From: a virus
Virus record (IMG/VR): IMGVR_UViG_3300022200_000033
Coordinates: 1 to 64,000 of that record
Direction: 5' to 3' (one strand)
DNA length: 64,000 bases
Positions 1 to 64,000 of this stretch are shown here, piece after piece. The position numbers and the translations under genes were made by a program. Numbering within the stretch: the stretch's first letter is position 1; every line of letters begins with the position of its first letter. Below the pieces are notes generated by a model. It ran no database searches. It was not told where the DNA came from and saw only the letters and a program-made list of their open reading frames with translations.

Positions 1-568
1 TTTTCCAATTATCAACAGCAAACATTCCAATGCCACAGGCATCAGCAACATCGTTATCGCTAATGTTTATATTAAATCTTTCATTAACTGTTGAGATAGT
101 CTTTTGTTTTCTTTGTTCTCTTTCCTTGGCTTTATACCAAGAAGATGATTTGCCTGGATTGGCATTATGAATCTTTTGTTTTTCATCTGTAGTCAGTAGC
201 CTTGTTCCAACATAGGACTGCCAGGACATTGGAGCCACTCCATACACCTTTGTAACGCCACCAAGGGATGCTCCACCTATTAGTGCCCCTTGACTTAGGG
301 ATAGGTTTGCAGCCACTTGAGGGCTGTTAGCAAAAATTGTTTTTTCAATTACCATGCAGTCTACTGGCATAGCTTTAAATAAGCTAATGGTCTTGTGGGC
401 AGTATCAGATAACTTTTCATAGATTGTATTTCCTGAAAAAGTAACCTTGCCGTACCTGCCCAACTCACCATCAATAAAGAATGCAAACGCTATGCTTAGT
501 GTGCTTGCATCTATTGCACAAAATGAACTGGGTGCGTCTAGACCTAGTGCTTCACTTTTCTTGCTCAT
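1..568 (-). CDS. RuvC-like Holliday junction resolvase (3' end runs off window)
   Basis: Not in ORF track; hand-translated from ATG at 568: MSKKSEALGLDAPSSFCAIDASTLSIAFA...VIEK...SDNDVADACGIGMFAVDNWK. Carries the RNase H-fold acidic set (IDxS, E, DxxDA) typical of RuvC. Confidence 0.75.
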   Translation of the reverse strand, partial: MSKKSEALGLDAPSSFCAIDASTLSIAFAFFIDGELGRYGKVTFSGNTIYEKLSDTAHKTISLFKAMPVDCMVIEKTIFANSPQVAANLSLSQGALIGGASLGGVTKVYGVAPMSWQSYVGTRLLTTDEKQKIHNANPGKSSSWYKAKEREQRKQKTISTVNERFNINISDNDVADACGIGMFAVDNWK

Positions 569-845
569 AGTCAAACAACCCCTTAAGTTCTTTTAGCATT
601 TGATCAACTTTTCTTTTATTTACCATACAGTTTCCACAAAAACCATTGTTATTATATATAGAAATAATGGTTTCGCATCCACCAGCACATTTTCTTTTTT
701 TTCCAGACCTACTTTTTGCTCTTACAATTTGCTGCCTATAAGAAATTTTCTCTTTAGTAGCAAGCTCTCTGCACTCTGAGGAACAGTAAATCTGGTAGGT
801 TACTTTAGGATTGAAGTCCTTGGAGCACCACTCACAAATCTTCAT
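552..845 (-). CDS. small Cys-rich (zinc-finger-like) hypothetical protein
   Basis: CxxC...YCSxxC and CxxxC...CxxC motifs; overlaps both neighbours in an operon. Confidence 0.7.
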   Translation of the reverse strand: MKICEWCSKDFNPKVTYQIYCSSECRELATKEKISYRQQIVRAKSRSGKKRKCAGGCETIISIYNNNGFCGNCMVNKRKVDQMLKELKGLFDYEQEK

Positions 846-1609
846 CCAAGGTACTCCAGAGGCTGTATTTTAATTGTTCCCTTGTCTGCAGACGCACAGG
901 TTGTTGCTACTGGACAACCCTTGCACACCTTTGAGTTTGACCTGTACGTCTTTTGAGGAATATCTTCTTCTTCCCATTGCTTCCTCACTTTACGCATCCA
1001 ATCAAATGCATAATCTGCCCAAGCAATGTACTCTTCTTTGGGTTCTACGGTAATTGCATGTAGTTCGTGAGAGTTTTTATTTTCATAAAGAAGCACTCCA
1101 AGCTTTCTTCCAAGTACCTTCATGTAGATAATTAGCTGCATGAGGTGGTAGTTTGGTGGCTTAGCGTGCTTACGATACGCAAATGATTCTTCACGCATTG
1201 TTTTAATTTCTACTACAGGCTGCTCTTCACCCCATTGGATTACAGCATCAGCAAATCCAAAGATGGGTGGATCTTGTGCAACAATACGCTTTTCTTTCTC
1301 TACCATGAGCCCTGCATTCTCAATTGCTGTTTGAATGCGCTCATGTGCATCTGTTCCACTGCCCATGTTTGCCACAGCGTAAGCATCTGCATTGTCCTCA
1401 AAGTCTGCTCCTGTCCAAGCGAGCCACCAATACCTAGCACAAGCACCATTGCCATACACAAGTGCCGATGGACTAAAGGTTTTCTTTGTCTTGAACTCAG
1501 TCTTTCTGTTTACTGTATAGCCAGACTCAATCTTATTAATCAAAGCTCTTGTGTCAATTGGGCCTTCTGGTTGTTTATCCATTACTTCTTCTAAAAAGTT
1601 CTTAGCCAT
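842..1609 (-). CDS. Cas4-family / PD-(D/E)xK exonuclease
   Basis: N-terminal C (GACAR), GT.AH, G.AD...VEIKT, Q...Y, and C-terminal CxxCPxxxxC Fe-S ligands. Confidence 0.8.
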   Translation of the reverse strand: MAKNFLEEVMDKQPEGPIDTRALINKIESGYTVNRKTEFKTKKTFSPSALVYGNGACARYWWLAWTGADFEDNADAYAVANMGSGTDAHERIQTAIENAGLMVEKEKRIVAQDPPIFGFADAVIQWGEEQPVVEIKTMREESFAYRKHAKPPNYHLMQLIIYMKVLGRKLGVLLYENKNSHELHAITVEPKEEYIAWADYAFDWMRKVRKQWEEEDIPQKTYRSNSKVCKGCPVATTCASADKGTIKIQPLEYLG

Positions 1610-1642
1610 TATTTTTTCCTATCTTGTTAGGGAATAATTGTA

Positions 1643-1939
1643 TCACTTAAGTATAAACTTTAGTGCTGCAACTACCTTGTCAATTTCTGCTGCTGCGGAA
1701 TAATATACATTTTTCTTTGATCTATCACTTTTATCTACGTTAGCCATCCACGTTGCCCTCATCTGCATCTTTGCAGCGATTGCCTGTAACCTAACGATCT
1801 CAATCGTAGCAACCTGAGGAGGAATGTCTGGCTTTAGAATTATCTTAGCAATAAATTCTAGTGCTTGGCTTAGTTCATCATCTTTCATATAGTCTGCAAT
1901 CTCATGCAAACCACTAATCTGCTCAATCGTTGTTGACAC
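1643..1939 (-). CDS. hypothetical helical protein
   Basis: Operonic ORF overlapping upstream gene. Confidence 0.7.
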   Translation of the reverse strand: MSTTIEQISGLHEIADYMKDDELSQALEFIAKIILKPDIPPQVATIEIVRLQAIAAKMQMRATWMANVDKSDRSKKNVYYSAAAEIDKVVAALKFILK

Positions 1940-2243
1940 TAGATGCCCTTTCTATTAGATCTTCAAGTATAGACCACTCTATTACTGATAGTCTAATTAC
2001 CTTTCCTTCATCTCGCAAAACAAGTTGAAGCATGGGTGACTTACTTTTATCTACCTTCATCGAATCTGTACATATTTTTGCCCAACTGTCGATAGAAACG
2101 GAATAAGACTTGTTATATTCTTTTACATCTATAACAAACTCATCCAAGTTTCCATCCCCCTTAATCATTCCACGACCAGAGTTCTTGTGTACCTTGGCAC
2201 CCATTCTTTTGAGTTCTGACGCTTCTGTTTTATTAGTTGCCAT
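1923..2243 (-). CDS. Hjc-like (PD-(D/E)xK) Holliday junction resolvase / endonuclease
   Basis: E...SG....GD......D/EVK motif (KGDGNLDEFVIDVKEY); ATG at 2243 coupled (TGATG) to upstream small ORF. Confidence 0.6.
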   Translation of the reverse strand: MATNKTEASELKRMGAKVHKNSGRGMIKGDGNLDEFVIDVKEYNKSYSVSIDSWAKICTDSMKVDKSKSPMLQLVLRDEGKVIRLSVIEWSILEDLIERASSVNND

Positions 2244-2398
2244 CAATATCCTCTTGACTGAAAGTTTACTTTCGATAGATGTTTTTCTTCACACATCCAA
2301 GTAAAATCTAATGTTTCATAATACATTCTTGCTTCTGGTACTTCCTTCTTACATCTTTGGCAAACAAACACTCCTTTGTAGATTGAGAATTTACGCAT
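2243..2398 (-). CDS. 51-aa zinc-ribbon-like protein (below ORF-track cutoff)
   Basis: Hand translation MRKFSIYKGVFVCQRCKKEVPEARMYYETLDFTWMCEEKHLSKVNFQSRGY; CxxC...CxxxH; fills the recA-resolvase gap with overlapping start/stop. Confidence 0.7.
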   Translation of the reverse strand: MRKFSIYKGVFVCQRCKKEVPEARMYYETLDFTWMCEEKHLSKVNFQSRGY

Positions 2399-3401
2399 TA
2401 GCAATCTTTTCTATCAAAGCTTCCTGGATGTCTAGGTTTTCTTTTACTGCCATAACTAGCTTATCTCTTCCTTGATAACGTTCTCCCTCTACTGTATACC
2501 ATGCACCACCACGTTCAATGAATCCAAGCATCTCTGCTGTATCAACCAAGTCTGCTATAGCATCTACTCCAACGTCTATCCCTCTAAAGTAAAAGTCATA
2601 CTCTCCACCTTGGAAAGCAGGACTTGTCTTCGAGAATTGAACGTCCCATCGAACCTTTCTGCCAATCTTTTCTTCAATAATCTTGTCACCAACATAGGTC
2701 TTACCTTTAATTGCTTGGTTGTCTGACTGACTAGAAAACAACTTGATGATTGTTGATGAATAAAACTTTGTAGCATGACCACCAGTTGGCTCATGAGAGA
2801 CATGCATAGATCCAAAGTTATTCCTGATCTGTGAAATAAAGATCAACAGAGTTGGCTTTACTTGATTGTTTGCATAGTTAAGCATCTTGACGGCATTTGC
2901 CATATCTCTTGACTCTGCCCCGATCTGCTTAGTGTTCTCTAACTGTTTTAGATCTGCAGAGTCTTTCTCAAAATATATTGCTGGTAGCAATGCAGAAATG
3001 CTATCTACAACGATAATGTCTGCTCCTGCTTTCATCAGTTCTGTACCAACATCTACCATGTCGTTCATTGTCCGAGCCGTAGAATGGATAAGGGTAGAGT
3101 TGTCTACCCCAAGAGCTTCTGCCCATTCTGGAGAATAGGTCATTTCCGCATCGATCCATGCACAAACCTTCCCTTGCTTTTGGGCCTGAGCAATTGTTTG
3201 CAGGCAGAATGATGACTTTCCAGATGACTTGTTACCGTAGATCAAAACCTGTCTACCGTAAGGAAGACCTCCATTCAAAGAACGATTCAATCCAAAGCTT
3301 GGAGTTTTTGCAAACGTTGTCTGCTCTATATCAGATCCTAAAGAAATCTTTTTCCTTAACTTAGGATTAAGCTGTGCAAGAATTTCATCAACATTTGTCA
3401 C
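2391..3401 (-). CDS. recA: RecA/UvsX-like recombinase
   Basis: GGLPYGR, Walker A GNKSSGKS, IDAE, Walker B IIVVDS, ISQIR, TGGHATKFYSS. Confidence 0.95.
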   Translation of the reverse strand: MTNVDEILAQLNPKLRKKISLGSDIEQTTFAKTPSFGLNRSLNGGLPYGRQVLIYGNKSSGKSSFCLQTIAQAQKQGKVCAWIDAEMTYSPEWAEALGVDNSTLIHSTARTMNDMVDVGTELMKAGADIIVVDSISALLPAIYFEKDSADLKQLENTKQIGAESRDMANAVKMLNYANNQVKPTLLIFISQIRNNFGSMHVSHEPTGGHATKFYSSTIIKLFSSQSDNQAIKGKTYVGDKIIEEKIGRKVRWDVQFSKTSPAFQGGEYDFYFRGIDVGVDAIADLVDTAEMLGFIERGGAWYTVEGERYQGRDKLVMAVKENLDIQEALIEKIANA

Positions 3402-3727
3402 GCCAACACCCCGTGCATCATTGGCCTTGAAGAATTAACTACGATCTTTTTTGTGATAGTTTCGTCTAGAGACATTTCTGTATACCCATCACTAACTAGT
3501 CCTGCATATAAATCTAGGGTTCTAATAAGGACATCTGCCAACTCTTCCACAACCTGATCGTCACCTTTTTCTTTTCTAATTGCTTCAAGAACTTCGGAGC
3601 ATTCTGAATGAATCATTGCAATCTGCTTAAGATAAAAAACGGTATGATTATCCTCCGTATTTGGTTCCCAAAAACCTTTTTCTACTGCATTCTTGTGAAT
3701 CATTTTTGCCATATTGTCTAACGTCAC
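3398..3727 (-). CDS. MazG-like nucleotide pyrophosphohydrolase
   Basis: ECSEVLEAIRK...EELADVLIR (ExxE...ExxD) motif. Confidence 0.85.
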   Translation of the reverse strand: MTLDNMAKMIHKNAVEKGFWEPNTEDNHTVFYLKQIAMIHSECSEVLEAIRKEKGDDQVVEELADVLIRTLDLYAGLVSDGYTEMSLDETITKKIVVNSSRPMMHGVLA

Positions 3728-6700
3728 GCTACAACTACCTCCTGAAATATTAAGTCTTCATCTTTAGAAATACTGTAATTAATCTTATATGCCTTAGCCT
3801 CTTCTAATCTTGTGTAAGCCATTGCAAATGCGCTAGGAAATACGATCATTGAAAGTAAATCTCTTCCGCTATCTGCTACCACAAGTGAGGCCATTCTTTT
3901 TCCAGCTTTTGTAACTCTTGGCTTAAATGATAACACGAAATACTCGTCCTGTCCATATGGCAATTGCTTATAGCTTAAGAACCGTACCAACGGGCTGTTG
4001 CTTTCTCGTATCTCGTCAATAGGAACTGCTTCCACAATCCTGTTAGATCCAATAAGAATAATATAAGTGCGACCTGCTTCGATGGATGTCTCTTCTTCAT
4101 CAAAAATTCCTACGCTTCCTGTGTTGTCTAGTAACTCTACTCTGCTCCAGCCCTTTCCTCGTTTAATTCCTCTGATAACCCCCATCATAATGAAGGCACC
4201 CTTTTCATCAAACTCATCTACACTACTAATGTATGCATGATAGTGCTGTGGAACTTGAATGTTAAACTCAGGAAGAGTTAGATACTCATACATGTTTTCC
4301 TTAATCTCTTCTTCATTCCTGGGGTTATCTGGGAACGTAACTGCACCAACTTTTCTTAGTGCTTCAAGTGCCCTTGAATTTACTCCATTTCCCTTTGTAA
4401 ACGTAAACTCTTGAATCTGTCCATAAGAGTTAAAGGGGCGTGCAGCAATATATCTTTTAGCGATAGTATCAGAAATATACTTAATGCTAGAAAGCCCAAA
4501 ACGAATTCCTTTCCCTTCGATCTTGAAGTCAATATCTGAATCATTGATGTGTGGCAACTTCATTGGAATGCCCATACGCTTTGCCTCAATGAGGTACTCT
4601 GTACGACCATCCTTATCTTTTTCATTTTTAAGTAAGGCAAATATAAACTCTAGTGGATAGTAATACTTTAGCCATGCCGTCCAGTACGAGAGGGTTGAGT
4701 AAGCGACAGCATGAGACTTATTAAACGAGTATCCTGCGTGGGCCTCAAAGTCATGCCACATTTTCTCAGCAGCCGTCCCACCAAGTGGCCCAGTCGCATT
4801 CCGAACAAATAGCTCTTTGAACTCGTCAAACTCTCTCGCATCCTTTTTCTTGCCGATAATCTTACGAACCTTGTTGGCTTCCCCCATTGTCATTCCACCA
4901 AGAGACGTACAGGCAAGCATAACTTGCTCCTGATACAGAATTGTACCGTATGTATCCTCAGTAAAGTCTTTCATGATTGGGCTGGCATAGGTAATGCCCT
5001 GCTTACCATGCTTACGAGCAATATAATCCTTACCAATGGTGTTCATAGCTCCTGGACGTACTAGAGCGTTAGAGGCTACCAATTCATCGAATTTAGATAC
5101 CCCCATCTTTACCAAAAGGTTCGTGTAAGGTGTTGCCTCACATTGAAATACACCCTTTGTATGACCATCAGAGAGCATGTTGTAGATATTCTTATCCTCT
5201 AAGTCAATTGACTTTAAGTTAATCTTCTTTCCATGCCTATCATTAATTATATTAAGTGTGTCGTTAATCACGGTAAGAGTCTTTAGACCCAATGCATCAA
5301 TCTTAATTAGACCAATGTCTGCTGCTTCTTCCATATCTACCGCAACAACAGGAATACGAGTTTTTGATCCTGTTATTGAGCGAGTTTCCATTGGAGCAAT
5401 CTTGGAGATAGGCATCTTTGATGTCACAACTCCTGCAGCGTGGACACCTGTTCCACGAATACGACCCCTAAGTTGATCTCCATATACTTCTACCTCTGGA
5501 TACTTTTCACGGAACCATGCGGTATTCTTTGATGTCAGATATTCTTCCCATGTATCCACTGCCTTGAGCGCACGGTTAACATCAGCAAGTGGGATGTTAA
5601 GACAACGAGAAACATCTCGAACGACTCCCTTGTCCTTAAACTGAAGGAATGTTGCGATTGATGCTACATAGCGATACTGTCTTTCTAGATAATCTTTCAC
5701 CTCTTCACGGCGTGAGTCTTGAATGTCTGAGTCAATGTCAGGCCAGTCATCACGATCAATATCAATAAAGCGAAAGAACAGTAGTCCATACTTCATAGGA
5801 TCAATGTCTGTAATTCCTAGTGCATAGCACAGCAAAGATCCTGCGCTTGATCCACGACCTGGACCAACCATAATATCATTCTTCTTAGCCCAAGTGAGCA
5901 TGTTTCTAACAACGATAAAATAAGATGCAAACTTCTTATCCTTAATTACAGAAAGCTCTTCATCAAGACGATCTAAATATTCCTGACTATCCAATCCATT
6001 TTCTTTTAAGAACTCTAAGGCTTGATTCTTAATCTCCTTATCTGGATCACGATGTTCTACAGGAAGTAGGTTTAGATTTCTGTTAATCGTATACTCTTCA
6101 ACTTTCTCGCCAACCTCAAGGGTATTGGTGAACATGTCTTCTCTGAATCCACCGTTTTTCTCCATGGACTCCTTCATCTCATCAGCAGAGAGTAGGTGGA
6201 TGTCGAACTTATTAAAGCTCATCATCCTTCCCTTGCCATAAAGATAGTCTAGTCTGTCCATCATGCTGTCAATCTTCTTTGACTTTTCAAATGTGGATTC
6301 TTTTTCTATCTTGGCATGAGTATTAAGAATAAGCATCATCTCCTGAATCTCTTTTTGATCTACCGTTGCATGGTGGCAGTCAGGAGTAACAATGATCTTG
6401 TGTCCTTGAGCATCTGCTAATTCAATTAGTGCTTGATTCATTCCTTCAGTATTATGAGGCATAACTTCAACATAGAAGTCATCACCAAAGCGATCACCAA
6501 ACCACTTAAGATGCTGCTTTGCTACTGCATAGTTGTCTTCCTCAATAGCCTTGTTGATAAACCCAGACATACATGCTGAAGAAACAATCAAGCCCTCACC
6601 ATATTGATCAAGAAGTTCAAAGTCAATTCGTGGCTTTTTATAAAAGCCTTCGTTCCATGCAAGTTCATTTAATTTTCCAAGGTTTTCTAAACCCTGATCA

Positions 6701-6993
6701 TTCTTAGCAAGAATTACAATGTGATTGTATACAAGGTCTAGTGGATCTGTTCTCTCTGACTTGTCTCTTTTATCAAGTCTGTCCTTAGTCATGTACCCTT
6801 CAATACCAAGGATTGGCTTTATGCCTGCAGCCTTCGCTGCGCGATACATTGGTCGATGTCCTGACAACGTTCCATGATCTGTAATAGCAAGCGCAGACAT
6901 GCCATTTTCTTTTGCTCTTTCTACATACTCTTCTGGAGTAGCAACACCATCCATCTGGCTGTAGTGTGTGTGAACGTGCAATGGAATATACAA
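3724..6993 (-). CDS. dnaE: DNA polymerase III alpha subunit (family C)
   Basis: PHP HVHTHYS/TDHG, GPGRGSSAGS, PDIDSD, KIDALGL, YSFNKSHA, C-terminal OB fold. Start reassigned to TTG at 6993 behind GAAAGGG RBS; the track's GTG at 7029 lies inside an RNA stem. Confidence 0.95.
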   Translation of the reverse strand: MYIPLHVHTHYSQMDGVATPEEYVERAKENGMSALAITDHGTLSGHRPMYRAAKAAGIKPILGIEGYMTKDRLDKRDKSERTDPLDLVYNHIVILAKNDQGLENLGKLNELAWNEGFYKKPRIDFELLDQYGEGLIVSSACMSGFINKAIEEDNYAVAKQHLKWFGDRFGDDFYVEVMPHNTEGMNQALIELADAQGHKIIVTPDCHHATVDQKEIQEMMLILNTHAKIEKESTFEKSKKIDSMMDRLDYLYGKGRMMSFNKFDIHLLSADEMKESMEKNGGFREDMFTNTLEVGEKVEEYTINRNLNLLPVEHRDPDKEIKNQALEFLKENGLDSQEYLDRLDEELSVIKDKKFASYFIVVRNMLTWAKKNDIMVGPGRGSSAGSLLCYALGITDIDPMKYGLLFFRFIDIDRDDWPDIDSDIQDSRREEVKDYLERQYRYVASIATFLQFKDKGVVRDVSRCLNIPLADVNRALKAVDTWEEYLTSKNTAWFREKYPEVEVYGDQLRGRIRGTGVHAAGVVTSKMPISKIAPMETRSITGSKTRIPVVAVDMEEAADIGLIKIDALGLKTLTVINDTLNIINDRHGKKINLKSIDLEDKNIYNMLSDGHTKGVFQCEATPYTNLLVKMGVSKFDELVASNALVRPGAMNTIGKDYIARKHGKQGITYASPIMKDFTEDTYGTILYQEQVMLACTSLGGMTMGEANKVRKIIGKKKDAREFDEFKELFVRNATGPLGGTAAEKMWHDFEAHAGYSFNKSHAVAYSTLSYWTAWLKYYYPLEFIFALLKNEKDKDGRTEYLIEAKRMGIPMKLPHINDSDIDFKIEGKGIRFGLSSIKYISDTIAKRYIAARPFNSYGQIQEFTFTKGNGVNSRALEALRKVGAVTFPDNPRNEEEIKENMYEYLTLPEFNIQVPQHYHAYISSVDEFDEKGAFIMMGVIRGIKRGKGWSRVELLDNTGSVGIFDEEETSIEAGRTYIILIGSNRIVEAVPIDEIRESNSPLVRFLSYKQLPYGQDEYFVLSFKPRVTKAGKRMASLVVADSGRDLLSMIVFPSAFAMAYTRLEEAKAYKINYSISKDEDLIFQEVVVA

Positions 6994-7016
6994 GATTACC
7001 CTTTCAAAAAAATAAG

Positions 7017-7119
7017 GTAGGAGAGGCACTTCTCTGGAATTTCAACCTAGCTTCGCCGACTAACTACAACCATCCTAAGCTACTGCGAAATTCAGCACGA
7101 TGGAGTAGCCCCTCCTACC
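7017..7119 (-). ncRNA. putative structured intergenic RNA (multi-stem, possible double pseudoknot) upstream of dnaE
   Basis: 12-bp closing stem GGTAGGAGGGGC/GCCTCTCCTACC followed by U-tract; internal complementary pairs CCATC/GATGG, GAATTTC/GAAATTC, TAGCTT/AAGCTA. Confidence 0.6.
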
Positions 7120-7126
7120 AGCCTAT

Positions 7127-7789
7127 TTACCAATCAATGTTGGAAGTGGACGCACCTACTGGACCTTCAAATCCAAGGTAGAATGTTTCCTGTTCTGAAT
7201 AAGGAAGTTCTCTGACAACCTTCTCAAGATTATATGGTTCAATGCCTGACCAATCAAATGGTTCTGTGTCTGGAGCAGATGGAAGAAGAACGTATGTCGT
7301 CTCCATAGCCGTACCCTGTCGCTTTAGCTTCCAGTTTAGATTGCTAATGCTTCCAGTCTCCAGAGCATATTCCCTTGCATTGTTGAATGCAGACTGCTTA
7401 CTTACACCTTGTGACCAAACGGCAACGTACTTATCTTCAATACCGTCATCTACAAGTAGATTGGTGTAGAATCGCAAACGTGCTCGCCAACCACTCTTTG
7501 GCTCCTTGCGAGCCATTTCACAGCCATAGCAGCGACCCTCAGAGTCCATTGTGCATACAGCCTTACGGCGGTAGTCCTTTGGATTTGTGTGCTCTGAAAC
7601 TACGATAGCGAGATCTCGTTCTTCATTATAATTTGGTGAATCTGCATCAAGTTCGTTTACAAAACGAATCTTTACAGACTGACCATCATCAAGCTTTACC
7701 CAGCGAACCTTAACGCCCCCTGAGTTATCTGCAAATTTGGGCTTATCGATGGCCTGTTCCATGGCCTTTAGTCCCTTAATTATACTCAT
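7127..7789 (-). CDS. single-stranded DNA-binding protein (T4 gp32-like, Zn-binding)
   Basis: K L.DG.S..IRF, H...C...CxxC, WKLKRQG...TTY, acidic/aromatic C-terminus (NIDW); sits between primase and polymerase. Confidence 0.7.
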   Translation of the reverse strand: MSIIKGLKAMEQAIDKPKFADNSGGVKVRWVKLDDGQSVKIRFVNELDADSPNYNEERDLAIVVSEHTNPKDYRRKAVCTMDSEGRCYGCEMARKEPKSGWRARLRFYTNLLVDDGIEDKYVAVWSQGVSKQSAFNNAREYALETGSISNLNWKLKRQGTAMETTYVLLPSAPDTEPFDWSGIEPYNLEKVVRELPYSEQETFYLGFEGPVGASTSNIDW

Positions 7790-7802
7790 AATATATTTTC
7801 TC

Positions 7803-8747
7803 CTATATGTAATTTAGTAGTGGATCTGATACTCTTTTTGTTAATTGTTGTATATCGGAATCTTGCATGTCTCCGATGTCTTTAAATCTATCTGGTAGAC
7901 CAATAATTGTTGCTCTATGCCCCAGACGATCTAAAATCTTTTTCTGCATTTCTTTACCTGCATCATCATTGTCTGCGATAACTATAACATCATTGAAGTG
8001 TTTTGTCAATAGGTCTGTCTGTATCCTTGACACATTTGCTCCTAGCGTTGCAACTGCTGCCACTCCATTTTGATCTAACCTTATAGCATCAAAGGATGAT
8101 TCAACAACGTAAACTGTATCATACTTTCTAGCACGATGCAAGTTAAACAAGATCTTTGCCTTAGGAAGCTTTGGTGTATTCTTAAACTCTTTACCTTCTA
8201 CAGACCGTCCAACAAATCCCACAAATATCTTTCCATCTGGAGAGGTCATGGGTATGGTAACCATATCCTGGTTCTCGCTATATCCCAATAAGAACTTATT
8301 TACTGAGTCTATAGAGATTCTTCTTCCTTCATAATATCTCATAGCCCTTGGAGATTCAATGGCTTGCTGATGAAGTCTTCTAATCAATAACTCATCAAAT
8401 GGCTTATACTCTGGCTCTTCTTTAAGGATGTCATCAAGAAGTCCTGAGATGTTTGTTTCTGTTGAATATGAATCAATCATTCTTGTTGCTTCAAAGAATG
8501 TCTTTCTCGTGGTAAACATTACGAACTCTGTTAGTGTTTTAGATGTTTGGCATGAAAAGCAAAAAAACTGTCCAATTGTCTTCGAGACTTCTCCTGCAGG
8601 ACTGCGATAATTGTTATGAAACGGACAGAATACTATGTAATCAGAATCTACTTCTGATTCGATTTTGATTCCTGATCCAAGGATGGACCTTCTGACTTGT
8701 TCTGCTGTATAAATATTGGTTTGTTTTTGTCTATTCCTGTAAGACAC
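7803..8747 (-). CDS. DnaG-type DNA primase
   Basis: CHC2 zinc finger CPFH...CFSC; TOPRIM VVES.FD and DNDDAG. Confidence 0.9.
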   Translation of the reverse strand: MSYRNRQKQTNIYTAEQVRRSILGSGIKIESEVDSDYIVFCPFHNNYRSPAGEVSKTIGQFFCFSCQTSKTLTEFVMFTTRKTFFEATRMIDSYSTETNISGLLDDILKEEPEYKPFDELLIRRLHQQAIESPRAMRYYEGRRISIDSVNKFLLGYSENQDMVTIPMTSPDGKIFVGFVGRSVEGKEFKNTPKLPKAKILFNLHRARKYDTVYVVESSFDAIRLDQNGVAAVATLGANVSRIQTDLLTKHFNDVIVIADNDDAGKEMQKKILDRLGHRATIIGLPDRFKDIGDMQDSDIQQLTKRVSDPLLNYI

Positions 8748-8983
8748 TCTGAGTTCCTCTTTCCTACAAATGCTCCGTAAAGTGATAGTATAAAATCGTA
8801 TGCTTTTCCTGTATAGTGTATTGTAAAGTCTGGCTCAATGTCAAGTCTTGGGGAATATCCTTGTAACTTCATCTGAGTCTCTAGTATTCTTATGTACTCT
8901 TCTTTTAATCTTGGTATGAACGAGTCATCATAAATAGTTCCATCTAAGTGAAACCGCTTAATATTCTTATGCATGTAGTTCAT
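8648..8983 (-). CDS. hypothetical protein (overlaps primase start by 100 bp)
   Basis: ORF with its own TGGTATAAT-N6-ATG start. Confidence 0.7.
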   Translation of the reverse strand: MNYMHKNIKRFHLDGTIYDDSFIPRLKEEYIRILETQMKLQGYSPRLDIEPDFTIHYTGKAYDFILSLYGAFVGKRNSECLTGIDKNKPIFIQQNKSEGPSLDQESKSNQK

Positions 8984-9003
8984 GCATTAATTATACCAGC
9001 GTG

Positions 9004-9450
9004 TTACTCACAGATATAAGAAAAGTTCATATGGAATTTATCATCTTCATCAATTCCAATTGGTGAGTTGAAATCAAATGGTTCATCTAAAGATGCGCTA
9101 TTTATAGACCAGATACTGAATTGATTAGACCCATCTTCTAGGTGTCCTTTTATGCTGTAATGGTCTATTCCTTGGTTTACTACCTTATGTATTGATCCCC
9201 CATACACATCTGTATGATATGCAGAATTAATTGGCAAAGTTAGATAGTATTGACCTGATCCAAAATCAGAAACATCAGTAAAGTTTACTTCTATTTGAAC
9301 AGAAACTAATTTTCCAACCTTAACATAAGATCCTGTTGCTGGAGTTCCAGTATAAGATAGTTCTGTTCCTGACCAGATTGGAGAATAATCTTGAATCGTT
9401 CCATCAAGATATCCAATTCCAATAGACTTTGCATCATAAAATCTAGCCAT
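9004..9450 (-). CDS. hypothetical beta-rich protein resembling a tail-fibre C-terminal domain
   Basis: GSYVKVGKLV.V.I...G.Y.LTLP motif seen in fibre tip domains; TAATG-coupled to upstream gene. Confidence 0.55.
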   Translation of the reverse strand: MARFYDAKSIGIGYLDGTIQDYSPIWSGTELSYTGTPATGSYVKVGKLVSVQIEVNFTDVSDFGSGQYYLTLPINSAYHTDVYGGSIHKVVNQGIDHYSIKGHLEDGSNQFSIWSINSASLDEPFDFNSPIGIDEDDKFHMNFSYICE

Positions 9451-9734
9451 TAGAGCCTATTCTCCAAGCCTAGCTTTAGGACTGCAGCTTCTGCTCCATT
9501 GATGTCTGAAATTGCATACAAGGCGTACTTAGGAGGAAGCTCTACGCTCCAAGCAGATCCAACAGCAAGCCTATATCCATAATTGGTTGACGTTACTCCC
9601 TCTCCTCCAAGGTATATGATTGCAGATTCATTAACATTTTGAATTGTAATATCCATTCCTGAATGAACTCCTCGTGGAGTAAGTAGTGTTGCGGTAGTAT
9701 CGTTAAGTGTTACTAATGAGTGTTCTGTAGACAT
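9450..9734 (-). CDS. hypothetical small beta-sandwich protein
   Basis: IQN....IYLGG..VT..GY.L pattern; leaderless promoter. Confidence 0.65.
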   Translation of the reverse strand: MSTEHSLVTLNDTTATLLTPRGVHSGMDITIQNVNESAIIYLGGEGVTSTNYGYRLAVGSAWSVELPPKYALYAISDINGAEAAVLKLGLENRL

Positions 9735-9751
9735 GTTATTATTATATCATC

Positions 9752-10243
9752 CTATTCAAAATCTTTAAAAGAATATTTTTTAATATAATTGATTGTTTTT
9801 TCTAAAATATCTACTCTGTCTTTGCTGTGTCCTAATACAGAATTACAATTAAAACAGATTAGTCCTCTTACACACTTACCACAAGATTTATATCCTGAAC
9901 AGCAAGAGTGGTCGTGATCTACATCAAAATGTCTTTCTGAAGTTATTTGTGTTTCACAAATATCACAAAGTCCACCTTGTTCTAAAAGCATTTGACTATA
10001 CTTATCTATGGTTAAGTTATATGTAGACTTCAAGTACCATTTTCTAGATGATCCTTTTCTTTTTATTTTATTTTCTTTTTCTGACATCTTTCTTTGTTTA
10101 TATTGATCTGGTGAAGCATACCTAGATCTAGAGTATTCATTCTGACATTCAATACAGTATGTACCTAGTCCATCTTTTCTACTTGTATTAGTATAAAATT
10201 CATTATTGTTTTTATTTATTTTACATCTACTGCAAAACTTCAT
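9752..10243 (-). CDS. endonuclease VII-family (HNH) nuclease, probably a free-standing homing endonuclease
   Basis: N-terminal KxCSRC...CxxC; C-terminal Q.G.CDIC...VDHDH...VRGLIC..CN..LG; noticeably more AT-rich than neighbours. Confidence 0.85.
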   Translation of the reverse strand: MKFCSRCKINKNNNEFYTNTSRKDGLGTYCIECQNEYSRSRYASPDQYKQRKMSEKENKIKRKGSSRKWYLKSTYNLTIDKYSQMLLEQGGLCDICETQITSERHFDVDHDHSCCSGYKSCGKCVRGLICFNCNSVLGHSKDRVDILEKTINYIKKYSFKDFE

Positions 10244-10278
10244 ATCATCATTATATCATAAAAATACAAAGACTTTTA

Positions 10279-11502
10279 TTATTCTAGGTCTTTATAAATA
10301 AAGCGACCGCTGTCAAAGTCTACCTGAACATAAAATTCTCCTAAAAAGCCGTTTCTGTTTTTTCTGAAGACGCACTCTAAAACATCGCTATTCGGTGCTC
10401 TTCCTAATGCCAACAAAAAGTCAGCATCATAGGCAATCTGGCGTGACCAAGAAGTTTGACCAAGGGTGGGAACACTATTCATATCGGTTATATCATCTGG
10501 TGTAGCAGAAGAAATCGCTATAAGAGGAATCTGTTCAGAAATAGCAAGCAGTTTTAACTCACGACTAAGATTCTTCATCTTAACTACCTCGCTATCAGTT
10601 TTCTGATTGCTAGTCATAAGATTTAGGTAGTCAATAAAAACAATATCAGGTTTATATTGGTCAATCTTTCCTCGCAATACTGAAGGAGACACTTCTCCCA
10701 GACCATCATTAGAGATGATATTAATACTTGGCTTGCCTTCAAAAGTCTTCTCAGCCCACTTCTTAAACATGTCAATCTCTACCTGACCAGAAGAAAGCTT
10801 CCTGTGACTCCACATACCCTGACCAATGATGGCAAAGATACGATTTCTTACTTCTGATTCAGTCATTTCCAAGGAAACAATTAACGGCGACTTGCCATTC
10901 TTCCAAGCTTGAACAGCGAGATAAAGAGCCATCCAAGATTTACCAATAGCAGGATAAGCCAAAAGGACACCCAACTGACCTGGCGTAATTCCTGCAGGAA
11001 GGTAGTTGTCGAATCCTGCGAGTCCTGTGTAAATTCCATGCGTTCCTGCTTCCTGCATTTTTTTAACGTTCTCAAAGTGAGCAACAGCATTGTCCACATC
11101 AGTAGCATCAAGGTCTCTGACAGTAGATGTAACCCTCTTGATGTTTGCTGTTTCTGTAATCAGATGATCAAGAGCATTAGATGCTTTACCTTCTTGAATA
11201 TCTGTTGCAGCAGATCGTAGCATCATCTTTAGATTATCATTAAGATAGTCTGCCCTAAGTTCTTCTAGGTGATGCTTTGTACTACCTGTATCTGTAACAT
11301 AATCAAAATCAGCAAACTGTTGCTTTACAATATTGATTGGTGGTGATGTTTGGTTTTGCTCATAATAGTTACGAATAAAATCCCAAACATCTCCGTGCGT
11401 TCTTAAAAGAGTATCTACATTTGCTTGAAGCAATACATGCGTTTGCTTATCATTAAGTACCGCCGATAATGTCTTAGCTTCTAGATTACTCAACTCATCC
11501 AC
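10279..11502 (-). CDS. dnaB: DnaB-like replicative helicase
   Basis: Walker A AYPAIGKS, SLEM, FIDYL, KNRNG. Confidence 0.92.
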   Translation of the reverse strand: MDELSNLEAKTLSAVLNDKQTHVLLQANVDTLLRTHGDVWDFIRNYYEQNQTSPPINIVKQQFADFDYVTDTGSTKHHLEELRADYLNDNLKMMLRSAATDIQEGKASNALDHLITETANIKRVTSTVRDLDATDVDNAVAHFENVKKMQEAGTHGIYTGLAGFDNYLPAGITPGQLGVLLAYPAIGKSWMALYLAVQAWKNGKSPLIVSLEMTESEVRNRIFAIIGQGMWSHRKLSSGQVEIDMFKKWAEKTFEGKPSINIISNDGLGEVSPSVLRGKIDQYKPDIVFIDYLNLMTSNQKTDSEVVKMKNLSRELKLLAISEQIPLIAISSATPDDITDMNSVPTLGQTSWSRQIAYDADFLLALGRAPNSDVLECVFRKNRNGFLGEFYVQVDFDSGRFIYKDLE

Positions 11503-11795
11503 TCCTTTGCCATCACACGCCTCTCAGCACGCAATCTATTATCTTCTTCTCTGTCTGCTTTGGATTGTATCAGACGATCCACGTTGTTGGCAAATCCTTT
11601 CCATGTTGGTCTTGGATTTATGTCAAAGTAGTATTCCATGGTTTCATAGATTACATCTCTACTAAACGATTCAAGAAGAGCATCTGCTGCCCATTGCTCA
11701 TTGTACTTATTCATGGTCAATGGGGAGAAACCCTTAGACTTCCAGAGTTTTTCAAATCTACTCAGTAAAGCAAATCTATCTTTACGATCTACCAT
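11490..11795 (-). CDS. hypothetical protein (helicase-adjacent)
   Basis: Operonic ORF; ATG at 11795 preferred over track start. Confidence 0.65.
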   Translation of the reverse strand: MVDRKDRFALLSRFEKLWKSKGFSPLTMNKYNEQWAADALLESFSRDVIYETMEYYFDINPRPTWKGFANNVDRLIQSKADREEDNRLRAERRVMAKEWMS

Positions 11796-11797
11796 GA

Positions 11798-12007
11798 TTA
11801 AAAGTTTGACAAGGTTGCTGTTGCTACAAAAACACAATCCTCATCATATGAAGAATTAAGGGAAAGGACTATTGTAGTATCATCTTCCTTGACTTTCTTG
11901 TCAATTAGCTTTGCCATCTTCTTCAAAGCTTTTCCTGGAGTATCTCCATAAGAACAAACAACGTATGGTCGTTCTCCAAAAGCTACATATGCTTTATTAA
12001 TGCTCAT
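11798..12007 (-). CDS. hypothetical protein
   Basis: ATGA-coupled operonic ORF. Confidence 0.6.
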   Translation of the reverse strand: MSINKAYVAFGERPYVVCSYGDTPGKALKKMAKLIDKKVKEDDTTIVLSLNSSYDEDCVFVATATLSNF

Positions 12008-12201
12008 GCTAGTTCCTCTTTCGCTTGGTTTAGTTTTTCTGTAAGTTGATCTTCTACAAACTTGTAGACACGATCAGATGCTTCCTTAGCACTTTCTCCC
12101 TCTCGTTGCCAATCTGAGATTTGACAGTCAATGCGTAGATTTTGAAAATTACCCGTATTCAATGTGTAACCTAGTCCCCACTGAATTTTTGTTGCTTCCA
12201 T
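12004..12201 (-). CDS. hypothetical protein
   Basis: GAAAGGA RBS; downstream of strong promoter; TLNTGNFQNLRID motif. Confidence 0.7.
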   Translation of the reverse strand: MEATKIQWGLGYTLNTGNFQNLRIDCQISDWQREGESAKEASDRVYKFVEDQLTEKLNQAKEELA

Positions 12202-12230
12202 GAAGATCCTTTCAATAGTTGTTTGTCTTT

Positions 12231-12259
12231 ATTGTACTAAAAAAATCACATAATGTCAA
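12231..12259 (-). promoter_or_regulatory. sigma70/HrdB-type promoter for the helicase operon
   Basis: TTGACA-17 bp-TACAAT on minus strand. Confidence 0.8.
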
Positions 12260-12277
12260 TGCTAAGAAAAACATACT

Positions 12278-12820
12278 CTATATTGTCTCATTGAATATTG
12301 GAATAAATCTTCCATCCTCAGTTTTGGTGTAAAGAAGAATGCCATCTCCCATTGCATAACGCAACTCCTGCTCTGTAGGAGCTTTATTATTTGTTATTAA
12401 TCCGTCTTTTCTTTTAGCACCATGATGTATTTGAGACATGGCTTTTCTTGCTTCCATTATAACGTCTTCTGAGTAATATGACAAGTAGTGCCACGCTCTT
12501 TCTCCATTCGGAAGTTCCCCTATGGGATGGGGAATGACTCCTTTTTTAACTAATCTTGGAATGTGTTTTCTGTGACAGTTTAAAAGCTGTGCCGTTTCTT
12601 TAACTGTAAAGGCACGTTTACGCTTTTTCTTAAACTCAACGATAGTAGTAGTCTCTCTTCTATCTTTTGTTAAATTATGTAATGTTACAATTCCTGCTGC
12701 CCTGCTAGTGTGTTCAATTCTTACAAGGTCTTCGTTTAAGAACCATACCTTTCTTCTTGGTCTTCTTAAAACGGTGATATTGTTGTCGCTGCTCTCTTCT
12801 TTTCCGCTGCTAGCAGCCAT
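12278..12820 (-). CDS. HTH (MerR/excisionase-like) DNA-binding protein
   Basis: FTVKETAQLLNCHRKHIPRLVKKGVIP...YYSEDVI pattern. Confidence 0.7.
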   Translation of the reverse strand: MAASSGKEESSDNNITVLRRPRRKVWFLNEDLVRIEHTSRAAGIVTLHNLTKDRRETTTIVEFKKKRKRAFTVKETAQLLNCHRKHIPRLVKKGVIPHPIGELPNGERAWHYLSYYSEDVIMEARKAMSQIHHGAKRKDGLITNNKAPTEQELRYAMGDGILLYTKTEDGRFIPIFNETI

Positions 12821-12960
12821 TCTGCCTCCTGATTATTCGGTCCCCAGTTATGATAAAACTTTCTGCTGCCACAAACTATACAAAAGGTTTCTATGTGGTT
12901 TTCAGCAGTAAAAGCTCTATCTATAAAGACTCTTCCCTTACACTTTTTGCATATCAGCAT
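12766..12960 (-). CDS. zinc-ribbon protein
   Basis: CKKCKG...CIVCG; preceded by TGATATAAT. Confidence 0.7.
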   Translation of the reverse strand: MLICKKCKGRVFIDRAFTAENHIETFCIVCGSRKFYHNWGPNNQEAEWLLAAEKKRAATTISPF

Positions 12961-12974
12961 GGCGACTAATTATA

Positions 12975-13418
12975 TCATGCAGGTAGACCAATTGCAAAGA
13001 TGTTTACAGATGTACTTACATTTCCAGATGAGTTATACCGAACTATGCCATTTACTGCATTTGTTGTTACTGATGTAATAGTTATTGTAACATCGTTACC
13101 AATGGTGCTTGTTCCTGTATTAACTGGAGTTGCCGTAACAATTGGAATGTATTTAAAGTCTGAAGCAAAGTTTATTGACCATGGTTTTGTTGTGTTTGCA
13201 AAAACAGTTTCATCTGTAACAACATCAACATAACCTGCATAAAACTTTGCATTGTTGTTTTTTAGATCTTGTCTTCCTACCGTTCTGGTATCAACGCTTG
13301 TATAGTTGTATGTTGCTGTAGAGATGCTATCTGATAAATCATTTACAGCATTTGCAATTTGATACAAATATGTTACGTCAAGCGGTTGTCCACGGTCTGG
13401 AAGGGGTACTTTTGCCAT
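12975..13418 (-). CDS. minor tail protein
   Basis: Last gene of tail block; F...F...P.VTAT...AIG C-terminal fibre-like domain. Confidence 0.6.
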   Translation of the reverse strand: MAKVPLPDRGQPLDVTYLYQIANAVNDLSDSISTATYNYTSVDTRTVGRQDLKNNNAKFYAGYVDVVTDETVFANTTKPWSINFASDFKYIPIVTATPVNTGTSTIGNDVTITITSVTTNAVNGIVRYNSSGNVSTSVNIFAIGLPA

Positions 13419-13443
13419 TATATTCTCCTAATCAATTATAGCA

Positions 13444-14241
13444 TTAAAGGGTAGTTATTAAATTGTCATACATTCTAAGAGGATACCCTGTAAAAGATCC
13501 AGTTCCTGATCCAGTAGAGGTTAAGTCTTTCCTATCAGTATCAGTTAATGCATCTTCTATATTATCATACAATGCTATGGTTGTATAATCTATTGTTCTT
13601 GTATAGTAAGTGGTGTTGTTTACAAGTCCACCTATCGGTGTTGCGGATAGATAAAGTCCTGGGGTTCCTGAGCTTGATCCATGAAATGCACCAAAATCAA
13701 TTACATTGTTTAATATATCTACAGTGGTAGAATTCTGAGGAAATTCATAAGTTTGATCGTATCTAATGATTGGCCTTCCTGGTCTATATATTTCTGCATA
13801 CATATATTTTATGCTGCCTCTGGTGATTCCATTGGAATCTACATATTCTGCTGGAATATTTATTCTAACTGACGTTGAATATATTCTTTGATTGTATATC
13901 CAATCACTTGGATTATTTCCACTAGATTGTGCCCACCTAATCCAAACATCATAGTATGGAGTTTCAGATATTCTTTCAAAAGAACCGTCAACAATTTTGT
14001 AAATTATGACAGGACTCCAAGTTAGATCAACAGAATCACTACCAAGCTTATCCAAATACAGGTATCCAGGAGTTTCCAATGTCCCTCTTTGATAAATATA
14101 CTCTGGATCTACTTGAAATATTGGAGACCAGTTTGAAAAGTTATTTTTATTATCTGAAATTATTCTATATCTTACGGCATATTTTCCAGTATAAATATCT
14201 ACTTCTTGAAAAGCTTCCTGAGGAATTGCTATTTGTGCCAT
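13444..14241 (-). CDS. minor tail protein
   Basis: Tail-tip operon position; FN3-like YRIIS..SNWSP and LTWSP..YDVWIRW segments. Confidence 0.6.
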   Translation of the reverse strand: MAQIAIPQEAFQEVDIYTGKYAVRYRIISDNKNNFSNWSPIFQVDPEYIYQRGTLETPGYLYLDKLGSDSVDLTWSPVIIYKIVDGSFERISETPYYDVWIRWAQSSGNNPSDWIYNQRIYSTSVRINIPAEYVDSNGITRGSIKYMYAEIYRPGRPIIRYDQTYEFPQNSTTVDILNNVIDFGAFHGSSSGTPGLYLSATPIGGLVNNTTYYTRTIDYTTIALYDNIEDALTDTDRKDLTSTGSGTGSFTGYPLRMYDNLITTL

Positions 14242-15575
14242 TATCCTACATCCAAATTAAATCTAAACTCGATGTAGTTGTTTGTGTTTGTATATTTGTA
14301 TATAGGCTGTCCATCACTCGTTCTTACTGCTGAGTAACCTACCATTCCATAGATTGGATTTGAACTTGTGGTGTTTTCTATTCTTATTCCTTCTAGTTCT
14401 ACATAGTGAACTGGAGATGTTTTTTGTTCTCCGCCATCTGTATAAACAACTGAGGCAAATATTCTTGCAAGCCTAACCTGTGCAGAACTAAAGTCTGGAC
14501 TAGTTATAAGTTCTGAAATTGGAATCTCTACAACCTTGTACCTGTCTCCAGTAAAGTCTGTTCCATCAATTTCAATTTCTGCTTTTGCATATCCTGATGT
14601 AGTAGATGTTTCATTTTTGTAAAACTCAATCAATATCTTTACATAATCTGGGTCTGTTCCACTTCCTACAGCATCCCTATCGATTAAGCTAAAGGCAAGA
14701 GAGATTAAATCTGATGGAGCATTCTTTGAAATATCAAAGTTTATGGCATTAAGGTGTATGTGTGTTGATTGTGTAAAGGTTACGGTTCCTGTTGTTGCAA
14801 CAGAAGATATTGTTGCAGATGAAGCAAAGGTTATCGTTGTGTCAGTTCTTGCTGTAATTACATGCTCTCCATCAAGATCTACATCAGATATATCAACAAG
14901 TATGGTGTCTCCAATATTAAGCAAATGTGTTGATACTGTAAGAGTCGCTACGGAAGAGCCAGCTTCCTTATTGGTTACAGCGTATGTCGGAGTTTCTGCT
15001 GACCAATTTCCAGCACTTCCCTGGATTACAGAAGAGTCACCCCGAAGAAGTATCTTGGAGTCAAGGAATCTTGGTCCTTCTTTTCTTGTCTTTCTGTCTA
15101 AGTTAGAAAAAACTAAGTTATCGCTCGAAGCTCTAAGTACTTTAAGATCTGTTGTTATATCTCCTCCGCTACCAAGTGGTATGGGTGTTGCAATTTCAGA
15201 GATTGAAGTATTATGTGCTTGCCAGGATTCTGAAAAGTTAAATAAAACCCTGCTGTCAAAGTTTCTTGCTAAGGAATTGCTTCCTGCTGACCATAGTCCA
15301 ATTTCGGTTATTTCATATCTATTTTCTTTTGGAAGCTCTGCTGTTAAGGATACCTTTGTTACTCCATTGTCGTCAACAAATCCTTTTGATGTTATTGGAA
15401 CGCGAGCCATCTCAAAGTCCATCTTTGTTTTTGCCGCTAAAGTTTCTGTAGTTGGGGGAGTATCATTTGCATCTAGGGGAACAGCCCCACAACCAATAGA
15501 TATGTGACTAGCATATGTTGGTACCTGACCCAAAAGATACTTTGAGATAATTTCTTTTCCTGCGTTTGTAATCAT
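14241..15575 (-). CDS. minor tail / baseplate protein
   Basis: MITNAGK...IGCG...EITEIGL baseplate-like N-terminus. Confidence 0.65.
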   Translation of the reverse strand: MITNAGKEIISKYLLGQVPTYASHISIGCGAVPLDANDTPPTTETLAAKTKMDFEMARVPITSKGFVDDNGVTKVSLTAELPKENRYEITEIGLWSAGSNSLARNFDSRVLFNFSESWQAHNTSISEIATPIPLGSGGDITTDLKVLRASSDNLVFSNLDRKTRKEGPRFLDSKILLRGDSSVIQGSAGNWSAETPTYAVTNKEAGSSVATLTVSTHLLNIGDTILVDISDVDLDGEHVITARTDTTITFASSATISSVATTGTVTFTQSTHIHLNAINFDISKNAPSDLISLAFSLIDRDAVGSGTDPDYVKILIEFYKNETSTTSGYAKAEIEIDGTDFTGDRYKVVEIPISELITSPDFSSAQVRLARIFASVVYTDGGEQKTSPVHYVELEGIRIENTTSSNPIYGMVGYSAVRTSDGQPIYKYTNTNNYIEFRFNLDVG

Positions 15576-16198
15576 AGCTCAATCCTTGTCAGTGTTTCAG
15601 AAATAGAAACTTGCACTTCTATATTTTCTTCTGGTCTCATTATATCAATTTCCACAACAAGCCTACCTTGATCGTCAAAGACTGGCTCATACATTCCGCG
15701 TGATATTATGTCAATTGTAGCATTTCTTGTTTCATTTTGTGAAAGAAAGTCTGATTCAATTATGTTGTTTGGGTTAAATCTTTGCCTTAATCTAGAAAGA
15801 TTTGCAATTGGATTATACACCACATTGATGCCATCAATCAAATCGTGTCTAGAAAGATTAATAAGTTCTTGTCCACCAAGCTCTTCAAAAAATCTTTCAA
15901 CAATGTAATCTCCAGTTGTATCTATCTCTGGATCAAGAACAATATCTGGCTGAGCCTGCTTTATACCCCTTGGAGCTTGATAAGTTGATGTTGTTATCCA
16001 TGGATTAGGTGGTGTCGGTGGTGGTGGTGGAGGGGGTGGTGGAGAAGTATCTTTAATAGGTGCAGGAGATGTTTCAACAGGGGGGACATAAGGCTTGTAA
16101 GACACATTACTACCAATAAAAGCGGCATTGGGATCAATGTTTTGCAAAAATCCACCATTAAAGTAAGCGTTCAACTGCTCTTGAGTTAGCTCAGCCAT
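15572..16198 (-). CDS. minor tail protein with polyproline linker
   Basis: Tail operon; PPPPPPPPPTPP tract. Confidence 0.6.
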   Translation of the reverse strand: MAELTQEQLNAYFNGGFLQNIDPNAAFIGSNVSYKPYVPPVETSPAPIKDTSPPPPPPPPPTPPNPWITTSTYQAPRGIKQAQPDIVLDPEIDTTGDYIVERFFEELGGQELINLSRHDLIDGINVVYNPIANLSRLRQRFNPNNIIESDFLSQNETRNATIDIISRGMYEPVFDDQGRLVVEIDIMRPEENIEVQVSISETLTRIEL

Positions 16199-16216
16199 TT
16201 ATATCACCTAACATAA

Positions 16217-19200
16217 TTATACCTCTAGCAAGTATATCGTAGTTGATAGACCTGACGCATCCTTCTTGTATTCCATGTTATAGATAACAAATCTGCTTGT
16301 TTCTGGAGATATAATATCTATTCCTTGACCTTGAGCATCTTTATAATTAATATTAACAATGTCTCCTAATTGAAGATTAGTTGTGCCAAAAGTATTAACT
16401 CCAACTGCTTTTTTAGGAACGGATACCTTGTCGATTACCCATCCAAAAACATCTTCAGCAGCATCAGAAGTTTGAATGTATGGGCTGTCTATCGGTGTAA
16501 ATTGATGAACACCATACTTTATTCTTGAGTTTTTAATCTTATTGTATTCCTCTAACACTCTAAATGGATTTGATATGGTTGAGGATTTTCCAAGATCTGA
16601 ATTAGATAATATTGATTTACTCTTGTAGTAGTCATCAACATTAAGATTATAGGTTGTGTCTTGCGTAAATGCAATTCCTGAAATTCTTAAATAGTTTCCA
16701 GAAGTATCGTCAAGGTTTAGATTAAAGTCGGTACAGTTAAAGATTAAGAAGTCTGCCCCATACGATCCTGCATAGAATCCTGAAACAGAATATCCTTTGA
16801 CCCTATTCATAGTATTCATTAATCTTGCGTAGAGTGCAGGATAGGCCCTATCGTACTTGACATTAAAGTATGCAACTTCTCTTAAAATTGTTCCAAACTC
16901 TTCAAAGTACATTCTATACTTTGGTGGTTCTGCACTACTTATTCCAGAAAGGTATGTCTTTTGGATTATCCCACTAATTGCATACTTTCTTAATGCCTCA
17001 GAAGCATCAACTAGGTCATCACCAAATACCTTTGAGATCCCAGAGTCTACGGTAAACGTTGTGCTTTCTGAATAATTATTGGCTAAAGCATAAACATTCT
17101 CGAACATACACCTGGAAGACCCTCTTGTAAATACCGCCATGTTATTGTACTCTGGCAATGGGTCTATGTCATCTACAGTAGATATTTGCTTTCCATTTAA
17201 ATATAAAAAGAATCTTCTTGCAGATCCAATGTTAATGTACTCTGCAGACATGTCATATACAGTTGTTGAAGATTCTCCAGCCAATCTATTCTGTCCAACA
17301 AACTCTCCACTATCTACGTTTATTTGACCAAGACCAGACCAAAGTCTTACTGGTATAGCAGATCCACTCCCATCTGAAACAATTTTGTAAAAATATATGT
17401 TTGCAATGTTTGTAGCTTCTTGAATAGATTGCGAAGCAACTCCACCCGTGCTTGATGTTGTTGTTAGAGGTGTTGGCGATGTTATCACATATTTAAAAGA
17501 TTTTTTATCTGGAAATATTGATGTAATAGCATATTCTCCATTTAGTGGAGTCCTAGTATTAGTTGGGTCATTTGCATCTACTAGACCAGAGATTAAAACA
17601 CTTTCTCCAACCTGAAAATCAAACTGTCTTTCTGTGTAAACGGTTACTTCATTTGCTACACATGACGGGCTTGGAGATGAAAGAATGTTTGCAACTTTTA
17701 CTCCAGCATTATTGTCAGAAACATAATCCCCAACATTATCAGCAGTTAAAGCTACAATTTCAAAAAAGTATCCATTATTAGTTTCTTTATTTACTCCTAT
17801 CCCAATCCCTCCAGAGCCACCATAGATTCTTACCTGTTGGTCTGGTGCATTCTGAGATACGTTGCTAGAAGATGAATATAGCTCTAATCCAGAAGATCCC
17901 TCAAAAATTGGATAGCCGCCGATAGGAGTTTGAGACTTATCTGTTCCAGACTCCACCTTACCAACAATTCTCATCCTTGTTCCAAAATGCTTGTAGGGAA
18001 TTGCCTCTCCGTTTTGATCAATAAAGTCTTTGTAGACGTAAGAGATAAAGGATGATGCAGGAAGAGCATCTGTAAACTTTGGACCATTTAGTATTAAGGC
18101 AGATGATTGAATAGTTCCTGGTCCAGTTGTTTTATAATAATTTACCTCTGATTCAGTTGCATAACTATCTGCCAGAAAGTTTTTAATAATTCCATTTCTT
18201 GTTGAAGATTCAGAAAAGGAATCCGCATCAATGTATGGAGACGTTTGAATTTTACCAGCAGTTCCCTGTTGAAGGGTGGTTGGATATTCAATATAAGACC
18301 CTGTAGTGAATAGGTATTTTGATGCATCCATTATGCAACCTCGAACATATAAGTTATCTGACCAATAGCTATCGCTACTAAGTCCTGCAGAGTGTGCTGT
18401 TATGGGGGTTCCAAACTGTCCTCTGCCATGTTCTATAATTTCTCCATTTTTAATATTTGTTATGCCATCAATAATTTCATACTCTGGCTTTGTGTATATT
18501 CTTACATTTCCCGTAGGAAACATTTTTCCATTAAAAGTAAGTCTAGAGAAATAATCTTGATACTCTTGATTGCTTGTAACCCACACTGGCTCAATCTCTC
18601 CAGAAACAGAGTACTCTACTGCATCAAACTTAATAACTTCTCCATTTGCATAAAAGTATCCAGAGTATGATGGAATCCAATACACATTCTCTCCAACATC
18701 AATCACGTTGTTGTAAACTGTATTATTTAATGAGTATGGAACCTCTTCTGTTAAGTTTGTGTTTAGTGGTACTGCTCCAAGCGTATATCCTGAGTTCTGT
18801 GCCCCTAGCTGGTTTATTGTTTTTGTTGCTTCTCTTCCTTGAACTTCCCACAAAAGAACGGGCTTGTAGATATACTCTTTGTATTGATCTAGTTTTTGCG
18901 CTGTTGCCGTTGATCCAATAGATCTTTGAATATATCTGGTTGTGTAATTTATTTCACCATCATTGTAGACAAGTTTATCTTGTGAAGAAAGATTGATGAT
19001 GTTTGGAAGATTGTCCCCCTCCACCTGTCCATACATAGTTGTATCGGTTACTCTTTCATCCTCACTGTTTGGAAGCAGGTATTCCTTAGACATTATAACA
19101 AGGTTGTTATATTCATCAAAGAACATTGTTGACTGACTGGCTACCGCTAATTTTTGTAGCATTTCTGCAACATTTTGATCAGGTTCGACAAAGAAATATG

Positions 19201-21001
19201 GGATCGTTGTTTCTGGGTATCCAGCAACTCTTTTAAATGTGTAGTTTGAAAATCCTATGTAGTCAAGCAATACCGTTATCGCCCAGCTTAAAGATACATC
19301 TGTCAGCAGGAGCTCTGGGGCTGGTCTTGACTCAAGAAGAAAAAACAAGTCTCTTATGGTTACGCTTATTGTTGCTGCTTCTCCAGTAACCTGTGGAAAT
19401 GACTCGCTATACATTGTCTTTACTGGAATGAAGTAGTCTATTCCATCTACCTCTTTTGTGATGTCGTAGAATAAAAACTTTATTGGCATGTCTAAATAGT
19501 TTGCTAGGATGCTTCCTCTGTAGTCCTCAAAGTTAAAGACATTGTTTTGATTAAAAGAAAAGTCTGTATCAAAAACTTCAATCTGTCCTGTTGATGCAGA
19601 AAGTCCACCTACAGGTATAGATCCATTTCCAAGGTCTGACATTGTTTTTGTTATTGAGAATGACAAAACGCTTTCACTCATTTCAACCAAAAGTCTTGGA
19701 GAAAGTTCTATTAGGTCAAATGTACAACCACTTTTATTCATTGTTTCAATAACTAACCTCATACCACCTAACCATTCGAACTCTCTAAACACTGGGTTGT
19801 TATTTGCATCATAAAAGTAATCTGGATTTGCTGGCTGTGTCACAAAGTTACTATTATAGTTAATCAATTCATCTGACACTGCCCAGGAGTAGTCTGGAGT
19901 AAAAGACACCCATTCTTCATTTATAAAAATCCACATCGTACCTAAATCATGGTCTGACTCTTTAACTAGGTAGGTATATCCTTCTGGAGCAGTATCTGGA
20001 AGTAGGGTTGAGTTTGGGATGGTGTCAGCAAATATAAAAATATCTCTATACTCTAATGGAATCTGTAATCCATAAGATATTTCAACGTGACCGTCAAAAC
20101 CAATTATAGGAGTTCCGTCAGACCTTAAAGATACGTCATCAAAAGATATCATAGTTACCCAACTATCATCTTCATCTAGCTTTTCAATTCTCCATCGAAC
20201 TGGTGTAGTCTTATTATTGTCACCAAATAGCGGATCTTGTATTGATGTGTTTCCATATCTTAAGGTTCCTAAATCGACACCTCCTACGTTTGTCTGCATC
20301 TTAACAACAATCTTGTTTGCTGGAACCTGGTTTTCATAGACAACAAAAGGAACAGAGTCTTCGATAGAGTGATTGCCATTTACCAAAAACGAAATCCCTC
20401 TTTCAACTTGACGCAATTCTGATGTAGCACTTTCCCCAGGTCTTGGACTTGGAACCCCATATTCTGTTCTATAAGAAGTCCAGTATTTAAATAAATCATC
20501 TTTGTGAGACATATAGTATCTTGGCCTGTTAACAATGTATCCTTGATTTACTTCTTGTAAATCTGTTACCTTGTTGATTGGAGATGGATTGGTTATGTAC
20601 TGCGCTGTTTCGTATGTTGAACCAATGTTTCCAAGGTACAGTGGTTTGTTTATTCCTGACCTTGGTCTATGAGGACTTATACAATCATTTAAAGAATAAA
20701 GAAGCTTCATCTTTTCTTTAGGAGAGATAAACAGTGTTGGTTGATCTTGATCATCAAAGCCACTTTGGATAGCAACGTCAGAATCTGTTGCTCCTGTATA
20801 CCAGTTTCCAATGTCTAATTCATCATAGTTTACGGGAAGAAGGTAGTATTCAGATCCAGAATACGTTGGTCTATAACGATAGTTTCCAAGGTTTTTAATG
20901 TTTCCTGGCTGATTCATATTCCATTCAGCATATACCGCTGACTCAACTTTAACTGTATCTGAAGTTTTCAGATGATTTTCAAGTTCTTCTGATTGAAACA
21001 T
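16217..21001 (-). CDS. large minor tail (hub/tip) protein
   Basis: 1594 aa, second gene after tape measure. Confidence 0.7.
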   Translation of the reverse strand: MFQSEELENHLKTSDTVKVESAVYAEWNMNQPGNIKNLGNYRYRPTYSGSEYYLLPVNYDELDIGNWYTGATDSDVAIQSGFDDQDQPTLFISPKEKMKLLYSLNDCISPHRPRSGINKPLYLGNIGSTYETAQYITNPSPINKVTDLQEVNQGYIVNRPRYYMSHKDDLFKYWTSYRTEYGVPSPRPGESATSELRQVERGISFLVNGNHSIEDSVPFVVYENQVPANKIVVKMQTNVGGVDLGTLRYGNTSIQDPLFGDNNKTTPVRWRIEKLDEDDSWVTMISFDDVSLRSDGTPIIGFDGHVEISYGLQIPLEYRDIFIFADTIPNSTLLPDTAPEGYTYLVKESDHDLGTMWIFINEEWVSFTPDYSWAVSDELINYNSNFVTQPANPDYFYDANNNPVFREFEWLGGMRLVIETMNKSGCTFDLIELSPRLLVEMSESVLSFSITKTMSDLGNGSIPVGGLSASTGQIEVFDTDFSFNQNNVFNFEDYRGSILANYLDMPIKFLFYDITKEVDGIDYFIPVKTMYSESFPQVTGEAATISVTIRDLFFLLESRPAPELLLTDVSLSWAITVLLDYIGFSNYTFKRVAGYPETTIPYFFVEPDQNVAEMLQKLAVASQSTMFFDEYNNLVIMSKEYLLPNSEDERVTDTTMYGQVEGDNLPNIINLSSQDKLVYNDGEINYTTRYIQRSIGSTATAQKLDQYKEYIYKPVLLWEVQGREATKTINQLGAQNSGYTLGAVPLNTNLTEEVPYSLNNTVYNNVIDVGENVYWIPSYSGYFYANGEVIKFDAVEYSVSGEIEPVWVTSNQEYQDYFSRLTFNGKMFPTGNVRIYTKPEYEIIDGITNIKNGEIIEHGRGQFGTPITAHSAGLSSDSYWSDNLYVRGCIMDASKYLFTTGSYIEYPTTLQQGTAGKIQTSPYIDADSFSESSTRNGIIKNFLADSYATESEVNYYKTTGPGTIQSSALILNGPKFTDALPASSFISYVYKDFIDQNGEAIPYKHFGTRMRIVGKVESGTDKSQTPIGGYPIFEGSSGLELYSSSSNVSQNAPDQQVRIYGGSGGIGIGVNKETNNGYFFEIVALTADNVGDYVSDNNAGVKVANILSSPSPSCVANEVTVYTERQFDFQVGESVLISGLVDANDPTNTRTPLNGEYAITSIFPDKKSFKYVITSPTPLTTTSSTGGVASQSIQEATNIANIYFYKIVSDGSGSAIPVRLWSGLGQINVDSGEFVGQNRLAGESSTTVYDMSAEYINIGSARRFFLYLNGKQISTVDDIDPLPEYNNMAVFTRGSSRCMFENVYALANNYSESTTFTVDSGISKVFGDDLVDASEALRKYAISGIIQKTYLSGISSAEPPKYRMYFEEFGTILREVAYFNVKYDRAYPALYARLMNTMNRVKGYSVSGFYAGSYGADFLIFNCTDFNLNLDDTSGNYLRISGIAFTQDTTYNLNVDDYYKSKSILSNSDLGKSSTISNPFRVLEEYNKIKNSRIKYGVHQFTPIDSPYIQTSDAAEDVFGWVIDKVSVPKKAVGVNTFGTTNLQLGDIVNINYKDAQGQGIDIISPETSRFVIYNMEYKKDASGLSTTIYLLEV

Positions 21002-21637
21002 TTATACTTCTTCCAGGGATATGTTAATATTCCAAAAGTCATGTCCAGAAGTTGTTTGGTTTGACCAGATTCCGCCTCTTTTTTCAATTGAATAATCAAA
21101 AGAAGATATGTACATTTTTAGAACCTGATTATACACTCTAAGTTTTTCAAAGTTTTTTGTGCCATTTATATTAAATTTGTCATAGCCAAGGAATACATAG
21201 AATGGTCCAGAGTGGTTTTCATACCAGTTTAACAAGTCAACTCCCCCTGCACCGCCGTCAACTGTGTACATTGTGTATGTGGATGGATTGTCTGTTATTT
21301 CTCCATTAGCTGGATTGAAGTCAACGTCTGCAGAAAATGCTCTAGAAGGAATCCTATTCCAAGATGTGGAAAGGTTTAGCTTGTCTGCAGTCCAGTACGA
21401 GCGCATGTTTCCGTTTACCATCCTTTGTCTTGATTCAATTCTTTGCTGAGACATGGAAATCTCTCCCCTATTTCCATCTGTTAAGATAATGAAGTCTGTT
21501 CCCTCTGTTCCTGTAGGGACATATGAGCCACTATCAAGTGTTCCTGAGTTATCTGAAAATAACAAAGCTTGGGGTCTTGTAGCACCCCTTAGATAGGACC
21601 TGCGACCTTCCATATACGAACTAGTAGCCACGACCAC
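21002..21637 (-). CDS. distal tail-like minor tail protein
   Basis: Immediately follows tape measure; ends WNINISLEEV. Confidence 0.65.
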   Translation of the reverse strand: MVVATSSYMEGRRSYLRGATRPQALLFSDNSGTLDSGSYVPTGTEGTDFIILTDGNRGEISMSQQRIESRQRMVNGNMRSYWTADKLNLSTSWNRIPSRAFSADVDFNPANGEITDNPSTYTMYTVDGGAGGVDLLNWYENHSGPFYVFLGYDKFNINGTKNFEKLRVYNQVLKMYISSFDYSIEKRGGIWSNQTTSGHDFWNINISLEEV

Positions 21638-24600
21638 TCCTTATCTGTGTGCCCTGCATTTGCTTAATTTTTGCAATTGTTATATTTGCAATTTCATCTG
21701 CAGAAGCTCCAGCGTTACTAACATTAACTCCAACGCTATAACTATTATACATGGGAGCAGAGATGTTTGTCGAATTGTTGGACTCCATCTTTGTCATACC
21801 TTCAGACTTAGGCATACTATATTTTGGCATTGAAAATGATCCCTGGTTTATTGATGAAAGCATAGGCATTCCATACTTATCTACCATTGATTTACGAATA
21901 ACGAACTCTCCTGGAGTAAGTCTTGCAGAAACAGAGTCTCTAGATCCATTGCCAGCAACTCCGCCTGCCATCATTCCAGGAGGTGGTTCGTTAGAGGTGT
22001 ACTTGAGTAAACCTCCTGCTGCATACCCCTTAATCATTCCTCCAGCGTAGTGAACTTGACCAGTACCATACCTGATGTTTCCTAGGGCTGGATTTCCTCC
22101 TGCATCTGTTGGCCCTACTGATGCTTTGGCAAGTGCTTCTCTTGCAGCATTACCTGCGGCAATCCAGGCATCCCTGTACTCGTTAACCTTTGTAACGTTG
22201 CCAGCAATTGATGCAACTAGCGCGGCATTCTCATCTTTTTGTCTTTGAAATTCATCTGCCGTGAGTCCTGCAGCGGTAAGATTACTAAGCGCAATGTCAA
22301 GAGCCTTTTGATGATTTTCTAGTATTCTAGAGTGTTGATTGTTTTGATTTGTTAGTGGCTCAATCATATCTTCATTGATATTGTAAATTTCATTAGTAAG
22401 TCTACGAACCTCAAGACTGTTTGCATAAATCTTATCTTCTTCCATTCTAATCATTAAGCTTGCTTGATAAGACTGTTCTTTTATATCTGCAATTTGTCTT
22501 TCAGCTTCTTCTCTTGTTAAGCCCTCGCTTGTTCTGAGAGAATCAATAGCATTCTGCTTCCCCTGTTCAAGACCTGCTCTTGCTTGATCCTGTGCATCCT
22601 TTGCTTGATTCTGACGCATTGCTTGTGCAGCTGCTGTTGCAGCATAGATATCTCCTTCTGACAAAGCTTGAGAAATTCCCAATTGATCTTTTTGTTGTTG
22701 CAGTATTCTGTTGTTTAGTTCTTGAACTTTGTTAAGGGCACTAATTCTTTTATCGTATGCCTCAGAAATCTTGGTCTCTTGTTGACCCATAAGATCAAGT
22801 TCATGAGAAAGAGCATCTGAAACCCTGTTTCTTAATTCATCTTGTCTTTGAAGATCATCAATATTTTGACTGGTTAAGTCATTGATGCGCTCGTAATCAT
22901 CAATTTCTTCTTGTTTTCCGTCAATAAGGTCTTGCTGTATTTGAATTAACTCTTCATTTGCATCAATTTGTTTTTGAATTTCTTTTGTTGTTTTTTGTTC
23001 TGCCCCGTAACGCTTTTCTGCAAACTCATTTTCTACCCTTGTTTTCTCAACATCAAAGGCCATGCCTACTGTATTTGAGTATTCTGACCATGCCTTATTA
23101 AGTTCATCTACTGGATCTTTTGCTTCTTTTGTTACTGCAATAAATTCCTCAAATGCCGCAACAACTTCTTTGACAGACTTTCCACCCCTGCCTGCTTTTG
23201 CCTCCAAAAGAGTAAAGACATAATCTGTGTTTGAGGCAAGACTCTTTGCATCTTCTTCGCTAAACCCTTGATCTATTAACATTGATTCAGCTCTACCCGA
23301 TCTCTTTTTTGTTTTTATCTCATCTTGCATTCCTCTAAGAGTTTCGGCAATAGTAGCCTTTCTGTATTTCGCAAGCAACTCTTTAACTTTTTTCTTATTT
23401 GCATTAAGGAGTTCTTGTGCTCTTTTTATTCCTTCTTCTCCACCACCAATTGCTTCAATTATTTGTTGCGGAATTGCTGGGAATTTTTTCTTTATTTTAT
23501 CTAACATTCTAGGGAACATTTGTAGATTTGCTTCAGTCTCAGCAATTAAATCTTCTAGCCATGATCTTGTTTCTGAACCTCCACCAGTATCTTCGGTATC
23601 GTCCGTTGTATCACCTTCTGTTTCTGTCGTTACACTATCTGTTCCTGGAGCAAGGGCCCCCATAGCAGCACTCAAAAGTCTGAGCCTTTCTGCTTTTATC
23701 CATCTTTCAGCAGCATCTGGCGACATACCTTTTGGAACATCTAACTCTAAAGACATAAGAGCGGCAACAGCAATTTTTACAGAAGATGGTGCCTTAGCAA
23801 AATCTTCAAGACCCATGCTCATAGCCTTTAATCCAGCAGCAACGTTTCCTGGCGCTTCTCCAAAAACTACTTCAGCTTGCTTTTTAGCGTTTTTCTTACT
23901 TTGGAATAGTTCATAGTTTTTAGAAATTTTTTGTAAAGCAGTAGCACCAATTGCTTCTACGGTAAGGTTTTTTCTTACTGAAGGAGGAAGTGTTTCTAAG
24001 TCTTTCAAAACGCTTGTCATGTTTTCTAACTCTTCAACACTCATACCCTCTGCAGCCAGAACCAAGGTAGCTCTAACTTTTTCTGGTAAATCTTCTGGAA
24101 GCTTAAGCAAGAAATTTCCAAAAGCAAGAATTTCTTCTGGACTCTTACCTTCTGTTTCTAATGAAATAAGAAATTCAGATCTTGCAGTCTCCCCCAGGCT
24201 TGCATAAATTCTTTCTACTTCGTTTGCCTGATCAAAATCTCCTTCTACCCTTAAGCCCATGGTTACCCCAAGAACCTTTGAGGCTTCTCCCCTACCACCT
24301 TGCTCACGATAAAGATCGTCTAGAATTTTAGAAGCTTCTGGATCTGACTCTCCAATTGATAAATCAAATATCATTTGATATCTAATTTCTCTTTGCTTTT
24401 GCTCATCTAGGGCTGGCAACCCAGCCTGCCTTCTTTGAATCTCCATTGCAATTCGAGCAGATGCTAGCATTTTGTCAGTATCTAGCCCTTCTGTGCTAGC
24501 CTCAACAGATCTTTGCATCCCAGTAAGAGTTTCTCTTCCAATATCTGACAGTTTTCCGTCTTCTTCGGTTAAAGAGTTCATGTATTCAAGAAGTTCTGCT

Positions 24601-27600
24601 CTTCTTTGAGCTATTACTTCAGATTGTTCTTCTCTCAACTTCTTTCTTTGTGCAACTGCCTCTTCAAGTTGTCCTTGTTTAAGAATTCTTGCTTCTGAAG
24701 CTTTTTTCCTTTTGTCTTCCGTTTTGGCATTTTTTTCTTTTTCTTTTTCTAGACGGATTTCTTCTTTAAGTTTATTTATTTTATCTTGCTGTGCAACAAT
24801 TTGATACTCAACATTGTCTGAAAGGCTTTTTGCATTAGAAACCAAAGACTGTGTATATGCCACGCTAGCCCTTACTGCTTCATCAAATTCTCCAAAAACT
24901 AATTCTGCTCCAGGAAGGTTTTCATAAAAATCATCTCCCCATTTTTTTGCACTTTCTTCGGCCTGCCTTTTTAAAGTTTTTTCATCAAGCTCAATGCTAG
25001 CAACAATATTTGCCAGTATCGTCATTGGTCTTTCTGTTATATCCTCTCCGCTGGCACTTAAAATTTGAGTAATTTGTGCTATTACCTGTGCAGACAATTC
25101 TTCTTTTCCAAGAGCTTCTGCAATTCCCGAAGCAACAGCTTTTGCTTGATCTGGTGTAATCGCACCACTCACAATTGCCATTGAAAGTTGATTAGCAAAG
25201 TTTGTTGCAAAACCAGATGCATTTGCTTTAAAGGAAAGCTTTGCCTCTTCTACCATAGTTTTTCCAAATTCTGTTTCTACAAATTTTCTTCCTTCTTCTA
25301 CTACTTCTGGAGTAAGTCCAGCAATCTTATCTTCATTTCTTGATTTAGAAATATCTCTCACAGTTCCATTAAAAAATTCACCAAGACTTTTAATTTCTGA
25401 GGATGCTAAATTCATAGAATCAGACATTTTTTTGCCAGCATCAATATTATTATCAAGACCTTTTTTCAAAGCAAATCCTGCAACAGCTACGGATGCAAGA
25501 GCTGTTCCCATAATGCCTATTGGGGTTAATAGCAACGGTAAAGCTTTAAGCAACGCTGGCATCACCATTGCAAGTCCTTGAAAAGCAAACATTGCTGGCA
25601 TAATCTTTTGAGCGAATTCTCCAATAGGTCCACTTAGCATAGATGCTCCGAAAGCTAATCCGCTCATGGCTCCCATGGCTCCATTTACTTTTAGTCCCCC
25701 AGAAACCATAGTTTTTCCAAATTTTGATGCAGACCCCTTAAGTTTAGACATAGAAGATGAAACTTGTTCTGTTTCTTTAGTTAATTTTGTCTGAGATAGT
25801 ATTTGATTTTGAATAGAGTTTGGTGCTATCTGAAGACCCATATTTCTTGGTGGCAGAGGAGAGGATGGCCCTCCCAGTGGATTCATGGGCCCCATCCTTC
25901 CAGCAAATCTTGCATCAAAAGGTGTTGTCATTCCTGGAGCTATCGGAGGCATATTTAGGCTTAATGCTCTGCCTTTTTCCATAGCAGCTTTTATCTTTAA
26001 GTGAGCATCTTGAAGTTCTGCAGACATACCCTGCTCTATTCCCTGCCCAATCCATCCTCCAAGCTGAAGTGACCATGGTGGTGGGGAAGCAGCATTGGCA
26101 CCTTCAGTAACTGCTGGCCTTAGTTCTCTTCCTCCAGAAAGACCAAACTCCCTAAACACTCTTTGTGCTGTTGATGTGCTAAACCCAGAGTCTGTAAGCA
26201 TTTTCCTGCCTAGATCTGGGTCCATTCCTTGTGCTATCGCTGATGCAAAGATTGCCTTAGATGCTACGCCTCCAGCCCTCATCTGAGTGGCAAATGTAGC
26301 CCAGTATGCTCTAGATCCCTGTATTGCTGCTTGCTCTGCTGACTGTACAGATGAACGAATTAGTTCTGGGGAAACCTGATCAGAAGAAAATAACAGAGGT
26401 GCTTTTCTATAAGTTCTTCCAGAAGAAAGACTTTCTTGTCTTGTTCTTACTGAAGCGTCTCCCAGAGGGGAGGATATTCTAATCCTATCGTTTTCTTGAT
26501 CCATAACGATATTTCTTTCTGCAAGGAGTCTTCTTTGTTCATCTGTAAGATCTGATAGCCCACCAACGCTTACTCTTAAGTTGTTGTATTCATTTGAAAG
26601 ATTTTCTATTTCAGAAAGCATCTGCCTTGTTTCATCGTCAAGACTAGAAAATGCTGTTCTAAAAATTTCATCAATGTTAGAGTCGCCAACTATTGCAAAA
26701 TCTTCAGCAGCAGAGACTATCGCATTGTCAAGAAGCTGTAGCTTTGGCCTTAATTCTTCAAAATCTTGTCCAGTTACTGCTACTGTGCTTTGCCATTTTT
26801 CTACTCCTGCTCCACCAAATTCCTGCCCAAATGATCCTCCAGTTAAAGAATCTCTTCTCATTGCTTCATTGAAATTTGTTGGCATTTCAACAATAAGATT
26901 GCTTACAGCGCCAATACTAGAAATTGTTCTTCCAAGAACTCTTTCAATTTCTTGCAAAACTGTAAGATTTCTTCTTGCACCTGCGGTTAAATTTTCCATA
27001 GCAAGGGCTTCTGAAGTGCCCAAACTTACTCTTCCAGTTAAATGAGTTCTAGCAGTTGAACCAACATAATCTGAAAGCTTTGACCCATCATTCAAACCTT
27101 TGACTGTTCCACGATTCATGGCATCAAGTACGGGAGCAAATCTTCTGGTTGCTTCTTTATTCATTACAAATTCACCAGGGGTTAGTAGTGCTGGCTCAGT
27201 ATCTTTATTTCCAACGCCACTGATCATTCCACCAGTAGCCATTTTTTTAACAGGACGACCTCCAAATCCCTGAGGAAGTCCTGAAGCAGCAGAACCCGCT
27301 GCAGCAACATATGTTCCATAAGCTCTTGAAAGCTGTCCTACCGCACTTCTTTGAACGTTTAATGCAGCAGTTAATCTGGTGGTCTTTCCCTCTAAGCTTG
27401 CTGCTGCTGCTGCTGCATCTAACTGTTCTCCTGCCAAATATGAAAGATCCTGACCCCCACCCCTTAATCTGTTAAACAAATTGTTAAACATTGCAAAACC
27501 TTTTACAGCTTGACCAATAAAGTTACCAAACAAACCAATAAGCATAATTACTGTTGGAGCCACAACCCCAACTCCAGCAACAAGAATGGTTATAAATTGC

Positions 27601-29210
27601 TTGATTCCTGGACTAAGATCATTAAACTTGTCAAGAATCTTTGAAACTACCTCAAGTATTGGAGTTGCAATCTTTAGAAATATTTCTCCAATTGGTGCTA
27701 TTGCAAGTTTTAATCTTTCAAGTGCCCCAGTAAATTTCATACCAATTGATTCTTCAATTGCCCCAAGTTCCTTGTCAGCAAGTCCAGCAAGATCTTCTAT
27801 GCTTTCTCCAGCAAGATCTATAACCCTACTTGCCTGAGAACCTTCTGTAGAAATGTTTTCAAATAATGAACCCAATCTTGCAAATTGATACTTACCAAAA
27901 ACTTTAGCAAGCGTTTGCTGCCTTCCAAATTTATCAAGTGTCATCAAGGCGCTACCAAATTCTTGAACGGTTGCTCTGATATCCCCTTTGTTAGTAGATA
28001 TGATTGAGTCAATGTCTATGCCAACTTTTTGAAGCTGTTCTCTAGCACCTTTTGTTGGGTTAATCAGAGATGCAAGACCAGATTTTAGTGCGTTTGCCCC
28101 CTCTGCTGCATTCACCCCACCTTCTCTCATGGCAGTCAGGAAGTAAGCTAGGTCTTCAACGTTTCCTCCAAGACCCATAATTACTGGAGCAACCTTGGGA
28201 ATTGCTTCAGTAACGTCACCCAGAGATAGAATTGTTTGGTTTTCTACTGCGTTCAAAAAGTTTACAGATTGTGCAAGTTCTTCGTTGCTTAGCTTAAATG
28301 CAGTCTGCAAGGATATGGTGGCAGTCATAGCCTGATCCATCTCTATCATACCTAGAGTTGCCAACCTTGTTGACTGTGCCGTTGCTGCAATGAGATCTGC
28401 TCCCTGTGCGCCAGTCGCAGCAATGTCTCCTGCAAGGCCAACAGTGTCTTTCACTGTAATTCCATACTTAGTAAACTCTTTACCAAGATCTTGAATTTCT
28501 TTGACCATTTGGTCTGTCTCGCCTGCTGGAGTCATTGCATCACCATAGACACGACGGAAGTTTACAACCTGCCTTTCAAGATCCATGAAGATTTTTCCAG
28601 CCATGCCACCAAAAATTGTAAGGGGTACGGTAAATCCAACCATTAGCTGGCGACCAGCCCATTGAGTGTTCTTACCAAAATTAATTAATGATGTAGACCC
28701 ATCATTTAAAAGTTTGCTAAATAACTGCTGTCTTTGTGCTGCTATTGCTGTATCTGCATTAAACAGTGCAAGAGGTCTTACAGCCATTGCCCGTGTTACG
28801 CCATTTTGTGCAGCACCTAAGGCAATATACTGGGTTTGAAGTCTTTTTACTCTCTCTGTTGCAAGAGCAGTCATCTGAGTATGTTCTTTAGCAAAAACCT
28901 TTCCGAAGTTTTTACTAGATGCCACACCGTATCTAAAGTATTCCCCAAGACCAAGCTTGTTTTTATCAATTGCATTGCCAAGTCTAGATACACTTGATTC
29001 AACATTTACAATTGATGTAGAGAACGCTTTAGTAGCTCCAATTTGAGCAGTAAGTCCTGCTAGTGCCGACTTTTGCGCTGCTGTTGCCTGAGCATTGCTA
29101 GCAATAATGCTTTTATTAAAGGAAGATATTTGATTTTGAAGGGTACGCAAAGAAGCAAGAGCTTGACTTGAATCAATCCCTATATTTATATTAGCATTTA
29201 CTTCTGACAC
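21621..29210 (-). CDS. tape measure protein
   Basis: 2529 aa, Ala/Gly-rich helical, TP901-like core, coiled coils; follows frameshifted chaperones. Confidence 0.92.
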   Translation of the reverse strand: MSEVNANINIGIDSSQALASLRTLQNQISSFNKSIIASNAQATAAQKSALAGLTAQIGATKAFSTSIVNVESSVSRLGNAIDKNKLGLGEYFRYGVASSKNFGKVFAKEHTQMTALATERVKRLQTQYIALGAAQNGVTRAMAVRPLALFNADTAIAAQRQQLFSKLLNDGSTSLINFGKNTQWAGRQLMVGFTVPLTIFGGMAGKIFMDLERQVVNFRRVYGDAMTPAGETDQMVKEIQDLGKEFTKYGITVKDTVGLAGDIAATGAQGADLIAATAQSTRLATLGMIEMDQAMTATISLQTAFKLSNEELAQSVNFLNAVENQTILSLGDVTEAIPKVAPVIMGLGGNVEDLAYFLTAMREGGVNAAEGANALKSGLASLINPTKGAREQLQKVGIDIDSIISTNKGDIRATVQEFGSALMTLDKFGRQQTLAKVFGKYQFARLGSLFENISTEGSQASRVIDLAGESIEDLAGLADKELGAIEESIGMKFTGALERLKLAIAPIGEIFLKIATPILEVVSKILDKFNDLSPGIKQFITILVAGVGVVAPTVIMLIGLFGNFIGQAVKGFAMFNNLFNRLRGGGQDLSYLAGEQLDAAAAAASLEGKTTRLTAALNVQRSAVGQLSRAYGTYVAAAGSAASGLPQGFGGRPVKKMATGGMISGVGNKDTEPALLTPGEFVMNKEATRRFAPVLDAMNRGTVKGLNDGSKLSDYVGSTARTHLTGRVSLGTSEALAMENLTAGARRNLTVLQEIERVLGRTISSIGAVSNLIVEMPTNFNEAMRRDSLTGGSFGQEFGGAGVEKWQSTVAVTGQDFEELRPKLQLLDNAIVSAAEDFAIVGDSNIDEIFRTAFSSLDDETRQMLSEIENLSNEYNNLRVSVGGLSDLTDEQRRLLAERNIVMDQENDRIRISSPLGDASVRTRQESLSSGRTYRKAPLLFSSDQVSPELIRSSVQSAEQAAIQGSRAYWATFATQMRAGGVASKAIFASAIAQGMDPDLGRKMLTDSGFSTSTAQRVFREFGLSGGRELRPAVTEGANAASPPPWSLQLGGWIGQGIEQGMSAELQDAHLKIKAAMEKGRALSLNMPPIAPGMTTPFDARFAGRMGPMNPLGGPSSPLPPRNMGLQIAPNSIQNQILSQTKLTKETEQVSSSMSKLKGSASKFGKTMVSGGLKVNGAMGAMSGLAFGASMLSGPIGEFAQKIMPAMFAFQGLAMVMPALLKALPLLLTPIGIMGTALASVAVAGFALKKGLDNNIDAGKKMSDSMNLASSEIKSLGEFFNGTVRDISKSRNEDKIAGLTPEVVEEGRKFVETEFGKTMVEEAKLSFKANASGFATNFANQLSMAIVSGAITPDQAKAVASGIAEALGKEELSAQVIAQITQILSASGEDITERPMTILANIVASIELDEKTLKRQAEESAKKWGDDFYENLPGAELVFGEFDEAVRASVAYTQSLVSNAKSLSDNVEYQIVAQQDKINKLKEEIRLEKEKEKNAKTEDKRKKASEARILKQGQLEEAVAQRKKLREEQSEVIAQRRAELLEYMNSLTEEDGKLSDIGRETLTGMQRSVEASTEGLDTDKMLASARIAMEIQRRQAGLPALDEQKQREIRYQMIFDLSIGESDPEASKILDDLYREQGGRGEASKVLGVTMGLRVEGDFDQANEVERIYASLGETARSEFLISLETEGKSPEEILAFGNFLLKLPEDLPEKVRATLVLAAEGMSVEELENMTSVLKDLETLPPSVRKNLTVEAIGATALQKISKNYELFQSKKNAKKQAEVVFGEAPGNVAAGLKAMSMGLEDFAKAPSSVKIAVAALMSLELDVPKGMSPDAAERWIKAERLRLLSAAMGALAPGTDSVTTETEGDTTDDTEDTGGGSETRSWLEDLIAETEANLQMFPRMLDKIKKKFPAIPQQIIEAIGGGEEGIKRAQELLNANKKKVKELLAKYRKATIAETLRGMQDEIKTKKRSGRAESMLIDQGFSEEDAKSLASNTDYVFTLLEAKAGRGGKSVKEVVAAFEEFIAVTKEAKDPVDELNKAWSEYSNTVGMAFDVEKTRVENEFAEKRYGAEQKTTKEIQKQIDANEELIQIQQDLIDGKQEEIDDYERINDLTSQNIDDLQRQDELRNRVSDALSHELDLMGQQETKISEAYDKRISALNKVQELNNRILQQQKDQLGISQALSEGDIYAATAAAQAMRQNQAKDAQDQARAGLEQGKQNAIDSLRTSEGLTREEAERQIADIKEQSYQASLMIRMEEDKIYANSLEVRRLTNEIYNINEDMIEPLTNQNNQHSRILENHQKALDIALSNLTAAGLTADEFQRQKDENAALVASIAGNVTKVNEYRDAWIAAGNAAREALAKASVGPTDAGGNPALGNIRYGTGQVHYAGGMIKGYAAGGLLKYTSNEPPPGMMAGGVAGNGSRDSVSARLTPGEFVIRKSMVDKYGMPMLSSINQGSFSMPKYSMPKSEGMTKMESNNSTNISAPMYNSYSVGVNVSNAGASADEIANITIAKIKQMQGTQIRSGRGY

Positions 29211-29239
29211 AGATTAGCACCTCTTGTAAATTATACCAT

Positions 29240-29931
29240 CTACCCCATTGGGTTTTTAGCATTTTTCCCAGAGTATTCAAGACCATTTCCTATTCCAAAA
29301 CCTGCGCTCCTTGCAGTTGCTCCCTGCAAAGAAACTATGTCGCTTGAATCTTTTACTGATCCTCCAGAAAACACTCTGGCTTTCATGTCTTCCCATTCTT
29401 TTTGACCACGACCTGAAGACTTTCCTTCTAGGTCTATGCCTTGAATAGAAGCAAGAAACTTTTTATCTTCATAGTCTTTATCTCTTTTAGCGATGAGAAT
29501 TGATGTTAGCTCTGGCATAGACAGGCTATCTTCTAGATCTTCATAATCTTTCCAAATTCCAAGAATGAATATTTCTGATTCTATTTTTACAAGGTCTAGG
29601 TCAGACCAGGAATCCCCATCGCTGGTGCGTTTCCCTCATCGTCAAACTTAATACCTGAGGCAGCCTCAATAACTTTATATACGCTAGGAAGATCAATTGT
29701 GTCCTCTAGCTTCTCTCTGTCTGTTGAGAGTTCTGGAGAGTATTGTTGCATAGCAATTTGAACACAATCCATCAGGATGTCCATGGACTTATCATTGCTA
29801 TCTGCTACCTTTGCAATGCCCTCAAACTTTTTCATAAACTGCCTAAGTAGAGAAATCTTCAATGGACGCATTGTAATCTTTGTTCCATCAAGTAGTTCTA
29901 TTTCAGTTTTTTCATAAACGCTAGTTGCCAT
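29240..29931 (-). CDS. tail assembly chaperone, long (-1 frameshifted, gpGT-like) form
   Basis: G GGA AAC slippery site at 29629-29635; -1 frame is open (RTSDGDSWSDLDLVKIESEIFILGIWKDYEDLE...) into track ORF 29240..29518. Confidence 0.8.
29596..29931 (-). CDS. tail assembly chaperone, short (gpG-like) form
   Basis: Between major tail and TMP; ATG 29931 behind GAAAGGA. Confidence 0.8.
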   Translation of the reverse strand: MATSVYEKTEIELLDGTKITMRPLKISLLRQFMKKFEGIAKVADSNDKSMDILMDCVQIAMQQYSPELSTDREKLEDTIDLPSVYKVIEAASGIKFDDEGNAPAMGIPGLT

Positions 29932-29974
29932 TATAGTCCTTTCGTTAACTATTATCTGCACAAATTATAGCATG

Positions 29975-30008
29975 ACAAAGACCCCCGCGCAATGCGCTAG
30001 GGGCCTCT
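29975..30008 (-). terminator. intrinsic terminator after major tail gene
   Basis: GC stem AGAGGCCCC...GGGGGTCTTT. Confidence 0.6.
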
Positions 30009-30035
30009 GACTATTAAATTGTGTTTTGTTTTTTA

Positions 30036-30716
30036 TCAGCTTGTGCTGTTAACTGTTCGGTCAACAATCTTTCCATATGAACCATTGTTTGCAGGAAGCA
30101 AACGGAATGAAACTTCGAACATTGAAGCCTCATCACGCTTTGCTGATACTGTAACGTTATCAATTGAAAGCGCACGGTAAGCAACATAGATACGTTCAAT
30201 GTACTGTGTTGGATCGCATTCACCTGTACCTGGACCAACTGCAACCAGACCTCGTTCTACTGGACATTCGCCAATAGCGCCTGAAGTAAGATCAAGTGTT
30301 GAAGCTGTTGAAACTGTACCAGCATCCATTGGATTGTCTAGTGTTGTGCTTGCACTGTAGGCTGTTGTTGGTGCTGCAATTGCAACAAGAAGGTTTTCAA
30401 GTGTAGCTTCAGCAAATGCTGTTGCTAGATTAACCTGCATTCCTTGCTTGTAGAGCTTTGCAACGTCAAGAAGCTGATCTACCTGTACCTCACCAAAATC
30501 TGGCTGAAACTGTAGTTCAAGACCGTTAGTTGTGTAACCAATGTTACGAACTAGGGCTTGACCTTCTGTTGAATCAGTAAGTGTTTCGATGTATTGAGTA
30601 TCCTCAACAAAGTCTGGGAAGACTACTGTCTCTGGATTAAAATCTGCTCCTGTTGAAACGAACATAGCGGCTGCACCAACAATGATGTTTTTTGAATCTC
30701 CGCGTGTATATGCCAT
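30036..30716 (-). CDS. major tail protein
   Basis: NIIVGAA...GYT.NG...VDQLLD...FRLLP; highly expressed codon bias; precedes chaperones. Confidence 0.8.
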   Translation of the reverse strand: MAYTRGDSKNIIVGAAAMFVSTGADFNPETVVFPDFVEDTQYIETLTDSTEGQALVRNIGYTTNGLELQFQPDFGEVQVDQLLDVAKLYKQGMQVNLATAFAEATLENLLVAIAAPTTAYSASTTLDNPMDAGTVSTASTLDLTSGAIGECPVERGLVAVGPGTGECDPTQYIERIYVAYRALSIDNVTVSAKRDEASMFEVSFRLLPANNGSYGKIVDRTVNSTS

Positions 30717-30792
30717 ATTTTTTCACCTCTTTTTCCATAGTATTTTTTTGTTCCTATGGGGGCGTTTCCTCAATACCTATTATACCGTGTTT

Positions 30793-31326
30793 TTATAGGT
30801 AATCTTCAAGCGAAGTTGTGTAATGATACTCCATATCAATAATAAATTCTGAAATATAGTATGGCCTTATGCTGAAGTCTCTTCTATTTTCTCCCTCTGT
30901 TGCTAAAGACGTTGAGGTTTGATACACCCTGAGTTTGTGAAAGAATATAGGATAAACATCATTTCCACCATTATTTCTAATCCATTTATTTATATCTTTT
31001 GCAGCATCGTCTGATCTATCAAGAATAATTTGTATTGCTGATCCCCAGACTAGAGTGTCTCTTTCTTTAGCCTTTAGGTTATACCTGATCTCCTCGCACT
31101 TTATTGGATAAAATGGATCTTTCATTTTTGTAAACATTCTGTCATAAATAATATAAGTCTTGTTGTCCCAAGTCTTTTTTCCAGAGGCACTATCGCTTAA
31201 TGGGAAAATTGGGACTGTCTGACCATAGTTCTTTGATTGGGATAAAGATGGTTCAATTGCTTTCATTGTGTCCCAGAAGTACTTGTTTACTGCAATAGGG
31301 GCTACCCCTAACATGTCTAAGCTCAT
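30793..31326 (-). CDS. tail completion/terminator-like protein
   Basis: Position in head-tail connector block. Confidence 0.5.
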   Translation of the reverse strand: MSLDMLGVAPIAVNKYFWDTMKAIEPSLSQSKNYGQTVPIFPLSDSASGKKTWDNKTYIIYDRMFTKMKDPFYPIKCEEIRYNLKAKERDTLVWGSAIQIILDRSDDAAKDINKWIRNNGGNDVYPIFFHKLRVYQTSTSLATEGENRRDFSIRPYYISEFIIDMEYHYTTSLEDYL

Positions 31327-31997
31327 ACTAATCTATCCCCAGACATTGAAAAGTATTTTCTTCCTGCTATAACTCCTATAGACTTTCCAGCTTTAGTTCC
31401 TTGTGAATATAGTGCAGAGAACTCTTTTGGATTTTTTAGCTTTGTTATTAGTGGCCTAAGTATTGATTGAACAAGGTATGAGTCAAAAAATTCTTCAATT
31501 ACATTGCCAAAACTTCCAGCAACTTGGTCCCCTCCTGGATGAGCTATATAGACTGAGTTAGCTGTAAACACAGTTTCACCATCATCTTCAAAAGCAAGAA
31601 CAGAAGAATTTTTAGGTGTAACTGTTACAGATATTCCATTTTCCATAATATTTGCTTTATCTACAAATACTTGACCAGATTCAGATGCAGGCTTCTTTGA
31701 TGATAAAAACTTTCCGTTAAATGTAATAGAGTATTTTGTTGCGTCAACATTGATAGTAAATAGTCTTGATCCTTTATTCCCTACTTCATTCCATTCATAT
31801 ATGTGATGAAGCATTGATGGATTCATCCTTGCTTTTGAATCAATGTATCCACCTAGAGCCTCTGCTGTATATCCCCCCAGAACTTTATTAAATTCTGTTC
31901 TGTTTAAATCTATACCTTGTAAGAATCCATTAGAGTAGGAAACTGTATTTTTTAAAATCTTTGACAATTCATCATTTTTGATCTTTGTTGTAATCAC
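31323..31997 (-). CDS. neck / head-tail joining protein
   Basis: Position; I.P...KxxxLAF...V.HPG motif. Confidence 0.55.
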   Translation of the reverse strand: MITTKIKNDELSKILKNTVSYSNGFLQGIDLNRTEFNKVLGGYTAEALGGYIDSKARMNPSMLHHIYEWNEVGNKGSRLFTINVDATKYSITFNGKFLSSKKPASESGQVFVDKANIMENGISVTVTPKNSSVLAFEDDGETVFTANSVYIAHPGGDQVAGSFGNVIEEFFDSYLVQSILRPLITKLKNPKEFSALYSQGTKAGKSIGVIAGRKYFSMSGDRLV

Positions 31998-31998
31998 G

Positions 31999-32427
31999 TT
32001 AAATCTCCTGCCTATCAGATCTATTAAATAGTATCTTGTAGTATTCTATTTCGTTCCAAGGATTGACATATGGCTCTACCGCCGTAACTTCGTATACTGT
32101 TGGCTCTCCATCGCTTTCAACATAAAAGATAGTTTTATTATTTACATCCTGGATATTTGTAATAAGTATGCTTGTTATTGGGTAATAAATTCCTTCTAAA
32201 GATACTCTGGGATCTTTTATAGTTCTTCCAATTAGTTTATTTTCGTACTCAAAAAACATATTATTCTTCAAGCTATCTTTTTCTACTGCACCCAGATTTT
32301 CAGCGTAACCCAATAGTGTCTGATCAAGTCTCCAAGTTTTGTTCTCCATTCCAAAGTCATCTTGACTTTCTGTAGAATAGTAAATGTCTAGATTCATTGA
32401 AAACAGCATACTTGGACCACAGATCAA
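31999..32427 (-). CDS. head-tail stopper-like protein
   Basis: Position; D.FG...W...YEVTAVEP. Confidence 0.55.
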   Translation of the reverse strand: MICGPSMLFSMNLDIYYSTESQDDFGMENKTWRLDQTLLGYAENLGAVEKDSLKNNMFFEYENKLIGRTIKDPRVSLEGIYYPITSILITNIQDVNNKTIFYVESDGEPTVYEVTAVEPYVNPWNEIEYYKILFNRSDRQEI

Positions 32428-33381
32428 TTAAATCACTCCAAGTCTATATATTGGTGTTATATATCTTTCTAATATCCTGTCTACCGTTAGGTTCCCTGAA
32501 CCCCTTAAAGATATATCAGAGTACTTTACTCTAAACTGATCTGTTTGATATTCTGTAATATATTTATCTATATAGGAAAGCCTTCCACACTTAATATCAT
32601 CAATCAGTAATGTTGTTGCATCTTTTATGTCTTGAGGAACAACAGGCCATCCCCATTCCCCAGAAACAATGTAGTCCCATCCCTTTGGGAAAAGTGGGGC
32701 TCCATTAATTTCTGTTAAAGATAAAACTTGGTCATAATTATCTCCATAAAGCATGAATGAGTCGGATGCCCCTACTGGAAGTCTTACCACCTTTGACTGT
32801 GCTCTATTGTATTCTCCAATTACTTGTATTGTCATTGCGGTATTGTCTGGTGTGGTTACATATACATATTGACCATCAAGTGGCTTTATACGATCATAAA
32901 CCTTTACGTTATTTTCATAGACAGCGTTTATCTTGTTAGCCCTTTTTCTTAAAGGTAGCACATCTGCTCCAAGACCAGACGCCTCTTCTGATTTTGACTC
33001 GTAATAAAAGCCTCCAACAATCGTATCAATTATGTGACGAGCAGTTCTTTCTAGTAATGCATACTCTTCAAAATCACAATCGTCATCGGAGAGGGTTCTT
33101 GGATCTACATATGGTCTGTAAATATATAGGTTGTCTATTACAACTGTCTCATCTGCAATTGAGTCAACTATTGTATAAATATACAGAGAATAAGTTCCAT
33201 CATATTTTTCAAAATAGTTTGGGATTGTGTAATTAATTGCGCCAGAGGGTGATGATGTAACTTTTTCAGAAACTATAAGCTCTGTATGATCGTTATATAT
33301 CTCAAGAATATATTCTGTATCTGCTGTAAGACCAGTATAAGATGCAGTTAGCGGAAATGGGGTTTGACGCAATATGTCCAT
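32428..33381 (-). CDS. head-tail adaptor protein
   Basis: GW.VVP.DIK.A..LL...GNL.VD.IL..Y adaptor motif. Confidence 0.7.
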   Translation of the reverse strand: MDILRQTPFPLTASYTGLTADTEYILEIYNDHTELIVSEKVTSSPSGAINYTIPNYFEKYDGTYSLYIYTIVDSIADETVVIDNLYIYRPYVDPRTLSDDDCDFEEYALLERTARHIIDTIVGGFYYESKSEEASGLGADVLPLRKRANKINAVYENNVKVYDRIKPLDGQYVYVTTPDNTAMTIQVIGEYNRAQSKVVRLPVGASDSFMLYGDNYDQVLSLTEINGAPLFPKGWDYIVSGEWGWPVVPQDIKDATTLLIDDIKCGRLSYIDKYITEYQTDQFRVKYSDISLRGSGNLTVDRILERYITPIYRLGVI

Positions 33382-33382
33382 G

Positions 33383-33787
33383 CTATAAGCCGTAGTGGTC
33401 TGCTACTTCTTCTGGAGTTGCTTCACGAACAGAAGATAGTGTTAACCACTTTTCAGCCGCCTCCTTGGTAACAATATTATATCCTGGAACCAATGACCCA
33501 ACCAGATTCCATCTTAAATTCTTTTGTGAATAAACAGCAACCTTTGATGGTGATGGTTTTTCTGGTGTTCCCTTGGTAGCATTTTTATTTGACATGACTG
33601 GTGACACAATCACATTCTCTGGCTTGTCTAGGTTAGTATCTTCACCGATATTTGATTCAATATTTAAAATTTTTGAAAGAATTTTTGTCTTTGTTTTAGC
33701 ATCGCCCAAGCTAATATTGTTTTCTTCTGCATAGTCTCTGAGTTCTTTTGCAGTCTTTAAAGATAGATCTTCCATTATTTCTCCCAT
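33383..33787 (-). CDS. hypothetical protein with HeH/Rho-N-like N-terminus
   Basis: KTAKELRDYAEENNI.L....K..IL; follows MCP. Confidence 0.6.
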   Translation of the reverse strand: MGEIMEDLSLKTAKELRDYAEENNISLGDAKTKTKILSKILNIESNIGEDTNLDKPENVIVSPVMSNKNATKGTPEKPSPSKVAVYSQKNLRWNLVGSLVPGYNIVTKEAAEKWLTLSSVREATPEEVADHYGL

Positions 33788-33812
33788 TCTCTAATTATAA
33801 CAGAATATAGCT

Positions 33813-33844
33813 GAGGGGGCAGAGAGTATTTTCCCTGCCCCCAC
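33813..33844 (-). terminator. terminator-like hairpin after MCP
   Basis: GGGGCAGGGA-loop-TCTCTGCCCC stem. Confidence 0.6.
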
Positions 33845-33866
33845 AAGCATTTTTTTTATTTAGTTA

Positions 33867-34997
33867 TTAGGATGGATCGACGGCTGCATCTGCGTAAGCA
33901 ACTGCGTCAAGCTCTTCCCATGTGATGCCTAGACGGACGAATACTGTGTATTCGATTGTGTCCTTCTTGGCTTGGTACTGGCGATTCACTGTGATATCGC
34001 GTTGGAAACCCCAAACACGGTTCTGTGGGAATGTAAGATCTACATAATCCGCAGGGTAGTAAGGAACCTCCATGACATCAATACCGAGAACACGGGTAGT
34101 GCGAGCACCACCGAATGTCTGTCCAGCGCCACCTAGGTATGCGTTGGCGTATTGATCTGTACCACGGAGAGCAGGAGCAACAGCTTCTGCAATAGCGTCT
34201 GCAAGTGTTCCGTTGTTAGCAACGATACCTGCAAATACATCTGTACCTGCGTAAAACTTAAGACCACTCTTTACAGCGCGGTACTTGCGTGGCAATGCGT
34301 AGATGATCTGCTGCATGACCTCTGGAGTCCACTCGTTACCTGTTACAGTTACGACTGCCTCATGAGCGTCGCTACCAGTTGTTACCTGATTGACGAAACC
34401 GTTCATGATTCCTAGGAATGGGTCAACACCACCGTCACCGTTAATAGCCAAGTCTTCGATATCGTTACCGAAAGCGTTGGTCATCAGACGGACAAGATGA
34501 TCTTCAAGAGCACCTCCTTCAATGTTGTCCTCAAGGGACTCTGTTGAAACTTCCCAGTCAAGACGGATCTTCTTTGTTGTAAGTTCCACCTTTGTGAAAG
34601 TTGCGCCAGCATTTGTGTAGCTGCCTTCTGCTTGTGCTGCTGCACGGATAACGCGCTCACCAACGTTGACCTTTTCGATCTCCATTGTGTTTGCACGCAT
34701 TGTTACCCTGCGTCCATCGTTAGCAAGAACTGTTGCATCCCAAACATAATCGATAAAACGATTAGCTTGTTCTGGATTCAGGATACCTCCAGCAACACCT
34801 GTTGGGTTGACTGCGTTTGGTCCTGTTGTAACTCCATAGTTAGCGGTTGGAATGTTTCCAATTACGCCAGCTCCTGGATCTGTTACGCCGCCAATGTTGC
34901 CAGCTGCAACGGCTCCTTGACCTTGGTATAGACCTGGTGCTGGATCGCCGTATTTGCCAGCCTCACTTGGCTGATTCTTTAAAATTTCTTCTGACAT
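33867..34997 (-). CDS. major capsid protein (HK97 fold)
   Basis: GGILNPEQANRFIDY, EDNIEG, DIEDLAINGD; strong codon bias; ATG 34997 behind GGAGGTG. Confidence 0.9.
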   Translation of the reverse strand: MSEEILKNQPSEAGKYGDPAPGLYQGQGAVAAGNIGGVTDPGAGVIGNIPTANYGVTTGPNAVNPTGVAGGILNPEQANRFIDYVWDATVLANDGRRVTMRANTMEIEKVNVGERVIRAAAQAEGSYTNAGATFTKVELTTKKIRLDWEVSTESLEDNIEGGALEDHLVRLMTNAFGNDIEDLAINGDGGVDPFLGIMNGFVNQVTTGSDAHEAVVTVTGNEWTPEVMQQIIYALPRKYRAVKSGLKFYAGTDVFAGIVANNGTLADAIAEAVAPALRGTDQYANAYLGGAGQTFGGARTTRVLGIDVMEVPYYPADYVDLTFPQNRVWGFQRDITVNRQYQAKKDTIEYTVFVRLGITWEELDAVAYADAAVDPS

Positions 34998-35030
34998 TGT
35001 ATATTTCACCTCCATTTTTCTTTTTTATTA

Positions 35031-36356
35031 TTATGCGAATAGGTCGGACTTTGTGAGGAAACGTCCACCCCATAGTGCTTTTTGCTGAGCCTTTTCGAAA
35101 ATTGGCTCCTGTACGATCTCTCCGAGATCGCCAGACTTACGGAAAGCAGTATCTTTTTCTACTGCATCTACACGCTTTCCAAAATCATTTTTTACTGAAT
35201 CAACATCTTGTCTAACACCTGTAACTGTCTTGTTGAGTTCGTCTACCTTCTCATTAAGAGCCTTAATGGTGTCAGCAAGCATGGTGAATGTTGAGTGAAC
35301 CTCTTGAATGAGTGCCTTTGCAACTTCATCTTCTTCAGGCTTCATTGACTTTTCTTCCATTTCTTCCTCTTCATCCATGGATTTCTCAGCCATATCCCCT
35401 TCATCTTCTTCTTCTGTTGAAACTTCAATCTCTACAGCCTTCTCTACTTCTTCTTCAGCCTTTTCTGATTCTGGCTCAGACTTCTCTAGTTCTGGCTCTA
35501 CAGCTTTTTCAACTTCTGTTTCAGATTTTTCCATTTCAACTTCTACAGCTTTTTCTACGGTTTCTGTAACAATATCTGTTACATCTTCCATAGGTACTGT
35601 TTCTGTATTTTCATTTTCCATCTTGCTTACCTCCTTTGCGTCATTTTTGATAGTAGAAAGAATAGACTTTACTACCTCTGCTTTTTGAGCATCATTAGTC
35701 TCAACGAAACCAATGTTGTTCATACCTTTGTCGCACCTTGGGCAGTCTGATGTACTACCAGAAGATAGTTGAACAATATCGTCACCTTTGCACCAAAATA
35801 CGTTTTCAATTAGGGCTTTAGAAAGATACCCTCCAGCATGACCTTTTTCAATGCTAATAACATTGGCGTATTGATTTGCAGGATTGTCTACTAAAGACAA
35901 CTCAAAGAGATCATAATCTTTAATGATCCTAATAGATTTATTAGCACCTTCATCAAAAGTATCTTCGGAATCTTTTACACTGCCACCGATTGAAAAACCT
36001 GTTAGCGTACCGTCAAGAACTTTTTCCCATGTATCCTGAGCACCCTTACTTACATATGTAGAAACAAAAACACCCTTATAAAATTTTCCAGTTTCTTGGT
36101 CATAGAATGAATCTTCTTTGAATGATACTAGTTTTCCGACAGCCTTCTTGTCATCGTGCATTTCTCTGATGTTCCCACGGAATTGCTCAAAAGCTTTTAC
36201 GCTAGCTTCTGATGGAACAATGTCCCCTTGTCTATCAATGTTATCAAGAGTAGCAAATCCAGATACGATTCTTCTCTCTATATCAATTTTTGCAATAGGC
36301 ATTGAAAGACGTAAACTGCTTCCTTCAGATTCCCAGTGTGCCTTAGAAATTTCCAT
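35031..36356 (-). CDS. prohead protease fused to acidic scaffold domain
   Basis: VSGFAT..N.D.QGD, REMH, GFSIGG, ELSLVD.PAN (HK97/S78-type); Glu-rich C-terminal coiled coil. Confidence 0.88.
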   Translation of the reverse strand: MEISKAHWESEGSSLRLSMPIAKIDIERRIVSGFATLDNIDRQGDIVPSEASVKAFEQFRGNIREMHDDKKAVGKLVSFKEDSFYDQETGKFYKGVFVSTYVSKGAQDTWEKVLDGTLTGFSIGGSVKDSEDTFDEGANKSIRIIKDYDLFELSLVDNPANQYANVISIEKGHAGGYLSKALIENVFWCKGDDIVQLSSGSTSDCPRCDKGMNNIGFVETNDAQKAEVVKSILSTIKNDAKEVSKMENENTETVPMEDVTDIVTETVEKAVEVEMEKSETEVEKAVEPELEKSEPESEKAEEEVEKAVEIEVSTEEEDEGDMAEKSMDEEEEMEEKSMKPEEDEVAKALIQEVHSTFTMLADTIKALNEKVDELNKTVTGVRQDVDSVKNDFGKRVDAVEKDTAFRKSGDLGEIVQEPIFEKAQQKALWGGRFLTKSDLFA

Positions 36357-36391
36357 ATTGGTTCCTATTATACATCATTTTTATCAAATTG

Positions 36392-38023
36392 TTACTGTGT
36401 TGATCTTCCCTCACCTTGAGGGTTTCTTCCAGTAGTTGTAGCAACGCTATCTGATGCATTATTCATCCTTTCTGCATCTCTTTGTCTGTTACCTGACAAG
36501 TTTGCGCGAGCATCAGTTGCTTGTCTTGGAGTCATCTCAAAGACTTCATCTCCACCTGGCCTTTGCGGTAGCCCAATCTGCTCTCTTGCTTCATTTGGAG
36601 TCATTACCTGAGTTTTAATATATCTTTCAAGCATTTGTGATTGAGCTACTTCATCTGTCAAAGTTAGTTCATTAAACTTAAGATCGATAAGGTCTGTTTT
36701 TGTCTTAACAATCTTGCTTAGCATTTTTTCAATATATCTTTGTGCTGGACGAGTTACCTGTTCCTTGAATGTTCTATCTTGAGACATTGCAGCAGCAAGA
36801 CCTCCAGTATCAACTCCGCCAAGCTTTGAAAGTGGAACTTGATGAGCCATGAGAATGTCATCACGATTCTTTTGGTGATAGTCATTAAATGATGCTTCTT
36901 GAACATTTGCTTCAACAGGAATCATCTTAAAGTCAATGGCATTTCCCTGTGAGTCTGCGGGTAGTGGAACGTAAAGGGTTCTGTGGTTCTGACCCTTTAA
37001 TCCAGTCTGCAGGAATCTAAACAATCTATCCTCTGACTCAGAATCAAGCCTTGCCCCCTTAACAACAACTATGTATCTTGGAACAGCTTTATTTTCAAAA
37101 TAGTCAATATTGAATTGTGATGCTAACTGATCTCCCTTAAGAGATAAATAAGCAGAAAGAATATCTGGAACACCATAAAATGTGTTTAGTGGTGAGTAAG
37201 CTTTAAAGTGAATTACCTCGTTTGGACGGGGATCTTCTGTAATTGGATTAGGGTTAGTTGCTCCAAAGTTGCGGAAGTACACTATCTTTCCTGCAATAAT
37301 TTGAGTAAAACCATCACGAATTCTGCGTACCCTCATTGTTGTAGCTGGAATATGTCCAAGGTATCCAATGTCTCCAGCGACTGTTCTACCAACTTCTAGG
37401 TAACCGTTTCCTGTTGACTCAAGGTCAAGAAGAACCTTCTCCATGCTTGTAGTAAAACTATCATCATCGTTTAGACTTTCAATCCACTCTATTGCCTCGC
37501 CCTTTAATCTATCTAAGCGACGACGAGCCTTTTGCATAGCAGTTTCATTTTCCATTGACTCAATTCTAAGAATAACGTCTTTTGCTACATCAAACTTATA
37601 TCCAAGACCGACGGTGTTTGATACCTTTGCATCAATTGCTGCATGGTTGGCAAAGTTTGTATCATAAAAATTTGCAAGTTCGTATAGGTTATAAGGTGGT
37701 GTTATGACATCAAAAAGCCCATATCCATTTCTAAAGACTTCTCCTGGATTCATTTGCTTTGATTGAACTCCATCAACTCCAGTAGCTCTTGTTCCCGCTG
37801 CAACAGCGTATGAACCAGTGGCTCTTCCATCTCTGTCGATGGGAATATTTATAGATTTCTCTAGTTTATTATTTGTTCTGGTAGTTCTTCTTTTAAAGTT
37901 AGTATTTAAACCATCAAAATCCTTAATCTCTTCCCATGACTTACTGAATGGATCTTTAGAGATAAACTCATTTTCAACCTCAATGTCGTCAGAGTACTTT
38001 ATAGCAATTCTTTGTTCTTCCAT
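36392..38023 (-). CDS. portal protein
   Basis: GNGYLEV.R, EVIHFK, YGVP, YF.NxAVP, MTPNEAR..GLP. Confidence 0.92.
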   Translation of the reverse strand: MEEQRIAIKYSDDIEVENEFISKDPFSKSWEEIKDFDGLNTNFKRRTTRTNNKLEKSINIPIDRDGRATGSYAVAAGTRATGVDGVQSKQMNPGEVFRNGYGLFDVITPPYNLYELANFYDTNFANHAAIDAKVSNTVGLGYKFDVAKDVILRIESMENETAMQKARRRLDRLKGEAIEWIESLNDDDSFTTSMEKVLLDLESTGNGYLEVGRTVAGDIGYLGHIPATTMRVRRIRDGFTQIIAGKIVYFRNFGATNPNPITEDPRPNEVIHFKAYSPLNTFYGVPDILSAYLSLKGDQLASQFNIDYFENKAVPRYIVVVKGARLDSESEDRLFRFLQTGLKGQNHRTLYVPLPADSQGNAIDFKMIPVEANVQEASFNDYHQKNRDDILMAHQVPLSKLGGVDTGGLAAAMSQDRTFKEQVTRPAQRYIEKMLSKIVKTKTDLIDLKFNELTLTDEVAQSQMLERYIKTQVMTPNEAREQIGLPQRPGGDEVFEMTPRQATDARANLSGNRQRDAERMNNASDSVATTTGRNPQGEGRSTQ

Positions 38024-38391
38024 TAATCTTGTGCTCCGTATTTCTTAAGTGTTTGTTGAGCATCGTATACTGCTCCCATATCATTCAGGTTTGGAATTAA
38101 TCCATTCTTCATTCTGTCTACCTGCTCTGAGTGTCCTTCATCGCTGATTCTACTTATTCCAGCGTAAAACCATGGGCTTCCATCTGGCTGTCCATAGTGG
38201 GCTGCTGCTTTTCTTAGTTCAGAAATATTTGATAAGTCATGTTTTCTTGACGGAATGTTTAAAAGATTCCCTTGACCATCATTAAAAAGGTGTCCATCTG
38301 GAAGTTTCCAGAAGTAAAGTCCCCATTCGTACCCTTTATCTATGATTGTGGCTTTTGATTTGCCTACTTTTGGCTTTCTAGTATTACTCAT
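38023..38391 (-). CDS. hypothetical protein coupled to portal
   Basis: TAATG coupling; leaderless promoter. Confidence 0.7.
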   Translation of the reverse strand: MSNTRKPKVGKSKATIIDKGYEWGLYFWKLPDGHLFNDGQGNLLNIPSRKHDLSNISELRKAAAHYGQPDGSPWFYAGISRISDEGHSEQVDRMKNGLIPNLNDMGAVYDAQQTLKKYGAQD

Positions 38392-38408
38392 GGTTGAATT
38401 ATAGCAGA

Positions 38409-41400
38409 TTATACGGGTTTAAGGATATAGGATGGTTCAAACCATACCACAGATGAGAATACACTAAATTGATCACCTTGTACTGACATGCCCGTATTAT
38501 CATCAATAACGATAATATTTGTCCCCATGTAGGTTGAATAGATTTCTTTGGGGGTGGTGGAAAACTGTCGTGCCTCTTCTAAGACATAGACATCTTTCCA
38601 TTTGTTTGGAATTTCAAGCACTCCATTTTCATCATACCAAGACTGCCAGTCAACTATATTACCTGGATCTGTTTCTTGATCCCCATAAAGGACGTCTTCC
38701 CAAGTTCTGGCAATCGTCACACCAAACTCATTTAACCCAGTTGACTTAAAGAAAGATATGTTGCTGTATGCACAACCAAACAGTAGACTTAGGGACCCAG
38801 AGAAATTATTCATATCTAGTGGCTCTTCGAATGAGAAAGCTATAACGTTCCACTCATACTTTTCTATGTAGGGATTTTCTACCTTTATTCCGTTTTGATA
38901 AAAAGATATCCCAGGGTATTCTTGTTTTGTATACTTGTCTCTTGCCGATATATAAAATCTTCCAAGACTCGCCACGGGAGTTACGGTAAACTCTATTTCT
39001 CCGTCTCTGTGTGTTAAATAGAATATAGTTTGAGTGGTTCCAATTTCCTGAAATATGTCGTACTTCATAAATAGCTGAAATGTTCCAAGTAGATAGTTTG
39101 CACTTTTATTTCTGTTTATTGGTATTAAAGACCCATACTCAATATCAGCATCTGTATCTAAGACCTTTATTCCAGTATTTTCCGTTAAGTATAGGTATGG
39201 AAGATTTTGTTTACTTAGCATGATTGGATTCTTTGATTTTCCACTGTAATATATTCCAGTTTTTACATATGGATAGATCGGAGTTCCTGTTTTAGTTCCA
39301 ATCGCTGTAAGTGATTTTTGATTAAGAGACTTTGAGGTAATCTCCAGGTTCTTTACTTTTAGCGGATTACTTATTATGCCATCTTGTTCAATTTCAAAAT
39401 GCACAACCATTGCCACGTTCTTAAAATTTATTGCTTTTGGTGGATAGATTACTGTTCCGTCTATTACCCTAAACTTTGTTTTATAAGATTTATATGGATC
39501 AATGTTGGTATTTTGGCTGTCTGCATAAACTGTATAAGAATCTGTTAAGTTTTTTGTATAAGTGAAGCTTGACAATGGCTCATCTGCTCCTTCAGCAAGA
39601 AGCTGGAAGGTAACATAAGCATCAAGGGATGATTGAGATGTATCAATTTGATATTCTGTAATAATATTTCCTGCAAGATCCGCATAGTCTGCGTATCCAG
39701 AAAGAACTGCGTTATCTAAAATACCATAATCTTTCTGAATAGGATCGTTATAGTCTTCAAAAAGCTCTTGGTATGTCCAATCTGGATTATCTACAGTTGT
39801 CTCTACAATGGTGGTTAATGATGGGTATCCAAAGTTAAACTGTAGATAGTCAAGGTCATAGGCGGTTGCTCCATCACTTGTTTCTATGTATGATGCAAAA
39901 GATGATAGAGGAAAATACTCTTCCCATTTAGACGAAACAGATATGTCAAGGAAAAATGCATTGTATCTAAAGAATGGAGACAAGGTGTATGAAGCATAGT
40001 GTCCCTCTAGTAAAGCTCCATCTGCATTATCTGCAATTCCGTTTTCTTGAAAATGTTCGGATATTGATTGATAATTTTCTTGATCAGAAAAACCTATTCT
40101 GTATATCTTACCTTCAAATGTTGAAACTCCATCCCCTCCAACAAACATCGACAGTACTTCTGGGGAACCAAAGAAGGATGCTAGTTCATAATTGAAAGAC
40201 TCAGATATTGTTGGTATGTGGATGCCTACAGCAAAATGACTATTCGCCACAGTAAAACCTGTATCTGCCAATTCCTGCCCATCAAATTCATATTTTATGT
40301 CATATCCAGTTATGTTTATTTCAAATCTTTTTCCAGTTAAAGTGTTTACTATATGAAGAAGCGGCCTTGTTTCTATCACTTCGGACTCTACTTCAAAGAT
40401 TCCATAAAAAGAACTTAGAGGGTTAGATAGAAAAGTTAAAGAGGTGAAGTTTAGATAGCATGGCTCTGTCCAGTTTGTTCCAGTTATTGGCACCCATTCA
40501 TCACCTTCAACATTTGGCCTAAATGATATATTTTTAGCATGGTTTCCACTTGGATATAAAAGATCGTTTAGATCTTTGCAGTCTGAATACCACTCAACAA
40601 CATCTCTTCCTCCCAAATATATGTCTGGCAAGGAGTAATCTGGCACAGAGATAGAATTTGTATTTGCAATTAGATTGTTATAGTATCCTGCATCCCACCT
40701 CTCCATGTCTGGATATACTTTATTTACTGTGTAATTTGCATTTGCAAAGTTTATAATTGCTTCTTCACCATCAAATGAATCATTGATTAGTTCAAGAGGG
40801 TCAGTTCCTTGTCCCCAAACAAAATGCTTTCTTGCAAGCTGAAGAGGTATTGCATAAGGAAAGATTGATAGACAATCAATTTCCATAAGATTTATATCTT
40901 CATAGCTATAAATACCTAACCATTCACTTTCAGAAAGAGAAACAGTGTCTTTATTTATTGTTACTTGGGCAACTTGCTCACCATTTATGAGCATATAAAA
41001 GCTATCTCCCTTTATATATATATGAACAAGCATTGGTCGATACCAATATGATACGTTATGAGATGAAAATTTCCCATCAACAACAAGGGTGATAAATCCT
41101 TCACTTACATAAACCCCATCATTTGTATCTATTGGTCCAAGGATTCTTCTTGATTCTTTTGTAGATGGCCTTGTTTTTATCCAAAACTCCAATGTAAAAT
41201 CTTTAGATATTCCGTCTGTTGTAAAAAACTCTTTATTTGGAAAAATAAAAGATGGAGATCCATCTGATGAAGGGTATATCTTTGTAACATTTTCTGATCC
41301 AAAGATCATTGGTATTCCCTTGTTTATTGCAAGAGCTTTTCCATCTTCACAAACAAAGTAAGCATTCTGAGAAAGAATTCCGTATTGGTCTGATGGAACA

Positions 41401-42077
41401 ACCTTGTTAGATAGTCCAGAGGATACTGGGGACACTTCTGTTCTTGCCCCCAGGCTCTTTGAGGTAAACGGTTCGGACCACTGACCAACAGTTATTCCGT
41501 TAAAGATAAAATTATAATCTCCAGGGGTTCCACCAGTATTCACCTTAGCTCTAAAAATTATGTGACAATAGTCTGAACCGAATTGTTCAATAAGAAAGGT
41601 GTCTTGGATATGAATCCATTCTCTTCTATCTGTAGTTGGTATTATTGTAAATACTTCAATCCAGGAAGATGTTGAGTCGTCATAATACTCATATCCAATC
41701 TCATATTCAGATACATAGATGGAATCTTGGTAGACGTAAGCACTTATACAAAATGTCTCAAGCTCTTCGCTACAATCACTAAAAAGAAAGGTATCTGAGC
41801 TTTTTGCTTCTATATACGTTCCGTCCGATAAAGGAACACTTCCTTCTATTCCAGCGTAGATATTGCTGTCAAATGGGGACCCAATATTTGGGAGAACGAG
41901 AGAATCGTTTGCAGTTCCATTTGTTATGGTCCATCCAACATAAGGGGAATCTGCTTCAAAGGTTCTTTGTTGATTTGTAATTAAAGAAATGTATGAAAAG
42001 TCATCGTCAATAGGCCAGATACCCACTGGATGTTCTGAATATAATTTTGCTGCGTACATGTTAGAAACGTTTGTCAT
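38409..42077 (-). CDS. large virion structural protein with LamG/concanavalin-like domain
   Basis: HP.G.W..DD N-terminus; FTLEFWIK...H....MLINGE LamG-like pattern. Confidence 0.6.
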   Translation of the reverse strand: MTNVSNMYAAKLYSEHPVGIWPIDDDFSYISLITNQQRTFEADSPYVGWTITNGTANDSLVLPNIGSPFDSNIYAGIEGSVPLSDGTYIEAKSSDTFLFSDCSEELETFCISAYVYQDSIYVSEYEIGYEYYDDSTSSWIEVFTIIPTTDRREWIHIQDTFLIEQFGSDYCHIIFRAKVNTGGTPGDYNFIFNGITVGQWSEPFTSKSLGARTEVSPVSSGLSNKVVPSDQYGILSQNAYFVCEDGKALAINKGIPMIFGSENVTKIYPSSDGSPSFIFPNKEFFTTDGISKDFTLEFWIKTRPSTKESRRILGPIDTNDGVYVSEGFITLVVDGKFSSHNVSYWYRPMLVHIYIKGDSFYMLINGEQVAQVTINKDTVSLSESEWLGIYSYEDINLMEIDCLSIFPYAIPLQLARKHFVWGQGTDPLELINDSFDGEEAIINFANANYTVNKVYPDMERWDAGYYNNLIANTNSISVPDYSLPDIYLGGRDVVEWYSDCKDLNDLLYPSGNHAKNISFRPNVEGDEWVPITGTNWTEPCYLNFTSLTFLSNPLSSFYGIFEVESEVIETRPLLHIVNTLTGKRFEINITGYDIKYEFDGQELADTGFTVANSHFAVGIHIPTISESFNYELASFFGSPEVLSMFVGGDGVSTFEGKIYRIGFSDQENYQSISEHFQENGIADNADGALLEGHYASYTLSPFFRYNAFFLDISVSSKWEEYFPLSSFASYIETSDGATAYDLDYLQFNFGYPSLTTIVETTVDNPDWTYQELFEDYNDPIQKDYGILDNAVLSGYADYADLAGNIITEYQIDTSQSSLDAYVTFQLLAEGADEPLSSFTYTKNLTDSYTVYADSQNTNIDPYKSYKTKFRVIDGTVIYPPKAINFKNVAMVVHFEIEQDGIISNPLKVKNLEITSKSLNQKSLTAIGTKTGTPIYPYVKTGIYYSGKSKNPIMLSKQNLPYLYLTENTGIKVLDTDADIEYGSLIPINRNKSANYLLGTFQLFMKYDIFQEIGTTQTIFYLTHRDGEIEFTVTPVASLGRFYISARDKYTKQEYPGISFYQNGIKVENPYIEKYEWNVIAFSFEEPLDMNNFSGSLSLLFGCAYSNISFFKSTGLNEFGVTIARTWEDVLYGDQETDPGNIVDWQSWYDENGVLEIPNKWKDVYVLEEARQFSTTPKEIYSTYMGTNIIVIDDNTGMSVQGDQFSVFSSVVWFEPSYILKPV

Positions 42078-42102
42078 TTACTCTCCTTCCTAATTATAGC
42101 AA

Positions 42103-42136
42103 AGCGGGGCAGCCTCAAACACTACCCCGCTCCGCA
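42103..42136 (-). terminator. terminator-like hairpin after nrdJ
   Basis: GAGCGGGGTAG-loop-CTGCCCCGCTT. Confidence 0.6.
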
Positions 42137-42145
42137 GCCAACCTA

Positions 42146-44089
42146 TTACGCAGAAACTAGGTCTACAACATCACAAGACCCAGCAGTACAAGACAATTCT
42201 TGTGAGCCAGTTGTCGTATCTTCTAGTTCATAAAGTGGAAGGGATTGCCATGGAATATTTGTGGGCATTGACTTTACCGCTTCATTATACTCTTCTTCTG
42301 TTATTTCTTGATATGGTGCTTGTCGGTAAGAATGCTCAGATAACGGTAGGAACGAAACTCCACCAATTGAGTCAAAATTCTTAAAGACCCAAGCCCCAAC
42401 ATCTAGCCACTCGTCCTCTGCAACGTTAATAGTTACTGATGGATTGTGCTCTGTCCAGAATGTTCTATATGCTTTCCAAACCTCAAGGTGCTCAGTTGCT
42501 GAAAGGTCTTTTGTTACTGTAGCGTTATCTGGAGCTTTGATTGGAAAATAAAAAACTGTAGTCATATCAGGCTTCATTACGTCAGGTTCATTTGGAACAC
42601 CAAAGTCCTTAAGAAATGCTGTCAATGGATCTTTGTTATCTGCACGAACAGAACGAATGTAGTACTTTGAATACCATGGATGGATGCCAGAAGACACTCC
42701 AGTTAACTGAGATACCGTTCCTGAAGGCTTTACTGTTGTAATAGCAGTAGAATGATTTATTCCCAGTTTGTCTGCTTCCTTGGCATTCTCGCTTACTGCA
42801 AGCTCTCTCATCTGAGTAAGCATTGTGTTAAGCTCTGGATGCAGTTTTCCTGTCAACTTATTACCAAAAATACCTGTTAAGGAAACCCCAAGCAATCTTT
42901 CTTCTTCTGTATTTGATTGCCATGTTTTACGAATATACTTAAAGTTACTTAGGGTTGATTGCCAAGTACCCAGAATTGTAGCCAGACGAATCTTTGTGAG
43001 TAGAGTTTCAACGGTATCCTCTGCATCAATGACTACTTCAGTTAAATTACAGAACTGATTTGCACGCAAAAGAATCTCTCCACATGGGTTTGTTCCAGCG
43101 ACCTTTGAAGAGTCTCTACGATCAAACTTGTCAATATGCTTACGAACTGCATCAAGGTTATAAATACCTCTCTCACCTGACTTTGACTCATAAAGGTTTC
43201 TCCATTCACGGAGGAACTGAGCAGTATTTGGCTTTGAGTTATATACCGCTGAGTTGTTGGCAAGAGCACGCTGTCCTTCTGTTTCCCACCATTGACCACT
43301 CTTTGCTTTAGCCATCTCAAAGTCATCAAGATTAGACAGGGAAATAAGTGCTGAACGGCGAACTCCACCTACTACAACAACTTCTCCAACCTTGCACATT
43401 AGGTCGTGTGCTTCAATTGACTTTAGTCTACGACCCTTTGCAATAGAGAATGTTTCTACGGTAAACTTAAATAAATCATTAAGAGGCTCTGGCCCTGAAG
43501 CACGGCCTCCAAAAGTCTTTAGCCTTGCTCCTGATGGACGAACCTTTGACATATCCCATTCTGGAATCTGTCCTGTAACCAACAAACCAATTAGTTCTTT
43601 AAATGATTTTGCCCAGCCAAGCTTAGAATCTTCAACAACGATCGTTGTGTTTGTCTGGAACATCTCTTCTGCAATCACAGGAAGATTTTCAATATACTTC
43701 TGCTCTACAGAGAATCCTACTCCTGTTCCATTCATCAAGATGTACATGGCCTCATCAAAGGATCTAAGAGAATCTACGGCGATAAAAGAACAATTGTATG
43801 CTGCGATATGGTCTCTTTCTAAAGCTGGCCCAGCGGTCATTAAGGCACGCATAGATGGCATTACCTTGTGGTTAAGGATTGCATCTCTTACTTCTGCAAA
43901 TGACTTGTCTTTTTCCTTATATCCATAATTTTTTACAAGGTGATTCTTCATGAAGTCCATGTAACGATCTACAGTTTCTACCCATGTTTCCCTCCTACCT
44001 TTTTCTTCCAGCCAACGACTGTATCTTGAAACATGAATGAAATTTCTGTAGGGATCTGAAATTGATCCATTTTCGTTAATAAACGACAT
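42146..44089 (-). CDS. nrdJ: class II (adenosylcobalamin-dependent, monomeric RTPR-type) ribonucleotide reductase
   Basis: RETW.ETV.R, YNCSF, GTGVGFS, GGVRRSA, TNPCGEI, CNLTE, KPSGT, C-terminal CxxxxC; no NrdB/NrdF in window. Confidence 0.9.
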   Translation of the reverse strand: MSFINENGSISDPYRNFIHVSRYSRWLEEKGRRETWVETVDRYMDFMKNHLVKNYGYKEKDKSFAEVRDAILNHKVMPSMRALMTAGPALERDHIAAYNCSFIAVDSLRSFDEAMYILMNGTGVGFSVEQKYIENLPVIAEEMFQTNTTIVVEDSKLGWAKSFKELIGLLVTGQIPEWDMSKVRPSGARLKTFGGRASGPEPLNDLFKFTVETFSIAKGRRLKSIEAHDLMCKVGEVVVVGGVRRSALISLSNLDDFEMAKAKSGQWWETEGQRALANNSAVYNSKPNTAQFLREWRNLYESKSGERGIYNLDAVRKHIDKFDRRDSSKVAGTNPCGEILLRANQFCNLTEVVIDAEDTVETLLTKIRLATILGTWQSTLSNFKYIRKTWQSNTEEERLLGVSLTGIFGNKLTGKLHPELNTMLTQMRELAVSENAKEADKLGINHSTAITTVKPSGTVSQLTGVSSGIHPWYSKYYIRSVRADNKDPLTAFLKDFGVPNEPDVMKPDMTTVFYFPIKAPDNATVTKDLSATEHLEVWKAYRTFWTEHNPSVTINVAEDEWLDVGAWVFKNFDSIGGVSFLPLSEHSYRQAPYQEITEEEYNEAVKSMPTNIPWQSLPLYELEDTTTGSQELSCTAGSCDVVDLVSA

Positions 44090-44225
44090 ATAAACACCCT
44101 TTCTAAGTTTGATTTATGAGTATTGAGTATAGCACTTTTATATCTTTCAATGCAACATCATCTGTAACATTTTTTACAAAATGTTGGTAATAAAGGATGT
44201 TTTTAAGTTTGTGATTATTCTTACA

Positions 44226-45131
44226 TTAATTAAAAAGAAATGTTGCAACTATTGGATCTATTCCCCCTGTTTCAGATACAGGTTGCCAGGATGGAGTGGT
44301 TCCGTCTGTTGTTAGATATTCTCCAGAGTGACCACCTTGATCTGGCAATCCATCGAACAAAGATATTTCATTTTGAACAAACTCTGTTGTTGCTATCTGA
44401 GTGGTGTTTGCTCCGACTATTGCTGTTGGGGCTAACGGAGTTCCAGTAAATGCTGGAGAATCTGAAAGAGCCGTACTTCCTGTTCCTGTAGAGGTCGTTA
44501 CCCCCGTACCACCATTGGCAACAGGAAGAGTTCCAGAAACATGTGTGGTTAACCCCACCTTACCCCAAGTTGGTACAACCCCCACTCCACCAGATAACAA
44601 AGTGTTTCCTGTAACTACATCAGATAGCTTTGACAGAGTGGTTGATCCAGAAGCATAAACAATATCTCCAATAGTATAAGAGGTTATTCCAGTTCCACCC
44701 TTGTTTACCGCAATTGTTGTTGCATCCCATGTTCCTGTTGCAATAGTTCCAACACTGGTTAAGCTTGAGGCAACTACAGAAGATCCTAGGGTTGTCGAAG
44801 TAAGAACTGAGACATTATTTACTTCATAGCCTTTTCCTGTTGCAACATTTACATCTCCAGAAAAATTTGATTGTCCAGAAGCATTTCCAATGTTTATTGT
44901 TGTCGCTGATCCACCAATGTTCAGAGTAGTAGCATTGGTGTTAAATAGATTTGCAGTTATTGCATCTGTTACAAGGCTTCCTCCGTCAATTGCTAGATTA
45001 TTTATAAATGCTGGAGTAGTTAGAAAAGAATCAATATTATTAGCAAGAGACTCTATATCCCCCGCAACATTTACTGGATCTGTTGATAAGGGATAAGCTA
45101 AGGAATAGTTGGCTGTAGATCCGCTGGACAT
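44226..45131 (-). CDS. tail/head fibre protein
   Basis: YP...D..NV..D...LA N-terminus; GTL.VANGGTG and SPAFTGTP.APT...TQIATT fibre repeats. Confidence 0.7.
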   Translation of the reverse strand: MSSGSTANYSLAYPLSTDPVNVAGDIESLANNIDSFLTTPAFINNLAIDGGSLVTDAITANLFNTNATTLNIGGSATTINIGNASGQSNFSGDVNVATGKGYEVNNVSVLTSTTLGSSVVASSLTSVGTIATGTWDATTIAVNKGGTGITSYTIGDIVYASGSTTLSKLSDVVTGNTLLSGGVGVVPTWGKVGLTTHVSGTLPVANGGTGVTTSTGTGSTALSDSPAFTGTPLAPTAIVGANTTQIATTEFVQNEISLFDGLPDQGGHSGEYLTTDGTTPSWQPVSETGGIDPIVATFLFN

Positions 45132-45163
45132 AGTTTAATTATAGCATTTTAAGTATCTTGTGT

Positions 45164-45331
45164 TTAATCTTCCTTACCCCATTTACCTAATGGGCATTCT
45201 GTAAAGCTAAGCCTTGCCTTAACCTTCATAAAACACCCACACTCTTTGCAGGTCCATGTTGCTTTAAATAGTGATGGACATTCGTTGCAAATTGCCAATC
45301 TTTCAAATGCTTTTTCTTTTTCAACAAACAT
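45164..45331 (-). CDS. 55-aa Cys-rich protein (below track cutoff)
   Basis: Hand translation MFVEKEKAFERLAICNECPSLFKATWTCKECGCFMKVKARLSFTECPLGKWGKED; TAATG-coupled to upstream gene. Confidence 0.8.
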   Translation of the reverse strand: MFVEKEKAFERLAICNECPSLFKATWTCKECGCFMKVKARLSFTECPLGKWGKED

Positions 45332-45951
45332 TACATTCCTTCCAAATATTTGTCTAGATCTTCCTCAAAAACCGATTGATCTTCTGGGTAGCCGTTTACA
45401 CCACTTGGCATGATTATATCACCATCCTTGATGGCTTCTTCAATGGCCCTTGCCATTACTGCCTCTTTATCTCCCCATTTTTCTTCTGGACAGAATGAAT
45501 CTGCGCTCTTTGTTGACTCTAAAATTAACACATTGTCTACCGTGCATGTCATATTTTTTGAATCAAACAGTGGGCATGAAATACAGACAGAAACTCTTTC
45601 TTGCCTTTCTTTTCTAGAAACATAGTTTCCTGGACCACAATTATCGCTCCATGGATATTTATCTGAAAAAACTACTTCTTCCTGAACCCCATCTTTTTTA
45701 CCATCAACCTGTATCTTTTCTGATATATTATCTTTGTTTACCTTTGTTGCAAAAAACACCCACCTTCCCGCAATAAGATCTTCATCTTTAATAAATATGA
45801 TCATGTCTTGCTCATCCTGCATTAACTTTAGTCCAGTGCAAAAGTCGTAATCTGCTAATAAATTATTTTTATCATCAAAAACGCATAAAAAAGTTTCACT
45901 ATTTTTCCACATAGTTTCTACTGTATCTTTGTATATTTCTATAATATTCAC
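45331..45951 (-). CDS. hypothetical protein with R..xCxxCP...C...CP..KW domain
   Basis: RVSVCISCPLF...C...CPEEKW; paralogous to 45164..45331. Confidence 0.7.
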   Translation of the reverse strand: MNIIEIYKDTVETMWKNSETFLCVFDDKNNLLADYDFCTGLKLMQDEQDMIIFIKDEDLIAGRWVFFATKVNKDNISEKIQVDGKKDGVQEEVVFSDKYPWSDNCGPGNYVSRKERQERVSVCISCPLFDSKNMTCTVDNVLILESTKSADSFCPEEKWGDKEAVMARAIEEAIKDGDIIMPSGVNGYPEDQSVFEEDLDKYLEGM

Positions 45952-45952
45952 A

Positions 45953-46507
45953 TTAACTCACCTTATACCATTCTGTTCCGCTATTTGTATATCCTGGCTG
46001 ATTGACAAGAACGTCACAGTATGTGTCATAAACTGTTCGCGTATATTGAGTACAAACAACCCCATTATAGTAATTCCAACACATGTATCCTGGACATCCG
46101 CACTGACCAAATGATTGAGTTTGACCAGGAGCGCACTGACCTGGACCAGATTTACAACCACCACATCCAGCATCAAGATAGCAAGGTTGATCGTAGTAAG
46201 TTTCTGTACGAGGAACTTGTCTACAAGAATAGGTGTAAGACTTTCTTTCCATAAAATCTGGGTTTGATGCAGGAGAGTTTATTGATAACCTTGCTATCAC
46301 AGAGAATCTAGCGTTTGCGCTACTCAATGTGTATCTTCCGTTAGATGCATTAAGTGTTGCTGTTCCTGATCCACCTACAAGTGCTGCCGTATACGTCAAT
46401 GTAGGATCATAGTTTGATATGCTAAATACACCAGTTGAAACGTAAGCCATAATTGGGTCTGGGGTAAATTTTCCACTACCTGCGGCTGCTGCAATAGAGA
46501 CTAACAT
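45953..46507 (-). CDS. Cys-rich putative fibre-tip protein
   Basis: ATG 46507 coupled (TAATG) to fibre gene; ten Cys in the C-terminal ~70 aa. Confidence 0.65.
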   Translation of the reverse strand: MLVSIAAAAGSGKFTPDPIMAYVSTGVFSISNYDPTLTYTAALVGGSGTATLNASNGRYTLSSANARFSVIARLSINSPASNPDFMERKSYTYSCRQVPRTETYYDQPCYLDAGCGGCKSGPGQCAPGQTQSFGQCGCPGYMCWNYYNGVVCTQYTRTVYDTYCDVLVNQPGYTNSGTEWYKVS

Positions 46508-47490
46508 TAACTTTGTACCGTGTCTCCAAAAACAAGCCAATCATTAGATCCTGTTTTTAAAATAGTAGCAAAAGAATACTGAGTCCTTGTTTTAATAAAA
46601 GATCCTAAGGTGGAGTCAGTTCCATAAACTGATGGAGGATTAACTCCAGTATCTCCCTTAATAGTAATTTGACTTACCCCAAGTTGAACAACACAAATGC
46701 TTGCTCCTATAGGAAAAAGTTCGAGACTTAAGTTGTTTGGGATTATTATTGTACCTCCGTCTGAAAAAAACAAAACCTTACTCATATCAGAGCTAAGCAA
46801 ATAATACTGTCCACTAGTAAATATAGCAGACTTCGTTCCTGTTGTTATTACTGGACTGGTTAACGTCTTGTTTGTTAAAGTCTCTACTCCAGTAATTGTA
46901 GAGGTTTGTATTCCATTAGAAAATACTTTTCCGTCTTTGTCTACCCACGCCATGGCTGTTCCACCAGAGTTTTGCCATTCTTGGATATTTGCGGTCTGAG
47001 ATGTTTGTGCTTTTACAACAATTCCATTATGTGCTGCGTTTCCAGTTACAACATTTAACCCTATTGTGGTTGACTGTGTTGTTGTTCCTAAAGTTAAATA
47101 CCCTGCCAGGTTCATGTTTCCAGATGCTCCAACAGATCCAACGTTTACTGAAGATGAGTTTTGCCATTGCTGTAGCGGGGATGTTTGAGATGCGATAGAC
47201 CTAATTGTCAGAGGTGTAGTTGTAGTAGATTGTCCAGTGATTACGTTTGGAGTTGCTGTCAATGAAACTTGTTCTACATAGGTAGTTCCTAATCCTGATA
47301 CTGCTGACTGCAAAGCTGTAATAGCGGTTCCAAAAGTTCTAAAATTACCCTCAATGCTGTCATCTGGAATAGGTTCTGTTGAGTAGTCATCTACCCCATA
47401 ATGATAAACCTTTAAAGCTTCAACGATTGTTGCATCGTCTGATAATGTCGGTATACGACTTTTATATTGAAATCCTACTGGTTGAGACAT
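46507..47490 (-). CDS. tail fibre protein
   Basis: Repeated QT..LQ.WQNS modules, TLTNKTLTSP, C-terminal FPIG...Q.G..QI...RTQYS...W.V.GD domain. Confidence 0.7.
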   Translation of the reverse strand: MSQPVGFQYKSRIPTLSDDATIVEALKVYHYGVDDYSTEPIPDDSIEGNFRTFGTAITALQSAVSGLGTTYVEQVSLTATPNVITGQSTTTTPLTIRSIASQTSPLQQWQNSSSVNVGSVGASGNMNLAGYLTLGTTTQSTTIGLNVVTGNAAHNGIVVKAQTSQTANIQEWQNSGGTAMAWVDKDGKVFSNGIQTSTITGVETLTNKTLTSPVITTGTKSAIFTSGQYYLLSSDMSKVLFFSDGGTIIIPNNLSLELFPIGASICVVQLGVSQITIKGDTGVNPPSVYGTDSTLGSFIKTRTQYSFATILKTGSNDWLVFGDTVQS

Positions 47491-47507
47491 ATAATCACCT
47501 ACTAGAA

Positions 47508-48098
47508 TTATACCACTGTGATAAGGGTAGCAATATCAATTGCCTCTGAGTCTAATGCTATCCAACTACCGCCAGAATATTTAATTCCTTCAATATTTAT
47601 TAGTAGGTTTGATCCTGAAATGGTTTGAGAGTTTATTGTCAAAACAATTGGATCTGATCCTATTGGAGTTAAATTAACTACATAAGAGTATGGACCAGAA
47701 ACCACTACCCCTGGGGGAACGATATCTGATGTCGGTATACTCATTGTTGCTACCCCTGCTGTAAAAATTTCTTCAACATTTCTGTTATATATTGGAGGAG
47801 ATAATCTAAGTACTTGATCCCAGCTGTCTCCCGATACCTTTGGATTATAAATATAAAGCCATCCGTAGTTTGCTCCTGCGGCTGTATTTATGTACATATC
47901 CCCGTCAACAGGAACAACAGCATCTCCAAATACGTTTTCTGATACCGTAATATCATTTGGATTTCCAGAACCTGCATAAAATGTTGCTCCTCTTTGACCC
48001 TGTGGACCAAAGTCAACTCCAACATCAATTACTGATGGTGGTGCAAAAACAACTATGTCGTCAGAGTTAACGACAACATCAAAAACGTTTATTGTCAT
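47508..48098 (-). CDS. virion structural protein with short collagen-like motif
   Basis: FGPQGQRG, GDMYIN; in fibre cassette. Confidence 0.6.
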   Translation of the reverse strand: MTINVFDVVVNSDDIVVFAPPSVIDVGVDFGPQGQRGATFYAGSGNPNDITVSENVFGDAVVPVDGDMYINTAAGANYGWLYIYNPKVSGDSWDQVLRLSPPIYNRNVEEIFTAGVATMSIPTSDIVPPGVVVSGPYSYVVNLTPIGSDPIVLTINSQTISGSNLLINIEGIKYSGGSWIALDSEAIDIATLITVV

Positions 48099-48448
48099 GG
48101 TGTAGTGATATCTCCTGTAACGGATATGGTACCTGTTAAAAGTGTGTACACTATATTAGCATTTTCTTTATCCTGAATAGAAACATCATAGTAATAAGTT
48201 GTTCCTGGAGTTAAAGAGTTTCCAACGTCTGGTCTTATTTCGCAGGTAACTGAGTTATCTCCAATTGCCGTGCTTCCTTCTTGAGTGCTACCAGATGCAC
48301 CGTTTCTAGAAGTTGAAATTCTAAAATAAGCATCGTAAGTTATGCTATCTACTGGATAGAGATCTCCCGCAGTAGTTTTTGGACGGATTACAAATTGATA
48401 AAGGTCACCTTTGTAATATCTAATATTATAATTTCCAGGAAAACTCAT
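48095..48448 (-). CDS. BppU-like adaptor protein
   Basis: YNI..YKGD...YYYDV.I......LL.G.I.V..D.T pattern. Confidence 0.6.
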   Translation of the reverse strand: MSFPGNYNIRYYKGDLYQFVIRPKTTAGDLYPVDSITYDAYFRISTSRNGASGSTQEGSTAIGDNSVTCEIRPDVGNSLTPGTTYYYDVSIQDKENANIVYTLLTGTISVTGDITTP

Positions 48449-48466
48449 ATTTAAATTATACCATCA

Positions 48467-48850
48467 CTACCATTGAACATCGTCTCCTATTGATGCAAAT
48501 ACGGGCTCTTCTACTCTCATGCCATTTATATTTAATGATATCTCAGAAGCCCTTGTTTCTGTGGACTTCTTCTTATTACCTTGTTGATCAAGCCAAGAAA
48601 CTTCTTTAATTGTGCCTTGAACAGTAATAGGGTCTCCCTTGGAAAGATGAGCGATAGCTTTCTTGGCAAGATTATCCCATGCCACCACCGTCCAACCAGA
48701 CGTATCACGATCTTCCCAATCGCCGTGGTCATTTTTACGGCGGTCTGAGGTAATAATACGAAACTTTATTTTTTGTGTTCCATCAGACATTGTTCTTGCT
48801 TCAATATCTGTACCAATTCTTCCTGATAATACAATATTTGGATTTGACAT
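48467..48850 (-). CDS. ssb: single-stranded DNA-binding protein (bacterial SSB type)
   Basis: L.GRIG.D.E.R, W.D....V.AW..LA......L.KGD...V.G, acidic C-terminus DDVQW. Confidence 0.85.
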   Translation of the reverse strand: MSNPNIVLSGRIGTDIEARTMSDGTQKIKFRIITSDRRKNDHGDWEDRDTSGWTVVAWDNLAKKAIAHLSKGDPITVQGTIKEVSWLDQQGNKKKSTETRASEISLNINGMRVEEPVFASIGDDVQW

Positions 48851-48883
48851 TTTTTTCCTATCTACTAAAGGGTTTATAAAATA

Positions 48884-49822
48884 TTACACTAAAGAGCTGT
48901 CAAAGTCAAGCCATTGCTGAACAATTCTACCTTTGCTTCTATATTCAACAATATCCTGAATCTGCTCAGATGGATCAAACTCTTTATTCTTGATTATGTT
49001 GATAGCATTTCTTAGATTGTCTGCGTAGTCTTTTACTACCTCATCCATTGATTGTTTAGAAATAAAATCAACCATCATTCCATACCCGCGAGATGTTTCT
49101 GGCAATGCTCCAACATTGCTATAGACACAAAGGTTTCCAGACGCTAGTGCCTCTGCCTGAACAAGGCAACTTGTCTCTTCAAAGATTGAGGGGTAGGCAT
49201 GAATCTGAGAGTCTGCAAATGCCTTCATTACTGTATTTCGTGGTGTCTTACCATAAAAAGTAATTCTTTCATCTTCTAGCAACTTCTGTAGTGCCTCATT
49301 ATCTGGATGTTGTTCGGGGTAGAAGTCATTGTAAATGTCTAGTTGAAAATCTTCATCAATCTGTAGTGTTGCCTGTAGAAGAACTTCTAGACCTCGTACC
49401 GCCTGAGATGCATGAATAATTTTTACCTTATCAACATTGTCAAACTTAGACTCATTATACTCAGTGCCATAAAGTGGGTACTCAATAACATGAACCACAT
49501 CTGGATCTACATTAAGTTGTAGAACAGTTTGCTTCTTATGAAATTCAGACAGTACGATAAAATGGTCAACAGTGTCAAGGAAATCCTGACGCTTCAATAC
49601 ATTCATACCCTTGTCATCAATCTGATCTGGCGTAAGATGAAGCCAGATAATGTTACGCTGTCCATCAAACAGTTCTTCTAGGTTCTGTGGTGCTCCTGGT
49701 ACAGAGATACAACGATAGTCTGTAATATTATTTACTTGTGGTAATACATTTTTATGAAACCATTTGAGTGCTACTTCTGTACCGCCCAAATTATTGTTAT
49801 CCCATGGGAATACGCTTTCCAT
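48884..49822 (-). CDS. GT-B (family 4-like) glycosyltransferase
   Basis: GGTE, LSEFH, RGL..LL, YPS.FEETSCL...EA.ASG...GALPE; ATG 49822 coupled. Confidence 0.85.
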   Translation of the reverse strand: MESVFPWDNNNLGGTEVALKWFHKNVLPQVNNITDYRCISVPGAPQNLEELFDGQRNIIWLHLTPDQIDDKGMNVLKRQDFLDTVDHFIVLSEFHKKQTVLQLNVDPDVVHVIEYPLYGTEYNESKFDNVDKVKIIHASQAVRGLEVLLQATLQIDEDFQLDIYNDFYPEQHPDNEALQKLLEDERITFYGKTPRNTVMKAFADSQIHAYPSIFEETSCLVQAEALASGNLCVYSNVGALPETSRGYGMMVDFISKQSMDEVVKDYADNLRNAINIIKNKEFDPSEQIQDIVEYRSKGRIVQQWLDFDSSLV

Positions 49823-50634
49823 TACACACCTTTCCAAAACTCTAGTCCTGAATATTTCTTAATTATTGATGGTGAAAATATGTCTTCTAGAACATAGTTT
49901 TCTCTTTGTATTATCTTCTTTACTTTGTGATGATCTTTTACTCCCCAATGATCTGTGTAAGTGTGGGGAGTAGAAAGATTAGACAAGTCTACTTGATAAT
50001 GAGGAATTCCAAGGAAATCATATACCTTATCTACCGTTTCTTCTGTATTAGTAGTTAAGTCATCATAGTCAACAAGCATTATATTGTCTTTAAATTGTGG
50101 ATGCAAAACCCTCTTCATATTCTCAATACCAATACGAATACCATTTTCATCCCCGCCCATAGTCATAAAGTAATCTGCTCTTTTATCTGCCATAGGTCTC
50201 TTTGTCTTATCGACCTTGTTGATTTCTGGATCATAGCTATTCTTTGGATCGTTTTCGCAAAGACGATTCCATGATGCTAAAATTCCCATGACATTACGAA
50301 CAGGGCAAATTACCCTTAGAGGATTTTTAAGATGGTTTTCAAGAATTACATATGGATGTGCATCTAACCACGAAAAGTTCTTGTCAATAATATATGTTTC
50401 CTTATGCCCTCCATAAAAGGTAGGAATGATTATTTCCATCACACGATAGATACTGTCCCATTGATCTGAGTCCTTATTCTCTTTACTCTGATATTGGTTA
50501 TAGGTAGCGCCCAAGGTGTTAGGGAGGACTGACTGTGGAGAAACATAAATATCTGGATTCTGACTAAGAATAGAAGATAACATTGTACCTCCCGAGCGTG
50601 GCAATCCTGCCATAAAATAAAACTTTTTATCCAT
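49822..50634 (-). CDS. PAPS-dependent sulfotransferase
   Basis: 5'-PSB loop GLPRSGGTML, IDK, 3'-PB R....ILASW, YDDL......VYDFLG. Confidence 0.85.
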   Translation of the reverse strand: MDKKFYFMAGLPRSGGTMLSSILSQNPDIYVSPQSVLPNTLGATYNQYQSKENKDSDQWDSIYRVMEIIIPTFYGGHKETYIIDKNFSWLDAHPYVILENHLKNPLRVICPVRNVMGILASWNRLCENDPKNSYDPEINKVDKTKRPMADKRADYFMTMGGDENGIRIGIENMKRVLHPQFKDNIMLVDYDDLTTNTEETVDKVYDFLGIPHYQVDLSNLSTPHTYTDHWGVKDHHKVKKIIQRENYVLEDIFSPSIIKKYSGLEFWKGV

Positions 50635-50657
50635 TATTTTCCTATCTGTTTTGCCCA

Positions 50658-50697
50658 ATAATATCATAAAGGCTAGGACAAGTCAAGCCCTAGCCAA
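50658..50697 (-). promoter_or_regulatory. hairpin overlapping promoter upstream of sulfotransferase
   Basis: GGCTAGG...CCTAGCC stem with TTGACT in its loop, 17 bp from TATTAT. Confidence 0.5.
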
Positions 50698-50719
50698 TAT
50701 GATTTATATAAAAATATTA

Positions 50720-51019
50720 CTATGCTGGTGGAAGCTCACCACTCCTTCGTGCTTCCATCTCAGCCTCCATAGCCTCAATCTCCTCTGGAGTTGGCTTTGG
50801 AGTTCTCTCCTCACCACGGCCCCCTGGAGCAAATGGAGCATCTTCAACCTCAATGGACTCAATGAACATCTCAGCCCATGCAGCAGCCTCCTCAGCAGAA
50901 TCCCATGGGGTTCCATTTGGGTAGTAGGGCTGGAATAATCCAGCAACATCTGCACCATCATAATATACTCTTACTGCAAAACCCTCTTCTGGTCCTGCAA
51001 CCTCGTATCTATTTGCCAT
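50720..51019 (-). CDS. acidic hypothetical protein (possible fibre chaperone)
   Basis: ATG 51019 behind GGAGGTG; QP.YPNG.PW...EA..WA motif. Confidence 0.65.
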   Translation of the reverse strand: MANRYEVAGPEEGFAVRVYYDGADVAGLFQPYYPNGTPWDSAEEAAAWAEMFIESIEVEDAPFAPGGRGEERTPKPTPEEIEAMEAEMEARRSGELPPA

Positions 51020-51046
51020 ACTTTTCACCTCCTATAGATGTATATT

Positions 51047-51706
51047 CTACCATGAAATGGGTACTTTCTTCATATGCTTAACAAGGACGGTAGGGTCAAA
51101 CATAATATCTATACCCGCCTTATATGCATTAATACACCAAGAGATATCTTCTCCTAGTGAATCTTGTATTGTTGTGCCGTCCATCTTTTGCACATCTTGC
51201 AAATAATGCTTAAACCAAGGGCGTTCTAGTCTTTCAAATACTCCAGACTTCATAGCAACAAATCCAAAACCAATGCTTTGTACCTTGGTTATTTCTGACA
51301 TTTGCATAATTTCATGCTTTGGTATTCCGCCTGGATTTCCCCATGCATGAACAGATGTAGTAATTCCATCAGCAAGCAAATATGCACCTGTTGTTACATC
51401 ATAGTCAGAGTCATATATCTTAAAGAATTGCCAAGGCTCCCATGAAATATCAGAGTCAATCCAAAATATCTTATTGTATGTTACTTTATCTCCCATTGGA
51501 CCTTTGTGGTCTGGATTTAATTCCATACCCTCGCCACCACTGCACGTTAATTCACGGGCATGATGAACAAGTGATCCATAGGCATTGATAAACTTATATG
51601 TCAAACCTCTTTTATCACATTCTGCGAGGGTATTGACAAGACTTTTTACATATTGTGCTTCCATCATAGCCCCAGGAGTTGCTATGAGAATATCATAATG
51701 TTGCAT
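51047..51706 (-). CDS. GT-A (family 2-like) glycosyltransferase
   Basis: IATP, ARE, WIDSDI (DxD), GFGF, GEDI.WC, V.H. Confidence 0.8.
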   Translation of the reverse strand: MQHYDILIATPGAMMEAQYVKSLVNTLAECDKRGLTYKFINAYGSLVHHARELTCSGGEGMELNPDHKGPMGDKVTYNKIFWIDSDISWEPWQFFKIYDSDYDVTTGAYLLADGITTSVHAWGNPGGIPKHEIMQMSEITKVQSIGFGFVAMKSGVFERLERPWFKHYLQDVQKMDGTTIQDSLGEDISWCINAYKAGIDIMFDPTVLVKHMKKVPISW

Positions 51707-51777
51707 TATTTTCCTATCTGTTGTATGTATTATATAGGACAAATCTTATTACAAGGATATCAACTTTTATACAATGA

Positions 51778-52788
51778 TCAAAGTAGTCCTGAGATTCGTG
51801 ATATTTGTTCGGCAACATCTCTTTCTCTTGTCACTAATGGAGTATCGTAGGCGATGGAGATCCAGCTCTTCTGCGATAGCAGCGACCTTCCTGTCCATGT
51901 AATGCCATCGGTGGAGGAGGCGGCAGTGGATGAGTTATATGCCACAGCAACAAACGTGCCATTGCCATAGGCGACGGAGCGCCAAGAAATACCTATTGGC
52001 ATTGCCGCAAGGGTCCATGTAATGCCATCGGTGGAGGAGGTGGCTGCGGTTGTGAAAGATGCCACAGCAACAAACTTGCCATTGCCATAAGTGATGGATC
52101 TCCACTGCGCATACGCTGGCAGTTCCACAGAGGTCCATGTAATGCCATTGGTGGAGGTGGCTGCGGTTGTGTTGTTATGTATCACAGCAACAAACTTGCC
52201 ATTGCCATAAGCGACGGAGCGGTATCTACCAGTCAATGGCATTGTCCTTTGTGTCCATGTAATGCCATTGGTGGAGGTGGCGACTTGGATGGCGGCTGTG
52301 TTATATGCCACAGCAACAAACGTGCCATTGCCATAAGTGACGTCTTCCCAGTTAGCGTTAGCATTGGGCAAAGTACCTTGTATCCATGTAATGCCATCGG
52401 TGGAGGCGGCGGCTACTTGGGAGCTTCTTGCCACAGCAACAAACGTGCCATTGCCATGGGTGACTGCGTCCCAACCAGCAGCCACAGGAAGTGTTCTTTG
52501 TATCCATGTAATGCCATCGGTGGAGGAGGCGGCTACTTGGGCACTAGATCCAGAAAGGTAGTCTGACACGGCAACAAAGGCACCATTGCCATCATGGGTG
52601 ATGTCGCGCCAGAACGCAGACACAGGCATTGTCCTAGCGGTCCAAGTAATTCCATCGGTTGAGTATGCGGCTTCTTGGGAATTAATTGCCACAGCTAAGT
52701 ATGTTGCTTCATTTATTTCTATATCTGTAGTTATATTATTAGCCGATAAACTATAAAACTTGTCAAACTTTGTTCTCTCAATACCCAT
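51778..52788 (-). CDS. 7-blade BNR/Asp-box beta-propeller protein
   Basis: Seven STDGITW / YGNG.FVAVA units. Confidence 0.85.
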   Translation of the reverse strand: MGIERTKFDKFYSLSANNITTDIEINEATYLAVAINSQEAAYSTDGITWTARTMPVSAFWRDITHDGNGAFVAVSDYLSGSSAQVAASSTDGITWIQRTLPVAAGWDAVTHGNGTFVAVARSSQVAAASTDGITWIQGTLPNANANWEDVTYGNGTFVAVAYNTAAIQVATSTNGITWTQRTMPLTGRYRSVAYGNGKFVAVIHNNTTAATSTNGITWTSVELPAYAQWRSITYGNGKFVAVASFTTAATSSTDGITWTLAAMPIGISWRSVAYGNGTFVAVAYNSSTAASSTDGITWTGRSLLSQKSWISIAYDTPLVTRERDVAEQISRISGLL

Positions 52789-55010
52789 TAAATTTCTCCT
52801 CCAAAGGCATGGAATGTAGATGCTCCATTAGTTGATTTAATTCTAAGTGTGTTATTTTCTTCCATTGTGTACCCGCCTTTAATCGTAATTGTTTCGTTTC
52901 CAAGAATGTCGTGGGACTTGAATAAGTAGTCCTCTGATGGAATTGCTGGGGATATATCTGGATTACCTATACTGACGGTAGTCCACTTATTACTCATAGA
53001 AATTGTCCCTTGTGTCCATGTAATGGCATCGGTGGAGGAGGCGTAGTATTGGGTGTTATATCCCACAGCAACAAACATGCCATTGCCATAAGTGACGGCA
53101 TTCCAACTACCACCAGGAGGAAGTGTTCTTTGTATCCACGTTACACCATCAGTGGAGGTTTGGGCTGTTGTGTAAGCGTTATATGACATGGCAACAAAGG
53201 TGCCATTGCCAAAAGTCATGCGTACCGTTCCGGCATTAACGGGATAGGTTGCCATTGTCCATGTAATGCCATCGGTGGAGGTGGCCGCTGCTTGGGAGTT
53301 TTTTGCCACAGTAACAAACGTGCCATTGCCATAGGCGACAGTCGTCCAATTCCGTGACTGTGGCGTTGAACTTCCTGTCCATGTAACACCATCAGTGGAA
53401 GATGCGACGGTGCCGTACGTCACGGACACAGCAACAAACGTGCCATTACCATAAGTGACGGCTTCCCACGGACGACTTATTGGCATTGTCCCTTGTGTCC
53501 ATGTAATGCCATCGGTGGTGGTGGCGGAGTATTGGGAGTTGTATGCCGCAGAAACAAATATGCCATTGCCATGGGTGATGCTGCGCCAAATTGCACTCAC
53601 TGGCATCTGCCCTTGTATCCATGTAATGCCATCGGTGGAGGTGGTGGATACTTGGGAGCCGTATGCCACAGCAACAAAGGTGTCGTTGCCATAAGTGGAG
53701 GCGTACCAATAGTTACTCAAAGGCAAGGTTTTTGTCGTCCACACTATGTTATCGGTGGAAAAAGAGTACTGTGTGCTGTTACGCGCAAGGACAACATATG
53801 TAGGAGTAGCAACAGGAACAAAAGCACTATCATTAATAGCAATATCAAATGTGTCTGCTGTTGAAGATGTGTTGGTTACATTGATTGCCCTGACTACCGT
53901 GGCAGAACCAGAGGGTACAGAATAAAGATTCTCTTCATTTCCATCATTAGCACTCTGTCCTAATATCTTATATTCTGTCATGATAGTTCAACTCCGTAGG
54001 TAGAAAATGTTATATTGCCCCCGCTATTATCCTTTGCCACAATGGAGGCAGATGCAGAAAGAACAATTCCTGGTTCAAGAATTTGTGTTTCATTTTGTGA
54101 AATTAGGGAAGATTTGTATAGGTTGTTAAGGGAAGGGGAAGAGTATGGTTGAATATCTTCTCCATAGGCAGAATCTACCCAAACCTCACTTGAAGGCATT
54201 GTTCTAGCAGTCCACGTTATACCGTCTGTTGAGGATGCTGATGTAAACGAAGTTATGGAAGAAGCAACAAAAATACCGTTACCATATGTGATCGATTTCC
54301 AAAAATTAGTTGATGGAAGGGTGCTAGCAGTCCAAGTAGTTCCATTGGTTGAGTATGCGGCGGCGGCGGATATGTATCCTGCTACAGCAACAAAGGTGTT
54401 ATTACCATAAGTGACATCTTCCCAAGACTGACTTGATGGCAATAATCTAGCCGTCCACGATATTCCATTTGTGGAACTTGCTGCGGCGTTGTCAGACCAG
54501 CCATATCCCCCAGAACCTGCAATAGCAACAAATACTCCACCTCCATAACTTATAGAGGACCAAGGGTTCATGCTTGGAAGACTAGATAGGGTCCAAGATA
54601 TTCCATTTGTAGAATAGGCAGAGTCATTAAAACTATAACCTCCATCATTATAATATCTAGGAATAACTACGAAGACTCCACCTCCATATGTAACAGATCC
54701 CCAATACTTACTACCCGCAGCAATTGATGTAGATGTCCAAGTTATTCCATCTGTTGAATATGCTGCATCTGGAATAGAATATCCAGTAGCAACAGCAACA
54801 AACTTTCCATCACCGTAGGTTATATCGATCCACCAACTAGAACTAGACATTGTTCTAGGTGTCCATGCTATTCCATCTGTAGATGACGCTGCTGACGTAC
54901 TTTGCTCTGCAATGGCAGAAAATATTCCATTACCATAGGAAACATGCCAGTCAGAATTTGATGGCATCGTGCTAGCGGTCCAAGTAGTTCCATCGGTTGA
55001 GTATGCGGCA
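51840..55010. repeat. coding tandem repeats, ~120-bp period, across three genes
   Basis: Blocks TCCATGTAATGCCATCGGTGGA and GCCACAGCAACAAACGTGCCATTGCCAT recur, e.g. near 51894, 52014, 52134, 52254, 52383, 52503, 53258, 53378, 53498, 53618. Confidence 0.9.
52788..53981 (-). CDS. beta-propeller protein embedded in small scaffold domain
   Basis: Seven blades between YKILGQ...VTN...TFDI N-flank and ET....G...TF..FG.E C-flank. Confidence 0.85.
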   Translation of the reverse strand: MTEYKILGQSANDGNEENLYSVPSGSATVVRAINVTNTSSTADTFDIAINDSAFVPVATPTYVVLARNSTQYSFSTDNIVWTTKTLPLSNYWYASTYGNDTFVAVAYGSQVSTTSTDGITWIQGQMPVSAIWRSITHGNGIFVSAAYNSQYSATTTDGITWTQGTMPISRPWEAVTYGNGTFVAVSVTYGTVASSTDGVTWTGSSTPQSRNWTTVAYGNGTFVTVAKNSQAAATSTDGITWTMATYPVNAGTVRMTFGNGTFVAMSYNAYTTAQTSTDGVTWIQRTLPPGGSWNAVTYGNGMFVAVGYNTQYYASSTDAITWTQGTISMSNKWTTVSIGNPDISPAIPSEDYLFKSHDILGNETITIKGGYTMEENNTLRIKSTNGASTFHAFGGEI

Positions 55011-55249
55011 GCGGTTTCACCAGAAACAATAACAAAAGTAGGAGATAAGATCTCAACATCGTCCAAATCACTTTGCTGTGTAACTCCACTCTCATAAACA
55101 TTGATATCAAAGGTTGCAGATGAAGATGATCTATTTGTTACCGTGATATTTGAAACTAAAGATTGTGTATCTGCGGGGGCGACGTAAAGAAGTTTTTCTT
55201 TATCATCAGCAGGAGCAATTGCACCTAGTCTTTTATATGATTCAGGCAT
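53978..55249 (-). CDS. beta-propeller protein embedded in small scaffold domain
   Basis: As above; start reassigned to ATG 55249 (MPESYKRLG), 6 nt after TATAAT. Confidence 0.85.
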   Translation of the reverse strand: MPESYKRLGAIAPADDKEKLLYVAPADTQSLVSNITVTNRSSSSATFDINVYESGVTQQSDLDDVEILSPTFVIVSGETAAAYSTDGTTWTASTMPSNSDWHVSYGNGIFSAIAEQSTSAASSTDGIAWTPRTMSSSSWWIDITYGDGKFVAVATGYSIPDAAYSTDGITWTSTSIAAGSKYWGSVTYGGGVFVVIPRYYNDGGYSFNDSAYSTNGISWTLSSLPSMNPWSSISYGGGVFVAIAGSGGYGWSDNAAASSTNGISWTARLLPSSQSWEDVTYGNNTFVAVAGYISAAAAYSTNGTTWTASTLPSTNFWKSITYGNGIFVASSITSFTSASSTDGITWTARTMPSSEVWVDSAYGEDIQPYSSPSLNNLYKSSLISQNETQILEPGIVLSASASIVAKDNSGGNITFSTYGVELS

Positions 55250-55256
55250 AATTCTA

Positions 55257-58022
55257 TTATACACCACCTAGGATAAACATGGGGTGAATTGTTGGCTGTA
55301 CCGCCGAAGTTGCTACATCAACATAAGCAGTTGTTGCGATTTGTGTTGAATTTGTTCCTGCTGATGCTGTAGGAGCAGTTGGTGTTCCAGTAAATGTTGG
55401 AGATGCAAGTGATGCCTTGGCAGCAAGGTTGGCAGTGGTAGGGATCTCATATCCACCAGCAAGGGTGATTGCAAGAGTTCCAGATGAAGTTATTGGGCCA
55501 CCAGATATAGAAAGACCTGTTGGTACTGATGCATTTACTGAAGTTACTGTTCCTGTAGTAGTCGAATACCCCTGAGACTTTACATAAGCAGTTGTTGCAA
55601 TTTGAGTAGTATTAGTTGCTGCTGAAGCAGTGGGGGCAGTAGGAGTACCAGTAAGTGTTGGGCTTTCTAGTGGAGCCTTTTGCCCTAGTGATGTAGATAT
55701 GGTAGTTGCAAAGTTTGGATCATCACCCAATGCTGCAGCAAGTTCATTAAGTGTATCTAGGGTTCCTGGAGCAGAATCAACTAGAGCAGCGGTTTCAGCC
55801 TTCACAAAAGCTGTAGTGGCAATTTGTATTGTATTAGTTCCTAGTGCAGCTGTTGGAGCGGCTGGAGTTCCTGTAAGTGTGGGAGAGGCAAGTGGGGCTT
55901 TTGTAGACAAGTCAGTGGTTAAGTCAGTAATTTGTGATTGAGATAAAGTAAGTGCATCAGCCTGACCAGATGCGTGAGACGCTGCGTGAGCAGTGGGGGT
56001 ACGAGAATCTGACAAACGGGAATCTGCAGTAACAACAGCAGTTCCTGTAATTGCTGACGGTGAAATACCAGTATCAGGGGCAGCACCAATATCACTAGGG
56101 GTCAATACATCTGAACCACCAGTAGCGTGTGAACTTTTATGTGAGGTTGGTGTTCTGGAGTTAGTCAACCTACTATCGCTATCTATAACAGCGGTACCAG
56201 ATATTTTTGATGGGTCAATTGCTGCAGTAGCGTTAATGTCAGCATTAACTATTGTACCGTCAACAATTTTTGCTGAAGTAACGGAATTATCTGTGGGTGT
56301 TCGATTGTCTGAAAGACGAGAATCACTTGTGTAGATCAAATTTGCTGTATTGGTAATTCCGTGAACTGATGTAGTTGCTGATGTATGTGAGTTTAGCGTT
56401 GTTGTGTCAGCCTTGGCTCCAATCTGAGAGGCAACAGTAGTAGCAAAGTTAGCATCATCTCCTAGAGCTGCAGCAAGCTCATTAAGAGTATTTAGTGCTT
56501 CTGGTGATGAATCTACTAAATTACTAACTGCAGTATCAGTATATGAATTTGAATTAGATTCTGCTGTTGCTGCAGAACCTGCTGGATCGTAATTCACAGC
56601 AAGGCCATCGGAATAAGAGTTAGCTGCACTCTCTGCAGAGTCAGCAGCGGAATCTGCATAAGTTTTAGTCGCAAGATCTGCCGTGTTTGCTATTCCATGA
56701 ACACTTGTTGTAGCGTTTTCGTGATCTGTTAAATCAGAAGCGACTGCTGAGGCAGAGCCAGAAGAATCGTAGTTGCTTGCAAGGCTGTCAGAATAAGTAT
56801 TAGCAGTAGATACTGCATCTGATTCGGCAGTATCTACATATGATGTAGTGGCAAGTAGAGAGGTATCTGAAATTCCATGAACACTGGTCGTGTCTAGATT
56901 ATGAGTAGAAACTTCACTAGATGCTGTACCCGCTGCATCATAATTAGATGCAAGGCTATCTGCATAGGAATTAGAAGAAGATACTGCATCTGACTCAGCG
57001 GTGTCTACATAAGAAATCGTAGCAAGAAGAGATGTATCTGCTATTCCGTGAACTGATGTAGTATCAGAATTGTGTGTAGAAATTTCTGTATCTGTGTAAG
57101 AGTTAGCATTGCCCTCTGCTGTTGCCGAACTGCCAGATGGGTCGTAATTAGGGGAAAGACCGTCAGAATAAGAGTTGGCAGATGTCACTGCATCAGACTC
57201 AGCTGAATCAACGTATGAAATAGTAGCAAGTAAAGATGTATCAGAAATACCGTGAACATTTGTAGTTGCTGATTCATGACTTGTAAGATCTGCATCATTT
57301 GCTTTAGTTGCAATGCTGTTAGTAACTGTAGTAGCAAAATTTGGATCGTCTCCAAGTGCCGCCGCTAATTCATTAAGGGTATCAAGTGTTAATGGAGCAG
57401 AGTCTATTAAGTTTGCTGCTGCGGTAGTAGCAGCATTATCTGCATAGGTTTTAGTAGCAAGAGCAGAAGTGTCTGCGATCCCATGTACATTTGTAGTATC
57501 AGCGTTGTGGGTAGATAAAGATGAATCAGAATAACTTTCTGCATTTGACTGCGCTGTTGCAGATGATCCCGCTGGGTCATAATTAGAGGCAAGTCCATCA
57601 GCGTAGGATTCTGCTGCTGTTTGGGCTGCTGAGGCTAAACCAATAGCATCATAACTAGATGCAGCATTAGCCTGAGTCAAGTAAGTTGAGGAGGCAGTTG
57701 ATACATCAAGTTTATCTGCCAAAGAATTTGTAATTGTTGATGCAAAATTTTCGTCATCACCTAAAGCTGCTGCCAACTCGTTTAATGTGTCTAATAGTGC
57801 TGGAGCTCCATCAAGAACTGATGAAACTGAAGAGTCAATAGCACTTTGAATTTCAGCTGGAGTTAAATTAATATATAAAAGATTTGACCAAGTTGAAGAA
57901 CCATCTCCAATCTTTATTTTTTCTAAATCTGTTGATATAGCAAGTTCTCCTGATGCAAGCACTGGATTTGCTGAAGACCACTGTGAAGAGGTTCCTCTTC
58001 TTATTTGAATTAAAGTTGCCAT
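55257..58022 (-). CDS. long repeat-rich tail fibre with Mtd_N/hyaluronidase-like N-terminal domain
   Basis: IQIRRGT...W...NPVLA.GE....D..K.KIGDG...W..L; 4x LDTLNELAAALGDD.NFA; multiple VHGI.DT..LAT and ASPT.TGTP.APT repeats. Confidence 0.85.
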   Translation of the reverse strand: MATLIQIRRGTSSQWSSANPVLASGELAISTDLEKIKIGDGSSTWSNLLYINLTPAEIQSAIDSSVSSVLDGAPALLDTLNELAAALGDDENFASTITNSLADKLDVSTASSTYLTQANAASSYDAIGLASAAQTAAESYADGLASNYDPAGSSATAQSNAESYSDSSLSTHNADTTNVHGIADTSALATKTYADNAATTAAANLIDSAPLTLDTLNELAAALGDDPNFATTVTNSIATKANDADLTSHESATTNVHGISDTSLLATISYVDSAESDAVTSANSYSDGLSPNYDPSGSSATAEGNANSYTDTEISTHNSDTTSVHGIADTSLLATISYVDTAESDAVSSSNSYADSLASNYDAAGTASSEVSTHNLDTTSVHGISDTSLLATTSYVDTAESDAVSTANTYSDSLASNYDSSGSASAVASDLTDHENATTSVHGIANTADLATKTYADSAADSAESAANSYSDGLAVNYDPAGSAATAESNSNSYTDTAVSNLVDSSPEALNTLNELAAALGDDANFATTVASQIGAKADTTTLNSHTSATTSVHGITNTANLIYTSDSRLSDNRTPTDNSVTSAKIVDGTIVNADINATAAIDPSKISGTAVIDSDSRLTNSRTPTSHKSSHATGGSDVLTPSDIGAAPDTGISPSAITGTAVVTADSRLSDSRTPTAHAASHASGQADALTLSQSQITDLTTDLSTKAPLASPTLTGTPAAPTAALGTNTIQIATTAFVKAETAALVDSAPGTLDTLNELAAALGDDPNFATTISTSLGQKAPLESPTLTGTPTAPTASAATNTTQIATTAYVKSQGYSTTTGTVTSVNASVPTGLSISGGPITSSGTLAITLAGGYEIPTTANLAAKASLASPTFTGTPTAPTASAGTNSTQIATTAYVDVATSAVQPTIHPMFILGGV

Positions 58023-58055
58023 CTATTATCTCCTTTTAAATTATATCATAAACTA

Positions 58056-58427
58056 TTAATAAGACCCTCCATCATAATTACCAACAAATACTGTTTCTGA
58101 TGGAGAACCTCCATCTATAGAATTGTCAAATACCGTTGTGTTATATGATCCCCCATCAAGTGTGGGAACATCTGAAAAATATGAAAACTCTTTCCAAATT
58201 GAATTAAAATAAATTGCTGTTTTTCCGTTGCTTGTATTATAAAAAAGTTGTCCGTTTGATGCAGAGCTTGGATATTCTGAACCATTTTCAACAATAGTTG
58301 CTGATGAAAGACCATCAACATACTCCTTGGTCGCAAGGTGCTGTGGCAATGTGGGGTTTGCAGCCGTTACATTTCCAGTAAACGTTGCTGCAATTGCCTG
58401 AATTGTTGTTAAAAATCTTTTAGCCAT
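58056..58427 (-). CDS. small fibre-associated protein
   Basis: PT..HLATKEYVD, P.....GQLFYNT, repeated DGG. Confidence 0.65.
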   Translation of the reverse strand: MAKRFLTTIQAIAATFTGNVTAANPTLPQHLATKEYVDGLSSATIVENGSEYPSSASNGQLFYNTSNGKTAIYFNSIWKEFSYFSDVPTLDGGSYNTTVFDNSIDGGSPSETVFVGNYDGGSY

Positions 58428-58448
58428 GTTTTTTATAATCCCTTTCTT

Positions 58449-58493
58449 GATTTTGGAGAAGGTAGGATTGTTTTACCCTACCTCCTCCTAATC
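58449..58493 (-). terminator. long hairpin between fibre genes
   Basis: GGAGGAGGTAGGG-loop-TCCTACCTTCTCC with TTGATT/AATCAA extension. Confidence 0.55.
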
Positions 58494-58496
58494 AAA

Positions 58497-60113
58497 TTAT
58501 CCTACAATAACTACACGATATGCATTTGCACTTGGTGCAGAAGCAAATGATACGGTTACTGTATCAGCATCTGTTCTAACAACGTCACACTCTACTGTTT
58601 CCTTTGTTGCATTATCATGAACGCTTACAACAACGTCTAGAGTATTTAGGTTATGAGAAAGTGCAAATGATAGATTAGATCCATTTCCTACACTGGCTGA
58701 TACCTTATGAGTAACACCAACAAGCTCTGCTTGAATGGATGATATGTCTGATGCATTTGTTGATACATCTCCTTCAACAGTTGTCAATCTTGAGTCAAGA
58801 CCTGAGATATTGGAGGCATTTGTAGAAGTATCCCCCTCGTTGGTTGTGACTCTTGAATCAAGAGCTGAAATGTCAGATGCATTTGTTGAGATATTTCCTG
58901 TATTTGTTGAAATATCGCCCTCAGCAGTGGTTAGTCTTGAATCTAGTCCACTTATATCTGATGAATTTGTGGATACATCTGACTGAAGTGTTGAGATGTC
59001 TCCTTCATTTGTAGTTACCCTTGAATCAAGAGCACTGATATCTTCTGCGCTTCCAACTGTTAGATAAGATGTTCCGTCTTCTGTGTACTGCCACTTATCA
59101 GATGTTTCGTTCCATCTAATTGCTACATTTGCAGAAGTTCCTCTTTCAACCTCAACTCCAGCATTTGCAGCTGGGGTTCCAGTTACACCAGAGTTTAAGG
59201 TAACAATATTGTCTTCAACGAGGAGCTCTGTTGTGTTTAATGTTGTAGTAGTACCATTTATAGTAAGATCTCCAGTAACAACAAGGTCATTGTTAACCGT
59301 TAAGTTATTACCAATAACAACATCGTCTGGAAGTCCAATTGTTACTGCTCCGACAGAGGCTGAAACCTCTACCTCATTTGCTGTGCCAGTAAGAGAAGAA
59401 ACTGCAGAATTAGAATCAATTGTTAAAGCTAGACTGATGTCTGAAGTTCCATCAAAAGATGCTGATGCTGTCGCATCACCTGTAATGCTAATAGTTCTTG
59501 CTGTTTGTAGTGCAGTTGCTGTATCTGCATTACCTGTTAAATCACCAGTTACATCTACAGAAATAGATGCTGGAAGATCTACTGAGACTGCCGCTGATTC
59601 TGATCCAGAACCTGTAACAGTAACGTTGGATGACCCTGCAACGGTAGCTACATAATTTCCAGTAGTATCTGTTCCTAGTGCTACTGAGTTTGCAACCACA
59701 CCGCTAGCAGTTGTTGCTGTAGCAGCATTTCCAGTTGTATTTGCATTGATTGTTGCTGGAAGACTGATGGTGATATCTCCAGTAGACGTATCAACGTCAA
59801 CTTCATCTGTTGTGCCAGTTACACTAAGTACTCCTGTGTTTACGATGGTAAGAATATTGTTCTCATCATCATATGTAAGACTTACTCCATTTCCTGCTGC
59901 GAGTAGATTGTCTATGTAGTCCTCAATTTCTTCTTGAGAACCTCCTACGTTTGCCCACGCTGAACCAGTCCAAACCTTGATTTTTGAATCAACTGTGTCA
60001 TAGTAAACTTGACCAGTGGCTGGTGTGCTTGGTGGCGTAGCAAGATTTTGAATAGCTGCATTTTGTATCTCAAGCTTATTCAAATCAATTGGTGTTAAAA
60101 ATTTTCTAGCCAT
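58497..60113 (-). CDS. fibre protein with heptad coiled-coil shaft
   Basis: GNA.TAT repeats, VEDNIVTLN..AGVEVERG, repeated IS.LDSR.TT.EGD heptads. Confidence 0.8.
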   Translation of the reverse strand: MARKFLTPIDLNKLEIQNAAIQNLATPPSTPATGQVYYDTVDSKIKVWTGSAWANVGGSQEEIEDYIDNLLAAGNGVSLTYDDENNILTIVNTGVLSVTGTTDEVDVDTSTGDITISLPATINANTTGNAATATTASGVVANSVALGTDTTGNYVATVAGSSNVTVTGSGSESAAVSVDLPASISVDVTGDLTGNADTATALQTARTISITGDATASASFDGTSDISLALTIDSNSAVSSLTGTANEVEVSASVGAVTIGLPDDVVIGNNLTVNNDLVVTGDLTINGTTTTLNTTELLVEDNIVTLNSGVTGTPAANAGVEVERGTSANVAIRWNETSDKWQYTEDGTSYLTVGSAEDISALDSRVTTNEGDISTLQSDVSTNSSDISGLDSRLTTAEGDISTNTGNISTNASDISALDSRVTTNEGDTSTNASNISGLDSRLTTVEGDVSTNASDISSIQAELVGVTHKVSASVGNGSNLSFALSHNLNTLDVVVSVHDNATKETVECDVVRTDADTVTVSFASAPSANAYRVVIVG

Positions 60114-60131
60114 TTTTTATCCTTCTCCTTT

Positions 60132-60416
60132 TCATGATAAATATGCCTTTCCAGCAAATGCCCCTGAGAATGTCGCTATGACTGTATTTTCATCGGGGTA
60201 GGAATAATCTCCTTCAACTACTGATCCAGCTGAATCAACTACGGTAATATTTGGAATAAAACTCAAACCATGAGTTATGTTCCATCTGGCAGATGCAGAT
60301 GCTTGTGTAAATACATATGCCAAGACTTGAGTAACTCCTGAAGCACCTTGCGGTCCTGAAGTTCCAAGCTGTACGGTGGAGCTACTGCCAACAATCTCTA
60401 CTGTTACATTAGCCAT
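60132..60416 (-). CDS. small virion protein with collagen-like motif
   Basis: GPQG; Q..AS..W.I.H.L...P...V.D...G domain similar to the C-terminus of 58497..60113. Confidence 0.65.
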   Translation of the reverse strand: MANVTVEIVGSSSTVQLGTSGPQGASGVTQVLAYVFTQASASARWNITHGLSFIPNITVVDSAGSVVEGDYSYPDENTVIATFSGAFAGKAYLS

Positions 60417-60763
60417 TATGTTGTCACCTCTGGGGTAACTATAAACTTGCCTTCAATAACTCTGTAAACTGTGTCATCAGTAACTAACTCAAGGTCATAG
60501 ACATATTCTTTTGCATAAAAGCTTGATGTTTCTTCAGCACTTATTAGAATGTCTATGGTCCCCTCTGATCCACCTAAGGTTATACCACCATTTTCCGTAG
60601 TAATGTTAAGTATTGGAGCGCAAGTTGATTTATGTTTATCTTTTGCCTGCATCCTTGCGGTATACCCTGTTAAGTTAACTGGAACATCATCAATTTTCCA
60701 AGTAAGTGTCTTAGAAAAGGTTGCCCCTTGAGGGCATATTATGTTATATTTTCCAGGTGTCAT
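60416..60763 (-). CDS. BppU-like adaptor protein
   Basis: YNI...QGATF...P.NLTGYTARMQ...YVYDLEL......IEGKF.V.PEVT. Confidence 0.7.
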   Translation of the reverse strand: MTPGKYNIICPQGATFSKTLTWKIDDVPVNLTGYTARMQAKDKHKSTCAPILNITTENGGITLGGSEGTIDILISAEETSSFYAKEYVYDLELVTDDTVYRVIEGKFIVTPEVTT

Positions 60764-60871
60764 TCAACGGTAATCTCCTAATTTAATAACTTGATTATAT
60801 CATGATTTAAATAAACCAATATACAATGATAACGACTCTATAACGATATTTAAGATATTTGATGGTACGAC

Positions 60872-60899
60872 TTGACAAGTATTTTTTATGCTGTACACT
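60872..60899 (+). promoter_or_regulatory. promoter for thyX
   Basis: TTGACA-16 bp-TACACT; divergent from TGATATAAT at ~60796. Confidence 0.6.
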
Positions 60900-60987
60900 T
60901 TTCTTTATAGTCTTTAAGAGAAGAGAATAAGTGATCTCTATCTTACTGGTAACTGATCCCCGCAGGGGATAAACGAAAGGGTTTAAG

Positions 60988-61680
60988 TTGATTTCTGTTT
61001 TGGATCATGGTTATATAAAGTTAATAAATAATATGGGTTCTGATTTAGATGTAGTAAATGCTGCAAGAGTTTCTTTTGATAAAGAAGTTTCTTCTCTTGG
61101 CGATAAAGATATTAATCTCATTAACTTCCTGGTAAAAGATAAGCATGATTCTACTTTAAGACATTGTGTTTCTACCTTTGAAATCTATGCTCCTCTCATG
61201 GTAGCTAGACAATGGTATAAACATGCAGTTTCATCATCCCACCTGGATGATCAACTTGGTTGGAATGAATCTTCTAGAAGGTATGTTACTGAGAAAGAGC
61301 AATTCTACATCCCTACTGTCTTTGAGTGGCGCAGTGCCCCAGAGAACCGCAAGCAGGGGTCAGGGGAGTCCGTAAATAGTGAAGTTGGGGCAAAGTGTCT
61401 CCAAAGATTACGAGCCTCTGTAGAGCGTGGAATCAGAGATTATGAAGAAGCACTCAAAGATGGGGTAGCCCCAGAACAAGCACGACTCCTTCTCCCCGCA
61501 TACGCAATGTATGTACGTTGGAGATGGACTGCTAGCCTCAATGCTCTCCTACACTTTGTAAGTCTACGAGACAAGCAAGATGCTCAATATGAAATTAGGG
61601 AATATGCTAAGGCAGTCAACACAAGCCTTCATCAACTCTACCCTCATACGACAAGAGCCTGGAATGAGTTTAGGATTTAA
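60988..61680 (+). CDS. thyX: flavin-dependent thymidylate synthase
   Basis: VLDHGYI.L, NAARVS, H.S, P..VARQ, NE.S.RY, G.A.EQAR..LP, LR....AQ.EIR. Confidence 0.92.
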   Translation: MISVLDHGYIKLINNMGSDLDVVNAARVSFDKEVSSLGDKDINLINFLVKDKHDSTLRHCVSTFEIYAPLMVARQWYKHAVSSSHLDDQLGWNESSRRYVTEKEQFYIPTVFEWRSAPENRKQGSGESVNSEVGAKCLQRLRASVERGIRDYEEALKDGVAPEQARLLLPAYAMYVRWRWTASLNALLHFVSLRDKQDAQYEIREYAKAVNTSLHQLYPHTTRAWNEFRI

Positions 61681-61783
61681 TTGATGCTTTTCCGTGCGGC
61701 GAAAATAGAAGAAAACAATACAAACATGTATATACGTTCTTCAGTTCGCACGAACATCTGCACAGTTGCTTCTAAGGAAGCAT

Positions 61784-62158
61784 ATGCAGTCTAAACGTGC
61801 AAAAAAGCGAGCAGCTAAATGGAGATTGGCAGGAATGATTAAAACTTCTATAGGCTGTAAAGATTGTGGGTATAATAAAAGTCCATATGCTTTACAATTT
61901 GATCACATAGGAGATGACAAAAAAGGTAGTGTTTCCAATCTTATACGCTCTGATTATTGCTGGGGTACTATTAAAACAGAAATATCAAAATGTGAAGTTG
62001 TCTGTGCTAATTGTCACGCTGTTAGAACAAAAGAAAGAGGACAGCATAATTCACAAACGTATGATGCTACTTCATATCACGAATCTGTTGAGAAAGGTCT
62101 TCAATCTTACGCTCAAGGGCTTTATTCTCAAAAAGTAATTGTTGATTTTGACCTTTAA
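61784..62158 (+). CDS. HNH endonuclease
   Basis: CKDCG...LQFDH...EI.KCEVVCANCH..RT; ATG 61784 behind AAGGAAG. Confidence 0.8.
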   Translation: MQSKRAKKRAAKWRLAGMIKTSIGCKDCGYNKSPYALQFDHIGDDKKGSVSNLIRSDYCWGTIKTEISKCEVVCANCHAVRTKERGQHNSQTYDATSYHESVEKGLQSYAQGLYSQKVIVDFDL

Positions 62159-62408
62159 GAGTAAGTAGGTCTTCTCTTAGTAGTTTGTTTTCATTGATGA
62201 GTTCATCTATCTTACCTTTGGTATCTACTAGCTCAATGCGTAGTTCATTCATTGTTAGCTGCATTGTTTCTACTGCATTTTGTGAGGACTCACTAATAGA
62301 TTCATAAATTTCAGCTACATGCTTTTTTCTATTGGTAAGCCAGGTAATTAAAGCTGCAAGTGGGGCAGCTAGAATTCCGATGATGGCAATGAGTATTGCT
62401 CCATCCAT
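62067..62408 (-). CDS. membrane-anchored coiled-coil protein (lysis-cassette type)
   Basis: N-terminal TM helix then long heptad repeat. Confidence 0.7.
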   Translation of the reverse strand: MDGAILIAIIGILAAPLAALITWLTNRKKHVAEIYESISESSQNAVETMQLTMNELRIELVDTKGKIDELINENKLLREDLLTLKGQNQQLLFENKALERKIEDLSQQIRDMK

Positions 62409-62863
62409 TACTTTGTAATGCTCCTATAAAAAGCATAAAGGTCAAACGCCCTTACTGCAGAGGCAACAGCCATACCAATCCAGATGGTAAACCATATGAG
62501 CCAGGAGAACACATTCTCTGGGTAACTTACTACTAGTGCTCCAACATAAGATAATGCTGTTGCAGTTGCTGCTGCAGCAATAAAGAACCATCCATACATT
62601 TCACTCATTAGTGCAAATATAGGTCTTTTCTTCCTATTACATGTTAACGATAACATAATAACGCCCGATGGAATCATCAGATAGACACTAAGAATAGTTA
62701 CTATCCAAGAGTAATCTTCTATGATAAAGGATTCGGGCCAACCGTCATCTACGATTCCATATACCCCCAACAAAAATAATACAAAAGCTATATAAAAGTC
62801 AAAAGGACGCTCACGCAAATGATTACGGAACATCCCTTTGATAGTATTAAGTTTTGAGGTCAT
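62408..62863 (-). CDS. 4-TM membrane protein
   Basis: Four hydrophobic segments; coupled to downstream gene. Confidence 0.7.
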   Translation of the reverse strand: MTSKLNTIKGMFRNHLRERPFDFYIAFVLFLLGVYGIVDDGWPESFIIEDYSWIVTILSVYLMIPSGVIMLSLTCNRKKRPIFALMSEMYGWFFIAAAATATALSYVGALVVSYPENVFSWLIWFTIWIGMAVASAVRAFDLYAFYRSITK

Positions 62864-62907
62864 TACATTTTTTTCTCCTAGTGTATCTTATACTATTATA
62901 GCATTTA

Positions 62908-63126
62908 TTATTCCACCAGAGATGGTGTTCCCTTTGTTCCTACACCAGCAGAAACAATGCTTGTTGCATAAGAAAGTAGTGCTCCTCCAAGAGCAAGACC
63001 AAGATTGGTTGCCCAATCTACATTAAATATATTAAAACTGCCTGCAGTTCCTAAAACTAAAATAAATTGTGCAAATGTTTTAAGTGCTCTTTCTGTTGAT
63101 TCAATCCAAAATTTCTTTGTAAACAT
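62908..63126 (-). CDS. holin (r1t-like family)
   Basis: FW....ERA.KTFAQ...DW......LLS..TS...PSL. Confidence 0.8.
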   Translation of the reverse strand: MFTKKFWIESTERALKTFAQFILVLGTAGSFNIFNVDWATNLGLALGGALLSYATSIVSAGVGTKGTPSLVE

Positions 63127-63127
63127 A

Positions 63128-63349
63128 TTATTCCTCTTCCTTAGGTAATCTTACATCTTCATATACTGCTCCACCAATGTATGCTCCAACTACTGTACCC
63201 ATAAGAGCAAATGCTCCTAGTACAAGTGTTTCGGCCAAGGATGTTGAGTCCCATTTTATAGCAACATAGAGAATAAGGAACATTGAAAATAACAAAGATC
63301 CAAATACTGCTCTACGCCTTAGCTTCCACGATGGTCCATTTACTGACAT
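63128..63349 (-). CDS. 2-TM membrane protein (holin-like)
   Basis: W..RRR then two TM helices, Y.GGA..ED. Confidence 0.65.
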   Translation of the reverse strand: MSVNGPSWKLRRRAVFGSLLFSMFLILYVAIKWDSTSLAETLVLGAFALMGTVVGAYIGGAVYEDVRLPKEEE

Positions 63350-63370
63350 AAAACAATTATAACAAATTTT

Positions 63371-63505
63371 TTACCATTTGTACAATGGGCATGTTGCTAG
63401 TCGTAGTGTTATATAATCGTCTATCTCTTGATCGTTCTTAAGGCAAAAGCCATTAAGGTTCTCTATGCATTCCCCGCAGATTTTTATTCTTTCTGGATAA
63501 TACAT
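63371..63505 (-). CDS. 44-aa Cys-rich protein (below track cutoff)
   Basis: MYYPERIKICGECIENLNGFCLKNDQEIDDYITLRLATCPLYKW; TATAAT-N6-ATG; same R..IC..C...CP..KW pattern as 45164..45331. Confidence 0.7.
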   Translation of the reverse strand: MYYPERIKICGECIENLNGFCLKNDQEIDDYITLRLATCPLYKW

Positions 63506-63914
63506 AATGTCATTATACTCTAAAGTTTAAAAATATTATGCAACCTATATAGCACATTACCTGGGTTAATGCGTAGTATATGTCTCATTAATATGTTTTC
63601 TATATGTGTAAAAGTTTAAAAATTTTGTATTTTCAAAATTGACTAAAGTTTAATATTTTTTAGATGTGTACGATACGCAAATCTGACAAAACGGACATAA
63701 CGGATTAGTGAGCACACTAGGAGAAATCCGTAGAAAATTGATCAAAAGTCGACTAAAGAATTTTATTTTAGCCATGTATGCGACTATATCCGTTGTTATA
63801 GATATCCATATCTTCGGATACCGTTGCCTATACCGTCCTATTATCGGTCAATGTCAGACCCCTGTGTTAGTATGTATACATAAAGTTAAATAAACAAAAG
63901 AAAGAAGAAATAAA

Positions 63915-64000
63915 ATGTTAAACAGTTTCCAAAGAGAAGGTCAAGTCCTAGCACCATTGAACACTTGCATAGACGGTAACGGTCACGTTACTAGTGCTAG
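63915..64000 (+). CDS. start of plus-strand ORF (truncated by window)
   Basis: MLNSFQREGQVLAPLNTCIDGNGHVTSA... open to window end; A-rich leader and TGTTAGTAT upstream. Confidence 0.5.
   Translation, partial: MLNSFQREGQVLAPLNTCIDGNGHVTSA

What the first reader, a model, noticed from the sequence alone, without database searches (positions are those of the whole stretch)
7005..7125. Compact, possibly double-pseudoknotted RNA between the SSB gene and dnaE
Seen: this otherwise gene-packed module has a ~130-nt gap. On the minus strand it reads GGUAGGAGGGGCUACUCCAUCGUGCUGAAUUUCGCAGUAGCUUAGGAUGGUUGUAGUUAGUCGGCGAAGCUAGGUUGAAAUUCCAGAGAAGUGCCUCUCCUACC-UUAUUUUUUU-GAAAGGG(RBS)-N5-UUG(dnaE). A 12-bp outer stem (7119-7108 with 7028-7017) closes about 80 nt. 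Inside, CUAC/CCAUC pairs with GAUGG/GUAG and encloses a small UGCUG/CAGUA hairpin. Two segments within that domain (GAAUUUC, 7 bp; UAGCUU, 6 bp) have perfect complements 3' of it (GAAAUUC, AAGCUA). These are either two crossing helices or a mutually exclusive alternative fold. This is far more pairing than a simple terminator needs. Inference: a phage ncRNA acting as a riboswitch-like attenuator that sets the SSB:polymerase ratio, an SSB/DnaE autoregulatory site (cf. the T4 gene 32 pseudoknot operator), or a self-cleaving ribozyme. I could not match it to hammerhead, twister, pistol, hatchet or HDV consensus.
Basis: partly seen in the sequence, partly recalled or inferred. Interest (0 to 1): 0.8.

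Follow-up and report, generated by a model that had tools for sequence, protein, structure and literature searches.

The report
Phage RNA antisense to 23S helix 69
The gap between this phage's SSB and DNA polymerase genes holds a conserved folded RNA whose unchanging bases are the exact complement of helix 69-70 of the host's large ribosomal RNA, so the phage may use an RNA to grip the ribosome's own RNA, which I found described in no paper or RNA database.

Summary
The conserved fold is a plain nested hairpin (P1/P2/P3), not a pseudoknot. Only P1 covaries. No Rfam family matches.

The interior is conserved as sequence. A 19-nt apical core is 98.8% identical among 9 compared relatives, while neighbouring dnaE third-codon positions are 53% identical. 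The core plus the adjoining GAAUUUCGC is the reverse complement of actinobacterial 23S rRNA helix 69-70 (29/33 matches). This is the only rRNA-like stretch in the 64-kb window.

The general-bacterial version of the core lies in 33 non-rDNA viral contigs. With two stem positions freed there are at least 53 different flank contexts, almost all intergenic and on the strand that makes the antisense RNA. A control rRNA 19-mer gave 0 hits.

Best reading (about 0.5): an intercistronic or 3'-UTR RNA that base-pairs with 23S H69-H70. Pairing and its effect are inferred, not shown. Riboswitch, SSB-operator and ribozyme readings have no support.

This scan noted the same kind of anti-H69 RNA on other phage DNA (AI notes). 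I reached it independently here.

The parts
7127..7789 (-). ssb gene (220 aa); its stop codon lies 7 nt before P1
   Evidence: phrog_9721 single-strand DNA binding protein, E 2.1e-43; 220 relatives in IMG/VR
7008..7119 (-). Whole element, as matched by the covariance model (P1 to P1 plus the tail)
   Evidence: cmsearch 104 bits, E 2.8e-25; single copy in the 77-kb phage record
7105..7119 (-). P1 5' strand, GGUAGGAGGGGC then a bulged U then AC
   Evidence: Pairs with 7016-7029. In the relatives 9 of 14 P1 pairs show compensatory changes and 98.6% of cells are paired
7095..7103 (-). J1/2, CCAUCGUGC. In relatives it reads UACGC(A)AUUCGUGC, which matches the antisense of 23S GCACGAAUGGCGUA (3' side of helix 70)
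   Evidence: 13/14 identity to the 23S antisense in L091 and L094, collinear with the core
7085..7093 (-). GAAUUUCGC: 5' strand of P2 and exact complement of 23S GCGAAAUUC (about 1933-1941, loop/helix 70)
   Evidence: 9/9 match to the rRNA operon antisense; part of the 33-nt blastn hit
7061..7079 (-). Core CUUAGGAUGGUUGUAGUUA in the apical region. It is the complement of actinobacterial 23S UAACUAUAACCAUCCUAAG (helix 69 loop, 3' strand and linker, about 1911-1929) with one G.U
   Evidence: Invariant except one G/A in 11 relatives. The 18-mer occurs in more than 100 Actinomycetota 23S genes on the antisense strand
7077..7082 (-). P3 5' strand UAGCUU (AACUUAG in most relatives)
   Evidence: Pairs with 7048-7053. 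83% of cells are paired in relatives, with one A-U to G-C swap in the window seen by eye
7048..7053 (-). P3 3' strand AAGCUA
7036..7047 (-). GGUUGAAAUUCC, 3' strand of P2. Nearly invariant. 'Sense-like' (GAAAUUCC equals 23S) because it masks the antisense strand. In some relatives GGUUGAGA also equals the antisense of 23S UCUCAACC
   Evidence: P2 is 94.8% paired with no double changes
7028..7035 (-). AGAGAAGU, a conserved block. GU closes P1. In relatives GAGAAGUC equals the 23S antisense immediately upstream of UACGCC, a possible permuted arrangement
   Evidence: significance is only moderate
7016..7027 (-). P1 3' strand GCCUCUCCUACC
7006..7015 (-). U-tract UUAUUUUUUU, present in the window but not conserved in relatives
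3724..7005 (-). dnaE with its RBS GAAAGGG (7005-6999) and UUG start (6993-6991)
   Evidence: Pfam PHP, DNA_pol3_alpha, finger and HHH_6 domains. The UUGUA start and GAAAGG are conserved in relatives. 52-54% aa identity to Streptomyces phage DnaE

Best explanation
The ssb-dnaE spacer encodes a structured RNA of about 105 nt, carried on the ssb/dnaE transcript (minus strand). It is an actinophage member of a widespread, uncatalogued class of phage RNAs whose invariant bases are antisense to helix 69-70 of bacterial 23S rRNA.

A GC-rich clamp (P1, homologous to the ssb terminator stem of relatives) holds two inner helices (P2, P3). These present an apical, weakly structured 19-nt core. In P2 the next 9 antisense bases are masked by a sense-like partner strand.

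Inferred mechanism: the exposed core nucleates pairing with the helix 69 loop and the 1923-1929 linker of host 23S rRNA, on free 50S subunits or nascent 23S rRNA. Pairing can then spread into the GAAUUUCGC segment, for up to 33 nt and about -34 to -42 kcal/mol. This would occupy the main intersubunit bridge B2a.

The consequence for the phage is not resolved. Candidates are holding back 50S subunits or blocking their assembly, capturing the 50S released at the ssb stop codon 7 nt upstream, or masking the helix 70 site from MazF-type toxins.

Shown: conservation, complementarity, strand, recurrence in unrelated phages. Inferred: that pairing with rRNA happens, and what it does.
For: 1. The core is under strong purifying selection. 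Pairwise identity is 98.8%, against 52.6% at dnaE third-codon positions and 48.7% at ssb third-codon positions in the same 9 genomes.
2. The core plus GAAUUUCGC matches the antisense of an actinobacterial rRNA operon at 29/33 positions, E 5e-4. This is the only rRNA-like hit with E below 1 in 64 kb. The 18-mer is found in 23S genes of more than 100 Actinomycetota, always on the antisense strand. Further collinear antisense blocks exist.
3. The strand is right. The genes, the U-tract and 27 G.U against 7 A.C pairs all point to the minus-strand RNA. The plus strand cannot form the helix 69 stem, so this is not a sense mimic.
4. It recurs independently. CTTAGGACCGTTNTAGTTA lies in 34 IMG/VR contigs, of which only 1 is rDNA. 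They fall in at least 6 unrelated contexts, next to terminators or in a tRNA array. With the two helix 69-stem positions freed, there are 100 stretches and 53 distinct contexts. The nearest upstream ORFs are co-oriented 44:4 and the nearest downstream ORFs 45:1. Only 5 of 53 lie inside a long ORF.
5. In other lineages the stems covary while the antisense bases stay fixed. Examples are the FamA terminator stems around an invariant GUUCGCUAC, and GGACUGU/ACAGUCU against GGAUUGU/ACAAUCU.
6. Control: a universally conserved sarcin-ricin-loop 19-mer has 0 hits in IMG/VR.
7. The target is reachable. Helix/loop 70 is cut by MazF-mt6 in 50S but not in 70S (PMC5408214). A synthetic PNA against H69 blocks translation and growth (Kulik 2017, as cited in PMC12828698).
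8. No Rfam family matches this element or six other lineages.
Against: - No experiment or transcript data exist. Pairing with rRNA is inferred from complementarity alone.
- Inner helices P2 and P3 have no compensatory changes, so the fold inside P1 rests on energy models.
- Part of the core is predicted to sit in a small GGUUG/UAACU hairpin and in P3. Mean unpaired probability is about 0.5.
- The two positions that differ between the actinobacterial and general H69 stems vary freely across the wider class (CC, CU, AA, UU, UC, UA, CA, AG, GC). 18 of 54 contexts pair with neither natural variant. In addition, 97 of 301 sampled Actinomycetota carry the general variant (this count includes one unpublished genome, G096). 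Host tracking is therefore weak evidence.
- The element is dispensable. Near-complete relatives lack it and have no core elsewhere.
- One RNA per ribosome is a demanding stoichiometry.
- Full pairing of both arms inside a loop closed by P1 is topologically awkward.
- No cultured phage with the element was found.
Confidence: 0.5

Rival explanations
1. Domesticated rDNA scrap. A piece of host 23S rDNA was captured in inverted orientation into the loop of the ssb terminator. It now serves only as a bulky, stable hairpin (terminator, mRNA 3'-end protector, or RNase processing site) and never pairs with rRNA.
For: - P1 is homologous to the simple terminator stems of relatives. The model hits L005 and L007 on P1 only, and they share the GGGGGUA...AAGUCCCU.CCCCCAC ends.
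- Only P1 covaries.
- The element is dispensable in complete relatives.
- The similarity extends over several rDNA-derived blocks, as expected of a captured fragment.
Against: - A neutral scrap would decay evenly. Instead the 19-nt core is 98.8% identical while synonymous sites are near saturation.
- The helix 71 hairpin and the 3' strand of the antisense helix 69 stem have been lost, which leaves the core unpaired.
- The same 19 bases, in the same orientation, recur in at least 6 unrelated phage contexts. A control rRNA 19-mer never does.
Confidence: 0.2
2. Cis-acting coupling device, the bacterial analogue of the calicivirus TURBS. The ribosome that terminates at the ssb stop codon, 7 nt before P1, opens the clamp. 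The antisense core then holds the released 50S (or 70S) by helix 69. This favours initiation at the weak UUG start of dnaE about 130 nt downstream and so sets the SSB:polymerase ratio.
For: - The stop-to-P1 spacing and the spacer sequence are conserved in relatives.
- dnaE has a UUG start, and there is no room for a promoter between P1 and the RBS. Relatives without the element often have a TTGACA-17-cATAAT promoter there.
- The internal promoter-like site in ssb is not conserved.
Against: - Related anti-H69 RNAs sit in a tRNA array, after nrdA and after capsid genes, so a gene-specific coupling role cannot be general.
- No mRNA-23S tethering is known in bacteria (own knowledge).
- Relatives with a gap of only 11-18 nt manage without the element.
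Confidence: 0.12
3. DNA-level site. The 19-31 bp that mimic rDNA act as double-stranded DNA, for example as a recognition or homing site of an rDNA-specific endonuclease (the stretch overlaps the classical I-CeuI site) or of a recombinase.
For: - The ssb-dnaE gap is a hot spot for free-standing HNH endonuclease genes. L018, L046 and Streptomyces phage Circinus carry one there.
- The matched 23S stretch is a well-known homing-endonuclease target (own knowledge; PMC2602781 concerns rDNA homing sites in general).
Against: - A DNA site would not show the strong orientation bias relative to transcription (44:4 and 45:1).
- Nor would it show the G.U excess on one strand, or stems that covary around the fixed bases.
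- The HNH genes occur in the clade that lacks the element.
- No integrase or endonuclease gene travels with the element.
Confidence: 0.05
4. One reading: a riboswitch-like attenuator, an SSB or DnaE protein operator (T4 gene 32 style), or a small self-cleaving ribozyme.
For: - The element is a conserved structured RNA between two replication genes.
- The window copy has a good U-tract.
- No existing family claims it.
Against: - There is no conserved U-tract or antiterminator alternative.
- There is no conserved pseudoknot.
- No ribozyme or riboswitch model matches even at E up to 10.
- The conserved bases are fully accounted for by rRNA complementarity and its masking strand.
- The class occurs next to unrelated genes.
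Confidence: 0.05

Closest known systems
Loop-presenting antisense RNAs (CopA/CopT of plasmid R1, RNA I/RNA II of ColE1) and 3'-UTR-derived base-pairing sRNAs (CpxQ, SroC type); own knowledge
   Same: A stable stem presents a short conserved single-stranded recognition sequence. Further complementarity is masked in a helix that could open after nucleation. The RNA sits at the end of an mRNA, next to a terminator-like clamp.
   Different: The predicted target is a ribosomal RNA (23S helix 69-70), not an mRNA or a replication primer. There is no evidence for Hfq-type seeds. The RNA lies between two genes of one operon.
TURBS (termination upstream ribosomal binding site) of caliciviruses and influenza B: a viral mRNA motif complementary to 18S rRNA helix 26; own knowledge
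   Same: A viral RNA segment complementary to a conserved, exposed rRNA hairpin lies next to a stop codon and upstream of the next start codon.
   Different: TURBS pairs with the small-subunit rRNA over about 5-6 nt and lies inside the upstream ORF. Here the complement is 19-33 nt, to the large-subunit rRNA, downstream of the stop. Relatives of the RNA occur where no coupling is possible (a tRNA array).
Synthetic anti-H69 peptide nucleic acids (Kulik et al. 2017, Biochimie 138:32, as summarised in PMC12828698)
   Same: Same target, the helix 69 hairpin of 23S rRNA, addressed by Watson-Crick complementarity. The PNA shows that such binding is possible and blocks translation and growth.
   Different: The PNA is a man-made 13-mer. 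The phage element is natural, structured, longer, and of unknown effect.
Rho-independent (intrinsic) terminator
   Same: A GC-rich stem lies directly after a stop codon. The window copy has a U-tract, and P1 is homologous to the plain terminator stems of relatives.
   Different: There is a 79-nt conserved insert instead of a 3-8-nt loop. Most relatives have no U-tract. In L094 a complete plain terminator precedes the element.
   Same: A structured RNA next to a phage SSB gene.
   Different: The T4 operator lies in the 5' leader of gene 32, is an H-type pseudoknot followed by an unstructured tract, and binds gp32. Here the RNA is 3' of ssb, the pseudoknot reading fails, and the conserved bases are rRNA-complementary.

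Membership tests
Phage anti-H69 RNA class (uncatalogued; defined here and in this scan's earlier notes) | Invariant stretch complementary to 23S rRNA helix 69 loop, 3' strand and linker (about 1911-1929) | tested here: met
   7079-7061 is 18/19 Watson-Crick plus one G.U against the actinobacterial 23S
Phage anti-H69 RNA class (uncatalogued; defined here and in this scan's earlier notes) | The transcribed strand carries the antisense, not the sense, sequence | tested here: met
   Same strand as ssb and dnaE, with a U-tract on that strand. G.U 27 against A.C 7. Class-wide co-orientation is 44:4 upstream and 45:1 downstream
Phage anti-H69 RNA class (uncatalogued; defined here and in this scan's earlier notes) | Intergenic or 3'-UTR position beside a terminator-like hairpin, one copy per genome | tested here: met
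   Lies between the ssb stop and the dnaE RBS. Single copy in the 77-kb record. 48 of 53 class contexts lie outside long ORFs
Phage anti-H69 RNA class (uncatalogued; defined here and in this scan's earlier notes) | Antisense bases fixed while the surrounding stems covary | tested here: met
   P1 has 9 of 14 compensatory pairs around a frozen interior. In other lineages the stems covary around the fixed core and GUUCGCUAC
   No match to the antisense of the 530 loop within 3 mismatches anywhere in the window
Intrinsic terminator | Short GC-rich hairpin (loop 3-8 nt) followed by a U-tract | tested here: not met
   The stem and, in the window, the U-tract are present. But the 'loop' is 79 nt, the scan finds no terminator, and the U-tract is absent in most relatives
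Small self-cleaving ribozymes and riboswitches in Rfam 15 | Score against the family covariance model | tested here: not met
   cmscan at E up to 10 over 6500-7700 gives nothing on the element. Six related lineages give nothing at gathering threshold
T4 gene 32-type SSB operator | 5'-leader position and a conserved H-type pseudoknot | tested here: not met
   The element is 3' of ssb. The proposed crossing or alternative helices do no better than shuffles (73.5% against 72.1% paired)
Sense mimic of 23S helix 69 (decoy for H69-binding proteins) | The helix 69 stem-loop can form on the RNA that carries the sense sequence | tested here: not met
   The sense sequence is on the non-coding plus strand. 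There the 5' partner of CCAUCC reads CCGAC or GCAGU and cannot pair (read directly from the sequence)

The most novel reading that the evidence does not exclude
Many unrelated phages, including this lake actinophage, make a small structured RNA that base-pairs with helix 69-70 of the host's 23S rRNA, the central bridge between ribosomal subunits. That would make it a virus-encoded RNA that acts directly on the large-subunit rRNA: sequestering or blocking assembly of 50S, tethering it, or shielding it from rRNA-cutting toxins such as MazF. It would be a new layer of ribosome takeover in bacteria.
Probability: 0.45. Interest if true: 0.92.

Novelty: categorically new. Interest (0 to 1): 0.8.

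Why it matters
Phages are known to alter host translation with proteins such as kinases, ribosomal-protein homologues and tRNAs. A natural RNA aimed at ribosomal RNA itself has not been described in the papers and databases I could search.

Helix 69 is universally conserved and essential. It forms bridge B2a and contacts tRNAs, release factors and the recycling factor. It is already a drug and antisense target. A natural, evolved anti-H69 RNA would show how to reach it inside cells. It would give a handle on free-50S biology and 50S assembly, and it would add a new class to phage-host conflict.

The window copy carries the longest complementarity I saw: 33 nt, plus further 23S-antisense blocks. 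It sits 7 nt after a stop codon and about 20 nt before a UUG start, so it is a good construct for binding and reporter tests.

Even if pairing is refuted, the class remains an abundant, uncatalogued phage RNA motif that needs an explanation.

Tried and rejected
- Rfam. cmscan at E up to 10 on the element, and at gathering threshold on six related lineages, found nothing. The only hits were tRNAs next to one member.
- Pseudoknot or alternative inner domain. It does no better than shuffled controls.
- Repeat or MITE within the phage. There is a single copy.
- Sense mimic of H69. The plus strand cannot form the stem.
- Promoter inside the element or in the ssb 3' end. The TTGATT-17-TATAAT site at 7257-7229 becomes TTCAAT in relatives.
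- Host tracking through the two H69-stem positions. The UG in this clade fits the actinobacterial CCAUCC. However, these positions vary freely in the wider class and often lie in an intramolecular stem, and a third of sampled Actinomycetota have the general variant. I dropped this as strong evidence.
- Cultured phages. There is no copy in 50,697 phage records. The hits were rDNA contaminant records or chance matches inside genes. Streptomyces phage Circinus, which has the same primase-SSB-HNH-DnaE synteny, has none. A 20-nt match in Bacillus phage Anath lacks CUUAGGA and lies on the opposite strand to its neighbouring genes, so it is chance.
- Host markers. There is no WhiB and no tRNA in the window.
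- 16S 530-loop complement. Absent.
- Circular permutation. GGUUGAGA-N5-GAGAAGUC sits 3' of the core, whereas in the 23S antisense it sits 5' of it. It is real as a pattern, but its significance is only about p 0.01 locally, and GGUUGAAAUUCC is also explained as the masking strand of P2. I keep it as an observation only.
- The metagenome scan was swamped by rRNA genes: across the metagenome, genome-contig and viral pattern scans together, 235 of 252 matches were rRNA. It yielded one new copy, L144.
Full report
**1. What is there**

A primase lies upstream, and MazG and a UvsX/RecA-like gene lie downstream.

The 12-bp outer stem pairs 7119-7108 with 7027-7016. The two inner complementary pairs, GAAUUUC/GAAAUUC and UAGCUU/AAGCUA, are exact.

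RNAfold nests them: P1, then P2, then P3, then an apical region. The energy is -43.9 kcal/mol, with a modest z of -1.99. Rfam 15 gives nothing on the element, even at E up to 10.

**2. Relatives**

220 IMG/VR stretches encode a relative of the SSB; I kept the best 80. Their ssb-dnaE gap is very variable:
- 11-18 nt with nothing in it.
- 74-90 nt with a plain GGGGG...CCCCC hairpin.
- 113-136 nt with a hairpin plus a TTGACA-17-cATAAT promoter.
- 600-800 nt with an inserted gene: HNH endonucleases in L018 and L046, and a 235-aa ORF in L006.

Only the closest clade (SSB 74-92% identical) has the large element. With pattern scans I collected 11 distinct full copies plus one cut copy. In L094 a complete plain terminator precedes the element, so the element with its own P1 is a module.

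**3. Structure**

All copies fold into the same nested P1/P2/P3 hairpin. I built a covariance model and re-aligned the copies. Pair counts:

| Helix | Cells paired | Compensatory changes |
|---|---|---|
| P1 | 98.6% | 9 of 14 pairs |
| P2 | 94.8% | none (only G-C/G-U type changes) |
| P3 | 83% | none counted |
| Whole structure | 91.4% (shuffles 84.7%, 0/500 as high) | |

Its CCAUC exists only in three copies. The 'double pseudoknot' is therefore not supported: the two 'crossing' helices are the nested P2 and P3.

G.U pairs outnumber A.C by 27 to 7, which fits folding of the minus-strand RNA. This alignment was fitted to that strand, so the count leans that way.

The U-tract is good in the window but absent in most relatives. 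The simple terminator scan finds nothing.

**4. The interior is conserved as sequence, and that sequence is antisense 23S rRNA**

The 19-nt core CUUAGGAUGGUUGUAGUUA (7079-7061) is 98.8% identical pairwise among 9 compared copies. Third-codon positions in the first 300 nt of the adjacent dnaE are 52.6% identical, and those of the last 60 nt of ssb are 48.7%.

A genome-wide pattern scan found the 18-mer in more than 100 genomes. All listed were Actinomycetota, mostly on short high-coverage contigs. Rfam placed the match inside the 23S gene on the opposite strand.

Aligned to an actinobacterial rRNA operon, window 7061-7093 (plus strand) matches the sense 23S at 29 of 33 positions, E 5e-4. It is the only hit with E below 1 in the 64-kb window.

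In approximate E. coli numbering (from my own knowledge):
- The core is the complement of 1911-1929, that is the helix 69 loop, its 3' strand and the CCUAAG linker. One G faces U1917.
- GAAUUUCGC (7093-7085) is the complement of about 1933-1941, in loop/helix 70.
- In relatives, UACGC(A)AUUCGUGC, just inside P1, matches the antisense of the 3' side of helix 70 at 13 of 14 positions.
- The helix 71 hairpin between these blocks is deleted.
- The 3' strand of the would-be antisense helix 69 stem is replaced, which leaves GGAUGG without an intramolecular partner.

The plus strand cannot form the helix 69 stem, so this is not a sense mimic.

The 3' blocks GGUUGA(A/G)AUUCC and AGAAGU are also nearly invariant. 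The first masks GAAUUUCGC in P2 and is therefore 'sense-like'. In several copies, GGUUGAGA-N5-GAGAAGUC also equals the 23S antisense that normally lies immediately 5' of UACGCC. That would be a circularly permuted arrangement whose junction falls at P1. I rate this as suggestive only.

**5. The same antisense core recurs in unrelated phages**

The general-bacterial version (CGGUCC in place of CCAUCC) occurs in 34 IMG/VR contigs, and only one is true rDNA. The rest fall in at least six unrelated flank contexts:
- Directly after the stop codon of nrdA, in phages whose nrdA is nearest to Flavobacterium phages. The terminator stem there covaries in three sub-lineages around an invariant loop, GUUCGCUAC. 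That loop is the complement of the next 23S bases, again in permuted order.
- After capsid-protease and capsid-like genes.
- With GAAUUUCGCUAU directly upstream, a 31 of 32 match to the 23S antisense.
- Inside a tRNA array, on the tRNA strand.

Freeing the two helix 69-stem positions gave 100 stretches. Those positions then read CC, CU, AA, UU, UC, UA, CA, AG or GC. In several lineages they covary with a downstream partner (GGACUGU/ACAGUCU against GGAUUGU/ACAAUCU), while CUUAGGA and GUUAUAGUUA stay fixed.

Over 53 distinct contexts:
- The nearest upstream ORF of at least 100 aa is co-oriented with the antisense strand in 44 cases against 4.
- The nearest downstream ORF is co-oriented in 45 cases against 1.
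- Only 5 cores lie inside a long open frame.

As a control, a universally conserved sarcin-ricin-loop 19-mer has no hit in IMG/VR. None of six lineages matches Rfam.

**6. Host**

DnaE is 52-54% identical over its full length to DnaE of Streptomyces phages. The synteny primase-SSB-(HNH)-DnaE-...-RecA-like is shared with Streptomyces phage Circinus. An actinobacterial host is therefore likely, which agrees with the CCAUCC-type core.

I do not lean on this agreement, for two reasons. The two diagnostic positions are free in the wider class. And 97 of 301 sampled Actinomycetota carry the general variant (one of these genomes, G096, is unpublished, and the count is 96 of 300 without it).

**7. Mechanism**

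Shown:
- A conserved RNA-level element exists.
- Its fixed bases are antisense to 23S helix 69-70.
- It lies on the transcribed strand.
- The core sits in the apical, weakly structured part. Mean unpaired probability is about 0.5, and a small GGUUG/UAACU hairpin is predicted.
- A 33-nt duplex with the 23S is worth -34 to -42 kcal/mol.

From the literature:
- Loop/helix 70 is accessible in 50S but not in 70S, because MazF-mt6 and MazF-mt3 of M. tuberculosis cut it there (PMC5408214).
- A synthetic PNA against H69 blocks translation and growth (Kulik 2017, via PMC12828698).

Inferred: the core nucleates pairing with helix 69 and its linker, on free 50S or on nascent 23S, and pairing can spread into P2.

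The effect is open. Options are 50S sequestration or an assembly block, capture of the 50S released at the ssb stop codon 7 nt before P1 (TURBS-like coupling to the UUG-initiated dnaE), or masking of the MazF site.

The element is accessory. Near-complete relatives lack it and have no core elsewhere.

**8. Rivals**

- A domesticated rDNA scrap that serves only as a hairpin. Uneven conservation and independent recurrence argue against it.
- A DNA-level site for an endonuclease or recombinase. The orientation bias, the G.U excess and the covarying stems argue against it.
No defining feature is met.

**9. Known or new**

I found no Rfam family and no paper describing a phage RNA complementary to 23S helix 69. 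The library lacks most subscription journals.

After I had found the 23S match, the scan's notebook showed that other first readers and follow-up agents had flagged anti-H69 RNAs in other phage genomes. These are unverified AI notes. They agree with what I tested here, apart from the 16S 530-loop complement, which this window lacks.

**10. Verdict**

What is actually there is more interesting: an actinophage member, with the longest complementarity I saw, of an uncatalogued phage RNA class antisense to 23S helix 69-70.

Noticed in passing
L018:3151-3749, L046:3154-3956, L368 (Streptomyces phage Circinus) 1146-1442: The ssb-dnaE gap is a hot spot for free-standing HNH homing-endonuclease genes, each with its own promoter-like TATAAT. 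This holds in uncultured relatives and in a cultured Streptomyces phage.
   Followed up: partly
L006:3181-3942: A different 235-aa ORF of unknown function is inserted in the same gap, after a plain terminator.
   Followed up: no
L086:4340-4470 (minus strand): A 160-nt spacer between a 173-aa and a 790-aa ORF holds CUUAGGAUGGUUUUAGUUAC (actinobacterial-type core, with U opposite U1917). A hairpin CCUAAGUG/CACUUAGG precedes it and a terminator follows. It looks like a second, differently built anti-H69 element.
   Followed up: partly
L340:1883-1901 (minus strand): In a 144-kb phage contig the anti-H69 core lies within an array of at least 10 tRNA genes, on the same strand. This suggests it is made and processed as a stable RNA.
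   Followed up: partly
L204:~1830-1900: A metagenomic 23S gene whose antisense reads ...CCCGGGAUUUCCUACCUUAGG..., so the segment 3' of helix 69 (helix 70-71) is replaced by other sequence. It may be an intervening sequence or intron at this site.
   Followed up: no
window 51800-55100 and 56500-57900: Long arrays of diverged 120-bp (and about 170-200-bp) direct repeats lie inside large minus-strand genes, probably repeated blades of tail-fibre proteins.
   Followed up: no
window 7229-7257 (minus strand): A promoter-like TTGATT-17-TATAAT lies inside the 3' end of ssb. The -10 is TTCAAT in most relatives, so it is probably not a conserved promoter.
   Followed up: yes
window 6991-7029: The mechanical ORF list starts dnaE at GUG 7029, inside the P1 3' strand. 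The conserved start in all relatives is the UUG at 6993, preceded by GAAAGG.
   Followed up: yes
Klebsiella T4-like phages, e.g. MG746602.1:3890-3909: A 20-nt exact match to AGCUUAGGAUGGUUGUAGUU lies inside an annotated hypothetical protein gene (E 0.2). It is probably chance.
   Followed up: no
Actinomycetota genomes sampled: About a third of the sampled Actinomycetota (97 of 301, including one unpublished genome, G096) carry the general CGGUCC helix 69 stem rather than the CCAUCC form. The H69 variant is therefore lineage-specific within the phylum.
   Followed up: partly
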